This document shows positions 1 to 64,000 of a stretch of DNA of 64,000 nucleotides, in pieces. The stretch's first letter is position 1. Each line of letters starts with the position of its first letter. The position numbers and the translations under genes are program-made. The notes beneath the pieces are model-generated. The model searched no databases. It saw only the letters and a list, made by a program, of their open reading frames with translations, and was not told where the DNA came from. The stretch lies in NCBI RefSeq assembly GCF_054482525.1, contig NZ_CM137006.1. One strand, 5' to 3'.

Positions 1-839
1 TGATCTTTGTTGGCCGGGTTCATTAAAATTCCCAGCAAATACAGCAACTCTTCTGCCGTACCCACACCGCCAGGGAAGATAATGATACCGTGAGCGATAC
101 GGACAAACGCTTCCAGACGTTTTTCGATATCTGGCATGATGATCAATTCGTTGACCAGCGGGTTAGGCGGTTCAGCGGCGATAATCGACGGCTCTGTCAT
201 ACCAATAAAACGACTGTCTTTGTAACGCTGCTGTGCGTGTCCGACCGCAGCGCCTTTCATCGGCGCTTCCATCGCTCCCGGACCACAGCCGGTGCAGATA
301 TTCAGCTCACGCAGGCCCAGCTGATTCCCGACGCGACGGGCATACAAATACTCGTTTTCGTTAATTGAGTGCCCGCCCCAGCAGACCACCATATTTGGCG
401 CTTCACCGACATGCAGTGCGCGAGCGTTACGCAAGATGGAAAAGACCAGGTTAGTGATGTGGACGGAGTTGTCGAGATTCAGGTTGGGAAAACGAACGGT
501 GTTATGGATTTGCCCGTAAACGAAGAGAATGTCACGCAGAACCGCGAACAAGTTGGCCTGCAAAGCGCGAATAATTCGCCCATCGACAAAAGCCTCTTCC
601 GGGGGATTAATCAGTTCCAGCTTTACGCCGCGTTCACGGCGCAGGACGTTAATATCGAAATTTTCAAAACGAGACAGCAATTCTTTGCTGTTATCGGTTA
701 AACTACCGGAGTTCAGTACGGCAAGTGAACAGTTGCGAAACAGTTGATAGAGGTCGCTGCTGGCGGTGCGTTTAAGCATATCCACTTCCAGCTGCGACAA
801 CATATCCATGGAGCCAAGCGGGCTAATATGTGTAATCAA
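1..839 (-). CDS. ppnN: Nucleotide 5'-monophosphate nucleosidase PpnN (YgdH), N-terminal 279 codons; gene runs off the window start
   Basis: Minus-strand frame translates [25 protein letters not shown]... from a TTG at 839-837, preceded by AAGGAG; recognised as PpnN/YgdH; sits downstream of queF as in K-12. Confidence 0.8.
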
Positions 840-950
840 GAAAAACTCCTTATGGGACGAATATCGTCATTCCCTTTGATTACAATAGCCCTGCCTGATG
901 ACCTTTCACAACCTTCTGCGTGAATCCAGCACGCAAAATTGAGAAAAAAT

Positions 951-1799
951 TTATTGCCGAACCAGTCTTGTGGTCGATGGGACAAAATCGCTATTACTGC
1001 GCCACGGGTTAATGTCCAGACCGCCACGACGGGTATAACGTGCGTAAACGCTCAATTTCTCTGGCTGGCAGAAGCGTAACAGGTCATTAAAGATGCGTTC
1101 CACGCACTGTTCGTGGAACTCGTTGTGATGACGGAAAGAAACCAGGTAACGCAGCAGTTTTTCTCTGTCAATTTGGCGTCCACGATACTGAATTTGGATC
1201 GATCCCCAATCTGGTTGATGGGTGATCAGGCAGTTTGATTTCAGCAGGTGGCTGACGAGCGTCTCTTCTACTACTTTTTCGCCACTGGTGGCATTCTCCA
1301 GATAGTCAGTAGTGAATTCATAGTTATCGATAGTGATATCCTGGTCATCAATGCAAGTGCCATTGAAATGACCTATCGGTTGGCCTTCCAGTTCATCAAG
1401 ACGATATAACGCCACGCTAACCTTACCCTGGGCGCAAGTGCTTAAGTCGCGCTCCAGCGTCTGGCGCACCTCATCCCAGTTATTAAAACGCGTCTGGTTA
1501 AAACTGTTGAGATAGAGCTTAAAACTCTTCGACTCAATCAGATTTGCGCTGGTGTAATCAAGTTCAACATGACCGACGGCGACCTGCGGCAAACCTTTCG
1601 CATTCAGCCAGGAAAGTTCATACAGCGTCCAGATATCCGTACCGTGAAAAGGCAGGTTATCCGCTTTCAGACCCAGCGGATCGCGATTCAGACTACGCGG
1701 AACGCCTTGCAGTAGGCTGGCGTCATAGGTATCCCGGTAATCGGTTGATTTTCCAAGAGTCAGGCCCGCAAGTGCCTGATGGTTTGCATAAGAAGACAT
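951..1799 (-). CDS. queF: NADPH-dependent 7-cyano-7-deazaguanine (preQ0) reductase QueF
   Basis: 282-aa [47 protein letters not shown]..., recognised as E. coli QueF. Confidence 0.93.
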
Positions 1800-1866
1800 G
1801 TTTCACCGTCATAAACCAGATAAACTAAACGACAAGTGTATCTGGTTTAAGTGAAGAGAGAAATTA

Positions 1867-2412
1867 GTGGACGATTTGACCGCACAAGCCCTGAAAGATT
1901 TTACTGCACGCTACTGCGATGCGTGGCATGAAGAGCATAAAAGCTGGCCGTTAAGTGAGGAACTGTACGGCGTTCCTTCACCGTGCATTATTTCAACCAC
2001 CGAAGATGCCGTATACTGGCAACCCCAGCCGTTTACCGGGGAACAAAATGTAAACGCGGTTGAACGCGCTTTTGATATTGTGATACAACCCACAATTCAT
2101 ACCTTTTATACGACTCAGTTTGCCGGGGATATGCATGCGCAGTTTGGCGATATCAAACTGACATTGCTACAAACCTGGAGTGAAGACGACTTCCGTCGGG
2201 TGCAGGAAAATCTGATTGGTCATCTGGTGACTCAGAAAAGGCTAAAATTGCCGCCCACGCTATTTATCGCGACGCTGGAAGAAGAGTTAGAGGTCATCTC
2301 GGTGTGTAATCTCTCCGGTGAAGTGTGTAAAGAGACGCTGGGAACACGTAAACGGGCGCATTTAGCCTCAAATCTTGCGGAATTCCTTAATCAACTTAAG
2401 CCTCTTCTGTAA
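1867..2412 (+). CDS. syd: SecY-interacting protein Syd
   Basis: 181-aa ORF (GTG start) [27 protein letters not shown]..., recognised as Syd; divergent from queF. Confidence 0.9.
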
Positions 2413-2431
2413 TCCAAATACCCCATCTGGT

Positions 2432-2449
2432 TGTGAGAGATCTCTTACA
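2432..2449. promoter_or_regulatory. 18-bp palindrome TGTGAGAGATCTCTTACA upstream of csrB; UvrY(SirA)-type binding box
   Basis: Perfect inverted repeat about 190 bp upstream of the csrB start; matches the UvrY/SirA box described for csrB promoters. Confidence 0.6.
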
Positions 2450-2623
2450 GACTCTGTAGGAGATCGCCAGGAAATAAGCGAATACTTAAAAAGATAAGAA
2501 TCGTTATTTTCATTTAAAATCAATATATTGCTTGTTAATCCTTAACTTTCATATGAAATTTTCCTTAAGGCATTGTCTGTAAGCGCCTTGTAAGACTTCG
2601 CGAAAAAGACGATTCTATCTTCG

Positions 2624-2989
2624 TCGACAGGGAGTCAGACAACGAAGTGAACATCAGGATGATGACACTTCTGAAGGACACACCAGGATGGTGTTTCAGG
2701 GAAAGGCTTCTGGATGAAGCGAAGAGGATGACGCAGGACGCGTTAAAGGACACCTCCAGGATGGAGAATGAGAACCGGTCAGGATGATTCGGTGGGTCAG
2801 GAAGGCCAGGGACACTTCAGGATGAAGTATCACATCGGGGTGGTGTGAGCAGGAAGCAATAGTTCAGGATGAACGATTGGCCGCAAGGCCAGAGGAAAAG
2901 TTGTCAAGGATGAGCAGGGAGCAACAAAAGTAGCTGGAATGCTGCGAAACGAACCGGGAGCACTGTGAATACAGTGCTCCCTTTTTTTA
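2624..2989 (+). ncRNA. csrB: CsrB small RNA (CsrA-sequestering decoy RNA)
   Basis: About 365 nt carrying around 20 CAGGA(U/A)G / GGA motifs (caggatg, aaggatg, ccaggatgg...), ending in a GC-rich hairpin ccgggagcactgtgaatacagtgctccc plus T7 at 2954-2988; lies between syd and yqcC as in K-12; 5' end approximate. Confidence 0.88.
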
Positions 2990-3033
2990 TTCCTGCTATC
3001 CTTCGCGGCAGTTTTTCTTATTGAGGTTGCTTT

Positions 3034-3363
3034 ATGACCACTCATGACCGCGTTCGTCTCCAGTTGCAGGCGCTTGAAGCGTTACTGCGTGAACATCAGC
3101 ACTGGCGAAACGATGAACCCCAGCCGCATCAATTTAACAGTACCCAACCGTTCTTTATGGACACCATGGAACCACTGGAGTGGTTGCAGTGGGTGCTTAT
3201 TCCGCGAATGCACGATTTGTTAGATAACAACCAGCCGTTACCGGGCGCTTTTGCCGTTGCTCCCTATTATGAAATGGCGCTGGCGACGGACCATCCGCAA
3301 CGCGCGCTTATTCTGGCTGAGCTGGAAAAACTGGATGCTCTTTTTGCGGATGATGCGAGCTAA
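3034..3363 (+). CDS. yqcC: DUF446-family protein YqcC
   Basis: 109-aa ORF MTTHDRVRLQLQALEALLREHQHWRNDEPQP..., immediately upstream of truC. Confidence 0.85.
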   Translation: MTTHDRVRLQLQALEALLREHQHWRNDEPQPHQFNSTQPFFMDTMEPLEWLQWVLIPRMHDLLDNNQPLPGAFAVAPYYEMALATDHPQRALILAELEKLDALFADDAS

Positions 3364-4145
3364 TGCTGGAAATACTCTATCAGGATGAATGGCTGGTTGC
3401 GGTAAATAAACCCTCCGGCTGGCTGGTTCACCGCAGCTGGCTGGATCGCGACGAGAAAGTAGTGGTCATGCAAACCGTGCGTGACCAGATAGGACAGCAT
3501 GTTTTTACTGCTCATCGTCTGGACCGACCCACTTCTGGTGTGTTGTTGATGGGATTATCCAGCGAGGCCGGACGGCTGCTGGCACAACAGTTTGAACAGC
3601 ACCAAATCCAGAAACGTTACCATGCGATTGTGCGCGGCTGGTTGATGGAAGAAGCGGTGCTGGATTATCCACTGGTGGAAGAACTGGACAAAATCGCTGA
3701 TAAATTTGCCCGCGAAGATAAAGGCCCGCAGCCAGCAGTGACGCATTACCGCGGTCTGGCGACCGTAGAAATGCCGGTAGCGACCGGACGTTACCCGACC
3801 ACGCGCTACGGCCTGGTGGAACTGGAGCCGAAAACCGGACGCAAACATCAGCTTCGCCGACATCTTGCCCATTTGCGCCACCCGATTATTGGCGATAGCA
3901 AACATGGCGATTTACGCCAGAATCGCAGCGGTGCTGAACATTTTGGTCTTCAGCGGTTAATGCTGCATGCCAGTCAGTTGTCATTGACGCATCCTTTTAC
4001 TGGCGAGCCGCTGACTATTCACGCGGGCCTGGACGACACCTGGATGCAGGCGTTATCACAATTTGGCTGGCGCGGTCTGCTTCCTGAAAATGAAAGGGTT
4101 GAGTTCAGTGCGCCATCGGGTCAGGATGGAGAGATAAGTTCCTAA
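3363..4145 (+). CDS. truC: tRNA pseudouridine(65) synthase TruC
   Basis: 260-aa [35 protein letters not shown]... with RluA-family motif [12 protein letters not shown]. Confidence 0.9.
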
Positions 4146-4162
4146 TCCAGGGAGAAAACGGT

Positions 4163-4612
4163 ATGGCGGAAATTGGTATTTTTGTCGGCACCATGTACGG
4201 AAATTCGCTGTTAGTGGCGGAAGAAGCAGAAGCAATTCTGACCGCACAGGGCCACAAAGCAACGGTATTTGAAGATCCTGAATTAAGCGACTGGCTGCCC
4301 TATCAGGATAAGTATGTTCTGGTGGTTACGTCCACGACCGGGCAGGGCGACCTTCCTGATAGCATTGTGCCGCTCTTTCAGGGAATCAAAGATAGTCTGG
4401 GCTTCCAGCCGAATCTGCGTTATGGCGTGATTGCGCTCGGCGACAGCAGTTATGTGAATTTCTGCAATGGCGGCAAACAGTTCGATGCCTTGTTGCAGGA
4501 ACAGAGCGCTCAGCGGGTTGGCGAAATGCTGTTGATTGACGCCAGTGAGAACCCGGAACCGGAAACGGAATCAAATCCGTGGGTCGAACATTGGGGCACG
4601 CTGTTGTCCTGA
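4163..4612 (+). CDS. yqcA: Flavodoxin-like protein YqcA
   Basis: 149-aa [29 protein letters not shown]... with flavodoxin fold signature. Confidence 0.88.
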
Positions 4613-5046
4613 TATGTTCAGCGAGCGGTAAATGCCGTTTTAGCGGTGCTGAATCGAATCTTTTCAGGCAAATGCCAGTAAAAACTGCTTCATAGCGCGG
4701 ATTTTTACTGGCGTTTGCCTGGAGTCAAGCGATCCATTTCATACTCTTCTTTATTTCTTCGTTTTAACCCTTCCTTTCTTGTTTTTGTTTTCATTTCCGT
4801 GAAGTGGATTCCACCGTCCAGGGCTAATGCCAAAATCGGGCCTCATTGAACGCATTAATGTTGTGTTGTTGCACGGTGAGCCGCTATGGCGCGCTTTTTA
4901 TACTGCTATTGCCAGATATAAACACGCGCCGTATTCGGCGAACGACCTATAAAAACGGCAAAAAACACCCTACGTCACCTCTGATTTCCTGGCGATGTCG
5001 CAGTCCAGAGTGAGCGTGGCTAACGCGAATTTTCAGGAGTGCAACA

Positions 5047-6399
5047 ATGAGTTCTTTAAGTCAGGCTGCGAGCAGTGTGGAAAAACGCACGAATGCTCGT
5101 TACTGGATAGTGGTGATGTTGTTTATCGTCACATCCTTCAACTACGGCGACCGCGCTACGCTCTCTATCGCCGGTTCGGAAATGGCCAAAGATATCGGCC
5201 TTGATCCTGTGGGAATGGGCTATGTGTTCTCTGCTTTCTCATGGGCTTATGTTATCGGGCAGATCCCTGGTGGCTGGTTGCTGGACCGTTTTGGTTCAAA
5301 ACGCGTCTACTTCTGGTCGATCTTTATCTGGTCGATGTTTACCTTGCTGCAAGGCTTCGTCGATATTTTTAGTGGATTCGGCATTATCGTTGCCCTGTTT
5401 ACGCTGCGCTTCCTGGTCGGGCTTGCTGAAGCGCCATCTTTCCCCGGTAACAGTCGCATTGTAGCGGCCTGGTTTCCGGCGCAGGAAAGGGGAACGGCGG
5501 TGTCGATTTTTAACTCCGCTCAATACTTCGCAACGGTGATCTTCGCGCCGATTATGGGCTGGCTGACGCATGAAGTGGGCTGGTCACACGTCTTTTTCTT
5601 TATGGGCGGTCTGGGCATTGTCATCAGCTTTATCTGGTTGAAAGTCATCCACGAGCCAAATCAACATCCGGGTGTAAATCAGAAAGAGCTGGAGTACATC
5701 GCTGCGGGTGGCGCGCTGATCAATATGGATCAGCAAAACACCAAAGTTAAAGTACCGTTCAGCGTGAAGTGGGGGCAGATCAAACAGCTGCTCGGGTCAC
5801 GGATGATGATCGGCGTTTATATCGGTCAGTACTGTATCAACGCCCTGACTTACTTCTTTATTACCTGGTTCCCGGTTTATCTGGTGCAGGCGCGCGGGAT
5901 GTCGATTCTTAAAGCGGGCTTTGTGGCTTCCGTTCCGGCGGTTTGCGGTTTTATCGGCGGTGTGCTGGGTGGGATTATTTCCGACTGGCTGATGCGCCGC
6001 ACGGGATCGCTGAACATTGCGCGTAAAACACCGATCGTAATGGGCATGTTGCTGTCGATGGTGATGGTGTTCTGCAACTACGTCAACGTTGAGTGGATGA
6101 TCATCGGCTTTATGGCGCTGGCCTTCTTCGGTAAGGGCATCGGGGCGCTGGGTTGGGCAGTAATGGCAGATACCGCGCCAAAAGAGATCAGCGGTCTTTC
6201 CGGTGGCCTGTTCAACATGTTCGGTAACATTTCTGGCATCGTCACGCCAATCGCAATTGGTTATATCGTTGGCACGACTGGCTCCTTTAATGGGGCGCTG
6301 ATTTATGTTGGTGTTCATGCCTTAATCGCGGTACTGAGCTACCTGGTGCTGGTGGGCGATATCAAGCGTATCGAGCTGAAACCTGTCGCGGGGCAATAA
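5047..6399 (+). CDS. gudP: MFS glucarate/galactarate transporter GudP
   Basis: 450-aa polytopic membrane ORF, first gene of the gudPXD arrangement. Confidence 0.9.
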
Positions 6400-6400
6400 G

Positions 6401-7741
6401 ATGACGACACAATCCAGTCCTGTTATTACTGATATGAAAGTCATTCCGGTCGCCGGGCACGATAGCATGTTGCTTAATATTGGTGGGGCGCATAACGCAT
6501 ATTTCACTCGCAATATTGTGGTACTCACCGATAACGCCGGGCATACCGGCATTGGTGAAGCGCCAGGCGGAGAGGTGATTTATCAGACGCTTGTCGATGC
6601 TATTCCGATGGTTCTGGGCCAGGAAGTTGCGCGCCTGAATAAAGTGGTCCAGCAGGTGCATAAAGGTAATCAGGCCGCCGATTTTGATACCTTCGGTAAA
6701 GGGGCCTGGACCTTTGAATTACGCGTTAACGCCGTGGCGGCGCTGGAAGCCGCCTTGCTTGACCTGCTAGGTAAGGCGCTGAATGTTCCGGTCTGCGAAC
6801 TGTTAGGGCCAGGTAAGCAACGCGAGGCTATTACCGTCCTCGGTTATCTGTTTTATATCGGTGATCGGACCAAAACCGATCTTCCTTATCTGGAAAATAC
6901 GCTGGGCAACCATGAGTGGTATCAGTTGCGCCATCAGAAAGCGATGAACAGCGAAGCCGTTGTGCGTCTGGCGGAAGCCTCACAGGATCGCTACGGCTTT
7001 AAAGATTTCAAACTTAAGGGCGGCGTGTTACCTGGCGAGCAAGAAATCGACACTGTTCGTGCATTGAAGAAACGCTTCCCGGATGCGCGGATTACCGTTG
7101 ATCCCAACGGTGCATGGCTGCTTGATGAAGCCATTTCTTTGTGCAAAGGGCTGAATGATGTTCTTACCTATGCCGAAGATCCATGCGGCGCAGAACAGGG
7201 CTTCTCCGGACGTGAAGTGATGGCGGAGTTTCGGCGGGCGACCGGCTTGCCCGTCGCGACTAACATGATCGCCACCAACTGGCGCGAAATGGGCCATGCG
7301 GTAATGCTCAATGCGGTGGATATTCCACTTGCCGATCCGCATTTCTGGACGCTTTCCGGTGCAGTCCGCGTGGCGCAGCTTTGCGACGACTGGGGGCTGA
7401 CCTGGGGCTGCCATTCCAATAACCACTTTGATATCTCTCTGGCGATGTTTACCCATGTGGGCGCGGCGGCACCGGGTAATCCCACCGCTATCGATACCCA
7501 CTGGATTTGGCAGGAGGGCGATTGTCGCCTGACCCGAAATCCGCTGGAGATTAAAAACGGAAAAATTGCCGTTCCTGATGCGCCCGGTCTGGGCGTGGAA
7601 CTGGACTGGGAACAGGTACAAAAGGCACATGAGGCCTATAAACGTCTGCCTGGCGGTGCGCGTAACGACGCAGGCCCGATGCAGTACCTGATCCCCGGCT
7701 GGACCTTTGACCGTAAACGTCCCGTTTTCGGCCGTCATTGA
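6401..7741 (+). CDS. gudX: Glucarate dehydratase-related protein GudX (enolase superfamily)
   Basis: 446-aa [41 protein letters not shown]..., paralogous to the following gudD. Confidence 0.9.
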
Positions 7742-7761
7742 TTCTGAAAAAGGACATAAAT

Positions 7762-9102
7762 ATGAGTTCTCAATTTACGACGCCTGTTGTTACTGAAATG
7801 CAGGTCATCCCGGTGGCGGGCCATGACAGTATGCTGATGAATCTGAGTGGTGCACACGCACCGTTCTTCACGCGTAATATTGTGATTATCAAAGATAATT
7901 CTGGTCACACCGGGGTAGGGGAAATTCCCGGCGGCGAGAAAATCCGTAAAACGCTGGAAGATGCGATTCCGCTAGTGGTGGGTAAAACGCTGGGTGAATA
8001 CAAAAACGTTCTGACGCTGGTGCGTAATACATTTGCCGATCGTGATGCCGGCGGGCGCGGTTTGCAGACATTTGATTTGCGGACCACTATTCATGTGGTT
8101 ACCGGGATAGAAGCGGCAATGCTGGATCTGCTGGGGCAGCATCTGGGGGTTAACGTGGCATCCCTGCTGGGCGATGGTCAACAGCGTAGCGAAGTCGAAA
8201 TGCTCGGTTATCTGTTCTTCGTCGGTAATCGCAAAGCCACACCGCTGCCGTATCAAAGCCAGCCGGATGATAAATGTGACTGGTATCGCCTGCGTCACGA
8301 AGAAGCGATGACGCCGGATGCGGTGGTGCGCCTGGCGGAAGCGGCATATGAAAAATATGGCTTCAACGATTTCAAACTGAAGGGCGGTGTACTGGCCGGG
8401 GAAGAAGAAGCAGAATCTATTGTGGCACTGGCGCAACGCTTCCCACAGGCGCGTATTACCCTCGATCCTAACGGTGCCTGGTCGCTGAACGAAGCGATTA
8501 AAATTGGTAAATACCTGAAAGGTTCGCTGGCTTATGCAGAAGATCCGTGTGGTGCGGAGCAAGGTTTCTCCGGGCGTGAAGTGATGGCAGAGTTCCGTCG
8601 CGCAACTGGCCTGCCGACCGCAACCAATATGATCGCCACCGACTGGCGGCAGATGGGCCATACGCTCTCCCTGCAATCCGTTGATATCCCGCTGGCGGAT
8701 CCGCATTTCTGGACGATGCAAGGTTCGGTACGTGTGGCGCAAATGTGCCATGAATTTGGCCTGACCTGGGGTTCACACTCTAACAACCACTTCGATATTT
8801 CCCTGGCGATGTTTACCCATGTAGCCGCTGCTGCACCGGGTAAAATTACTGCTATTGATACGCACTGGATCTGGCAGGAAGGCAATCAGCGTCTGACCAA
8901 AGAACCGTTTGAGATCAAAGGCGGGCTGGTTCAGGTGCCGCAAAAACCAGGATTGGGCGTAGAAATCGATATGGATCAGGTGATGAAAGCCCACGAGCTG
9001 TATCAGAAACATGGGCTTGGCGCGCGTGACGATGCGATGGGAATGCAGTACCTGATTCCTGGCTGGACGTTCGATAACAAGCGTCCGTGCATGGTGCGTT
9101 AA
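7762..9102 (+). CDS. gudD: D-glucarate dehydratase GudD
   Basis: [42 protein letters not shown]... (446 aa from the ATG at 7762; the track ORF begins 8 codons earlier at 7738). Confidence 0.9.
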
Positions 9103-9113
9103 GACAGAAAACC

Positions 9114-9140
9114 AAAACCGGCTCTGTCAGGAGCCGGTTT
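9114..9140. terminator. Hairpin aaaaccggctctgtcaggagccggttt between convergent gudD and barA (bidirectional terminator candidate)
   Basis: GC-rich inverted repeat flanked by A-run and T-run, 12 bp after the gudD stop. Confidence 0.6.
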
Positions 9141-9164
9141 GAGTCTGATGCCAAACGCAAAATT

Positions 9165-9260
9165 GCCTGTTGCGCTACGTATCAGGCCTACATTATTTTT
9201 TTAATTCATTGAATTTAATTGGTGTTTATGCCGAATAAGGCGTTAACGCCGCATCCGGCA
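9165..9260. repeat. REP-like palindromic units in the gudD-barA intergenic region
   Basis: gcctgttgcgctacgtatcaggcctac and tgccgaataaggcgttaacgccgcatccggca resemble REP consensus (..GCCTGATGCG.. / ..GCCGGATGCGGCG..). Confidence 0.5.
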
Positions 9261-9334
9261 TAAACACAGGCACCTTGTCACCAGTCTGAAACCAGCGTCA
9301 TAAAAAGCCGATTGCTACTCGGCAAGACGGTCCA

Positions 9335-12091
9335 TTACCCTAGAATTTTGCTGGCTTCGCGCGCTACATTATCCATCTCGTCCAACAGTTCCAGCAGCTC
9401 CGGCTCCAAATCTTCTTCTTTAGTACCGCTACGTAGCTGTTGTTCGATCAGTTGGCAGAGATTCTTCATACGCGGCACACCGCTATAGCCGCAACTGCCA
9501 TGCAGTTTATGAATCAAATCAACCAGGCCTTCCGGGTTTTCTCCAACCAGCTGTTCCTCAACTTTGTTGCGAACTTCAGGCAGGAAATCGAGTAACATTT
9601 GCAGCATATCGCGCGCTAAATCGGTTTTTCCTGCTGCCTGGCGTAGTGCCAGTTGCCAGTCGAGGGTCGCATTCGGGTTCACCACAATTTCGTTGACTTC
9701 GGGCGTCACGACGCGAGAGGAAATACCGCTGCCAGGCTTGTAGCGCAACAGCAAATTATGCAATCGCTCTTCTTCAATCGGTTTCGCCAGATAATCGCTC
9801 ATCCCTGCGCCAAGCAGCTTCTCTTTTTGCCCGGCCATTGCATGCGCCGTTACCGCGATAACTGGCGTTTGTTGCTGATGGGGGAGCTGGTGGATGAGTT
9901 CGCAGGCCCGAATGCCGTCCATGTCCGGCATTTGAATATCCATTAAGATCAAATCGAACGGCATCTGTTTCGCCCGTTCAACCGCCTGATGCCCGCTATC
10001 GCAAAGTTCCACATGTTGCACCATATCTTCCAGCAATGCGCCGATAAGTTTCAGGTTAGCGGGGTTGTCATCAACCGCCATGACTGTCATTGCCAGCTTA
10101 CTTTCATCGGTTACAGGCAAAAGCGTGTTTTGTTTGTGATGACAAAATTCCGTCAGGGCAGGTAACAGGCGCGTAGGTGTTAATGGTTTCAGCAGACACG
10201 CGCCGATACCATCTTGCTTAAGTTTTTCAGCATTGACTTGTGCATGGCAAGGAAGTGCCAGCATGAGAAAATCGGTCATCGATACCGCTTTCGCTAATCG
10301 CTCATGTTGCATTGTTAGCGGCTCGCGGAAGGTCACCGCAATGCCTAATAACATCATGTCGTAATGCGCGGGAGGCAGCGCGGAGAACGTTGGGCTATAA
10401 ACCACTTCCAGCGGCGTTTCACTTAAAATATCCAGCGTGCATTGCGCTGCTGCGGAGTTTGGTTCGACATAGGCCAGGCGCTTGCCGGCGAGGCACTGGG
10501 TGGATGGCCCTTCGATAATAATGTTCGGGTTCAGATCGAGATTAATGTGGAACCAGAAAGTTGAACCGCGATTCGGCTGGCTATGGAACGAAATATCGCC
10601 GCCCATTTCATTAACCAGTTTTTGTGTAATCACCAGCCCCAGCCCGGTGCCACCATGACGGCGGGAAATACTGGCATCAGCCTGTCGGAAGGCCTGGAAT
10701 AAGCGCGATTGATCGCGTTCAGGAATACCAATGCCGGTATCCCGAATCTGCACTTCAATCTGAACTTTGGTATTACTCAGCGCACGTTTTTCTACCAGAA
10801 TATCAATGTTGCCATTCTCGGTGAATTTAATTGCATTCCCTACCAGGTTAGTGATGATTTGCTGTAATCGCAGTGGGTCGCCAATTACGTTATCGGGCAC
10901 GTCGCTCTTAATATTGAGCGTCAGTTCCAGCCCTTTATCGTGAGAAGAATGTGCCAGCAGGGTAACTACTTCATCCAGCGTGCTGCGTAGTGGGAATGGA
11001 ATACTTTCCAGAATCAGCTTACCTGCTTCCAGTTTCGAGAAGTCGAGAACATCATTAATAATTGCCAGCAAATTATTTGCCGAACGTTCAATCGTATTCA
11101 GGTGATCGCGCTGCGTTGGTGTTAATTCTGTTTTCAGCGTCAGGCGGGTAAAGCCAATAACACCATTCAGTGGTGTACGCAGCTCGTGTGACATATTTGC
11201 CAAAAACTCGGATTTAATACGCGCCGCTTCCTGGGCGCGCTTTTTCGCCAGATCCAACTCAACGTTCTGAATTTCCATCTGCTCCAGCGTTTCACGCAGA
11301 TCGGACGTCGCCTGGTCGATATTGTGCTGCATCTCTTCGTGATAAGCAGCCAGCGACATTGCCATCGAGTTGATACCGTTTTTCAGCATATCCAGCTCGC
11401 CGAGCATAAATCCTTCCACCCGGCTGTCGAGTTGCCCGCGACGGATGCGGTCGACGGTATTCACCATATTGCGAATCGGACCGGTTACATCGCGCATTAA
11501 GCGCCAGCCAAAAATAAGCGCAATACCGATACAAAACAGCATCATCACGCTGGAAATAAAGATCTCTTTATATTGCTGCAAGCGAACCGATTTAAGATCC
11601 AGCTCAAGCGCAATATATCCCAACATATTTTGACTATTTTTGGCATCGCTACTGGGCGATTCGTCGGGGGAGTAACTCTCAGAAATAATCGGCGTGCGGA
11701 GGATCATAATATCGCCGTCACGAGTGACAGTGAGCTGGCGAGGAAACGGCACGTTGCTGCCGAGCTGCATTGATGAGGGATCAAGATGAAAATTGGAGGT
11801 GACAAAGAGTCGGTTATTTTCATCATAAACCGAAATCGCGCGAACAATATCGGAATGGCGACGATGCAGTACGCTTATTAACTGACCGATAGATTCGCGA
11901 TTTTGCAGGCTCATGCCATATTCAGTAGAAACTGCAAGCGGCTCAATAATGCTGGCACCGGCATCTTCCAGTTGACGCTGCAAGTCGTTATAGCGATGCA
12001 CAACGAAAAAGATACTCAGCAATAAACCAATAAGGACGGTCGGTGCCAGGATCAGAATCATCATGCGTGCGCGCAGGCTGTAGTTGGTCAT
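9335..12091 (-). CDS. barA: Hybrid sensor histidine kinase BarA (BarA/UvrY two-component system)
   Basis: 918-aa [48 protein letters not shown]... with HisKA/HATPase, receiver and HPt regions. Confidence 0.95.
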
Positions 12092-12147
12092 GGAGTTCCG
12101 TTATGGGACAATTAAGGTCACACTGTTAAATTGAGAAAGTCTCGCCA

Positions 12148-13449
12148 ATGGCGCAATTCTACTCTGCAAAACGACGCACGACGACGCGTCAGATCATAAC
12201 TGTTTCAGTCAACGACCTCGACTCTTTTGGTCAGGGCGTGGCACGACATAACGGCAAAGCGTTATTTATTCCTGGATTACTGCCACAGGAAAACGCGGAA
12301 GTTACTGTTACTGAAGATAAAAAACAGTACGCCCGCGCTAAAGTCGTGCGCCGGTTAAGCGATAGCCCGGAACGCGAAACGCCACGCTGCCCTCATTTTG
12401 GCGTATGCGGTGGCTGTCAGCAACAACACGCCAGCGTGGATTTACAGCAGCGAAGCAAAAGTGCGGCACTCGCCCGATTAATGAAACACGAAGTCTCTGA
12501 AGTGATCGCCGATGTTCCCTGGGGCTATCGCCGTCGCGCGCGTTTAAGTCTGAACTACTTACCGAAAACACAGCAACTTCAGATGGGGTTTCGCAAAGCG
12601 GGCTCCAGTGACATTGTCGACGTTAAACAATGCCCCATTTTAGTGCCCCAACTTGAAGCATTGCTGCCCAAAGTCAGGGCATGCCTGGGCAGCTTACAAG
12701 CTATGCGCCATCTTGGTCATGTTGAACTGGTACAGGCAACCAGCGGCACGCTGATGATTTTGCGCCATACCGCACCGCTAAGTTCGGCAGATCGCGAAAA
12801 ACTGGAACGCTTTTCGCATTCTGAAGGCCTGGATCTGTATCTCGCCCCCGATAGTGAGATACTCGAAACCGTCTCTGGTGAGATGCCCTGGTATGACTCA
12901 AACGGGTTGCGCTTAACTTTTAGCCCGCGCGATTTTATTCAGGTCAATGCGGGTGTGAACCAAAAAATGGTAGCGCGTGCGTTGGAATGGCTGGATGTAC
13001 AACCTGAAGATCGCGTACTGGATCTGTTCTGCGGTATGGGCAACTTTACACTGCCATTGGCGACACAAGCTGCCAGTGTGGTGGGTGTAGAAGGCGTTCC
13101 GGCGCTGGTGGAAAAAGGCCAGCAGAATGCGCGTCTTAATGGCTTACACAATGTGACGTTTTATCACGAAAATCTTGAAGAAGATGTCACAAAGCAGCCG
13201 TGGGCGAAAAACGGCTTCGATAAAGTGTTGCTGGACCCGGCGCGAGCAGGTGCCGCAGGTGTTATGCAGCAAATTATAAAACTGGAACCTATTCGTATAG
13301 TTTATGTATCCTGTAACCCTGCAACGCTGGCTCGGGATAGCGAAGCGTTATTAAAAGCAGGATATACCATTGCGCGACTGGCGATGCTGGATATGTTCCC
13401 ACACACGGGACATCTGGAATCGATGGTACTTTTCTCGCGCGTTAAATAG
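12148..13449 (+). CDS. rlmD: 23S rRNA (uracil1939-C5)-methyltransferase RlmD (RumA)
   Basis: 433-aa ORF with TRAM domain, Fe-S cysteine cluster [11 protein letters not shown] and SAM methyltransferase fold. Confidence 0.93.
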
Positions 13450-13496
13450 TTACGATTTGCCGATTTCGGCAGGTCTGGTCCCTAAAGGAGAGGACG

Positions 13497-15731
13497 ATGG
13501 TTGCGGTAAGAAGTGCACATATCAATAAGGCTGGTGAATTTGATCCGGAAAAATGGATCGCAAGTCTGGGTATTACCAGCCAGAAGTCGTGTGAGTGCTT
13601 AGCCGAAACCTGGGCGTATTGTCTGCAACAGACGCAGGGGCATCCGGATGCCAGTCTGTTATTGTGGCGTGGTGTTGAGATGGTGGAGATCCTCTCGACA
13701 TTAAGTATGGACATTGACACGCTGCGGGCGGCGCTGTTGTTCCCTCTGGCCGATGCCAACGTAGTCAGCGAAGATGTGCTGCGTGAGAGCGTCGGTAAGT
13801 CGGTCGTTAACCTTATTCACGGCGTGCGTGATATGGCGGCGATCCGCCAGCTGAAAGCGACGCATACCGATTCTGTTTCCTCCGAACAGGTCGATAACGT
13901 TCGCCGGATGTTATTGGCGATGGTCGATGATTTTCGCTGCGTGGTCATCAAACTGGCAGAGCGTATTGCTCATCTGCGCGAAGTAAAAGATGCGCCGGAA
14001 GATGAACGTGTACTGGCGGCAAAAGAGTGCACCAATATCTACGCGCCGTTGGCGAACCGTCTTGGGATTGGGCAACTGAAATGGGAGCTGGAAGATTACT
14101 GCTTCCGTTATCTCCACCCGACCGAATACAAACGCATCGCAAAACTGCTGCATGAACGCCGTCTCGACCGCGAACACTATATCGAAGAGTTTGTCGGCCA
14201 TCTGCGCGCTGAGATGAAAGCTGAAGGCGTTAAAGCTGAAGTGTATGGTCGACCGAAACACATCTACAGCATCTGGCGCAAAATGCAGAAAAAGAACCTC
14301 GCCTTCGATGAGCTGTTTGATGTGCGTGCGGTACGTATTGTCGCCGAGCGTTTACAGGATTGTTATGCCGCACTGGGGATAGTGCACACTCACTATCGCC
14401 ACCTGCCGGATGAGTTTGACGATTACGTCGCTAACCCGAAACCAAACGGTTATCAGTCTATTCATACCGTGGTTCTGGGACCGGGTGGAAAAACCGTTGA
14501 GATCCAAATCCGCACTAAACAGATGCATGAAGATGCAGAGTTGGGTGTTGCTGCGCACTGGAAATATAAAGAGGGCGCGGCAGCTGGCGGCGCACGTTCG
14601 GGACATGAAGACCGGATTGCCTGGCTGCGTAAACTGATTGCGTGGCAGGAAGAGATGGCTGATTCCGGCGAAATGCTCGACGAAGTACGTAGCCAGGTCT
14701 TTGACGACCGGGTGTACGTCTTTACGCCGAAAGGTGATGTCGTTGATTTGCCTGCGGGATCAACACCGCTGGACTTCGCTTACCACATCCACAGTGATGT
14801 CGGACACCGCTGCATCGGGGCAAAAATTGGCGGGCGCATTGTGCCGTTCACCTACCAGCTGCAGATGGGCGACCAGATTGAAATTATCACCCAGAAACAG
14901 CCGAACCCCAGCCGTGACTGGTTAAACCCAAACCTCGGTTACGTCACAACCAGCCGTGGGCGTTCGAAAATTCACGCCTGGTTCCGTAAACAGGACCGTG
15001 ACAAAAACGTTCTGGCTGGGCGGCAAATCCTTGACGACGAGCTGGAACATCTGGGGATCAGCCTGAAAGAAGCAGAAAAACATCTGCTGCCGCGTTACAA
15101 CTTCAATGATGTCGACGAGTTGCTGGCGGCGATTGGTGGCGGGGATATCCGTCTCAATCAGATGGTGAACTTCCTGCAATCGCAATTTAATAAGCCGAGT
15201 GCCGAAGAGCAGGACGCCGCCGCGCTGAAGCAACTTCAGCAAAAAAGCTACACGCCGCAAAACCGCAGTAAAGATAACGGTCGAGTGGTAGTAGAAGGTG
15301 TCGGTAACCTGATGCACCACATCGCGCGCTGCTGCCAGCCGATCCCTGGAGATGAGATTGTCGGCTTCATTACCCAGGGACGCGGTATTTCAGTACACCG
15401 CGCCGATTGCGAACAACTGGCGGAACTGCGCTCCCATGCGCCAGAACGTATTGTTGATGCGGTATGGGGCGAGAGCTACTCCGCCGGATATTCGCTGGTG
15501 GTCCGCGTGGTGGCTAATGATCGTAGTGGGTTGTTACGTGATATCACGACCATTCTCGCCAATGAGCAAGTGAACGTGCTTGGCGTTGCCAGCCGTAGCG
15601 ATACCAAACAGCAACTGGCGACCATCGACATGACCATTGAGATTTACAACCTGCAAGTGCTGGGCCGCGTGCTGGGTAAACTCAACCAGGTGCCGGATGT
15701 TATCGACGCGCGTCGGTTGCACGGGAGTTAG
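13497..15731 (+). CDS. relA: GTP pyrophosphokinase / (p)ppGpp synthetase I RelA
   Basis: 744-aa ORF MVAVRSAHINKAGEFDPEKWIASLGITSQKSCECLAETWAYCLQQTQG... Confidence 0.95.
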   Translation: MVAVRSAHINKAGEFDPEKWIASLGITSQKSCECLAETWAYCLQQTQGHPDASLLLWRGVEMVEILSTLSMDIDTLRAALLFPLADANVVSEDVLRESVGKSVVNLIHGVRDMAAIRQLKATHTDSVSSEQVDNVRRMLLAMVDDFRCVVIKLAERIAHLREVKDAPEDERVLAAKECTNIYAPLANRLGIGQLKWELEDYCFRYLHPTEYKRIAKLLHERRLDREHYIEEFVGHLRAEMKAEGVKAEVYGRPKHIYSIWRKMQKKNLAFDELFDVRAVRIVAERLQDCYAALGIVHTHYRHLPDEFDDYVANPKPNGYQSIHTVVLGPGGKTVEIQIRTKQMHEDAELGVAAHWKYKEGAAAGGARSGHEDRIAWLRKLIAWQEEMADSGEMLDEVRSQVFDDRVYVFTPKGDVVDLPAGSTPLDFAYHIHSDVGHRCIGAKIGGRIVPFTYQLQMGDQIEIITQKQPNPSRDWLNPNLGYVTTSRGRSKIHAWFRKQDRDKNVLAGRQILDDELEHLGISLKEAEKHLLPRYNFNDVDELLAAIGGGDIRLNQMVNFLQSQFNKPSAEEQDAAALKQLQQKSYTPQNRSKDNGRVVVEGVGNLMHHIARCCQPIPGDEIVGFITQGRGISVHRADCEQLAELRSHAPERIVDAVWGESYSAGYSLVVRVVANDRSGLLRDITTILANEQVNVLGVASRSDTKQQLATIDMTIEIYNLQVLGRVLGKLNQVPDVIDARRLHGS

Positions 15732-15826
15732 TCTTACATAGCTGGATATGGCGTCAGCCGTATCCAGCGATATCTTTTACTCGAAGGTATTACACCTGAC
15801 AGACCCGCAATTTTCAGGACAATTCA

Positions 15827-16618
15827 ATGAATCAAATCGACCGTTTGCTCACTATTATGCAGCGCCTGCGCGATCCGGAAAACGGCTGCCCGTGGGATAA
15901 AGAGCAGACATTTGCCACCATTGCGCCTTACACCCTTGAAGAAACCTACGAAGTGCTGGACGCCATTGCCCGTGAAGATTTTGACGATCTGCGCGGTGAA
16001 CTCGGCGATCTGCTGTTCCAGGTGGTGTTTTACGCACAAATGGCCCAGGAAGAAGGGCGCTTTGACTTTAATGATATTTGCGCCGCGATCAGCGATAAAT
16101 TAGAACGTCGCCATCCGCATGTTTTTGCTGACAGTTCTGCCGAAAACAGTAGTGAAGTGCTTGCCCGTTGGGAGCAAATCAAAACCGAAGAGCGCGCGCA
16201 GAAAGCGCAGCATTCGGTGCTGGACGATATTCCTCGTAGTTTACCGGCTTTAATGCGTGCGCAAAAAATCCAGAAACGTTGCGCCAACGTTGGTTTTGAC
16301 TGGACGACGCTTGGCCCGGTAGTCGATAAAGTCTACGAAGAGATCGATGAGGTGATGTACGAAGCGCGGCAGGCTGTTGTCGACCAGGCTAAACTGGAGG
16401 AGGAAATGGGTGACCTGCTGTTTGCCACAGTCAATCTGGCTCGTCATTTAGGGACAAAAGCGGAAATCGCATTGCAAAAAGCGAACGAAAAATTCGAGCG
16501 TCGTTTTCGCGAAGTGGAGCGTATTGTTGCCGCGCGTGGACTGGAAATGACAGGTGTTGACCCCGAAACAATGGAAGAAGTCTGGCAACAGGTAAAACGG
16601 CAGGAAATTGATCTCTAA
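15827..16618 (+). CDS. mazG: Nucleoside triphosphate pyrophosphohydrolase MazG
   Basis: 263-aa ORF MNQIDRLLTIMQRLRDPENGCPWDKEQTFATIAPYTLEETYEV...; begins only 95 bp after the relA stop. Confidence 0.93.
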   Translation: MNQIDRLLTIMQRLRDPENGCPWDKEQTFATIAPYTLEETYEVLDAIAREDFDDLRGELGDLLFQVVFYAQMAQEEGRFDFNDICAAISDKLERRHPHVFADSSAENSSEVLARWEQIKTEERAQKAQHSVLDDIPRSLPALMRAQKIQKRCANVGFDWTTLGPVVDKVYEEIDEVMYEARQAVVDQAKLEEEMGDLLFATVNLARHLGTKAEIALQKANEKFERRFREVERIVAARGLEMTGVDPETMEEVWQQVKRQEIDL

Positions 16619-16830
16619 GGGAATTACGCGGTCAAGCGCCATTTGTGTCATTTTTTAAATGACAAGCGCTTGATTTGCGTCAAAAACATTTACCCCAAAG
16701 GGGCTATTTTCTCACTCCTGATTTCAATAGTGCGCTGGCGAAGAGGAGGGATAATGAAAGTTTGTGGCACAGGTCATGTTCGGGTATACTGCTTTCCCGT
16801 CCTGGTTATTCCATCGTCTTTTCAACCTAA

Positions 16831-18483
<1,653 letters not shown>

Positions 18484-18554
18484 GAAAAAAGTTAGAACGG
18501 CAACGCGTACCCTGGGTACGCGTTGTTTGTCTGGAGTTTCAGTTTAACTAGTGA

Positions 18555-19868
<1,314 letters not shown>

Positions 19869-19887
19869 GTCTGACTTTATCTGATTT

Positions 19888-19919
19888 AAAAATGCCAGCC
19901 TTCGGGCTGGCATTTTTTA
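19888..19919. terminator. Rho-independent terminator shared by convergent eno and ygcG
   Basis: aaaaatgccagccttcgggctggcattttttat: GC stem with A-run on one side and T-run on the other. Confidence 0.75.
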
Positions 19920-19927
19920 TGGTTGAG

Positions 19928-20800
19928 TTACCAGCGACCGGACGCGCCGCCACCGCCAGAAGAACCGCCACCACCGCTAAATCCGCCGCCACTTGAGCCG
20001 CCACCGGAACCGCTGTTGTCTGAATGATAACTTCTACCAGATGCTTTTTTCTGAAGTACACATAAACAGGTAAAGACCATAATGGTGGTGAAAGTAAAAA
20101 AGAAGAAAAATACAGCAATGGAAAAAGTTTTATCGGAGAACAGGAATAAATCTAAAAGATAGATTGCTGAAATACAGACACTGCTTTTACATGCGCGACA
20201 AAAATTACTGCCTTGATGAAAAAACCAGAAAGGGAAGAACATCACTGCAAATACCCAAAAAATAGCAAAGTAGTAATGATCGCTGGAAGACGCTGATTCA
20301 CTTTCTGAAGGATTAGCCGAATATTGGTGTTGTGAAGTGAGTTGGTTATTCAAAGCGATTATAGCTAACTCTAATCCCTTAGCTAATTTTTGTTGTTTAA
20401 ATGCGGGTATCATGTTGCTACGGATGATATCTCCAGCCAGAGCATCGGTTACCTTTTCTTCCAGCCCATAACCTACCTGGATGCGGACAGTGCGATCCGA
20501 CCAGGCAACAATGATCAGTATCCCATCATTGCGTTTGGCATCTCCTAAACGCCAATTGTTAAAAACCCTTGTAGCATATTGTTCAATTGTCTCGTCTTTG
20601 GTTGTGGGAATAATTAATACAGCAATTTGTACTTGGGTATTATTGAAAATAGATTCTAACTTGTACGTCAGTTCTTTCTTTTCTTGTGAGTTTAAGCTAC
20701 TCGTAAGATCCGTAACTTGTTGCTGTAATTGTGGGACAATAGTTGGTTGGGCTGCAACAAAGGAACACACGAATGTGAATATTAGTATGAAATAGCGCAT
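19928..20800 (-). CDS. ygcG: TPM-domain membrane protein YgcG with C-terminal Gly/Ser-rich tail
   Basis: [29 protein letters not shown]... ending ...[27 protein letters not shown]; start taken at the MRYF codon (290 aa) although the track ORF extends to 20845. Confidence 0.8.
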
Positions 20801-21093
20801 TATAAATGTCTCATTAAATCTGGATAAATAAATTGACGGCGGCATCGGTAATTTGAGATTCGTTATAATTAAAAACGAACACAGAAAAAATAAGTATAAT
20901 TTTGGTGAATGTTTTTGACATGATTAAATCCCTTTACTTTATTTATTTCTGACATAATACGTTACCCCCTTTTATTATTAACGATCTGTTTCTCATTTTT
21001 CTTTAAACCTGCCTGTAACAGAATGTTAATAAGACATGATTGTTGTGGCAGGATCTGCAATAATTAACAATTATCCACTTCACAGAGAATGCT

Positions 21094-21765
21094 ATGCAGT
21101 ACCCGATTAACGAGATGTTCCAGACCCTGCAAGGTGAGGGTTACTTTACCGGCGTCCCCGCCATTTTTATTCGTTTACAGGGATGCCCGGTTGGCTGTGC
21201 CTGGTGCGACACCAAACACACCTGGGAAAAGCTTGAGGATCGGGAAGTTTCCCTTTTCAGCATTCTGGGTAAAACGAAAGAGAGTGATAAGTGGGGAGCA
21301 GCAAGCAGTGAAGACTTACTCGCAGTCATCGGTCGTCAGGGATACACCGCGCGTCACGTGGTGATTACGGGTGGTGAACCTTGTATTCATGATTTGCTGC
21401 CACTGACTGACCTGCTCGAAAAGAACGGTTTCAGTTGTCAGATAGAAACCAGCGGTACTCATGAAGTGCGTTGTACGCCGAATACCTGGGTCACCGTGTC
21501 GCCAAAGCTAAATATGCGTGGTGGTTATGAAGTATTGTCGCAAGCCCTGGAGCGAGCTAACGAAATTAAACACCCAGTTGGACGTGTACGTGATATCGAA
21601 GCACTGGATGAATTGCTTGCGACGCTGACCGATGATAAACCGCGAGTCATTGCACTGCAGCCGATTAGCCAAAAGGATGATGCCACACGTTTGTGCATTG
21701 AAACTTGCATTGCGCGTAACTGGCGTTTGTCGATGCAAACACATAAATATTTAAATATTGCCTGA
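21094..21765 (+). CDS. queE: 7-carboxy-7-deazaguanine synthase QueE (radical SAM)
   Basis: 223-aa ORF MQYPINEMFQTLQGEGYFTGVPAIFIRLQGCPVGCAWCDTKHTW... with the CxxxCxxC radical-SAM-like cluster. Confidence 0.93.
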   Translation: MQYPINEMFQTLQGEGYFTGVPAIFIRLQGCPVGCAWCDTKHTWEKLEDREVSLFSILGKTKESDKWGAASSEDLLAVIGRQGYTARHVVITGGEPCIHDLLPLTDLLEKNGFSCQIETSGTHEVRCTPNTWVTVSPKLNMRGGYEVLSQALERANEIKHPVGRVRDIEALDELLATLTDDKPRVIALQPISQKDDATRLCIETCIARNWRLSMQTHKYLNIA

Positions 21766-22019
21766 TTACACATTTATATGCGTTATAAATGGGTGGAACC
21801 TGTAAAGACTTCCACTCATTTATATTTTTTGTCGCCTCTGAAAACTCATCCATTTTGCCCATTCCGGACTAATCATTGTCATTCTCTACAAATTCTGTGG
21901 CGTTAATTTTTCTCTGGGGTGAAAATTATTGCGGTAAAGTTTGGTAGATTTTAGTCGGTATAGGATTACTTTAAATATTTAGCTTTTCAATCAATGAATT
22001 AAGTGCTCTTTAACATAAT

Positions 22020-22104
22020 GGATGTGTTGTTTGTGTGATACTGTAAAGTTGGTAGATTGTGACTGGCTTAAAAAATCATTAATTAATAATAGGTTATGTT
22101 TAGA
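22020..22104 (+). promoter_or_regulatory. AT-rich CRISPR leader immediately upstream of the first repeat
   Basis: ...ctggcttaaaaaatcattaattaataataggttatgtttaga directly abuts repeat 1; matches my recollection of the type I-E leader at the ygcE-queE CRISPR of E. coli. Confidence 0.7.
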
Positions 22105-22255
22105 GAGTTCCCCGCGCGAGCGGGGATAAACCGAAAACCACGACCTGGCGATCGGCGTGCTGGATGAGTTTCCCGCGCGAGCGGGGATAAACCGGATAGG
22201 TGTTACACATATGACCAGGCACTGGCGAGTTCCCCGCGTCAGCGGGGATAACCAT
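22105..22255 (+). CRISPR. Short type I-E CRISPR array: 3 repeats (third degenerate), 2 spacers of 32 bp
   Basis: 29-bp repeats gagttccccgcgcgagcggggataaaccg (22105-22133), gagtttcccgcgcgagcggggataaaccg (22166-22194), degenerate gagttccccgcgtcagcggggataaccat (22227-22255); spacers aaaaccacgacctggcgatcggcgtgctggat and gataggtgttacacatatgaccaggcactggc; no cas genes in the window. Confidence 0.85.
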
Positions 22256-22300
22256 TCAGGTATGTTCAGGCCGGGCAGTTTCCCGCCCGGCCTTCCTCAC

Positions 22301-23779
22301 TTACGCATTCGACCAGCTCTGGATCGAATCTTCATTCCCCAGCTCACCATGCATCACTTCATACGATTTTTTCAGGATCACATCAGTGTGCTTGGTTAGG
22401 TCTTTGAAAATGCCTTTATTCATCGCGTCGTAGCGTTTGGCATTGCTCTCAACAGGCATAAAGATATCTTTCACGCGAACCATTTTGTCGACAGCCGTTG
22501 CGTAATCCGGGTATAGCCCCAGACCTACCGCCGTATTAATCGCTGCCCCCAGACTTGCACAACCATTAATGGCGTTACGGCGTGCCGGAAGGTTGAACAC
22601 GTCGGCAAAAATCTGCATAAACAGATCGCTGTTCGAACCGCCGCCAGTAATGATCACATGCTTTGCAAAGTGATTCATTTCATTACACATATTGTCGTAA
22701 TTGTTCTTCAGCGTCAGCGCCACGCTTTCCAGTATCGAACGATATATCCATGCGTAATCCATGCTGGAATCAAAGCCGATCATAATCCCGCGTTTGTACG
22801 GTTCCCACGGATTGGTCAGCCAGTCCAGCACCGTCATCAGCCCATTACAGCCAGGTGGCACACTAGAGGCTTTCTTGTTGAGTAAATCTTCCGGTGAAAG
22901 ATCCTGCGCCCTGGCATCCTGAATTAACGACTCGCCTAACATGTCGCGTAGCCAGCTCACCGTCCACATGCCTTTGCGAATACCGTAACCTTCATACAGC
23001 AAGGTTTGCGGAATAGAAGACATAATCGGCCAGTACGCTACCGGATCTTTCGGCAGTGCTTTACCGTTCATCATCAGCGCGATGTAGGTGCCAAGAGAAA
23101 TCACCGCCGTTTCATCATCCAGTAATCCGGCTCCCAGAGCTTCTACCGGTTTATCACTGGTGGTACAAACAACCGGCAGCCCTGCTGGGAAATGTGTCGC
23201 CAGCGCGGCTTGAGGAGTGATATGCCCAAGAACAGTGCCCGGCATTTGCACATCAAACAGCATATGACGGGGGATATTAAACTTCTCCATGACTGCGGCA
23301 TCTTCACTCCATGCCCAGGTCTTATAATCCACCGGCCACTGACCAAAATAGTTGGCGATATTATCTTTAAACTCGCCGGTTAAGCGATGCGTCAGATAAC
23401 CTGAAAAAGAGGTGACATAGGCCACGTCAGGATTCGTATGTTCGTAAGGGCGTGTAACGCGTGCATCCTGCCAGCTGATCAACGGTGCAGCTGGCGTGCC
23501 ATCGGCTTTCAATAACGCACGGCAGCAACGGATGGATCCCAGACCAATACCGACAATATCGTCTTTATTCCCGGCAAACTGACTCATCAAATCGTGACCG
23601 GCAAAACATAATGATGCCCATAAATCGTCGTCAGGATGTTCTGCAGTATCGGCATCTGGCGTGTGCATCGGCTGTAATAAGCCTTTGCCTTCGCAAACCA
23701 CGTTACCTTCCAGATCGTACATCACCACTTTTGTGCTCTGACTTCCGCCATCAATCCCTATGATGTATTTTTTCGACAT
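22301..23779 (-). CDS. ygcE: FGGY-family carbohydrate kinase YgcE
   Basis: 492-aa ORF MSKKYIIGIDGGSQSTKVVMYDLEGNVVCEGKG..., FGGY kinase N-terminal signature. Confidence 0.88.
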   Translation of the reverse strand: MSKKYIIGIDGGSQSTKVVMYDLEGNVVCEGKGLLQPMHTPDADTAEHPDDDLWASLCFAGHDLMSQFAGNKDDIVGIGLGSIRCCRALLKADGTPAAPLISWQDARVTRPYEHTNPDVAYVTSFSGYLTHRLTGEFKDNIANYFGQWPVDYKTWAWSEDAAVMEKFNIPRHMLFDVQMPGTVLGHITPQAALATHFPAGLPVVCTTSDKPVEALGAGLLDDETAVISLGTYIALMMNGKALPKDPVAYWPIMSSIPQTLLYEGYGIRKGMWTVSWLRDMLGESLIQDARAQDLSPEDLLNKKASSVPPGCNGLMTVLDWLTNPWEPYKRGIMIGFDSSMDYAWIYRSILESVALTLKNNYDNMCNEMNHFAKHVIITGGGSNSDLFMQIFADVFNLPARRNAINGCASLGAAINTAVGLGLYPDYATAVDKMVRVKDIFMPVESNAKRYDAMNKGIFKDLTKHTDVILKKSYEVMHGELGNEDSIQSWSNA

Positions 23780-23805
23780 GATTTTTCTCCTGTAATTTTC
23801 TGGAC

Positions 23806-25083
23806 TTACTTGCTGCTAGCCATAGCAGGGGCGCTATCAGCAGTACGAATTTTTTGGAACAGCAAAAAGGTAAAGACGATCACCATGGCAAGCGCCGCCA
23901 TGCCCATCAGCCACATATTGCGGTAGGCTTCTGCTGCGGGCAGGGTGTCTTGCCAGTGGCCGATAATTGGGTAAACGAAGACATCCGGCAGGAATCCAAT
24001 CACCGAACAAATACCTACCGTGGTGCCCATAATGTAAGACGGTGTTCTCGCTTCGCCAGGGCAGGCCCAGTACAGCCCGCGTGAGGCGTAACAGGTGAAT
24101 CCCAGAAGTAAAATCAGACCAATCCCCATCGCGACCGATTGCGGGTTAGAGTTCGTGATGAGCAGGGCAGTTAACGCCAGCAGGCCGAGTACGGAAAGGA
24201 TTTGGATCACGCGGGTAGGGGATTTCACTTTGCTGTAAGTGGTGATAATGCCGCCAAGCGGACCGCACAGTGCGCGGAAGATTTTGTTGATCACAATCCC
24301 CATGTAGCTCGCCGCCACCAGCGACATACCGTACATTTCGGTCAGATAGTTGGTGGAGTAACTCAGAATGGCGTAGATGGTGAAGACACCAAAAATCACC
24401 ATGCTGCAATACCAGGTGGTGCTGATGCGCAAAACGGCCAGGATGTCGCTAAGCTGGAATGACTGTTTTTCTTCGTTATTGGTATTGCGTAGGTTGTTGT
24501 TATCGCTAACAAAAAACCAACACAAAATGCCCAGCAGAATGTAAACCACACTGTAGATGATAATGACCGTTTTCAGGCTGGCGCTGTCATCCGGTGCAAA
24601 GCGAGAAAAGACCCACATGGTAAACACCGCCAGCGACATTACACCGACGCCGCGCAGCCCTTCCATCCAGCCCATAATTTTCCCTTGCTCGCTATGATCG
24701 CCCAGCAACGATGCGGCTTTAATCGACACCGACCACAGCATTAAAATCGTCGTTATCGCAAAGGCGACCTGAATACAGAGCATTACCCACAGCGGTGGAT
24801 ATGTTGCCATTAACAGACCCAGTAATCCGGTAATGATCATCGCGGAAGTAATCATTTTGCGGTGTGAAAATTTATCGGCAATAACGCCGCTGGGGGCATA
24901 AAGAATAATAGCCGCAATACCAAAGGTACTCATTATTAAACCTATCTCGGTATTGCTGAATCCCATAAATTTTGCCATGGGAATTTGATAAATATAACGT
25001 AAATAAGCCAGGTCGAAACTAACGCCGCCGCTAAAACTAATTATCGCGAGGGTTATCCAACGGCGATATGAGTTGTGTTGCAT
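23806..25083 (-). CDS. yqcE: MFS-type transporter YqcE
   Basis: 425-aa polytopic membrane ORF MQHNSYRRWITLAIISFSGGVSFDLAYLRYIYQIPMAKFMGF... Confidence 0.85.
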   Translation of the reverse strand: MQHNSYRRWITLAIISFSGGVSFDLAYLRYIYQIPMAKFMGFSNTEIGLIMSTFGIAAIILYAPSGVIADKFSHRKMITSAMIITGLLGLLMATYPPLWVMLCIQVAFAITTILMLWSVSIKAASLLGDHSEQGKIMGWMEGLRGVGVMSLAVFTMWVFSRFAPDDSASLKTVIIIYSVVYILLGILCWFFVSDNNNLRNTNNEEKQSFQLSDILAVLRISTTWYCSMVIFGVFTIYAILSYSTNYLTEMYGMSLVAASYMGIVINKIFRALCGPLGGIITTYSKVKSPTRVIQILSVLGLLALTALLITNSNPQSVAMGIGLILLLGFTCYASRGLYWACPGEARTPSYIMGTTVGICSVIGFLPDVFVYPIIGHWQDTLPAAEAYRNMWLMGMAALAMVIVFTFLLFQKIRTADSAPAMASSK

Positions 25084-25261
25084 ATCGTATTCCCATTTGT
25101 AATAGACAAAAAAAAGAGAAAAGTAAGCCGCCCTTTCAGGTGGATTACTTTTCTCAGGTCTCTAGTAATTGCAATAAGAAATAACATGGAAAGCAGAGGT
25201 GTTGTGTGAGAGTAATCACGCTTCTGCTTTTTAAAATTATTTGACAATTCGAATATCACAC

Positions 25262-25277
25262 TGTGATTACGATCACA
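25262..25277. promoter_or_regulatory. CRP-type box TGTGA-N6-TCACA in the yqcE/ygcW divergent intergenic region
   Basis: tgtgattacgatcaca has both half-sites perfect; a TTGACA hexamer lies 7 bp upstream (25250-25255). Confidence 0.45.
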
Positions 25278-25330
25278 TTAGCGATTATGCCCTTATGATA
25301 AAAATTATCTCCAGTTACCAGAGATAATGA

Positions 25331-25377
25331 GAAAGGTAACTTCCCTCTCGCGGGGGAAGTTACCTTTCTTTTTTTTT
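25331..25377 (+). terminator. Perfect 15-bp stem hairpin followed by T9, 25 nt upstream of the ygcW start codon
   Basis: gaaaggtaacttccc-tctcgcgg-gggaagttacctttc followed by ttttttttt; classical intrinsic-terminator architecture on the + strand. Confidence 0.55.
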
Positions 25378-25401
25378 GCCTTACGGAAATTGGAGCTAAC
25401 T

Positions 25402-26187
25402 ATGTCAATCGAATCTCTCAATGCGTTCTCAATGGATTTTTTCTCCCTGAAAGGTAAAACCGCAATTGTTACCGGCGGGAATAGCGGTTTAGGCCAGGCA
25501 TTTGCCATGGCGCTGGCCAAAGCAGGCGCAAATATCTTTATTCCAAGCTTCGTTAAAGATAACGGCGAAACAAAGGGAATGATTGAAAAACAGGGTGTTG
25601 AAGTTGATTTTATGCAGGTGGATATCACCGCAAAAGGCGCGCCGCAGAAGATAATCGCCGCCTGTTGCGAACGTTTCGGTACCGTCGATATTCTGGTTAA
25701 CAATGCCGGTATTTGTAAGCTGAATAAGGTGCTGGACTTCGGTCGTGCCGACTGGGATCCAATGATTGATGTGAACCTGACCGCCGCATTCGAGTTAAGC
25801 TATGAAGCTGCAAAAATTATGATCCCGCAGAAAAGCGGTAAAATCATTAATATCTGTTCATTGTTCTCTTACTTAGGTGGACAATGGTCACCTGCTTATT
25901 CTGCCACTAAACATGCTCTTGCCGTATTCACCAAAGCCTATTGCGATGAATTAGGTCAATATAATATTCAGGTGAATGGTATTGCTCCGGGATATTACGC
26001 TACCGATATCACTCTGGCGACCCGTAGTAATCCAGAAACTAACCAGCGCGTTCTTGATCATATTCCGGCAAACCGTTGGGGCGATACTCAGGATTTAATG
26101 GGCGCAGCCGTATTCCTCGCAAGTCCGGCATCGAATTATGTCAACGGACATTTATTAGTGGTTGATGGCGGTTATTTAGTGCGCTAA
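25402..26187 (+). CDS. ygcW: Short-chain dehydrogenase/reductase YgcW
   Basis: ORF from MSIESLNAFSMDFFSLKGKTAIVTGGNSGLGQAFA... (Rossmann TGxxxGxG); the upstream in-frame extension in the track spans the terminator hairpin and is unlikely to be coding. Confidence 0.85.
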   Translation: MSIESLNAFSMDFFSLKGKTAIVTGGNSGLGQAFAMALAKAGANIFIPSFVKDNGETKGMIEKQGVEVDFMQVDITAKGAPQKIIAACCERFGTVDILVNNAGICKLNKVLDFGRADWDPMIDVNLTAAFELSYEAAKIMIPQKSGKIINICSLFSYLGGQWSPAYSATKHALAVFTKAYCDELGQYNIQVNGIAPGYYATDITLATRSNPETNQRVLDHIPANRWGDTQDLMGAAVFLASPASNYVNGHLLVVDGGYLVR

Positions 26188-26256
26188 TCCATAACGGTGG
26201 TTTCTGTTTTCTCTTATTAATGATTATTCCATTTTTATTATCAGGAAGGAATTACT

Positions 26257-27711
26257 ATGTCTTTATCTCGCGCAGCGATTGTCGACCAGCTAAAGGAAAT
26301 TGTTGGTGCAGATCGCGTAATTACCGATGAAACAGTATTAAAGAAAAACAGTATTGACCGTTTTCGTAAATTTCCGGATATTCATGGTATTTATACTTTG
26401 CCGATTCCGGCAGCGGTCGTAAAACTCGGTTCCACAGAACAAGTCTCCCGTGTGCTGAATTTTATGAATGCGCACAAAATTAACGGTGTGCCGCGTACCG
26501 GCGCTTCCGCCACTGAAGGTGGGCTGGAAACCGTTGTGGAAAACTCGGTGGTGCTCGACGGCTCCGCCATGAATCAAATCATTAATATTGATATTGAGAA
26601 TATGCAGGCCACGGCGCAATGTGGCGTTCCGCTGGAAGTGCTGGAAAACGCGTTGCGTGAAAAAGGTTACACCACGGGGCATTCTCCGCAGTCAAAGCCG
26701 CTGGCGCAGATGGGCGGCCTGGTAGCAACCCGCAGTATCGGGCAGTTCTCCACACTCTACGGCGCAATCGAAGATATGGTCGTTGGTCTGGAAGCAGTAT
26801 TGGCTGATGGCACCGTGACACGCATTAAAAACGTGCCACGTCGCGCGGCTGGCCCGGACATTCGTCACATCATCATCGGCAACGAAGGTGCATTGTGCTA
26901 TATCACTGAAGTAACAGTGAAAATCTTTAAATTCACCCCAGAAAACAACCTCTTCTACGGCTATATCCTGGAAGACATGAAAACCGGCTTCAACATCCTG
27001 CGTGAAATCATGGTGGAAGGGTATCGTCCGTCGATCGCTCGTTTGTATGACGCTGAAGATGGCACCCAACACTTCACCCATTTTGCCGATGGTAAATGTG
27101 TGCTGATCTTTATGGCTGAAGGTAACCCTCGCATTGCGAAGGCGACAGGCGAAGGGATTGCTGAAATCGTGGCACGTTACCCGCAATGCCAGCGAGTGGA
27201 CAGCAAGCTGATCGAAACCTGGTTTAATCACCTGAACTGGGGGCCGGATAAAGTGGCCGCTGAACGTGTGCAGATCCTCAAAACCGGCAACATGGGCTTT
27301 ACCACCGAAGTGTCCGGCTGCTGGAGCTGCATCCACGAAATCTACGAAAGCGTTATTAACCGTATTCGTACCGAGTTCCCGCACGCCGACGACATCACCA
27401 TGCTGGGCGGTCACTCCTCTCACAGCTACCAGAACGGCACCAACATGTACTTCGTTTACGACTACAACGTTGTTGACTGTAAGCCGGAAGAGGAAATCGA
27501 CAAGTACCACAATCCGCTCAACAAAATCATCTGCGAAGAAACCATTCGCCTCGGCGGTTCGATGGTGCACCACCACGGTATTGGTAAACATCGCGTTCAC
27601 TGGAGCAAACTGGAACACGGCAGCGCGTGGACGTTGCTGGAAGGTCTGAAAAAACAGTTCGATCCTAACGGCATTATGAATACGGGTACTATCTATCCGA
27701 TTGAAAAATAA
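26257..27711 (+). CDS. ygcU: FAD-linked oxidase YgcU (alkyl-DHAP synthase-like)
   Basis: 484-aa ORF MSLSRAAIVDQLKEIVGADRVITDETVLKKNSIDRF... with FAD-binding PCMH-type domain. Confidence 0.88.
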   Translation: MSLSRAAIVDQLKEIVGADRVITDETVLKKNSIDRFRKFPDIHGIYTLPIPAAVVKLGSTEQVSRVLNFMNAHKINGVPRTGASATEGGLETVVENSVVLDGSAMNQIINIDIENMQATAQCGVPLEVLENALREKGYTTGHSPQSKPLAQMGGLVATRSIGQFSTLYGAIEDMVVGLEAVLADGTVTRIKNVPRRAAGPDIRHIIIGNEGALCYITEVTVKIFKFTPENNLFYGYILEDMKTGFNILREIMVEGYRPSIARLYDAEDGTQHFTHFADGKCVLIFMAEGNPRIAKATGEGIAEIVARYPQCQRVDSKLIETWFNHLNWGPDKVAAERVQILKTGNMGFTTEVSGCWSCIHEIYESVINRIRTEFPHADDITMLGGHSSHSYQNGTNMYFVYDYNVVDCKPEEEIDKYHNPLNKIICEETIRLGGSMVHHHGIGKHRVHWSKLEHGSAWTLLEGLKKQFDPNGIMNTGTIYPIEK

Positions 27712-27803
27712 TATGTCAGGCAGCGTTCCGCTATGAGGGGCGTTGCCTTTTCGGCTTCTCAGGCGAGAAGCCGTTCTTATTACCGGACAATGAAGGGGTA
27801 AAA

Positions 27804-29141
27804 ATGAACACTTCACCGGTGCGAATGGATGATTTACCGCTTAACCGTTTTCACTGCCGCATTGCTGCGCTCACTTTCGGCGCGCACCTGACCGACGGTT
27901 ATGTTCTCGGCGTCATTGGTTACGCCATTATTCAGCTTACACCCGCCATGCAACTGACGCCGTTTATGGCGGGAATGATTGGCGGCTCGGCGCTACTTGG
28001 CCTGTTTATCGGTAGCCTGGTTTTGGGGTGGATCTCCGACCATATTGGTCGGCAAAAAATCTTCACCTTCAGCTTTTTGCTGATTACGCTCGCTTCGTTC
28101 TTACAATTTTTTGCCACCACGCCAGAGCATCTTATTGGACTGCGCATTTTGATCGGCATTGGTCTGGGAGGCGATTACTCAGTAGGTCACACTTTGCTGG
28201 CTGAATTTTCTCCGCGCCGCCATCGCGGTATTTTGCTGGGCGCATTCAGCGTGGTGTGGACCGTAGGCTATGTGCTGGCAAGTATTGCCGGACATCACTT
28301 TATTAGCGAAAGCCCGGAGGCCTGGCGCTGGCTGCTGGCATCGGCAGCTCTGCCCGCATTGTTGATTACGTTATTACGCTGGGGAACGCCAGAATCGCCA
28401 CGCTGGCTACTGCGCCAGGGGCGTTTTGCAGAAGCTCACGCTATCGTGCATCGCTATTTTGGTCCCCATGTTTTACTGGGCGATGAAGTGGCAACGGCGA
28501 CCCATAAACACATCAAAACCTTGTTCTCTTCGCGCTACTGGCGGCGCACAGCGTTTAACAGCGTCTTCTTTGTCTGCCTCGTAATCCCATGGTTTGTGAT
28601 TTATACCTGGCTGCCAACTATCGCCCAAACTATTGGTCTGGAAGATGCGCTGACCGCTAGCCTGATGCTTAATGCGTTGTTAATTGTGGGCGCGCTGCTG
28701 GGATTAGTTCTGACGCACCTGCTGGCACATCGCAAGTTTTTGCTGGGAAGTTTTTTGCTGCTGGCGGCAACGCTGGTAGTAATGGCCTGTTTGCCTTCCG
28801 GCAGTTCATTAACGCTGCTGCTTTTTGTTCTCTTCAGCACCACCATTTCGGCAGTCAGTAATCTGGTGGGCATTTTGCCTGCGGAAAGTTTTCCTACTGA
28901 CATTCGCTCGCTGGGCGTCGGTTTTGCCACCGCCATGAGTCGGTTGGGCGCGGCAGTAAGTACGGGCCTGCTGCCGTGGGTGCTGGCGCAGTGGGGAATG
29001 CAAGTCACCTTATTGCTCCTGGCGGCAGTGTTGTTGGTTGGTTTTGTCGTGACCTGGCTATGGGCACCAGAAACCAAAGCACTCCCGCTGGTGGCGGCGG
29101 GAAATGTTGGAGGTGCGAATGAACATTCTGTTAGCGTTTAA
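27804..29141 (+). CDS. ygcS: MFS transporter YgcS
   Basis: 445-aa polytopic membrane ORF MNTSPVRMDDLPLNRFHCRIAALTFGAHLTDGYVLGVIGYA... Confidence 0.85.
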   Translation: MNTSPVRMDDLPLNRFHCRIAALTFGAHLTDGYVLGVIGYAIIQLTPAMQLTPFMAGMIGGSALLGLFIGSLVLGWISDHIGRQKIFTFSFLLITLASFLQFFATTPEHLIGLRILIGIGLGGDYSVGHTLLAEFSPRRHRGILLGAFSVVWTVGYVLASIAGHHFISESPEAWRWLLASAALPALLITLLRWGTPESPRWLLRQGRFAEAHAIVHRYFGPHVLLGDEVATATHKHIKTLFSSRYWRRTAFNSVFFVCLVIPWFVIYTWLPTIAQTIGLEDALTASLMLNALLIVGALLGLVLTHLLAHRKFLLGSFLLLAATLVVMACLPSGSSLTLLLFVLFSTTISAVSNLVGILPAESFPTDIRSLGVGFATAMSRLGAAVSTGLLPWVLAQWGMQVTLLLLAAVLLVGFVVTWLWAPETKALPLVAAGNVGGANEHSVSV

Positions 29142-29898
29142 AGCCGAACCGGATGCCGGAATGCTGGCGGAAAAAGAGTGGCAGGCGGCGGCTCAGGGTA
29201 ATAGCGGACCGGATGTTTCGCTTCTGCGAAGTTTACTCGGTGCTGATGAACAGGCTGCCGCCGCGCTGCTGTTGACGCAGAGAAAAAACGGTACGTCGAT
29301 GTCTTTAACCGCGTTGAGCATGGGGGATGAACGGGCGTTGCACTGGCTGCGCTATCTCATGGCTCTTGGGTTTGAGGAAGCTGTATTACTGGAGACGGCG
29401 GCAGATCTGCGCTTTGCGCCGGAATTTGTCGCTCGCCATATTGCCGAATGGCAGCGTCAGAATCCGCTGGATCTGATAATTACCGGCTGCCAAAGCAGCG
29501 AAGGGCAGAATGGGCAAACGCCATTTTTGCTGGCGGAAATGCTGGGCTGGCCCTGCTTCACCCAGGTGGAGCGTTTTACTCTCGAAGCGCCGTTTATCAC
29601 CCTCGAACAGCGTACTGAAAACGGGCTGCGCTGTTGCCGGGTTCGCTTGCCTGCGGTGATTGCCGTGCGTCAGTGCGGTGAAGTGGCCTTGCCAGTACCG
29701 GGAATGCGCCAGCGAATGGCGGCGGGGAAAGCAGAAATTATCCGTAAAACTGTTGCTGCCGAATTGCCAGCGATGCTGTGTCTGCAACTGGCAAGAGCAG
29801 AGCAACAACGCGGAGCGACGCTGATTGATGGGCAAACGGTAGCAGAAAAAGCGCAAAAGCTATGGCAGGACTATTTACGTCAAAGGATGCAGCCATGA
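29119..29898 (+). CDS. ygcR: Electron-transfer-flavoprotein beta-subunit-like protein YgcR
   Basis: ORF from MNILLAFKAEPDAGMLAEKEWQAAAQGN... (259 aa); overlaps the ygcS end and ygcQ start, suggesting translational coupling. Confidence 0.82.
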   Translation: MNILLAFKAEPDAGMLAEKEWQAAAQGNSGPDVSLLRSLLGADEQAAAALLLTQRKNGTSMSLTALSMGDERALHWLRYLMALGFEEAVLLETAADLRFAPEFVARHIAEWQRQNPLDLIITGCQSSEGQNGQTPFLLAEMLGWPCFTQVERFTLEAPFITLEQRTENGLRCCRVRLPAVIAVRQCGEVALPVPGMRQRMAAGKAEIIRKTVAAELPAMLCLQLARAEQQRGATLIDGQTVAEKAQKLWQDYLRQRMQP

Positions 29899-30755
29899 AT
29901 ATCGCAATTGTGACAATAAATCAGGAGAATGCCGCAATAGCGAGCTGGCAGGCGGCGCAGGATTTCAGCGGTTGTACCCTGGCGCACTGGAAGATTGAAC
30001 CTCAGCCCGCTGTGGCGGAACAGGTGCTGGATGCGCTGGTGGAACAGTGGCAGCGAACGCCTGCGGACGTTGTTCTCTTTCCGCCGGGAACGTTTGGCGA
30101 TGAACTGTCGACCCGGCTGGCCTGGCGTTTACATGGTGCAAGCATCTGCCAGGTGACTTCGTTAGATATTTCAACCGTAAGCGTGCGCAAATCCCACTGG
30201 GGAAATGCGCTAACGGCGACGCTGCAAACAGAAAAACGCCCGCTATGCCTTTCCCTTGCCCGCCAGGCGGGAGCAGTGAAAAACGCCACGTTGCCCTCTG
30301 GTATGCAGCAACTGAACATTGTCCCAGGTGCGCTTCCCGACTGGCTGGTTAGCATAGAAAACCTGAAAAATGTTACCCGCGACTCATTAGCTGAAGCCAG
30401 ACGGGTGCTGGTGGTGGGGCAGGGCGGAGAGGCAGATAACCAGGAAATCGCTATGCTGGCAGAAAAGCTGGGAGCCGAAGTGGGCTACAGTCGGGCGCGA
30501 GTAATGAACGGTGGTGTTGATGCCGAAAAAGTGATTGGTATTTCCGGACATTTGCTGGCACCTGAGGTGTGTATTGTTGTTGGCGCTTCCGGCGCAGCAG
30601 CATTAATGGCGGGCGTACGCAATAGCAAGTTTGTGGTGGCGATTAATCATGACGCCAGCGCGGCGGTATTTTCACAGGCAGATGTTGGCGTGGTTGATGA
30701 CTGGAAAGCGGTGCTGGAGGCACTGGTGACAACCATTCACGCAGATTGCCAATAA
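29895..30755 (+). CDS. ygcQ: Electron-transfer-flavoprotein alpha-subunit-like protein YgcQ
   Basis: ORF from MNIAIVTINQENAAIASWQAAQDF... (286 aa). Confidence 0.82.
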   Translation: MNIAIVTINQENAAIASWQAAQDFSGCTLAHWKIEPQPAVAEQVLDALVEQWQRTPADVVLFPPGTFGDELSTRLAWRLHGASICQVTSLDISTVSVRKSHWGNALTATLQTEKRPLCLSLARQAGAVKNATLPSGMQQLNIVPGALPDWLVSIENLKNVTRDSLAEARRVLVVGQGGEADNQEIAMLAEKLGAEVGYSRARVMNGGVDAEKVIGISGHLLAPEVCIVVGASGAAALMAGVRNSKFVVAINHDASAAVFSQADVGVVDDWKAVLEALVTTIHADCQ

Positions 30756-30760
30756 CTTGC

Positions 30761-30866
30761 TGCCGGATGATCCTGCCTACGGTTCTGGCCTGGGGACTTG
30801 TAAGCCTGATAAGACGCGTCAAGCGTCGCATCAGGCGCTGAATGTCGGATGTGGCGTGCAGCCTAC
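30761..30866. repeat. REP/BIME-like palindromic units between convergent ygcQ and ygcP
   Basis: tgccggatgatcctgcctacgg ... gcctgataagacgcgtcaagcgtcgcatcaggc ... gtcggatgtggcgtgcagcctac. Confidence 0.6.
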
Positions 30867-30901
30867 AAATCACACAAATTCAATTCGTTACGATTATCCC
30901 G

Positions 30902-31477
30902 TCAAAGCAATTTTTTCGCTAGCGTCCAGACCCCGGTATTTGTGGTGGAAAGCGCCACGACACCTGCGTTAATCGCATTACGCGCATCTTCTTCATCGCA
31001 CACCAGCCCGCCGGCAATCAGCGGTTGGCGGATTTTCTCCGTCACCCAGCCCAGCACTTTAGGCATACAGCCTGGCAGGATCTCAATACAATCCGGATTC
31101 GATTGCGCAACTTGCTTATCAATGTTGTGAAACGAAATCGAATCAACAATAAACAGGCGATGAATACAGAAAAAACCTTCCGCTCTTGCCGCTTTCAACA
31201 TTGAGGCTTTGGTACTGATAATGCCGTCCGCCTCAGTCACCAGTTTCAAAAACTGAATCACCACTTCTTTATTTGACGCGCCTTCCAGCAAATCAACATG
31301 AATAAAAGCATATTTTCCGGCATTTTTAATCTTTTTAACGATTTGACTAATGGTGCAGATATTGCCGTACAACACGGAAATAAACTGGCATTCAGAGTCG
31401 ATTGCCAGTTGCAGGCTGGCATTATCTTTAACGGCAGCAATCACCGGATTCTGGCGGAGCAGGTGTAAGAGGGGCAT
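30902..31477 (-). CDS. ygcP: GlpP-like glycerol-3-phosphate-responsive antiterminator family protein YgcP
   Basis: 191-aa ORF MPLLHLLRQNPVIAAVKDNASLQLAIDSECQFISVLYGNICTI... Confidence 0.82.
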   Translation of the reverse strand: MPLLHLLRQNPVIAAVKDNASLQLAIDSECQFISVLYGNICTISQIVKKIKNAGKYAFIHVDLLEGASNKEVVIQFLKLVTEADGIISTKASMLKAARAEGFFCIHRLFIVDSISFHNIDKQVAQSNPDCIEILPGCMPKVLGWVTEKIRQPLIAGGLVCDEEDARNAINAGVVALSTTNTGVWTLAKKLL

Positions 31478-31493
31478 AAATTATCCTTATTAT

Positions 31494-31754
31494 TTATCCA
31501 AAGCGGTAGGTGATGCCGAATCCGGAAGGCGGATAGTGCCACTGTTGTAGCGTTTTTTCATCGCACAGCAAACGGCAGGTGCCGCACTCCAGACAATTAC
31601 GATAATCAACGTGAAAATCACCTTCCGGTGTGAGCGAAAAAAGACCAGCCGGACAAGCGTTAATCAACTGTTGTGCCGTCTGGCGCTCAACGGAGTCAGC
31701 CGGAACAATGTGCGGCGCATCGGCAACGCGCCAGAGATTACGGGCTACAGACAT
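31494..31754 (-). CDS. ygcO: Ferredoxin-like protein YgcO (FixX-like)
   Basis: ORF from MSVARNLWRVADAPHIVPADS... (86 aa) with cysteine motif CLECGTCRLLC; start chosen to abut ygcN. Confidence 0.78.
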   Translation of the reverse strand: MSVARNLWRVADAPHIVPADSVERQTAQQLINACPAGLFSLTPEGDFHVDYRNCLECGTCRLLCDEKTLQQWHYPPSGFGITYRFG

Positions 31755-33016
31755 CGCAGACTCCTGATAACATCGCCCGCCAGATGCCACAGGCCGTGAC
31801 GACGTAAATGACGCCAGAATAACTGGCGCAGCGGTGGAACAGGTTTATCACCCTGATCCCATAAATCGCGGGAAATATCCTGCATTAACGCAGGCCACGC
31901 ACGGTACCATCCAGGGCGTTGCAAAAGCGCCGGAACATGCTGATAACGTTGTAGAACATCCCATAGCAGGCTGCGCTCGACGTTGTGATGATAAAGCGCA
32001 AACAGATTTTGCGGCTCGCGGTGCTGGCAGGCGCTTATCAGCGTTTGTGCCGCCGCCTGCGCGCCAGTTAGCGCCATATCCATGCCGCGCACGGAAATTC
32101 CGGTATTGACGCAACTGCGCAACGCATCGCCCACCAGCAGCCAGCCGTTACCGGCGTATTGCATCGGCATACTGTGTAAGCCACCTTCTGGAACCAGATG
32201 CGCACCATACTCCAGTGATTCCGTGTTTTTGATAAGCGGGCGCACTGCCGGATGCGTTTTAAAGCGAGCCAGCAGCTCGCTTGCCGGAACACGACTTTGC
32301 GTAAGTGAAGAGAGCGGGCAAACAATCCCTAACGAGAGCGTTTGTTGATTAGTATAAAGAAATGCGCCGCCGGGTAAGTCATCACAGATTCCGCCGCTGA
32401 ACAGCAACGCTGCGCCTTCGTTATTCTCCAGATGAAAACGTTCTTCAATAGCGGATGTTTCCAGCGCCAGCACTTCTTTGATCCCCAACGCCATCGCTTC
32501 GCCAGCAGGACGAGTCACTAACCCGTGACGCTCAGCCAGGACGCTGTTGGCACCTTCTGCCAGCACCACATAACGGGCGCGGAGAATATCGTCACCACAA
32601 ATGACACCACACACCCTGCCGTTTTCTTCATACAGCGCATCCACCGTCGCACCAGGGATGCATTCGACACCTTCTTTTTCGGCTTCGGCAACCAGCCATG
32701 GATCGAACCGTGCACGTAATACGCTCCAGGATTCACCGCCGGGCTGTAAGCTGGAAAACGTCGTTGCGCCATCCGGCGTTAACAGGGAAAGGCTTTCGTG
32801 AGTGATGCGTCGTTCAAGAGGCGCGCTCAGATGAAATTGCGGGAGGAGTTCCGCGAGCGCATGGGTGTATAAACGCCCGCCGGAAAGATTTTTGCTGCCG
32901 GGAATTTCAGCGCGTTCCAGTAACAGAACGGACAAACCTGCCCGCGCGCAGCGTAAAGCACAAGCGGTGCCTGCTATACCCGCACCAATAATAATAATGT
33001 CGCAGTCGTCTTCCAT
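31745..33016 (-). CDS. ygcN: FAD-dependent oxidoreductase YgcN (FixC/ETF-QO-like)
   Basis: ORF from MEDDCDIIIIGAGIAGTACALRCARAGLSVLLLER... (423 aa), FAD-binding GxGxxG. Confidence 0.85.
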   Translation of the reverse strand: MEDDCDIIIIGAGIAGTACALRCARAGLSVLLLERAEIPGSKNLSGGRLYTHALAELLPQFHLSAPLERRITHESLSLLTPDGATTFSSLQPGGESWSVLRARFDPWLVAEAEKEGVECIPGATVDALYEENGRVCGVICGDDILRARYVVLAEGANSVLAERHGLVTRPAGEAMALGIKEVLALETSAIEERFHLENNEGAALLFSGGICDDLPGGAFLYTNQQTLSLGIVCPLSSLTQSRVPASELLARFKTHPAVRPLIKNTESLEYGAHLVPEGGLHSMPMQYAGNGWLLVGDALRSCVNTGISVRGMDMALTGAQAAAQTLISACQHREPQNLFALYHHNVERSLLWDVLQRYQHVPALLQRPGWYRAWPALMQDISRDLWDQGDKPVPPLRQLFWRHLRRHGLWHLAGDVIRSLRCL

Positions 33017-33093
33017 GTCATGCCCCAGATATCCAGAACACAACACCCTAACATGGCGTTACTTAAGGGAAATTGACCGCCAACACACTCTTA

Positions 33094-33459
33094 TCATTCG
33101 CCGCGATAGATACAGCCTGCAGTACAGGTTTCTTTCACCATCACCGCACTTAACAGCGGCACAACGGGTTTAACTTGATCCCAAATCCATTTTGCTAAAA
33201 CTTCGCTGGTTGGGTTTTCCAGACCTGGAATATCATTGAGATAATAGTGATCGAGGCGATCATAGGTTGGTTTAAATGCCGCTTTCAGTTCAGCGAAATC
33301 GATAATCCAGCCCGTATGCGGATCGACTTCCCCGGTAATTTCCAGTCGCACCATAAAGGAATGCCCGTGCAGGCGACCACATTTATGCCCTTCCGGGACG
33401 TGTGGTAAGCGGTGAGCGGCTTCGAAGGTGAAATCTTTAAATAACGTGGTGGACATCAT
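33094..33459 (-). CDS. queD: 6-carboxy-5,6,7,8-tetrahydropterin synthase QueD
   Basis: ORF from [35 protein letters not shown]... (121 aa). Confidence 0.9.
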
Positions 33460-33774
33460 AATTTCTCTACATGACGATAAAACCGCCGTAGAGTACCGGA
33501 AAGGCTGTTTTTTCGCATTATCTAAAACGACTTTGTTGCGCAAAATCGCTGATTTATCTTATTGATGGGCAATATTCATTTGTTTTTCATTGGGTTGGTT
33601 AATCTATTTTGTTGTTAAAGACTATTGCTAAAACAGGTTAGTCGATTTGGTTATTAGTTATCGCTATCCCGTCTTTAATCCACACCGTTCACCCCGTTAA
33701 CCTTACCTTCTCTTCTGTTTTATGGGCGCTGACAGGGCGCAGAAACAGCTTTGCTTACTGGAACATAACGACGC

Positions 33775-35574
33775 ATGACGACACAGGTCCCACCTTCCGC
33801 GTTGCTTCCGTTGAACCCGGAGCAACTGGCACGCCTTCAGGCGGCCACGACCGATTTAACTCCCACCCAGCTTGCCTGGGTTTCTGGCTATTTCTGGGGC
33901 GTACTCAACCAGCAGCCTGCAGCGCTTGCAGCGACGCCAGCGCCCGCCGCAGAAATGCCGGGTATAACTATTATCTCCGCTTCGCAAACCGGCAATGCGC
34001 GCCGGGTTGCTGAAGCATTACGCGATGATTTATTAGCGGCAAAACTGAACGTTAAGCTGGTGAACGCGGGCGACTATAAATTCAAACAAATCGCCAGCGA
34101 AAAACTGCTCATCGTGGTGACGTCAACGCAAGGGGAAGGGGAACCGCCGGAAGAAGCCGTCGCGCTGCATAAGTTCCTGTTCTCCAAAAAAGCGCCAAAG
34201 CTGGAAAACACTGCATTTGCCGTGTTTAGCCTCGGCGATAGCTCTTATGAATTTTTCTGCCAGTCCGGGAAAGATTTTGACAGCAAGCTGGCGGAACTGG
34301 GCGGTGAACGCCTGCTCGACCGTGTCGATGCCGACGTTGAATACCAGGCTGCTGCCAGCGAGTGGCGCGCCCGCGTGGTTGATGTTCTGAAGTCCCGTGC
34401 GCCTGTCGCGGCACCTTCGCAATCCGTCGCTACTGGCGCGGTAAATGAAATCCACACCAGCCCGTACAGCAAAGACGCGCCGCTGGTGGCGAGCCTTTCG
34501 GTTAACCAGAAAATTACCGGGCGTAACTCTGAAAAAGACGTTCGCCATATCGAAATTGACTTAGGTGACTCTGGCCTGCGTTATCAGCCGGGTGACGCGC
34601 TGGGCATCTGGTATCAGAACGATCCGGCACTGGTGAAAGAACTTGTCGAACTGCTGTGGCTGAAAGGCGATGAACCTGTCACCGTTGAGGGCAAAACGCT
34701 GACCCTGAGCGAAGCGCTCCAGTGGCACTTTGAACTCACCGTCAACACCGCGAATATTGTTGAGAACTACGCCACGCTTACCCGCAGCGAAACGCTGCTG
34801 CCGCTGGTGGGCGATAAAGCGAAGTTACAGCATTACGCCGCGACCACGCCGATTGTTGACATGGTGCGTTTCTCTCCGGCGCAACTGGATGCCGAAGCGC
34901 TGATTAACCTGCTGCGCCCGCTGACCCCGCGCCTGTATTCCATCGCCTCCTCGCAGGCGGAAGTCGAGAACGAAGTACATGTCACCGTTGGTGTGGTGCG
35001 TTACGACGTGGAAGGCCGAGCCCGTGCCGGTGGTGCCTCCAGCTTCCTCGCGGATCGCGTGGAAGAAGAGGGCGAAGTCCGCGTCTTTATCGAACATAAC
35101 GATAACTTCCGCCTGCCAGCCAACCCGGAAACCCCGGTGATTATGATTGGCCCAGGCACCGGCATCGCGCCGTTCCGCGCCTTTATGCAGCAACGCGCCG
35201 CTGACGAAGCGCCAGGTAAAAACTGGCTGTTCTTTGGCAACCCGCACTTTACGGAAGATTTCCTCTACCAGGTGGAGTGGCAGCGCTACGTGAAAGAAGG
35301 CGTATTGAGCCGCATCGATCTTGCCTGGTCGCGCGACCAAAAAGAAAAAGTTTATGTACAAGACAAACTGCGCGAACAGGGCGCGGAGCTGTGGCGCTGG
35401 ATCAATGACGGTGCCCACATTTATGTCTGCGGCGACGCTAATCGCATGGCGAAAGACGTTGAGCAGGCACTTCTGGAAGTGATTGCCGAATTTGGTGGCA
35501 TGGACACCGAAGCGGCGGATGAATTTTTAAGTGAGCTGCGCGTAGAGCGCCGTTATCAGCGAGATGTCTACTAA
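33775..35574 (+). CDS. cysJ: Sulfite reductase [NADPH] flavoprotein alpha subunit CysJ
   Basis: 599-aa ORF with flavodoxin, FAD and NADPH domains. Confidence 0.95.
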
Positions 35575-37286
35575 TGAGCGAAAAACATCCAGGGCCTTTA
35601 GTGGTCGAAGGAAAACTGACAGACGCCGAGCGCATGAAGCTTGAAAGCAACTACCTGCGCGGCACCATTGCGGAAGATTTAAACGACGGTCTGACCGGCG
35701 GCTTTAAGGGCGATAACTTCCTGCTGATCCGCTTCCACGGCATGTATCAGCAGGATGACCGCGACATCCGCGCCGAACGTGCTGAACAGAAGCTGGAGCC
35801 ACGTCATGCAATGCTGTTGCGCTGTCGTCTGCCGGGTGGGGTGATTACCACCAAACAGTGGCAGGCGATCGATAAATTTGCCGGTGAAAACACCATCTAT
35901 GGCAGCATTCGCCTGACCAACCGCCAGACGTTCCAGTTCCACGGCATTCTGAAAAAGAACGTCAAACCGGTGCACCAGATGCTGCACTCGGTCGGTCTTG
36001 ATGCGCTGGCGACCGCCAACGATATGAACCGTAACGTGCTGTGCACTTCGAACCCTTACGAGTCGCAGTTGCACGCGGAAGCATATGAATGGGCGAAGAA
36101 AATCTCTGAACATCTGCTGCCACGTACCCGCGCGTATGCGGAGATCTGGCTCGATCAGGAAAAAGTCGCCACTACTGATGAAGAGCCGATCCTTGGTCAG
36201 ACCTACCTGCCGCGTAAGTTCAAAACCACGGTAGTGATCCCGCCGCAGAACGATATCGATCTGCACGCCAACGACATGAACTTCGTGGCGATCGCCGAAA
36301 ACGGCAAGCTGGTGGGCTTTAACCTGCTGGTGGGCGGTGGGCTTTCTATCGAACACGGCAACAAGAAAACCTACGCCCGCACCGCGAGTGAGTTTGGCTA
36401 TCTGCCGCTGGAGCATACGCTGGCAGTGGCGGAAGCCGTCGTGACAACTCAGCGTGACTGGGGTAACCGAACCGATCGTAAAAATGCCAAAACCAAATAC
36501 ACGCTGGAGCGCGTGGGGGTTGAGACGTTTAAAGCGGAAGTGGAGCGTCGCGCGGGGATCAAATTTGAACCGATCCGTCCGTATGAGTTCACCGGACGCG
36601 GCGATCGTATTGGCTGGATTAAGGGCATTGATGATAACTGGCACCTGACGCTGTTTATCGAAAATGGTCGCATCCTTGATTATCCTGGGCGTCCGCTGAA
36701 AACCGGCCTGCTGGAGATCGCGAAGATCCACAAAGGCGATTTCCGCATTACGGCGAACCAGAATCTGATCATCGCCGGTGTGCCGGAAAGCGAGAAAGCG
36801 AAGATCGAGAAGATCGCCAAAGAGAGCGGGTTAATGAATGCCGTCACGCCGCAGCGTGAAAACTCGATGGCCTGCGTGTCATTCCCGACTTGCCCGCTGG
36901 CGATGGCCGAAGCCGAGCGTTTCCTGCCGTCTTTTATCGACAACATCGATAATTTAATGGCGAAACATGGTGTCAGCGATGAGCATATCGTGATGCGTGT
37001 AACAGGCTGCCCGAACGGTTGTGGTCGCGCGATGCTGGCGGAAGTGGGTCTGGTGGGGAAAGCGCCGGGTCGCTACAACCTGCATCTTGGCGGCAACCGC
37101 ATTGGGACACGTATCCCACGGATGTATAAAGAAAACATCACCGAGCCGGAAATCCTGGCGTCGCTTGATGAACTGATAGGGCGCTGGGCGAAAGAGCGCG
37201 AAGCGGGTGAAGGCTTCGGCGACTTTACGGTGCGTGCGGGCATCATTCGCCCGGTGCTCGATCCGGCGCGCGATTTGTGGGATTAA
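35574..37286 (+). CDS. cysI: Sulfite reductase [NADPH] hemoprotein beta subunit CysI
   Basis: 570-aa [47 protein letters not shown]...; start overlaps the cysJ stop (TAATG). Confidence 0.95.
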
Positions 37287-37302
37287 CTATCAGCCCGGTC
37301 TT

Positions 37303-37338
37303 GTAGGCCTGATAAGACGTGTGAGCGTTGCATCAGGC
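37303..37338. repeat. REP element between cysI and cysH
   Basis: gtaggcctgataagacgtgtgagcgttgcatcaggc. Confidence 0.6.
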
Positions 37339-37359
37339 AAGGCAAACAGTGAGGAACTT

Positions 37360-38094
37360 ATGTCCAAACTCGATCTAAACGCCCTGAACGAACTGCCGAA
37401 GGTAGATCGCATTCTGGCGCTGGCAGAAACTAACGCCGAACTGGAAAAACTGGATGCTGAAGGCCGCGTTGCCTGGGCGCTGGATAATCTGCCCGGTGAA
37501 TATGTACTTTCTTCCAGTTTCGGCATTCAGGCGGCGGTGAGCCTGCATCTGGTGAATCAGATTCACCCGGATATCCCGGTGATCCTGACCGATACGGGTT
37601 ATCTGTTCCCGGAAACCTACCGCTTTATTGACGAGTTAACGGACAAACTCAAGCTCAACCTGAAAGTGTACCGCGCTACCGAAAGCGCCGCCTGGCAGGA
37701 AGCGCGCTACGGCAAACTGTGGGAGCAGGGTGTTGAAGGCATTGAAAAGTACAATGACATCAACAAAGTCGAACCGATGAACCGGGCGCTGAAAGAACTG
37801 AATGCGCAAACGTGGTTTGCTGGCCTGCGCCGCGAACAATCCGGCAGTCGCGCCAATTTACCGGTGCTGGCAATTCAGCGTGGCGTATTTAAAGTGCTGC
37901 CGATTATCGACTGGGATAACCGAACTATTTATCAGTACCTGCAAAAGCATGGCCTGAAATATCACCCATTATGGGACGAAGGATATTTATCGGTGGGCGA
38001 TACCCATACAACCTGTAAATGGGAACCCGGCATGGCGGAAGAAGAAACGCGTTTCTTTGGCTTAAAAAGGGAATGTGGGTTACACGAAGGGTAA
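37360..38094 (+). CDS. cysH: Phosphoadenosine phosphosulfate (PAPS) reductase CysH
   Basis: ORF from [60 protein letters not shown]... (244 aa); the upstream in-frame extension in the track crosses the REP element. Confidence 0.93.
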
Positions 38095-38112
38095 ATATTG
38101 CCGGATAAATTA

Positions 38113-38150
38113 AACGCCTCTGTCAGAAATGATGGGGGCGTTTTTATTTT
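38113..38150 (+). terminator. Weak hairpin plus T-run after cysH
   Basis: aaacgcc...ggcgttttt attttg; short stem with a large loop, so not a strong terminator. Confidence 0.35.
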
Positions 38151-38358
38151 GCGAGCAGCATTCCGGCATTTAAAGGTGAACATCGCAGGGAGAATTAACA
38201 GGTATAGAATGGAGTTGGGTGCTTGAGGCTGTCTGGCGTTAAGCATTCGCGAGGTTCCAGATGGACAAAAGCCCCAGGCGATATTTCTATCAACCTGAGG
38301 CCAGCGTTCGAACCTAAGCAATTCGAATGTTAGTCTCTTCTTTGCAGGGAGGCAAGAC

Positions 38359-38511
38359 ATGCTGACAAAATATGCCCTTGTGGCAATCATCGTACTGTGT
38401 TGTACAGTACTGGGATTCACGCTGATGGTAGGCGACTCGTTGTGTGAGTTGAGTATCAGAGAACGTGGTATGGAGTTTAGGGCAGTTCTCGCTTACGAAT
38501 CGAAGAAGTAG
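38359..38511 (+). CDS. Hok/Gef-family membrane toxin (type I toxin-antitoxin; hokX/sokX-type locus at the cysH-iap position)
   Basis: 50-aa [53 protein letters not shown]: N-terminal TM segment, conserved DSLCE and AYES motifs, closest to HokE as I recall it; putative mRNA 5' end gggtgcttgaggct near 38217. Confidence 0.8.
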
Positions 38512-38532
38512 CCACCACGCGGGGGTAAAACC

Positions 38533-39871
38533 CATAAGCGCTAACTTAAGGGTTGAACCATCTGAAGAATGCGACGCCTCGGTGCCTCGTTAAGACGATG
38601 CCTCGCGTTCTTCAATTGCGTTTTGTAGGCTGTCAGGGATACTGTCCCACGAATGGCCACCTGTAAGCTCCAGATGACCATTTTTGTTATTCTCCACAAC
38701 GAGTTAGTTCTTCTTTTCGGATCCGGCACTTCTGGGGGGGAAATCCAGCGATGGCTGGATTATGTCGTCAATTAAAAATGCGGCGAGTAGATTAGCAAAT
38801 ATCCACGCTTTCGCGAGTTCAGGTTCCTTTGCACGCAAAGCATCCAGGTGCAGCAAACTTTTGAGCCGCTTAAAAGCCAGTTCAATTTGCCATCGCAGAC
38901 GGTAACAATCAGCCACTTGCTCTGCTGAATATTCATCTTCCGGTAATGATGTTAGCAATAGCACATGGCCCGCTGCTTCCAGCGTTTCCGCCTGAACTAC
39001 TCGTCCTTTTCGACGATTCTCGCTGAGCAGTCGGGTTTTACTGATTAATGCTTTTTCGGGAGGAAGTGATACGGCAATGAGACGTGCCGGAAAGGGAGCT
39101 CCGGCTTTTTTATTACCTGAATTGCCTATCATTACAGTGGTTTCACCGTTCTTACCGCAATCCAGCCCGCGCAGAAAACCCATCATGTCAAAGCGCATTC
39201 CTTCTGCAGTTAACCAGCGCAATCCTCGCCAGTGAACCCGGACGATATAATCAGCTTCTCCAAAAGCAAGTGAGCGGATACATTCGGGACGCGAACCGAA
39301 TCCCCGGTCAGCAATGCGTATCTCGTCTGCCGTTTGCGCAAATCGGTCCAGCCGTTCAGCGTCTCTGCTGTCGGTTAGCTCAAAATCAGTGAACTGACAG
39401 GTATGAGGATCATATCCCATATGTAGTCGCCATTCAGCGCTGCCGCCCCCGGGCGCACTGATTGCTGTTCCATCGACAAGACGCAATCTCTTTCCGCTTG
39501 TACAACCCGTAACTGCGGCGCGTACAGCAAGTGTTTGTGCGGCAAGTATGCCAAACCAGTCGGCGGCATTCCGCAGCCGCTTCAGGAGAGCCACGTCAGA
39601 TAATGTTGCAACGTCATGGAGCTGAGCCCATGCAGTGACTTCACGTAATGACATCCCCCCGGGGCCGTAAGCCAGCCCCAGACGTAGCAGAGTTGCAGCA
39701 TCACGAATTTCGCGGCGGCGGGTTAGAGCCCCGGCATTACGTGCCGAAGTATCCAGTTCTTCGGGCTTACCAATATGGGCCAGAATTGCTGACCAGTTAT
39801 CGTGAGAGTAATTCATCGGCACGTTAAATCATATCAGGCGTAATACCACAACCCTTAAGTTAGCGCTTATG
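38533..39871 (-). mobile_element. IS186 (IS4 family) insertion sequence, about 1339 bp, flanked by a 10-bp target-site duplication gggtaaaacc
   Basis: Terminal inverted repeats cataagcgctaacttaagggttg (left) and caacccttaagttagcgcttatg (right); direct repeat gggtaaaacc on both flanks; target is the palindrome cgcgggggtaaaaccccgcg. Confidence 0.9.
38704..39816 (-). CDS. insL: IS186 transposase InsL
   Basis: ORF MNYSHDNWSAILAHIGKPEELDTSARNAGALTRRREIRDAATLLRLGLAYGPGGMSLREV... (370 aa from the MNYSHD start). Confidence 0.9.
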   Translation of the reverse strand: MNYSHDNWSAILAHIGKPEELDTSARNAGALTRRREIRDAATLLRLGLAYGPGGMSLREVTAWAQLHDVATLSDVALLKRLRNAADWFGILAAQTLAVRAAVTGCTSGKRLRLVDGTAISAPGGGSAEWRLHMGYDPHTCQFTDFELTDSRDAERLDRFAQTADEIRIADRGFGSRPECIRSLAFGEADYIVRVHWRGLRWLTAEGMRFDMMGFLRGLDCGKNGETTVMIGNSGNKKAGAPFPARLIAVSLPPEKALISKTRLLSENRRKGRVVQAETLEAAGHVLLLTSLPEDEYSAEQVADCYRLRWQIELAFKRLKSLLHLDALRAKEPELAKAWIFANLLAAFLIDDIIQPSLDFPPRSAGSEKKN

Positions 39872-39986
39872 GGGTAAAACCCCGCGTATTGAATTGTTAA
39901 AGTTTGGCCTCCTGCACCCCTTTTTTATACTCTGTTTCTGGTGGCATTGATTTCCTGCAGGCAAGGGAGTAATCATTTCAAACCCA

Positions 39987-41024
39987 TCAAGACGCCTTCG
40001 CCAGCTCCTTCACCAGCGGTAGCATTATCCGCATAACGTCACGGCAGCGACGTTCTATTCTTCCAGGAAGTGCCTTATCAATATGTTGTTGATTATCCAG
40101 TCTTACGTCATGCCAGCTATTTCCCGCAGGGAATGCAGCTGTTTTTGCGCGTTGCTGATAACCATCCTTATTCCCAAGATTCCAATTTGTTGCTTCTACC
40201 GAAAGTACGGCAATACCGGCTTTGTCGAAAACTTCGGCGTCATTACAACAGCCAGTACCCTTCGGATAATTTTTATTCAAACCCGGATTGATCGTTGCGG
40301 CAATTCCATGACTACGCGCAATTGCCAGTGCCCTGTCGCGCGTTAATTTCCTTACTGCTTCAGGGGTTTTTACACCACTGTTGAAATACAATTTATCGCC
40401 AACAATTAAGTTATCGAGATTAATCACCAGCAGCGTATTTTTCTTTTCGGTGTCACTCATCCGCTTGAGTAAATTCTCAGCACCTAATTTCCCTTCCTCT
40501 TCACCACTGGTCGCCACAAATCGAATACCATACTCGGTAGGCGTATTTTTCAGGCGTTCTGCCAGTTCCAGCATGACACCTAAACCTGCGGCATTATCAT
40601 CCATTCCTTGTAACGTCAGCCCGCCGAGATTGGCATCGGCGTCAGCATCGCTCAGCGGGGCGTAAGTATCCAGATGCGCCATAATGATGATCTGCTGCGG
40701 CGCTTTGCCTTCATGAGCGGCAATCACCGTACTTCCCGTCACGTTATGCCAGCTCTTGCGATTATCGCGGGCGGTATAAATATACCGACTATTAAATGTC
40801 CGAATATCACTGCGATAACCCATTTGCTGAAACTGTTGGCGAATATAATCGGCAGATAACATTTCTGCAGGAGTTCCGGTCATGCGTCCCGGAAAGAAAG
40901 TAGCAATATGTCGTGCCTGGGTATTAGCAAAATCGCCAGGTTTAGGTGACGAGGCGTGTACGGGGAGAATAAAGCATACGCCGAGCGCCAGGGCAGCGGT
41001 ACGGTGGCGCAATGCGGAAAACAT
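39987..41024 (-). CDS. iap: Alkaline phosphatase isozyme conversion aminopeptidase Iap
   Basis: 345-aa ORF MFSALRHRTAALALGVCFILPVHASSPKPGDFANTQARHIATFFPGRMTG... Confidence 0.88.
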   Translation of the reverse strand: MFSALRHRTAALALGVCFILPVHASSPKPGDFANTQARHIATFFPGRMTGTPAEMLSADYIRQQFQQMGYRSDIRTFNSRYIYTARDNRKSWHNVTGSTVIAAHEGKAPQQIIIMAHLDTYAPLSDADADANLGGLTLQGMDDNAAGLGVMLELAERLKNTPTEYGIRFVATSGEEEGKLGAENLLKRMSDTEKKNTLLVINLDNLIVGDKLYFNSGVKTPEAVRKLTRDRALAIARSHGIAATINPGLNKNYPKGTGCCNDAEVFDKAGIAVLSVEATNWNLGNKDGYQQRAKTAAFPAGNSWHDVRLDNQQHIDKALPGRIERRCRDVMRIMLPLVKELAKAS

Positions 41025-41275
41025 AGTGAGTCCTTAAATACCATGCAAATTTTTTTACCGCCATAGTATGAAACTGCCGCTGCGCTAAAACAATTTCAAA
41101 TCTTCCTAAACGCCCGAAATCCGGTGCCTTAAGCACTTTTTGATATTAGCTTTGCCAAATCGTTATTCCGTTAAGGAACTACTCATTCTAATTGGTAATT
41201 TCATTCGTTCTCTTACGCTCCCTATAGTCGAAACATCTGATGGCAAGAAAATAGCGGTATTGCAAAGGAACGGTT

Positions 41276-42184
41276 ATGGATCAAAAACGACTTACTCACC
41301 TGCGGCAACTGGAGGCGGAAAGCATCCACATTATTCGCGAGGTGGCGGCAGAATTCTCAAATCCGGTGATGCTCTACTCTATCGGTAAAGATTCCAGCGT
41401 CATGTTGCATCTGGCGCGCAAGGCGTTTTATCCAGGTACGCTGCCTTTCCCGTTGCTGCATGTCGATACCGGCTGGAAATTCCGCGAGATGTATGAGTTC
41501 CGCGATCGTACGGCGAAAGCCTACGGCTGCGAGCTGCTGGTGCATAAAAACCCGGAAGGCGTGGCGATGGGGATTAATCCATTCGTGCACGGCAGCGCGA
41601 AACATACCGATATTATGAAAACTGAAGGCCTGAAACAGGCGCTGAATAAATACGGTTTTGATGCCGCCTTCGGTGGTGCGCGCCGTGACGAAGAGAAATC
41701 TCGCGCTAAAGAGCGAATCTACTCTTTCCGTGACCGCTTCCATCGCTGGGATCCGAAAAATCAGCGCCCGGAGCTGTGGCACAACTACAACGGGCAAATT
41801 AACAAAGGCGAAAGCATCCGCGTCTTCCCGCTCTCTAACTGGACCGAGCAGGATATCTGGCAATACATCTGGCTGGAAAATATCGACATTGTTCCGCTGT
41901 ATCTCGCTGCGGAACGACCGGTTCTGGAACGCGACGGTATGTTGATGATGATTGATGACAACCGTATCGACCTGCAACCGGGCGAAGTGATTAAAAAACG
42001 GATGGTGCGTTTCCGTACGCTGGGCTGCTGGCCGCTGACCGGTGCGGTGGAGTCAAATGCACAAACACTGCCGGAGATCATCGAAGAGATGCTGGTTTCC
42101 ACCACCAGTGAACGTCAGGGCCGCGTGATTGACCGCGACCAGGCGGGGTCTATGGAGCTGAAAAAACGTCAGGGGTATTTTTAA
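41276..42184 (+). CDS. cysD: Sulfate adenylyltransferase subunit 2 CysD
   Basis: 302-aa [54 protein letters not shown]... Confidence 0.95.
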
Positions 42185-42185
42185 G

Positions 42186-43613
42186 ATGAACACCGCACTT
42201 GCACAACAAATCGCCAATGAAGGCGGCGTCGAAGCCTGGATGATTGCGCAACAACATAAAAGCCTGCTGCGTTTTCTGACCTGTGGTAGCGTCGATGACG
42301 GCAAAAGTACCCTGATTGGTCGCCTGCTGCACGATACCCGCCAAATCTACGAAGATCAGCTCTCATCGCTGCATAACGACAGTAAACGTCACGGCACCCA
42401 GGGCGAAAAGCTGGATCTGGCACTGCTGGTGGACGGCCTGCAAGCTGAGCGCGAACAGGGCATCACCATTGACGTGGCTTACCGTTATTTCTCTACCGAG
42501 AAGCGTAAATTTATTATCGCCGACACCCCTGGGCACGAGCAGTACACCCGCAATATGGCGACTGGCGCATCGACATGTGAACTGGCGATCTTACTGATCG
42601 ATGCCCGTAAAGGCGTGCTCGATCAAACCCGTCGTCACAGTTTTATCTCCACACTGTTGGGGATCAAACATCTGGTCGTGGCGATCAACAAAATGGATCT
42701 GGTGGATTACAGTGAAGAGACGTTCACCCGTATTCGTGAAGATTATCTGACCTTTGCCGGGCAGCTGCCGGGTAATCTGGATATCCGCTTTGTGCCGCTC
42801 TCCGCACTGGAAGGCGACAACGTGGCTTCGCAAAGTGAAAGTATGCCGTGGTACAGCGGTCCGACACTGCTCGAAGTGCTGGAAACCGTGGAGATCCAGC
42901 GAGTGGTGGATGCACAGCCTATGCGCTTCCCGGTGCAGTACGTTAACCGCCCGAATCTCGATTTTCGTGGTTACGCCGGAACGCTGGCATCCGGTCGCGT
43001 GGAAGTTGGGCAACGTGTCAAAGTGCTGCCCTCTGGTGTGGAATCAAACGTCGCGCGGATCGTGACTTTTGATGGCGATCGCGGAGAAGCCTTTGCCGGA
43101 GAAGCGATCACCCTGGTGCTGACGGATGAGATCGACATCAGCCGTGGCGATCTGCTGCTGGCGGCAGACGAAGCGTTACCGGCTGTGCAGAGCGCGTCGG
43201 TGGATGTGGTATGGATGGCGGAACAGCCGCTTTCCCCAGGCCAGAGTTACGACATCAAAATTGCCGGTAAGAAGACGCGTGCTCGTGTTGATGGCATTCG
43301 TTATCAGGTTGATATTAATAACCTTACCCAACGCGAAGTTGAAAACCTGCCGCTGAACGGCATCGGCCTGGTGGATCTCACTTTTGACGAGCCACTGGTG
43401 TTAGATCGTTATCAGCAAAATCCGGTTACCGGTGGGCTGATTTTTATCGATCGCCTGAGCAATGTGACCGTGGGTGCCGGTATGGTGCACGAGCCAGTTA
43501 GCCAGGCAACTGCTGCGCCATCTGAATTCAGTGCATTCGAACTGGAATTGAATGCCCTGGTTCGTCGCCACTTTCCGCACTGGGGCGCGCGCGATTTGCT
43601 GGGGGATAAATAA
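42186..43613 (+). CDS. cysN: Sulfate adenylyltransferase subunit 1 CysN (GTPase)
   Basis: 475-aa ORF with GTP-binding motifs [19 protein letters not shown]. Confidence 0.95.
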
Positions 43614-44218
43614 TGGCGCTGCATGACGAAAACGTCGTCTGGCATAGCCATCCGGTCACTGTGCATCAACGCGAGCTACACCACGGTCATCGTGGTGTAG
43701 TGCTGTGGTTTACCGGCCTCTCCGGGTCCGGTAAATCAACGGTCGCCGGGGCGCTGGAGGAGGCGTTACATAAACTCGGCGTCAGTACGTATCTGCTGGA
43801 TGGCGACAATGTTCGCCACGGATTATGCAGCGATCTCGGTTTTAGCGATGCCGATCGTAAAGAGAATATCCGTCGCGTCGGTGAAGTGACGAATTTGATG
43901 GTTGAAGCCGGACTGGTGGTGCTGACCGCATTCATCTCGCCACACCGCGCCGAACGCCAGATGGTTCGTGAACGCGTAGGAGAAGGGCGCTTTATCGAAG
44001 TGTTTGTCGATACGCCGCTGGCGATTTGCGAAGCCCGCGATCCAAAAGGCTTATATAAGAAAGCGCGTGCCGGTGAACTGCGCAACTTTACGGGAATAGA
44101 TTCCGTTTACGAAGCGCCTGAATCGGCAGAAATTCATCTCAATGGTGAACAATTAGTAACAAATTTGGTACAGCAATTATTAGATCTGTTGAGACAGAAC
44201 GATATTATCAGATCCTGA
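43613..44218 (+). CDS. cysC: Adenylyl-sulfate (APS) kinase CysC
   Basis: 201-aa ORF with P-loop GLSGSGKST. Confidence 0.95.
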
Positions 44219-44267
44219 GACACCACCGGGTTTCCATGCCCGGTTCGTCAAAGTAACAGGATCAAAT

Positions 44268-44591
44268 ATGCGTAATAGCCATAACATTACACTAACAAAT
44301 AACGACAGCCTTACTGAGGATGAAGAAACCACATGGTCACTGCCTGGTGCCGTGGTCGGTTTTATCTCATGGTTATTTGCGCTGGCGATGCCGATGTTGA
44401 TTTATGGCTCTAACACTCTGTTCTTCTTTATCTACACCTGGCCTTTCTTTCTGGCACTGATGCCCGTCGCGGTAGTGGTGGGGATTGCGCTGCATTCATT
44501 GATGGACGGAAAGCTACGCTACAGTATTGTTTTCACCCTGGTGACAGTAGGCATTATGTTTGGCGCACTGTTTATGTGGCTACTGGGCTAA
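44268..44591 (+). CDS. ygbE: Inner-membrane protein YgbE (DUF3561)
   Basis: 107-aa hydrophobic ORF MRNSHNITLTNNDSLTEDEETTWSLPGAVVGFISWLFALAMPML... Confidence 0.8.
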   Translation: MRNSHNITLTNNDSLTEDEETTWSLPGAVVGFISWLFALAMPMLIYGSNTLFFFIYTWPFFLALMPVAVVVGIALHSLMDGKLRYSIVFTLVTVGIMFGALFMWLLG

Positions 44592-44784
44592 TTTGTACTT
44601 TCTTGTCTCCTCTGTTCATAATTCAAACCGTAACTAATAATGAGATTATGTTCTGCACGCCCTGGGTATACGTAACAATGGACAAATGTGGTACATTTGC
44701 CCGCGTTGTCGCGGTATCCCCAACAGAGGATGTAGAGTCGTCTTCGGATGCATGGGATGATGATGCCGTTTTTCAGGGGGCAGG

Positions 44785-45096
44785 ATGGGTAAACTAACGC
44801 TGCTGTTGCTGGCTATTCTGGTCTGGCTACAGTATTCGCTGTGGTTCGGTAAGAACGGTATACATGACTATACCCGCGTCAATGATGATGTGGCGGCACA
44901 GCAAGCTACAAACGCGAAACTTAAAGCGCGAAACGATCAACTTTTTGCCGAAATTGACGATCTCAATGGCGGCCAGGAGGCGCTCGAAGAGCGTGCGCGT
45001 AATGAACTCAGCATGACCAGGCCGGGCGAAACTTTTTATCGTCTGGTGCCTGACGCGTCGAAGCGCGCACAGTCTGCGGGGCAAAACAATCGATAA
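44785..45096 (+). CDS. ftsB: Cell division protein FtsB
   Basis: 103-aa [66 protein letters not shown]... Confidence 0.92.
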
Positions 45097-45114
45097 ATCA
45101 GCCCAGGAATTAAC

Positions 45115-45825
45115 ATGGCAACCACTCATTTGGATGTTTGCGCCGTGGTTCCGGCGGCCGGATTTGGCCGTCGAATGCAAACGGAATGTCCTAAGCAATA
45201 TCTCTCAATCGGTAATCAAACCATTCTTGAACACTCGGTGCATGCGCTGCTGGCGCATCCCCGGGTGAAACATGTCGTCATTGCCATAAGTCCTGGCGAT
45301 AGCCGTTTTGCACAACTTCCTCTGGCGAATCATCCGCAAATCACCGTTGTAGATGGCGGTGATGAGCGTGCCGATTCGGTGCTGGCAGGTCTGAAAGCCG
45401 CTGGCGACGCGCAGTGGGTATTGGTGCATGACGCCGCTCGTCCTTGTCTGCATCAGGATGACCTCGCGCGATTGTTGGCGTTGAGCGAAACCAGCCGCAC
45501 GGGGGGGATCCTCGCCGCACCAGTGCGCGATACGATGAAACGTGCCGAACCGGGCAAAAATGCCATTGCTCATACCGTTGATCGCAACGGCTTATGGCAC
45601 GCGCTGACGCCGCAATTTTTCCCTCGTGAGCTGTTACATGACTGCCTGACGCGCGCTCTAAATGAAGGCGCTACCATTACCGACGAAGCCTCGGCGCTGG
45701 AATATTGCGGATTTCATCCGCAGTTGGTCGAAGGCCGCGCGGATAACATTAAAGTCACGCGCCCGGAAGATTTGGCACTGGCCGAGTTTTACCTCACCCG
45801 AACCATCCATCAGGAGAATACATAA
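45115..45825 (+). CDS. ispD: 2-C-methyl-D-erythritol 4-phosphate cytidylyltransferase IspD
   Basis: 236-aa [45 protein letters not shown]... Confidence 0.93.
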
Positions 45826-46304
45826 TGCGAATTGGACACGGTTTTGACGTACACGCCTTTGGCGGTGAAGGCCCAATTATCATTGGTGGCGTACGCATTC
45901 CTTACGAAAAAGGATTGCTGGCGCATTCTGATGGCGACGTGGCGCTCCATGCGTTGACCGATGCATTGCTTGGCGCGGCGGCGCTGGGGGATATCGGCAA
46001 GCTGTTCCCGGATACCGATCCGGCATTTAAAGGTGCCGACAGCCGCGAGCTGCTACGCGAAGCCTGGCGTCGTATTCAGGCGAAGGGTTATACCCTGGGC
46101 AACGTCGATGTCACTATCATCGCTCAGGCACCGAAGATGTTGCCGCACATTCCACAAATGCGCGTGTTTATTGCCGAAGATCTCGGCTGCCATATGGATG
46201 ATGTTAACGTGAAAGCCACTACTACGGAAAAACTTGGATTTACCGGACGTGGGGAAGGGATTGCCTGTGAAGCGGTGGCGCTACTCATTAAGGCAACAAA
46301 ATGA
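45825..46304 (+). CDS. ispF: 2-C-methyl-D-erythritol 2,4-cyclodiphosphate synthase IspF
   Basis: 159-aa [47 protein letters not shown]... Confidence 0.95.
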
Positions 46305-47330
46305 TTGAGTTTGATAATCTCACTTACCTCCACGGTAAACCGCAAGGCACCGGGCTGCTGAAAGCCAATCCGGAAGACTTTGTGGTGGTGGAAGATTTGG
46401 GCTTTGAGCCTGATGGTGAAGGTGAGCATATTCTGGTTAGAATCCTCAAAAACGGCTGCAATACCCGTTTTGTGGCGGATGCACTGGCGAAATTCCTTAA
46501 AATTCATGCCCGTGAAGTCAGCTTCGCTGGGCAAAAAGACAAACATGCTGTAACGGAACAGTGGTTATGTGCTCGCGTGCCGGGCAAGGAAATGCCCGAT
46601 CTGAGCGCCTTTCAACTGGAAGGCTGCCAGGTGCTGGAGTATGCGCGGCACAAGCGCAAGCTGCGTTTAGGCGCGCTGAAAGGTAACGCCTTTACCCTGG
46701 TTCTGCGCGAAGTGAGCAATCGCGATGACGTTGAACAACGTCTGATCGATATTTGCGTAAAAGGTGTACCGAACTACTTCGGTGCCCAACGTTTTGGGAT
46801 TGGCGGTAGCAACTTGCAGGGCGCGCTGCGCTGGGCGCAAACCAATACTCCGGTGCGCGATCGCAATAAACGGAGTTTTTGGTTGTCGGCAGCCCGCAGT
46901 GCGTTGTTTAATCAGATTGTTGCTGAGCGCCTCAAAAAAGCAGACGTTAATCAAGTTGTTGACGGCGATGCGCTACAATTAGCCGGACGTGGTAGCTGGT
47001 TTGTTGCAACCACCGAAGAACTGGCGGAATTACAGCGTCGCGTCAACGATAAAGAGCTAATGATAACCGCCGCATTGCCGGGCAGTGGCGAATGGGGAAC
47101 TCAGCGTGAAGCGCTGGCATTCGAACAAGCAGCTGTCGCCGCAGAAACTGAATTACAAGCCTTACTGGTGCGCGAAAAAGTTGAAGCCGCGCGCAGAGCG
47201 ATGCTGCTGTATCCGCAACAATTAAGCTGGAACTGGTGGGATGACGTCACCGTAGAAATCCGTTTCTGGCTTCCGGCGGGTAGTTTTGCAACCAGCGTTG
47301 TCAGGGAACTTATCAACACAACAGGTGATT

Positions 47331-47350
<20 letters not shown>
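46301..47350 (+). CDS. truD: tRNA pseudouridine(13) synthase TruD
   Basis: 349-aa [51 protein letters not shown]... Confidence 0.92.
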
Positions 47351-48712
<1,362 letters not shown>

Positions 48713-48851
48713 AACGTGAGGAAATACCTGGATTTTTCCTGGTTATTTTGCCGCAGGTCAGCGTATCGTGAACATCTTTTCCAGTGTTCAGTATGGTGCC
48801 TTGCACGGTAATTATGTCACTGGTTATTAACCAATTTTTCCTGGGGGATAA

Positions 48852-49991
48852 ATGAGCGCGGGAAGCCCAAAATTCACCGTTCGCCGCATTGCGGCTTTGT
48901 CACTGGTTTCGCTATGGCTGGCAGGCTGTTCTGACACTTCAAATCCACCGGCACCGGTCAGCTCCGTTAATGGCAATGCGCCTGCAAATACCAATTCTGG
49001 TATGTTGATTACGCCGCCGCCGAAAATGGGGACGACGTCTACAGCGCAGCAACCGCAAATTCAGCCGGTACAGCAGCCACAAATTCAGGCTACTCAACAA
49101 CCGCAAATCCAGCCAGTACAGCCAGTAGCTCAGCAGCCGGTACAGATGGAAAACGGACGCATCGTCTACAACCGCCAGTATGGGAACATTCCGAAAGGCA
49201 GTTATAGCGGCAGTACCTATACCGTGAAAAAAGGCGACACACTTTTCTATATCGCCTGGATTACTGGCAACGATTTCCGTGACCTTGCTCAGCGCAACAA
49301 TATTCAGGCACCATACGCGCTGAACGTCGGTCAGACCTTACAGGTGGGTAATGCTTCCGGTACGCCAATCACTGGCGGAAATGCCATTACCCAGGCCGAT
49401 GCAGCAGAGCAAGGAGTTGTGATCAAGCCTGCACAAAATTCCACCGTTGCTGTTGCGTCGCAACCGACAATTACGTATTCTGAGTCTTCGGGTGAACAGA
49501 GTGCTAACAAAATGTTGCCGAACAACAAGCCAACTGCGACCACGGTCACAGCGCCTGTAACGGTACCAACAGCAAGCACAACCGAGCCGACTGTCAGCAG
49601 TACATCAACCAGTACGCCTATCTCCACCTGGCGCTGGCCGACTGAGGGCAAAGTGATCGAAACCTTTGGCGCTTCTGAGGGGGGCAACAAGGGGATTGAT
49701 ATCGCAGGCAGCAAAGGACAGGCAATTATCGCGACCGCAGATGGCCGCGTTGTTTATGCCGGTAACGCGCTGCGCGGCTACGGTAATCTGATTATCATCA
49801 AACATAATGATGATTACCTGAGTGCCTACGCCCATAACGACACAATGCTGGTCCGGGAACAACAAGAAGTGAAGGCGGGGCAAAAAATAGCAACCATGGG
49901 TAGCACCGGAACCAGTTCAACACGCTTGCATTTTGAAATTCGTTACAAGGGGAAATCCGTAAACCCGCTGCGTTATTTGCCGCAGCGATAA
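48852..49991 (+). CDS. nlpD: Lipoprotein NlpD (LysM plus M23 peptidase-like activator of amidase)
   Basis: 379-aa ORF with lipobox LAGC and a Q/P-rich tandem repeat ([25 protein letters not shown]). Confidence 0.93.
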
Positions 49992-50053
49992 ATCGGCGGA
50001 ACCAGGCTTTTGCTTGAATGTTCCGTCAAGGGATCACGGGTAGGAGCCACCTT

Positions 50054-51046
50054 ATGAGTCAGAATACGCTGAAAGTTCATGATTTAAATGAAGATGCGGA
50101 ATTTGATGAGAACGGAGTTGAGGTTTTTGACGAAAAGGCCTTAGTAGAAGAGGAACCCAGTGATAACGATTTGGCCGAAGAGGAACTGTTATCGCAGGGA
50201 GCCACACAGCGTGTGTTGGACGCGACTCAGCTTTACCTTGGTGAGATTGGTTATTCACCACTGTTAACGGCCGAAGAAGAAGTTTATTTTGCGCGTCGCG
50301 CACTGCGTGGAGATGTTGCCTCCCGCCGCCGGATGATCGAGAGTAACTTGCGTCTGGTGGTAAAAATTGCCCGCCGTTATGGCAATCGTGGTCTGGCGTT
50401 GCTGGACCTGATCGAAGAGGGCAACCTGGGGCTGATCCGCGCGGTAGAGAAGTTTGACCCGGAACGTGGTTTCCGCTTCTCAACATACGCAACCTGGTGG
50501 ATTCGCCAGACGATTGAACGGGCGATTATGAACCAAACCCGTACTATTCGTTTGCCTATTCACATCGTAAAGGAGCTGAACGTTTACCTGCGAACCGCAC
50601 GCGAGTTGTCCCATAAACTGGACCACGAACCAAGTGCGGAAGAGATCGCAGAGCAACTGGATAAGCCAGTTGATGACGTCAGCCGTATGCTTCGTCTTAA
50701 CGAGCGCATTACCTCGGTAGACACCCCGCTGGGTGGTGATTCCGAAAAAGCGTTGCTGGACATCCTGGCCGATGAAAAAGAGAACGGTCCGGAAGATACC
50801 ACGCAAGATGACGATATGAAGCAGAGCATCGTCAAATGGCTGTTCGAGCTGAACGCCAAACAGCGTGAAGTACTGGCACGTCGATTCGGTTTGCTGGGGT
50901 ACGAAGCGGCAACACTGGAAGATGTAGGTCGTGAAATTGGCCTCACCCGTGAACGTGTTCGCCAGATTCAGGTTGAAGGCCTGCGCCGTTTGCGCGAAAT
51001 CCTGCAAACGCAGGGGCTGAATATCGAAGCGCTGTTCCGCGAGTAA
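50054..51046 (+). CDS. rpoS: RNA polymerase sigma factor RpoS (sigma-38), full length
   Basis: ORF from [66 protein letters not shown]... (330 aa); no internal stop. Confidence 0.95.
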
Positions 51047-51061
51047 GTAAGCATCTGTCAG

Positions 51062-51098
51062 AAAGGCCAGTCTCAAGCGAGGCTGGCCTTTTTCTTTT
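51062..51098 (+). terminator. rpoS rho-independent terminator
   Basis: aaaggccagtctcaagcgaggctggcctttttctttt. Confidence 0.7.
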
Positions 51099-51165
51099 GG
51101 TTGGGGAGCCGGTGTGTTTGTGGGCTGGATAAGCCGCGATAGCGTCGCATCCGGCAATTTGCACC

Positions 51166-51573
51166 CTATGTGTTCATCATCTTGCGCACCAACTGCATAA
51201 ACAGCTCCTTCTCTTCTGCACTCAAACGCCCCAAAAATTCCTCATCCACACTGTCACCAATCGGTATCGCCGCAGCAAGTACCTTTTCTCCTTCGGCAGT
51301 CAGCCAGACAAAGCGACGCCGCTTGTCAGCGGTGTCATGTTCGCGTCTGACTAAGCCACGATTTTCCATTCTTGCCAACATTTCTGCCAGCGTTGCTTTG
51401 GTGCTGACGGCTGCTTCCATCAGTGCCACCTGTTCGATACCTGGTTTATCAGCAATGGCGCGCATCACCGCGTACTGTGGTTTGGTCAGGTCAGGTAACT
51501 CGTGCTGCCAGCGAGCCGTATGCTGCTGAAAAAGCTGTCGTAACTGATGGAACGCTTTATTTCGTAACGCCAT
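51166..51573 (-). CDS. MarR/SlyA-family transcriptional regulator, divergent from the decarboxylase operon
   Basis: 135-aa ORF MALRNKAFHQLRQLFQQHTARWQHELPDLTKPQYAVMRAIADKPGIEQVALMEAAVSTKATLAEMLARMENRGLVRREH... (winged-helix MarR signature). Confidence 0.8.
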   Translation of the reverse strand: MALRNKAFHQLRQLFQQHTARWQHELPDLTKPQYAVMRAIADKPGIEQVALMEAAVSTKATLAEMLARMENRGLVRREHDTADKRRRFVWLTAEGEKVLAAAIPIGDSVDEEFLGRLSAEEKELFMQLVRKMMNT

Positions 51574-51597
51574 GTAAACTCCGGGCTAATTCTCTGT

Positions 51598-51610
51598 CGC
51601 TATCATAGCG
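51598..51610. promoter_or_regulatory. Palindrome cgctatcatagcg just upstream of the MarR-family gene (operator candidate)
   Basis: 13-bp perfect palindrome 25 bp upstream of the regulator start codon. Confidence 0.35.
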
Positions 51611-51687
51611 GTTTTTCAGTGACGAAGAAGATGTTGTTACTTTTCAATCCTTGCCGCTGTGGAAATGAAGGACTATGTTAATAATAA

Positions 51688-51701
51688 CGTTCGTATACGA
51701 A
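51688..51701. promoter_or_regulatory. Palindrome gttcgtatacgaac just upstream of the UbiX-like gene (operator candidate)
   Basis: 14-bp perfect palindrome about 20 bp upstream of the start codon at 51720. Confidence 0.35.
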
Positions 51702-51719
51702 CAATTAAGAGAGTAAGCA

Positions 51720-52313
51720 ATGAAACTGATCGTCGGGATGACAGGGGCTACCGGTGCGCCTCTTGGTGTGGCATTACTGCAAGCGCTGCGGGAGATGCCG
51801 AATGTCGAGACTCATCTGGTGATGTCGAAGTGGGCGAAAACCACTATTGAACTGGAAACGCCTTACAGCGCTCGCGATGTTGCCGCCCTCGCAGACTTCA
51901 GCCATAACCCGGCGGATCAGGCGGCGACTATCTCTTCCGGCTCCTTTCGTACCGACGGCATGATCGTTATTCCATGCAGTATGAAAACGCTCGCCGGTAT
52001 CCGCGCTGGTTACGCCGATGGTCTCGTAGGGCGCGCGGCGGACGTCGTGCTCAAAGAAGGCCGCAAACTGGTGCTGGTGCCGCGTGAAATGCCGCTTAGC
52101 ACAATCCATCTCGAAAATATGCTCGCACTTTCGCGCATGGGCGTGGCGATGGTGCCGCCCATGCCTGCCTTTTATAACCATCCCGAAACGGTAGATGACA
52201 TTGTCCACCACGTGGTAGCCCGCGTGCTGGATCAATTTGGCCTCGAACATCCTCACGCCAGGCGCTGGCAAGGATTGCCGCAGGCCCGGAATTTTTCTCA
52301 GGAGAATGAATAA
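51720..52313 (+). CDS. UbiX/Pad1-family flavin prenyltransferase (B subunit of a non-oxidative hydroxyarylic acid decarboxylase; EcdB/BsdB-like)
   Basis: 197-aa ORF MKLIVGMTGATGAPLGVALLQAL... (UbiX N-terminal GMTGATG signature). Confidence 0.85.
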   Translation: MKLIVGMTGATGAPLGVALLQALREMPNVETHLVMSKWAKTTIELETPYSARDVAALADFSHNPADQAATISSGSFRTDGMIVIPCSMKTLAGIRAGYADGLVGRAADVVLKEGRKLVLVPREMPLSTIHLENMLALSRMGVAMVPPMPAFYNHPETVDDIVHHVVARVLDQFGLEHPHARRWQGLPQARNFSQENE

Positions 52314-53740
52314 TGGCATTTGATGATTTACGCAGCTTTTTACAGGCGCTTGATGACCACGGCCAGTTACTGAAAATCAGCGAAGAGGTGAACGCGGAAC
52401 CGGATCTGGCTGCCGCTGCCAACGCCACCGGGCGTATCGGCGATGGTGCACCGGCTCTGTGGTTTGACAATATTCGCGGCTTTACCGATGCCCGCGTGGC
52501 GATGAATACCATCGGTTCCTGGCAGAACCACGCGATTTCCCTCGGCCTGCCGCCAAACACCCCGGTTAAAAAACAGATTGATGAGTTTATCCGCCGCTGG
52601 GATAACTTCCCCATTGCCCCGGAGCGCCGCGCCAATCCAGCCTGGGCGCAGAACACCGTCGATGGCGACGAGATCAACCTGTTCGATATTCTGCCACTGT
52701 TTCGTTTAAACGACGGTGATGGCGGTTTCTATCTCGACAAAGCGTGCGTGGTTTCCCGCGATCCGCTTGATCCGGATAACTTCGGCAAGCAGAACGTCGG
52801 CATCTACCGTATGGAAGTGAAGGGTAAGCGTAAGCTCGGTCTGCAACCGGTGCCGATGCACGATATCGCCCTGCATCTGCATAAAGCGGAAGAGCGCGGT
52901 GAAGATCTGCCGATTGCAATCACGCTCGGTAACGATCCGATCATCACCCTGATGGGGGCCACGCCGCTGAAATACGATCAGTCTGAGTATGAAATGGCAG
53001 GCGCGCTGCGCGAAAGCCCGTATCCGATCGCCACCGCGCCATTGACCGGTTTTGATGTGCCGTGGGGCTCGGAGGTGATCCTCGAAGGAGTCATCGAAAG
53101 CCGCAAACGCGAGATTGAAGGGCCATTCGGTGAGTTTACCGGCCACTACTCAGGCGGGCGCAATATGACCGTCGTGCGCATTGATAAAGTCTCTTATCGC
53201 AGCAAACCCATTTTTGAATCGCTCTATCTCGGGATGCCGTGGACGGAAATCGACTACCTGATGGGTCCAGCCACCTGCGTGCCGCTGTATCAGCAACTGA
53301 AAGCCGAGTTCCCGGAAGTGCAGGCGGTGAACGCCATGTACACCCACGGCCTGCTGGCGATTATCTCCACCAAAAAACGCTACGGTGGCTTTGCCCGCGC
53401 GGTGGGCCTGCGTGCGATGACCACGCCACACGGTCTGGGCTACGTGAAGATGGTGATTATGGTCGATGAAGACGTTGATCCGTTCAACCTGCCGCAGGTG
53501 ATGTGGGCGCTCTCTTCGAAAGTGAACCCGGCAGGGGATTTGGTGCAGTTGCCGAATATGTCCGTGCTGGAACTCGACCCAGGCTCAAGCCCAGCAGGGA
53601 TCACCGACAAGCTGATTATCGACGCCACCACGCCTGTCGCCCCGGACAACCGTGGTCACTACAGCCAGCCCGTGGTGGATTTGCCGGAAACCAAAGCCTG
53701 GGCTGAAAAACTGACCGCTATGCTGGCCGCACGTAAATAA
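52313..53740 (+). CDS. UbiD-family decarboxylase (C subunit; EcdC/BsdC-like)
   Basis: 475-aa ORF MAFDDLRSFLQALDDHGQLLKISEEVNAEPDLAAAANATGR...; start overlaps the upstream stop. Confidence 0.85.
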   Translation: MAFDDLRSFLQALDDHGQLLKISEEVNAEPDLAAAANATGRIGDGAPALWFDNIRGFTDARVAMNTIGSWQNHAISLGLPPNTPVKKQIDEFIRRWDNFPIAPERRANPAWAQNTVDGDEINLFDILPLFRLNDGDGGFYLDKACVVSRDPLDPDNFGKQNVGIYRMEVKGKRKLGLQPVPMHDIALHLHKAEERGEDLPIAITLGNDPIITLMGATPLKYDQSEYEMAGALRESPYPIATAPLTGFDVPWGSEVILEGVIESRKREIEGPFGEFTGHYSGGRNMTVVRIDKVSYRSKPIFESLYLGMPWTEIDYLMGPATCVPLYQQLKAEFPEVQAVNAMYTHGLLAIISTKKRYGGFARAVGLRAMTTPHGLGYVKMVIMVDEDVDPFNLPQVMWALSSKVNPAGDLVQLPNMSVLELDPGSSPAGITDKLIIDATTPVAPDNRGHYSQPVVDLPETKAWAEKLTAMLAARK

Positions 53741-53750
53741 GGAGAACAAG

Positions 53751-53987
53751 ATGATTTGTCCACGTTGTGCCGATGAACAGATTGAAGTGATGGCGAAATC
53801 GCCGGTAAAAGATGTCTGGACGATCTATCAGTGCCAGCATTGCCTCTATACCTGGCGCGATACCGAACCGCTACGCCGCACCAGCCGCGAACATTATCCC
53901 GAAGCGTTCCGCATGACGCAGAAAGATATTGATGACGCGCCGATGGTGCCGAGCATCCCGCCGCTGCTGGCGGAAGGTAAGCGCTAA
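53751..53987 (+). CDS. Small subunit D of hydroxyarylic acid decarboxylase (EcdD/BsdD-like; Cys-rich zinc-ribbon-like)
   Basis: 78-aa ORF MICPRCADEQIEVMAKSPVKDVWTIYQCQHCLYTWRD... with CxxC...CxxC. Confidence 0.75.
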   Translation: MICPRCADEQIEVMAKSPVKDVWTIYQCQHCLYTWRDTEPLRRTSREHYPEAFRMTQKDIDDAPMVPSIPPLLAEGKR

Positions 53988-53989
53988 AT

Positions 53990-54020
53990 AAAAGGTCCGA
54001 TGCCCATCGGACCTTTTTAT
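53990..54020. terminator. Bidirectional terminator hairpin between the decarboxylase operon and ygbN
   Basis: aaaaggtccgatgcccatcggacctttttat. Confidence 0.6.
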
Positions 54021-54025
54021 TAAGG

Positions 54026-55390
54026 TCAAATTACCGCCCATACGCACCAGGTAATTAAGAATCCGGTAAAACCGAGAATGGTCGTTAACACTGTCCAGGT
54101 TTTCAGACCGTCTGCTACCGACAACCCCAGATATTTGGTCACAATCCAGAACCCTGAGTCATTAATATGTGACGCGCCAAGCCCACCAAAGCAGGCTGCC
54201 AGCGTCACCAATACGCACTGAATCGGATTCAATCCCATCACCGCTTCTGAGAGTAACCCGCCGGTTGTCAGGATTGCTACGGTTGCTGACCCCTGCGATG
54301 CACGCAGCGCCAGTGAAATAATAAATGCGGCTGGTAACAGAGGCAGGTCAATCATTTGTAGCATGTTGGCAAGGGCTTTGCCGACGCCCGATTCCACCAG
54401 CACTTTGCCAAATACCCCTCCAGCACCAGTAACCAAAATCACTACCGCCGCAGTGGGAAGGGCTGAGCCCATAATGTCGCTGGTGTGTTGTAAGCTCCAG
54501 CCGCGACGTAAAGCCAATAACCAGAATGCCAGCACCAGCGCAATCATTAGAGCTACCATTGGTGAGCCGATCAGCTGTAGCGTACCAAGCAGGGGATGCG
54601 AAGGCGGCATCAGTGTTGCGGAAACCGTACCCGCCATGATAATCGCGATAGGAATAACAATTAGCGAGGTGACCAGCGCGACGCCCGGTGGATTTATTTT
54701 ATCGCTTAATTTTGTCGCGCCTTCCTCACTGGCCGGAGCCAGTTGCATCTGTTCCAGTACTTCCACCGACATCGCATATTGGCGCTTATTGATTATTTTC
54801 GCTGCAAAGTAGCCAACAATCCCTGCTGGAATAGAAATCGCAATACCGATGATGGTTAGCCAGCCGATGTCTGCGTGGAGTAACCCCGCTGCGGCGACAG
54901 GGCCTGGATGCGGCGGTACCGCCACATGAACAGTTAGCATGATTCCAGCGACAGGCAGGCCAAATTTGAGTGGCGATATTTTGGCAACCTTGGCAAAACC
55001 GTAAATGATTGGCGCAAGAATAATAAAGCCGACATCAAAGAAGACGGGAATACCGAGGAAGAACGCTGCCAGAGTCAGCGCAGCGATAGTTCGTTTGTCA
55101 CCTAACTTGCGACTGAAATAATTAGCCAGTGACTCTGCACCACCAGAGTGTTCGATCATACGCCCCAGCATAGCGCCCAGACCAATAATAATAGTGACGG
55201 AACCAAGCACACCGCCCATCCCGGCGATCATCACTTTACCCACTTCGCCCGCTGGTATACCCGCCGCAAGTGCGACTAACAGGCTGACGAGGAGCAGAGC
55301 AACGAATGGTTGTACCTTTGCCTTGATGACCAGCAGCAACAGCATGATTACGCCAGTTAACGCAATGCATAACAATGTAATTGTGGACAT
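54026..55390 (-). CDS. ygbN: GntP-family permease YgbN
   Basis: 454-aa polytopic membrane ORF MSTITLLCIALTGVIMLLLLVIKAKVQPFVALLLVSLLVALAAG... Confidence 0.88.
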   Translation of the reverse strand: MSTITLLCIALTGVIMLLLLVIKAKVQPFVALLLVSLLVALAAGIPAGEVGKVMIAGMGGVLGSVTIIIGLGAMLGRMIEHSGGAESLANYFSRKLGDKRTIAALTLAAFFLGIPVFFDVGFIILAPIIYGFAKVAKISPLKFGLPVAGIMLTVHVAVPPHPGPVAAAGLLHADIGWLTIIGIAISIPAGIVGYFAAKIINKRQYAMSVEVLEQMQLAPASEEGATKLSDKINPPGVALVTSLIVIPIAIIMAGTVSATLMPPSHPLLGTLQLIGSPMVALMIALVLAFWLLALRRGWSLQHTSDIMGSALPTAAVVILVTGAGGVFGKVLVESGVGKALANMLQMIDLPLLPAAFIISLALRASQGSATVAILTTGGLLSEAVMGLNPIQCVLVTLAACFGGLGASHINDSGFWIVTKYLGLSVADGLKTWTVLTTILGFTGFLITWCVWAVI

Positions 55391-55478
55391 GGGAAACCCT
55401 GTCTGAAAGTTATAGTTAACCTACCCCATCCGTAGATGGGGGGATGTATGGGTACGTTGTAATTAGGGATTTAACGAA

Positions 55479-56255
55479 TTAGCGCCAGGCGTCAAACCAG
55501 CCAAGCCCTTCTTCGGTGAGGCCACGAGGTTTATATTCACAACCGATCCAGCCCTGATATCCCACCTCATCGAACAGGCGGAACAGCCACGGATAGTTGA
55601 TTTCTCCATCGTCCGGTTCATGTCGATCAGGTAGTCCGGCAATTTGTACGTGCGCATATTTCCCGGCGTAGTCGCGGATTAAATGCGTCAGGTTGCCATC
55701 TACTTTTTGCGCATGAAAAGTATCTAGTTGAATAAACACGTTATCTCGCGCAACTTCTTCAACAATAGCCAGTGCCTGATACTGGCTGGAGAAGAGATAA
55801 TGAGGCTTAACGCCGGGGCTGAGTGCTTCAACTAATATTCGCTTGCCGTGTGGTGCAAAGCGGTCGGCAGCGTAGCGGATATTATCGATAAATACTGCCC
55901 TGTACCGTTCAGCATCTTCGCCAGCGGGCACGACGCCTGCCATCACATGGACTTGTTCACAATTGAGCGCCAATGCATATTCCAGTGCCAGGTCGATGTC
56001 TGCGTGTGCTTCGTGCTCACGTCCGGGAAGGGCGGATAATCCCCATTCCCCCGCATTAATATCTCCGGGAGCGGTATTGAACAGCGCCAGTGTCAGATGG
56101 TTTTGCTCCAGTTGCTTTTGGATTTGCAGGGTGGAGTAGTTATAGGGAAACAGAAATTCCACAGCATCGAACCCGGCTTTTCGCGCTGCGGCGAAGCGTT
56201 CAATAAAAGGCACTTCGGTGAACATCATGGATAAATTAGCTGCAAAACGAGGCAT
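55479..56255 (-). CDS. ygbM: Sugar-phosphate isomerase-like protein YgbM (2-oxo-tetronate isomerase OtnI; hydroxypyruvate isomerase family)
   Basis: 258-aa [41 protein letters not shown]... Confidence 0.85.
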
Positions 56256-56259
56256 TGCA

Positions 56260-56898
56260 TTAACTCCTTAATTCCGCAATTTCACCTGCGGTCAGATAAC
56301 GGATCGGGCGGTCACCGAGAATAAAAATCAGCTTTGCCGTTTCCTCCAGCTCTTCCATATTGTTGGCGGCTTCTTGCAGGCTTTCACCGCAAACCACTGG
56401 GCCATGATTTGCCAGTAAAAAAGCCTGATTGTCTGCTGCCAGTTCCGCCAGATCCTGTGCGATGCGTTTATCGCCCGGTCGGTAATAAGGCACCAGCGGG
56501 ATATTTCCCATCCGCATCACCACGTATGGTGTGAACGGACGAATAACGTTGCTGCTGTCCAGCCCTTGCAGGCAGGAAAGCGCCGTCGACCATGTGCTGT
56601 GCAAATGCACCACCGCTTTACAGCGCGGATTGTTGCGATACAGCGCCAGATGAAAGAGCACCTCTTTCGAGGGTTTGTCACCACTTAACCATTCGCCATC
56701 CGCGGCGACTTTGGAAAGCCGCTGCGGATCGAGATTGCCCAGGCATGAACCTGTCGGTGTCGCCAGTAAATTCCCGTCAGGTAAAAGCAGCGACAGATTG
56801 CCAGCCGAACCGGTTGCATAGCCGCGCTGAAAGAATGAACTGGCAATCCGCGTCATCTCCTCTCGCAAAGACTGCTCTACTTTTGCGAAATCGCTCAT
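56260..56898 (-). CDS. ygbL: Class II aldolase/adducin-family decarboxylase YgbL (OtnC)
   Basis: 212-aa [42 protein letters not shown]... Confidence 0.85.
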
Positions 56899-58157
56899 GA
56901 TAAAAACTCTCTTTGGGCTCGTGAAAAAAAGGCTTCATCACCGAAGTTGCCAGATTTAAGGGCGAGTGAGACAGGCTTATCCAGTGCGTTTACCCACGGC
57001 ACGCCGGGGGAAATGGTTGGGCCAATATGAAACCCTTTTATTCCCAGGCTCTGTGTGACTACGCCGGAGGTCTCACCGCCTGCGACAATAAAGCGTGTCA
57101 CGCCTTCCGCGGCTAACCGCGTCGCTAGTTGAGAAAACAGTGTTTCTACTGCCTGACTGGCTTTTTGTGCACCGTATTGCTGTTGAATTGCTGCCAATGC
57201 GTCAGTGCTGGCGGTGGCAAAAACCAGTGGAGCAAGTACACTTTCCTGGCCCAGAACCCACTCTGCCAGTTCGTGTGCATAAGCGGCCAGAGTTTCAATT
57301 GAGAGGCAGCGTGCCACATCAACTTCACGGGCTGGTGCAATTTGACGGTAATGTGCTACCTGGCGGTTGGTCATTTGAGAGCATGAACCGGAGAGCACTA
57401 CGCCGCGCCCAGCGAGCGGATGCCCTGCTTTGCGAGCCTGGTTACCGTTTTCTTGCGCCCACTGCCGGGCAAGGCCAATCGCCAGACCAGAACCGCCCGT
57501 TACCAGTGGGGCATCGCGCAAGGCTTCTCCCTGAATTTCCAGATGGTGTTCGGTCAGCGCATCAAGCACCGCGTAGCGGTAGCCCTCTTGCTGTAAGCGA
57601 GCCAGCTCTTGACGAACGGCATCCACACCTTGTTCGAAAACATGTGCCGAAACGACGCCGCAGCGCCCTGTGGATTGCGCTTCAACCAGACGGGGAAGAT
57701 AGCTGTCGGTCATGGGATTTACCGGGTGATGGCGCATCCCAGATTCGGCCAGCAGTTGATTCATTACGAACAAATACCCCTGATAAACCGTACGTCCGTT
57801 GACCGGCAGGGCCGGAGAGAAGACCGTAAACGGCGTGTCGAGAGCATCCATTAATGCATCGGTAACCGGGCCGATATTACCTTTCGCCGTACTGTCGAAA
57901 GTAGAGCAGTATTTGAAATAGATCTGTTTGCAACCTTGCTGTTGCAACCAGCTCAGAGCCGCCAGCGATTGCTGTGTGGCTTCAACCACCGGACAGGAAC
58001 GCGTTTTCAGGCTGATCACCAGTGCGTCGATTGCTTCCGGCATTTTACCTGTTGGAACACCGTTAATTTGTACCGTTGGTAGACCGTTTTCCACCAGAAA
58101 ACTGGCGATATCCGTCGCGCCGGTAAAATCATCGGCGATAACGCCAATCTTGATCAT
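56895..58157 (-). CDS. ygbK: Four-carbon acid sugar kinase YgbK (OtnK)
   Basis: 420-aa ORF MIKIGVIADDFTGATDIASFLVENGLPTVQINGVPTG... Confidence 0.85.
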   Translation of the reverse strand: MIKIGVIADDFTGATDIASFLVENGLPTVQINGVPTGKMPEAIDALVISLKTRSCPVVEATQQSLAALSWLQQQGCKQIYFKYCSTFDSTAKGNIGPVTDALMDALDTPFTVFSPALPVNGRTVYQGYLFVMNQLLAESGMRHHPVNPMTDSYLPRLVEAQSTGRCGVVSAHVFEQGVDAVRQELARLQQEGYRYAVLDALTEHHLEIQGEALRDAPLVTGGSGLAIGLARQWAQENGNQARKAGHPLAGRGVVLSGSCSQMTNRQVAHYRQIAPAREVDVARCLSIETLAAYAHELAEWVLGQESVLAPLVFATASTDALAAIQQQYGAQKASQAVETLFSQLATRLAAEGVTRFIVAGGETSGVVTQSLGIKGFHIGPTISPGVPWVNALDKPVSLALKSGNFGDEAFFSRAQREFLS

Positions 58158-59062
58158 GATTTCGCTCCCGGTAGAGTGATGCCAGAGAAAATCTTGATAA
58201 CTGCGCTATCGTCTTCTTTCCCGTAACCCGCGTTACTGGCGCTGGTGAACATATTCAATGCTGTTGAGGCCAATGGCAGCGGGAAGTGCAGGGCTTTGGC
58301 TGTATCGGCAACCAGACCAAGATCCTTAACAAAAATATCGACGGCTGAATGCGGGGTGTAATCGCCATCCACCACATGACGCATCCGGTTTTCGAACATC
58401 CAGGAATTTCCGGCGGCATTGGTCACGACGTCATACATCACATCCAGCGGGATCCCCGCACGGGCTGCAAGTGCCATCGCTTCGGCTCCGGCAGCAATAT
58501 GTACGCCCGCTAACAACTGGTGAATAATTTTTACGGTCGAACCTAGTCCCGGTTCTGCACCTATGCGATAAACTTTTCCGGCAACGGCTTCCAGCACGGG
58601 TGCCAGTCGTTCAAAGGCAATATTGCTACCGGAGGCCATGACAGTCATTTCACCGTTAGCGGCTTTTACTGCACCACCAGAAACTGGCGCATCCAGCATT
58701 TCCAGATCGAATCCAGCCAGAGCGGTAGCAATTTCTTGCGCATCAGCACTAGCGATAGTGGAAGAAACCATTACTGCCGTACCGGGTTTCAGATGTTGTG
58801 CAACGCCTGTTTCACCAAACAGCACCTGTTTAACCTGGGCCGCATTGACCACCAGCACCAGCAGAGCGTCCAGTTTTTCGGCAAACGTCGCGGCGTTATC
58901 AGAAACCCCGCAAGCACCTGCCTCTTTCAACGTAGCGCAGGCATTGCTGTTCAGGTCTGCGCCCCAGGTAGAAAGACCTGCGCGGACACATGACAGTGCT
59001 GCTCCCATTCCCATTGACCCTAAGCCAACGATACCGACATGAAACTCAGATCCCGTTTTCAT
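58154..59062 (-). CDS. ygbJ: NAD-dependent L-threonate dehydrogenase YgbJ (LtnD; 3-hydroxyisobutyrate dehydrogenase family)
   Basis: 302-aa ORF MKTGSEFHVGIVGLGSMGMGAALSCVRAGLSTWGADLN... Confidence 0.85.
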   Translation of the reverse strand: MKTGSEFHVGIVGLGSMGMGAALSCVRAGLSTWGADLNSNACATLKEAGACGVSDNAATFAEKLDALLVLVVNAAQVKQVLFGETGVAQHLKPGTAVMVSSTIASADAQEIATALAGFDLEMLDAPVSGGAVKAANGEMTVMASGSNIAFERLAPVLEAVAGKVYRIGAEPGLGSTVKIIHQLLAGVHIAAGAEAMALAARAGIPLDVMYDVVTNAAGNSWMFENRMRHVVDGDYTPHSAVDIFVKDLGLVADTAKALHFPLPLASTALNMFTSASNAGYGKEDDSAVIKIFSGITLPGAKS

Positions 59063-59257
59063 CTGCTCTCCTTGTTAATTTAAGTGATATTTTGTTTGAT
59101 ATTGTGAATATAAGCGCTGGAAGATAACGATATGGTGAGCTGATTCACATAAATTAACATTGTGTGTTATTTTATGTGAACTAAGTGTTAGTTGCGCCGC
59201 GCACGTTTCGCAGGCAAATAGCGTAGAATGTCAGCAGGACAAAGGAAGGAGCAAAAG

Positions 59258-60025
59258 TTGATACCCGTAGAGCGTCGCCAAATCATCCTTGAGATGGTAG
59301 CTGAAAAAGGCATTGTCAGTATTGCTGAACTAACGGACAGAATGAATGTGTCACATATGACCATTCGTCGGGATTTACAAAAACTGGAGCAGCAGGGAGC
59401 CGTTGTGCTGGTGTCCGGAGGCGTCCAGTCTCCGGGACGCGTGGCGCATGAACCTTCTCATCAGGTAAAAACTGCGCTGGCAATGACGCAAAAAGCGGCT
59501 ATTGGCAAGCTGGCGGCAAGTCTTGTTCAGCCGGGAAGTTGTATCTATCTGGATGCGGGAACGACCACGCTAGCGATAGCACAGCATCTGATTCACATGG
59601 AGTCACTGACTGTGGTCACAAACGATTTCGTTATTGCGGACTACTTGCTCGACAACAGTAATTGCACAATTATTCACACTGGCGGTGCAGTGTGTCGGGA
59701 AAACCGTTCCTGTGTCGGGGAAGCCGCTGCGACCATGCTGCGCAGCCTGATGATTGATCAGGCTTTTATTTCTGCATCGTCATGGAGTGTGCGGGGGATT
59801 TCTACGCCAGCGGAAGATAAAGTCACGGTGAAACGGGCGATTGCCAGTGCCAGCCGCCAGCGAGTTTTGGTCTGTGATGCGACGAAATATGGTCAGGTGG
59901 CGACATGGCTGGCGTTACCATTAAGCGAGTTTGATCAGATTATTACAGACGACGGTTTGCCGGAGAGTGCCAGTCGCGCGCTGGCGAAGCAGGATCTCTC
60001 TTTGCTGGTAGCGAAAAATGAATAA
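59258..60025 (+). CDS. ygbI: DeoR-family transcriptional regulator YgbI
   Basis: ORF (M)IPVERRQIILEMVAEKGIVSIAELTDRMNVSHMTIRRDLQKLEQQG... from a TTG at 59258 preceded by AGGAAGGA (255 aa); an alternative in-frame ATG lies at 59228. Confidence 0.8.
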   Translation: MIPVERRQIILEMVAEKGIVSIAELTDRMNVSHMTIRRDLQKLEQQGAVVLVSGGVQSPGRVAHEPSHQVKTALAMTQKAAIGKLAASLVQPGSCIYLDAGTTTLAIAQHLIHMESLTVVTNDFVIADYLLDNSNCTIIHTGGAVCRENRSCVGEAAATMLRSLMIDQAFISASSWSVRGISTPAEDKVTVKRAIASASRQRVLVCDATKYGQVATWLALPLSEFDQIITDDGLPESASRALAKQDLSLLVAKNE

Positions 60026-60075
60026 TGGCCTGCAATAACACCGGGTTACTCATGCTTCACAGAAGAAGCATGAGA

Positions 60076-60732
60076 CTACTTTATTTTATAAAATGACAGC
60101 CGCCCGCTTTTCGGCGATCCGGTATCAATATAAATCTGGTTAGCGAACGTCTGAATGTTATCAAACATCATATGTCCAAATATAAAATAATCAGCGCCGT
60201 TTATTTGTTGTAACTCGCCATTAAGCGATTTCTGCACACGATCAACAGGCCAGAGTAGTTCTCTCTCCGCTATTTCTTTGCCAAAGAGATATTCACTCCC
60301 CGGATAATCTGCATGCGCGATGACATATTTTATTATGTCGTTAGTGATTTCAATAATATGTGGAAGGTGATGAAATTTCAGCAACAGATCTATTGCTTCT
60401 TGTTGTTCCGTCTCATTTAATTCAAAGAACCAGTCGCCGCCGCTGGCAAGCCACATATTGCCATCGCCGGTCGCGAACGCATCCAACGCCATCGCTTCAT
60501 GGTTGCCTTTAACCGACGTAAACCAGGGCTGGTTTAGCAGGCGCAGCACGTTAAGACTCTCCGGCCCACGATCAATATTATCGCCGACAGAAATAAGTAA
60601 GTCGGTTTCAGGGCAAAAAGAGAGTTGATGTAAGCGGGATTGTAATAATTGATAGTCACCATGAATATCACCAACGGCCCATATATGGCGATAGTGATGG
60701 GCATTGATTTTTTGATAGCGTGTAGATGGCAT
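60076..60732 (-). CDS. pphB: Serine/threonine protein phosphatase 2 PphB (PrpB)
   Basis: 218-aa ORF MPSTRYQKINAHHYRHIWAVGDIHGDYQLLQSRLHQLSF... (metallophosphatase GDxHG motif). Confidence 0.88.
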   Translation of the reverse strand: MPSTRYQKINAHHYRHIWAVGDIHGDYQLLQSRLHQLSFCPETDLLISVGDNIDRGPESLNVLRLLNQPWFTSVKGNHEAMALDAFATGDGNMWLASGGDWFFELNETEQQEAIDLLLKFHHLPHIIEITNDIIKYVIAHADYPGSEYLFGKEIAERELLWPVDRVQKSLNGELQQINGADYFIFGHMMFDNIQTFANQIYIDTGSPKSGRLSFYKIK

Positions 60733-60837
60733 GGTTTTACCCTGTAAAATAAGATTTCCTATTATACAGGGTATTTTTATTTGATTCGTCAGTTGTCGTT
60801 AATATTCCCGATAGCAAAAGACTATCGGGAATTGTTA

Positions 60838-63399
60838 TTACACCAGACTCTTCAACCGATAAATCCACTCCAGCGCCTGACGCGGAGTCAGTGAATCCGG
60901 GTCGAGGTTTTCCAGTGCCTCGACCGCAGGCGAAGTTTCTTCTGGTACGGACAGCAAAGACATTTGCGTACCATCCACTTGCGTAGCGGCGGCGTTCGGC
61001 GAAATGCTTTCCAGCTCACGCAGTTTTTGCCGTGCGCGCTTAATCACCTCTTTTGGCACGCCCGCCAGAGCAGCAACCGCCAGGCCGTAGCTTTTGCTCG
61101 CCGCGCCGTCCTGTACGCTGTGCATAAAGGCGATGGTGTCGCCGTGCTCCAGCGCATCGAGGTGCACGTTAGCCACGCCTTCCATTTTCTCCGGCAGTTG
61201 AGTCAGCTCGAAGTAATGGGTGGCAAACAACGTCAATGCCTTAATCTTATTCGCCAGATTTTCAGCGCACGCCCACGCCAGCGACAGACCATCGTAAGTG
61301 GACGTTCCACGCCCAATCTCATCCATCAGCACCAGACTGTACTCGGTGGCGTTATGTAAAATATTGGCGGTTTCTGTCATCTCCACCATAAAGGTTGAAC
61401 GCCCGGATGCCAGATCATCCGCTGCCCCTACGCGGGTAAAGATGCGATCGATAGGTCCAATCTCGACTTTTTGTGCCGGTACATAGCTGCCGATGTAGGC
61501 CATCAGCGCAATCAGTGCGGTCTGGCGCATATAGGTACTTTTACCGCCCATATTCGGACCGGTAATGATCAACATGCGACGCTGCGGCGACAGGTTCAGC
61601 GGGTTGGCGATAAACGGCTCATTCAGCACCTGTTCAACCACCGGATGGCGGCCTTCGGTGATGCGAATACCCGGTTTATCAATAAAGGTCGGGCAGGTGT
61701 AGTTCAGGGTATAGGCCCGTTCCGCCAGGTTAACCAGTACGTCGAGTTCCGCCAGCGCGCTTGCGCTCTGTTGCAACGCTTCCAGATGCGGCAACAGCAG
61801 GTCGAACAGCTCTTCATAAAGCTGTTTTTCCAGAGCCAGTGCTTTGCCTTTTGAAGTGAGGACTTTATCTTCGTACTCTTTTAGCTCTGGAATGATGTAG
61901 CGCTCGGCGTTTTTCAGCGTCTGGCGACGCATGTAGTTGATGGGTGCCAGATGGCTTTGCCCACGGCTGATTTGAATGTAGTAGCCGTGCACCGCATTAA
62001 AGCCAACTTTCAGCGTGTCCAGGCCGGTACGTTCACGCTCGCGGACTTCCAGACGCTCCAGATAATCGGTCGCGCCGTCAGCCAGCGCGCGCCACTCATC
62101 CAGCTCTTCGTTATAGCCTGATGCGATAACACCACCGTCGCGTACCAGCACTGGCGGTGTGTCGATGATTGCTCGCTCCAGCAGATCGCGCAGCTCGGCA
62201 AACTCGCCCATCTTTTCACGCAGCGCCTGTACCGGTGCACTATTGACAGTTTCTAACTGCGCACGCAGCTCCGGCAGTTGCTGGAAAGCGTGACGCATAC
62301 GGGCCAGATCGCGTGGGCGAGCGGTACGCAACGCCAGACGCGCCAGAATACGTTCCAGGTCGCCGACCTGACGTAGTACCGGCTGCAGCTCGGCGGTGAA
62401 ATCCTGCAATGCGCCAATAGTTTGCTGGCGCTCAAGCAACACGCGAGTATCGCGCACTGGCATATGCAGCCAGCGTTTCAGCATACGACTACCCATCGGC
62501 GTGACGGTGCAGTCGAGCACAGAAGCCAGCGTATTTTCCGCACCGCCCGCCAGGTTCTGAGTAATTTCCAGGTTACGACGCGTCGCGGCATCCATAATGA
62601 TGCTGTCCTGCTCACGTTCCATGGTGATAGAACGTATATGCGGCAGGGTCGTGCGTTGGGTATCTTTCGCATACTGCAACAGACACCCGGCAGCACAAAG
62701 TCCGCGCGGCGCGTTCTCGACGCCAAAACCGACCAGATCGCGGGTCCCAAATTGCAGATTCAACTGCTGGCGCGCGGTGTCGATTTCAAACTCCCACAGC
62801 GGACGACGGCGCAGACCGCGACGACCTTCAATTAACGACATTTCAGCAAAATCTTCTGCATACAGCAGTTCCGCAGGATTAGTGCGTTGCAGTTCTGCCG
62901 CCATCGTTTCCCGGTCAGCCGGTTCGCTCAGGCGAAAACGACCGGAACTGATATCCAGCGTCGCGTAGCCGAAACCTTTGCTGTCCTGCCAGATAGCTGC
63001 CAGCAGGTTATCCTGACGCTCCTGCAACAGCGCTTCATCGCTGATGGTGCCCGGCGTAACGATACGCACAACTTTGCGCTCAACCGGACCTTTGCTGGTC
63101 GCTGGATCGCCAATTTGTTCGCAGATGGCAACGGACTCGCCCTGATTCACCAGTTTGGCGAGGTAGTTTTCCACCGCATGGTAGGGGATCCCCGCCATCG
63201 GGATCGGCTCTCCCGCCGAAGCACCGCGTTTGGTCAGTGAAATATCCAGCAGTTGCGACGCGCGTTTTGCGTCGTCATAAAACAGTTCATAAAAATCACC
63301 CATCCGGTAAAACAGCAGGATCTCGGGATGCTGGGCTTTCAGCTTGAGATATTGCTGCATCATGGGCGTATGGGCATCGAAATTTTCTATTGCACTCAT
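60838..63399 (-). CDS. mutS: DNA mismatch repair protein MutS
   Basis: 853-aa [51 protein letters not shown]... with Walker [10 protein letters not shown]. Confidence 0.96.
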
Positions 63400-63645
63400 G
63401 GGTTTATGTCCGGTTCCCTGATATTAAATGGGGTGTGATGGTTTTTATTTTCGTTGTAATCACATAAGGCGCACATGATACCGGAGTTAATCATTTCAGG
63501 GGAAGAAGCGAACGGCGAGTTCTTGATGCTGGTTCCGGGAAAGATGCTGTTTTGCAGCTTTTGCGTGATGCTTATGAAGCAAGTACGCAAAATTGCGTCG
63601 GTTGAATAAACCTCCTCCTTCAGAGCCATAGTCCCCTTTCAAATT

Positions 63646-63668
63646 AAGTTGTAGTATAAATACATCTT
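63646..63668. promoter_or_regulatory. NsrR-like operator upstream of ygbA
   Basis: aagttgtagtataaatacatctt: the right half AAATACATCTT matches the NsrR consensus half-site; 18 bp upstream of the ygbA ATG. Confidence 0.5.
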
Positions 63669-63685
63669 AATGAGGTGGAGGCAGC

Positions 63686-64000
63686 ATGTCCGGCAAGCGT
63701 ATCTCTCGTGAAAAACTGACGATTAAAAAAATGATCGATCTTTATCAAGCGAAATGCCCGCAGGCGTCAGCGGAGCCGGAGCATTACGAGGCGTTGTTTG
63801 CTTACGCGCAAAAGCGGCTGGATAAATGTGTGTTCGGCGAAGAGAAACCAGCCTGTAAGCAGTGTCCGGTGCACTGTTACCAGCCTGCAAAGCGTGAAGA
63901 GATGAAACAGATTATGCGTTGGGCCGGGCCGAGAATGCTGTGGCGTCATCCGATCTTAACCGTGCGTCATCTCATCGATGACAAGCGTCCGGTGCCGGAG
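63686..64000 (+). CDS. ygbA: YgbA (nitrosative-stress-inducible, NsrR-regulon protein), N-terminal 105 codons; runs off the window end
   Basis: Open frame MSGKRISREKLTIKKMIDLYQAKCPQASAEPEHYEALFAYAQKRLDKCVFGEEKPACKQCPVHCYQ...; not in the ORF track because it has no stop within the window. Confidence 0.8.
   Translation, partial: MSGKRISREKLTIKKMIDLYQAKCPQASAEPEHYEALFAYAQKRLDKCVFGEEKPACKQCPVHCYQPAKREEMKQIMRWAGPRMLWRHPILTVRHLIDDKRPVPE

Follow-up and report, generated by a model that had tools for sequence, protein, structure and literature searches.

The ygbI-ygbJ inverted repeat is probably one half of a YgbI operator array interleaved with a CRP site

The divergent ltnD/ygbJ-ygbI intergenic region of the E. 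coli chromosome is 195 bp long and carries an inverted repeat almost exactly at its center, which raises the question of whether this repeat is the operator of the DeoR-family repressor YgbI, as the original prediction had proposed, and whether it is the whole of that operator. We addressed it in a window of 64,000 nucleotides (the whole stretch of DNA that was analyzed) and in orthologous loci. The gene context assumed by the prediction was confirmed: the NCBIfam equivalogs are YgbI, L-threonate dehydrogenase (LtnD/YgbJ), and 3-oxo-tetronate kinase, and the RefSeq annotation of identical E. coli DNA concurs. YgbI also matches the NCBIfam DeoR, AgaR, SrlR, GlpR, and UlaR models, below their cut-offs, and ygbI is followed by pphB and mutS. 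The main features are as follows.

58154 to 59062, minus strand: ltnD/ygbJ, L-threonate dehydrogenase, first gene of ygbJKLMN (NCBIfam NF043037, 473 bits)
59144 to 59180, no strand: inverted repeat (boxes S3 and S4, divergent), with a nonconserved 5-nt center at 59160 to 59164
59224 to 59229, plus strand: ygbI -10 hexamer TAGAAT, from the mapped start (Mendoza-Vargas 2009); kept as TAGAAT/TAAAAT
59258 to 60025, plus strand: ygbI, DeoR-family repressor, TTG start, 255 aa (NCBIfam equivalog NF040890, 484 bits)

The longest ygbI open reading frame begins at the ATG at 59228. The mapped ygbI transcription start (Mendoza-Vargas 2009) precedes the TTG by 21 nt, at ~59237, and since this position falls inside the longer frame, the true start is the TTG at 59258, as in current RefSeq. 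At the other end of the locus, the RefSeq name of ygbM in NZ_CP006632.1 (positions 2480 to 3256 of the record), "HPr family phosphocarrier protein," looks wrong for a 258-aa protein otherwise named 2-oxo-tetronate isomerase.

Both repression by YgbI and its in vivo occupancy of the intergenic region are published. In RNA-seq, deletion of ygbI increased ygbJ, ygbK, ygbL, and ygbM as well as ygbN by log2 values of 5.55, 5.15, 5.09, 4.62, and 3.95, respectively, the deletion permits growth on L-tartrate, and the one YgbI site that ChIP-exo detected in the genome lies between these two divergent genes, ygbI and ygbJ (Gao et al. 2021). Moreover, ygbI was mutated repeatedly in laboratory evolution on m-tartrate. 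The control region of the genes derepressed upon ygbI deletion thus contains the repeat, as expected of an operator. YgbI has recently been confirmed as a transcription factor and is listed with a single ChIP-exo interval, without a recognition motif. While the regulatory link between YgbI and ygbJKLMN is already known, the base-pair-level motif described here appears to be new: neither such a motif for YgbI nor a ygbI operator was found in the literature covered, and that literature yielded no YgbI electrophoretic mobility shift assay or footprint on repeat DNA.

The predicted position of the repeat was exact, with TTCACATAAA at 59144 to 59153, a 17-nt spacer, and TTTATGTGAA at 59171 to 59180. 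With up to 3 mismatches allowed, the pattern TTCACATAAA-N17-TTTATGTGAA occurs once in the window and in none of 100 shuffles. Taken alone, a perfect 10-nt inverted repeat is not rare, 2.2 ± 1.9 with a spacer of at most 30 nt being expected per shuffled 64-kb window. The repeat search nevertheless extended the arms to 16 nt (59144 to 59159 and 59165 to 59180, 15/16 complementary, around a 5-nt center), and the expectation for this 16-nt-arm version falls to 0.05 per shuffled window. The functional unit is thus not the pair of 10-nt arms around 17 nt but a pair of inverted 16-bp boxes. The box consensus is TGTkA-wTTTw-TGTGA-a, with its two pentamers offset by 10 bp, or one helical turn, and the four pentamers of the repeat stand in exact 10-bp phase (TCACA at 59145, TAACA at 59155, TGTTA at 59165, and TGTGA at 59175). 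On both strands of the window, TGTKA-N5-TGTGA occurs twice, for 0.33 expected, and the two occurrences are the two arms. The chance-control scan also returned another long inverted repeat at 4665 to 4730 of the window (16-nt arms, at most 1 mismatch, spacer of 17 to 25).

A position weight matrix (PWM) for the box was built from the orthologous sites and used to scan the 64-kb window. Scores of at least 13 bits occurred in three places, plus a fourth at 13.0, all within the ygbI-ygbJ region; such scores are partly circular at orthologous loci because the PWM was trained on those loci. A third copy of the box, at 59073 to 59087, also came from the repeat search. The four boxes are as follows.

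59073 to 59088, plus strand: S1, TGTTAATTTAAGTGAT, adjoining the ygbJ Shine-Dalgarno (PWM 19.2 bits)
59093 to 59108, plus strand: S1b, TGTTTGATATTGTGAA, weaker, 20 bp from S1 (PWM 13.0 bits)
59144 to 59159, minus strand: S3, the left arm, TGTTAATTTATGTGAA on the minus strand (PWM 21.6 bits)
59165 to 59180, plus strand: S4, the right arm, TGTTATTTTATGTGAA (PWM 21.5 bits)

Together they form two four-pentamer arrays in 10-bp phase, one all-direct (59073, 59083, 59093, and 59103) and one mirrored (59145 and 59155, facing 59165 and 59175). Four boxes with eight pentamers are the repeated half-sites that suit an oligomeric winged-helix protein. In the PDB, a sequence search with YgbI matched the DeoR C-terminal domain alone, and no DNA-bound structure of the family is known to show a four-pentamer mode. 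The idea that the repeat serves as a YgbI operator had the right kind of element in view and was incomplete, as S1 and S1b (59073 to 59088 and 59093 to 59108) belong to the same system.

Is this architecture conserved along with YgbI? By YgbI protein search and contig look-ups, we gathered 15 orthologous ygbJ(K)-ygbI intergenic regions, from E. coli, E. albertii, Salmonella, Entomohabitans, Scandinavium, five further relatives, Serratia, Yersinia, Dickeya, a Citrobacter portucalensis-type copy, and Pantoea. The divergent layout and S1, S1b, and S3 at near-constant spacing were present in 15/15 loci; a box occupies the S1 position in every taxon, that of Logan73 scoring below the PWM threshold. 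The recognition helix of YgbI, VSHMT(I/V)RRD(L/V)QKLE, is invariant except at its two conservative I/V and L/V positions among 11 orthologs, down to 60% identity. The motif thus travels with YgbI orthologs whose DNA-reading helix is conserved, as an operator should, and in 10 other loci of ~5.7 kb, hits of at least 14 bits were confined to the ygbI-ygbJ/K intergenic region, Yersinia excepted. S4 is limited to 10 taxa, those with a YgbI of 70% identity or more, where the center measures 4 to 6 nt, and the inverted repeat is consequently restricted to these 10 taxa.

In the 10-taxon alignment, the best-conserved intergenic segments are S3 (majority fraction of 0.89, 8/16 invariant columns) and S4 (0.92, 9/16), for 0.56 in the center of the repeat. 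G2, A5, and T11 to A15 are invariant in both arms, and the variable positions are not mirrored between them; conservation of specific bases with unmirrored variation is the signature of a protein site and not of a hairpin. Among the five E. coli strains compared, single-nucleotide polymorphisms of the arms fall only at linker positions, and B2-type strains have T>A at 59150 (9/10), so that the perfect 10/10 arm match is not conserved even within E. coli. The conserved feature is the four pentamers, not the perfect 10/10 arms.

In Serratia, Yersinia, Dickeya, and the C. portucalensis-type locus, S4 is absent and two overlapping boxes, e.g., TAAAATCACAATTATTATCAC, lie right after the ygbI -10, around +1. 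These boxes are likely an autoregulatory operator that was lost in the Escherichia/Salmonella-type clade. The Yersinia massiliensis-type contig carries, at 3485 to 3572, a second whole module upstream of the gene, adjacent to ygbI, for an MFS transporter; this module consists of box, box, -10-like sequence, CRP-like TGCGA-N6-TCACA, and box (the equivalents of S1, S1b, and S3) and suggests a larger YgbI regulon in Yersinia.

How the boxes relate to transcription depends on a CRP site that shares a pentamer with the repeat and on the ygbJ promoter.

59131 to 59152, no strand: CRP site, core GGTGA-N6-TCACA at 59134 to 59149, center at 59141.5 (sequence and published in vitro binding)
59107 to 59112, minus strand: putative ygbJ/ltnD -10 TATATT (reverse complement of AATATA), from geometry; start at ~59100

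At 59134 to 59149, GGTGAGCTGATTCACA agrees with TGTGA-N6-TCACA at 9/10 core positions (1 mismatch), and the GTG of the core is invariant in the 10-taxon clade. CRP does bind the site in vitro, according to Table 1 of a 2026 Footprint-seq preprint, where a novel K-12 CRP site "ygbI / ygbJ," taTGTGAatcagaTCACCata, is given an estimated Kd of 8.4 nM. As this sequence maps to 59131 to 59151 on the other strand, the outer pentamer of S3, TCACA, is the right half-site of CRP. This pentamer is explained equally well by CRP, which counts against reading it as part of a YgbI operator. On the opposite arm, the flanks of the S4 TGTGA contain no TCACA partner in any taxon; a second CRP site using this pentamer was rejected on that ground, and CRP cannot explain the conservation of S4, for which a second factor is needed.

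Counting 41.5 bp downstream of the CRP center on the ygbJ strand leads to 59100, with TATATT at -12 to -7 and no -35. CRP would thus act at -41.5 of the putative ygbJ start, which resembles class II CRP promoters (GGTGA-N6-TCACA at this distance, a good -10, and no -35). Taxa as distant as Serratia (TACATT) retain the -10 hexamer (TATATT/TACATT), at the same 32 nt from TCACA; no experimentally mapped ygbJ start site was found in the literature. Relative to the putative start, S1b lies at -8 to +8, S1 at +13 to +28, S3 at -44 to -59, and S4 at -65 to -80, so that S1b overlaps both the putative -10 and the start site. Relative to the start mapped for ygbI, S4 spans -72 to -57.

Elsewhere in the window, a perfect CRP consensus core, TGTGATTACGATCACA, occurs at 25262 to 25277, with a second near-consensus site at 25205; the former appears to be the ygcW/yqcE site of the Footprint-seq table (Kd of 1.7 nM). 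Near this core, a strong inverted repeat starts from 25330 (25329 to 25380), with perfect 16-nt arms 8 nt apart.

We propose that the inverted repeat is probably half of a YgbI operator array, i.e., of a conventional multisite operator of the DeoR family interleaved with a CRP site. YgbI contact with the boxes, the ygbJ start, competition with CRP, looping, and the effector are what we infer from this arrangement, in a model that would run as follows. Without inducer, a YgbI oligomer would sit on both four-pentamer arrays. The S1 and S1b array (59073 to 59108) would span the -10, the start, and the leader of a ygbJ promoter that depends on CRP in class II fashion, and, lying there, it would more likely be the one through which YgbI directly blocks RNA polymerase. 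On S3 and S4, YgbI would exclude CRP because the TGTGA pentamer of S3 is the CRP half-site. One oligomer may bridge both arrays, which are ~72 bp apart center to center. The repeat would probably feed back on ygbI too, whose mapped start is 57 to 93 bp off. Finally, the inducer releasing YgbI would probably be a phosphorylated four-carbon acid-sugar intermediate, by analogy with the habit of the family and with VdtR of Brucella.

A more ambitious version of this model is tentative, and we regard it as possible rather than probable. The 16-bp box would be a composite element in which one TGTGA is read by repressor and activator, YgbI would act mainly as a CRP anti-activator at a class II promoter, and tetramers would bind four pentamers in strict 10-bp phase, all-direct in S1/S1b and mirrored in S3/S4. 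The clade bearing S4 would then have swapped boxes at ygbI +1 for a single bidirectional mirrored operator.

Several observations run against the operator reading, the ChIP-exo interval among them.

~59180 to 59211, no strand: published YgbI ChIP-exo interval, MG1655 2859304 to 2859334 in the old numbering, converted, ±3 nt

Once converted, this interval abuts the right arm without covering the repeat. The uncertainty of about ±3 nt comes from the offset between the old and new numberings, 1975 to 1978, which is drawn in part from old gene coordinates. Conservation is lower in this interval than anywhere else between the two genes (0.46; invariant columns, 0/31). The ChIP-exo site lists are noisy, that of YehT being without its known target. 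The arm spacer of 4 to 6 nt among taxa likewise counts against an operator, since a rigid dimer would not tolerate it, as does the resemblance of both arms to a TTCACA -35 with an extended -10 18 bp away.

In one alternative, the repeat would be a by-product of promoters and of CRP, with the left arm as the CRP half-site, the arms as -35 hexamers of divergent extended -10 promoters, and YgbI bound elsewhere (at 59180 to 59211 or only at S1/S1b). The promoter scan did return TTCACA-18-TATTTT with an upstream TG on the plus strand, and the promoters that Shimada 2014 predicted beneath a SELEX peak of RNA polymerase holoenzyme, TTCACA-18-TATTTT (ygbI) and TTCACA-16-GTTAAT (ygbJ), already took both arms as -35 hexamers; the in vitro binding of CRP to the left-arm pentamer and the position of the ChIP-exo interval, adjoining the repeat and not over it, go in the same direction. 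We nevertheless consider this explanation unlikely. The ygbI start, the only one mapped (~59237, with -10 TAGAAT), does not use TTCACA-18-TATTTT and misfits a promoter in the left arm, and the right arm used as a -35 would place CRP at ~+3 of the catabolic promoter. The inner pentamers TAACA and TGTTA are conserved although they lie outside the CRP core, and the same box recurs at S1, at S1b, and at ygbI +1 of the distant taxa, where a -35 is impossible. The absence of any invariant column in the ChIP-exo interval also argues against YgbI recognition there.

Could the boxes instead be read by another regulator of TGTTA direct repeats, such as ArcA, imposing redox control? In the ArcA box, GTTAATTAAATGTTA, the TGTTA repeats are spaced by 11 bp center to center, and our box resembles it. 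In the Reg-Seq follow-up, a single dicC promoter oligonucleotide pulled down both ArcA and YgbI, and the dicC promoter has TGTTA/TAACA pentamers. Of the other promoters that pulled down YgbI in Reg-Seq, idnK contains one 13.8-bit box overlapping the idnK CRP site, and leuABCD contains nothing above 9.2 bits; for these promoters, the oligonucleotide sequences are absent from the paper text. At the ygbI-ygbJ locus, however, the pentamers are spaced by 10 bp and not 11, and the second one is invariantly TGTGA, which departs from the ArcA box. Furthermore, the boxes follow ygbI orthologs and are found neither in the rest of the 64-kb window nor in the sequence flanking the other loci; the literature yielded no data on ArcA here. 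Altogether, this makes ArcA or its like a very improbable reader. A structure of the nucleic acid itself, be it a leader RNA hairpin or a DNA cruciform, seems barely conceivable. The RNA of either strand does fold into a hairpin (-14.5 to -14.8 kcal/mol, z of approximately -5), and the loop length differs among taxa. Against this, the repeat lies upstream of the mapped ygbI start and is excluded from the transcript by the putative ygbJ start too, on neither strand is the repeat followed by a T-run, the scan gave 0 terminator-like sites, Rfam gave no match, and base identity is kept more than pairing, with 0 to 4 mismatches per 16 pairs and no compensation at variable positions. With its AT-rich stem and no covariation, the repeat has the features neither of an intrinsic terminator nor of a structured RNA. 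The RNA hairpin was rejected, as the sequence folds as any palindrome would, with no compensatory pattern and no plausible transcript.

The multisite YgbI operator favored here has known counterparts. DeoR of E. coli binds several deo operators, each a 16-bp palindrome TGTTAGAA.TTCTAACA, cooperatively and with looping. The YgbI region shares with this system the protein family, the TGTTA half-site, a dyad, several sites, and a sugar catabolic operon that is also CRP responsive. It differs in that each half consists of two direct pentamers 10 bp apart, that one array (S1/S1b) is all-direct, that the arrays are ~72 bp apart whereas deo operators are separated by hundreds, and that YgbI has its own equivalog family, NF040890. 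GlpR, UlaR, and AgaR of E. coli are repressors of the DeoR/GlpR family whose divergent or tandem promoters combine multiple operators with CRP sites; for UlaR, a tetramer-to-dimer change is reported in the literature. A repressor gene beside a catabolic operon, phased operator repeats, CRP coregulation, and the expectation of a sugar-phosphate-type effector are common to these systems and to YgbI, while the operator sequences differ and the overlap of a repressor pentamer with a CRP half-site at -41.5 is what we propose here. Another counterpart is the DeoR-type VdtR of Brucella, which represses a homologous ltnD/otnK acid-sugar (erythronate/L-threonate) cluster. It binds the ltnD promoter at several sites, and neither free threonate nor free erythronate releases it. 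VdtR belongs to a different phylum-level lineage, and no motif was defined there, so that operator sequences cannot be compared.

As DeoR/GlpR-family sugar regulons are expected to look this way, no general principle is changed by these results. The box TGTkA-N5-TGTGA, the four-box layout, and the overlap with CRP would nonetheless give a testable model for the control of the L-threonate/D-erythronate operon, ygbJKLMN being opened by mutation during the adaptation of E. coli to tartrate as a growth substrate. The box motif could also serve the annotation of YgbI regulons across Enterobacterales.

Within E. coli, the sequence between the two genes is fairly polymorphic, with 95 to 99% identity in most genomes and 90 to 95% in 80 of them. 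Window positions 59000 to 59320 had no match in 839 of 5,426 complete genomes, so that ~15% of strains have a missing or interrupted ygbI-ygbJ junction. A 9.3-kb contig labeled as an Oscillospiraceae metagenome-assembled genome (RKCM01000024.1) carries a ygbI gene whose product shares 99% identity with the E. coli protein and is probably a binning contaminant. In the complete genome of E. coli KFu019 (NZ_CP091700.1), a Mu-like prophage is inserted at window position ~59131/59132, with neighbors annotated as a MerR-family regulator, an HTH protein, and a transposase-domain protein, and with a junction sequence that looks like a Mu left end; this insertion leaves the ygbJ core promoter on one side and the CRP site, the repeat, and ygbI on the other.
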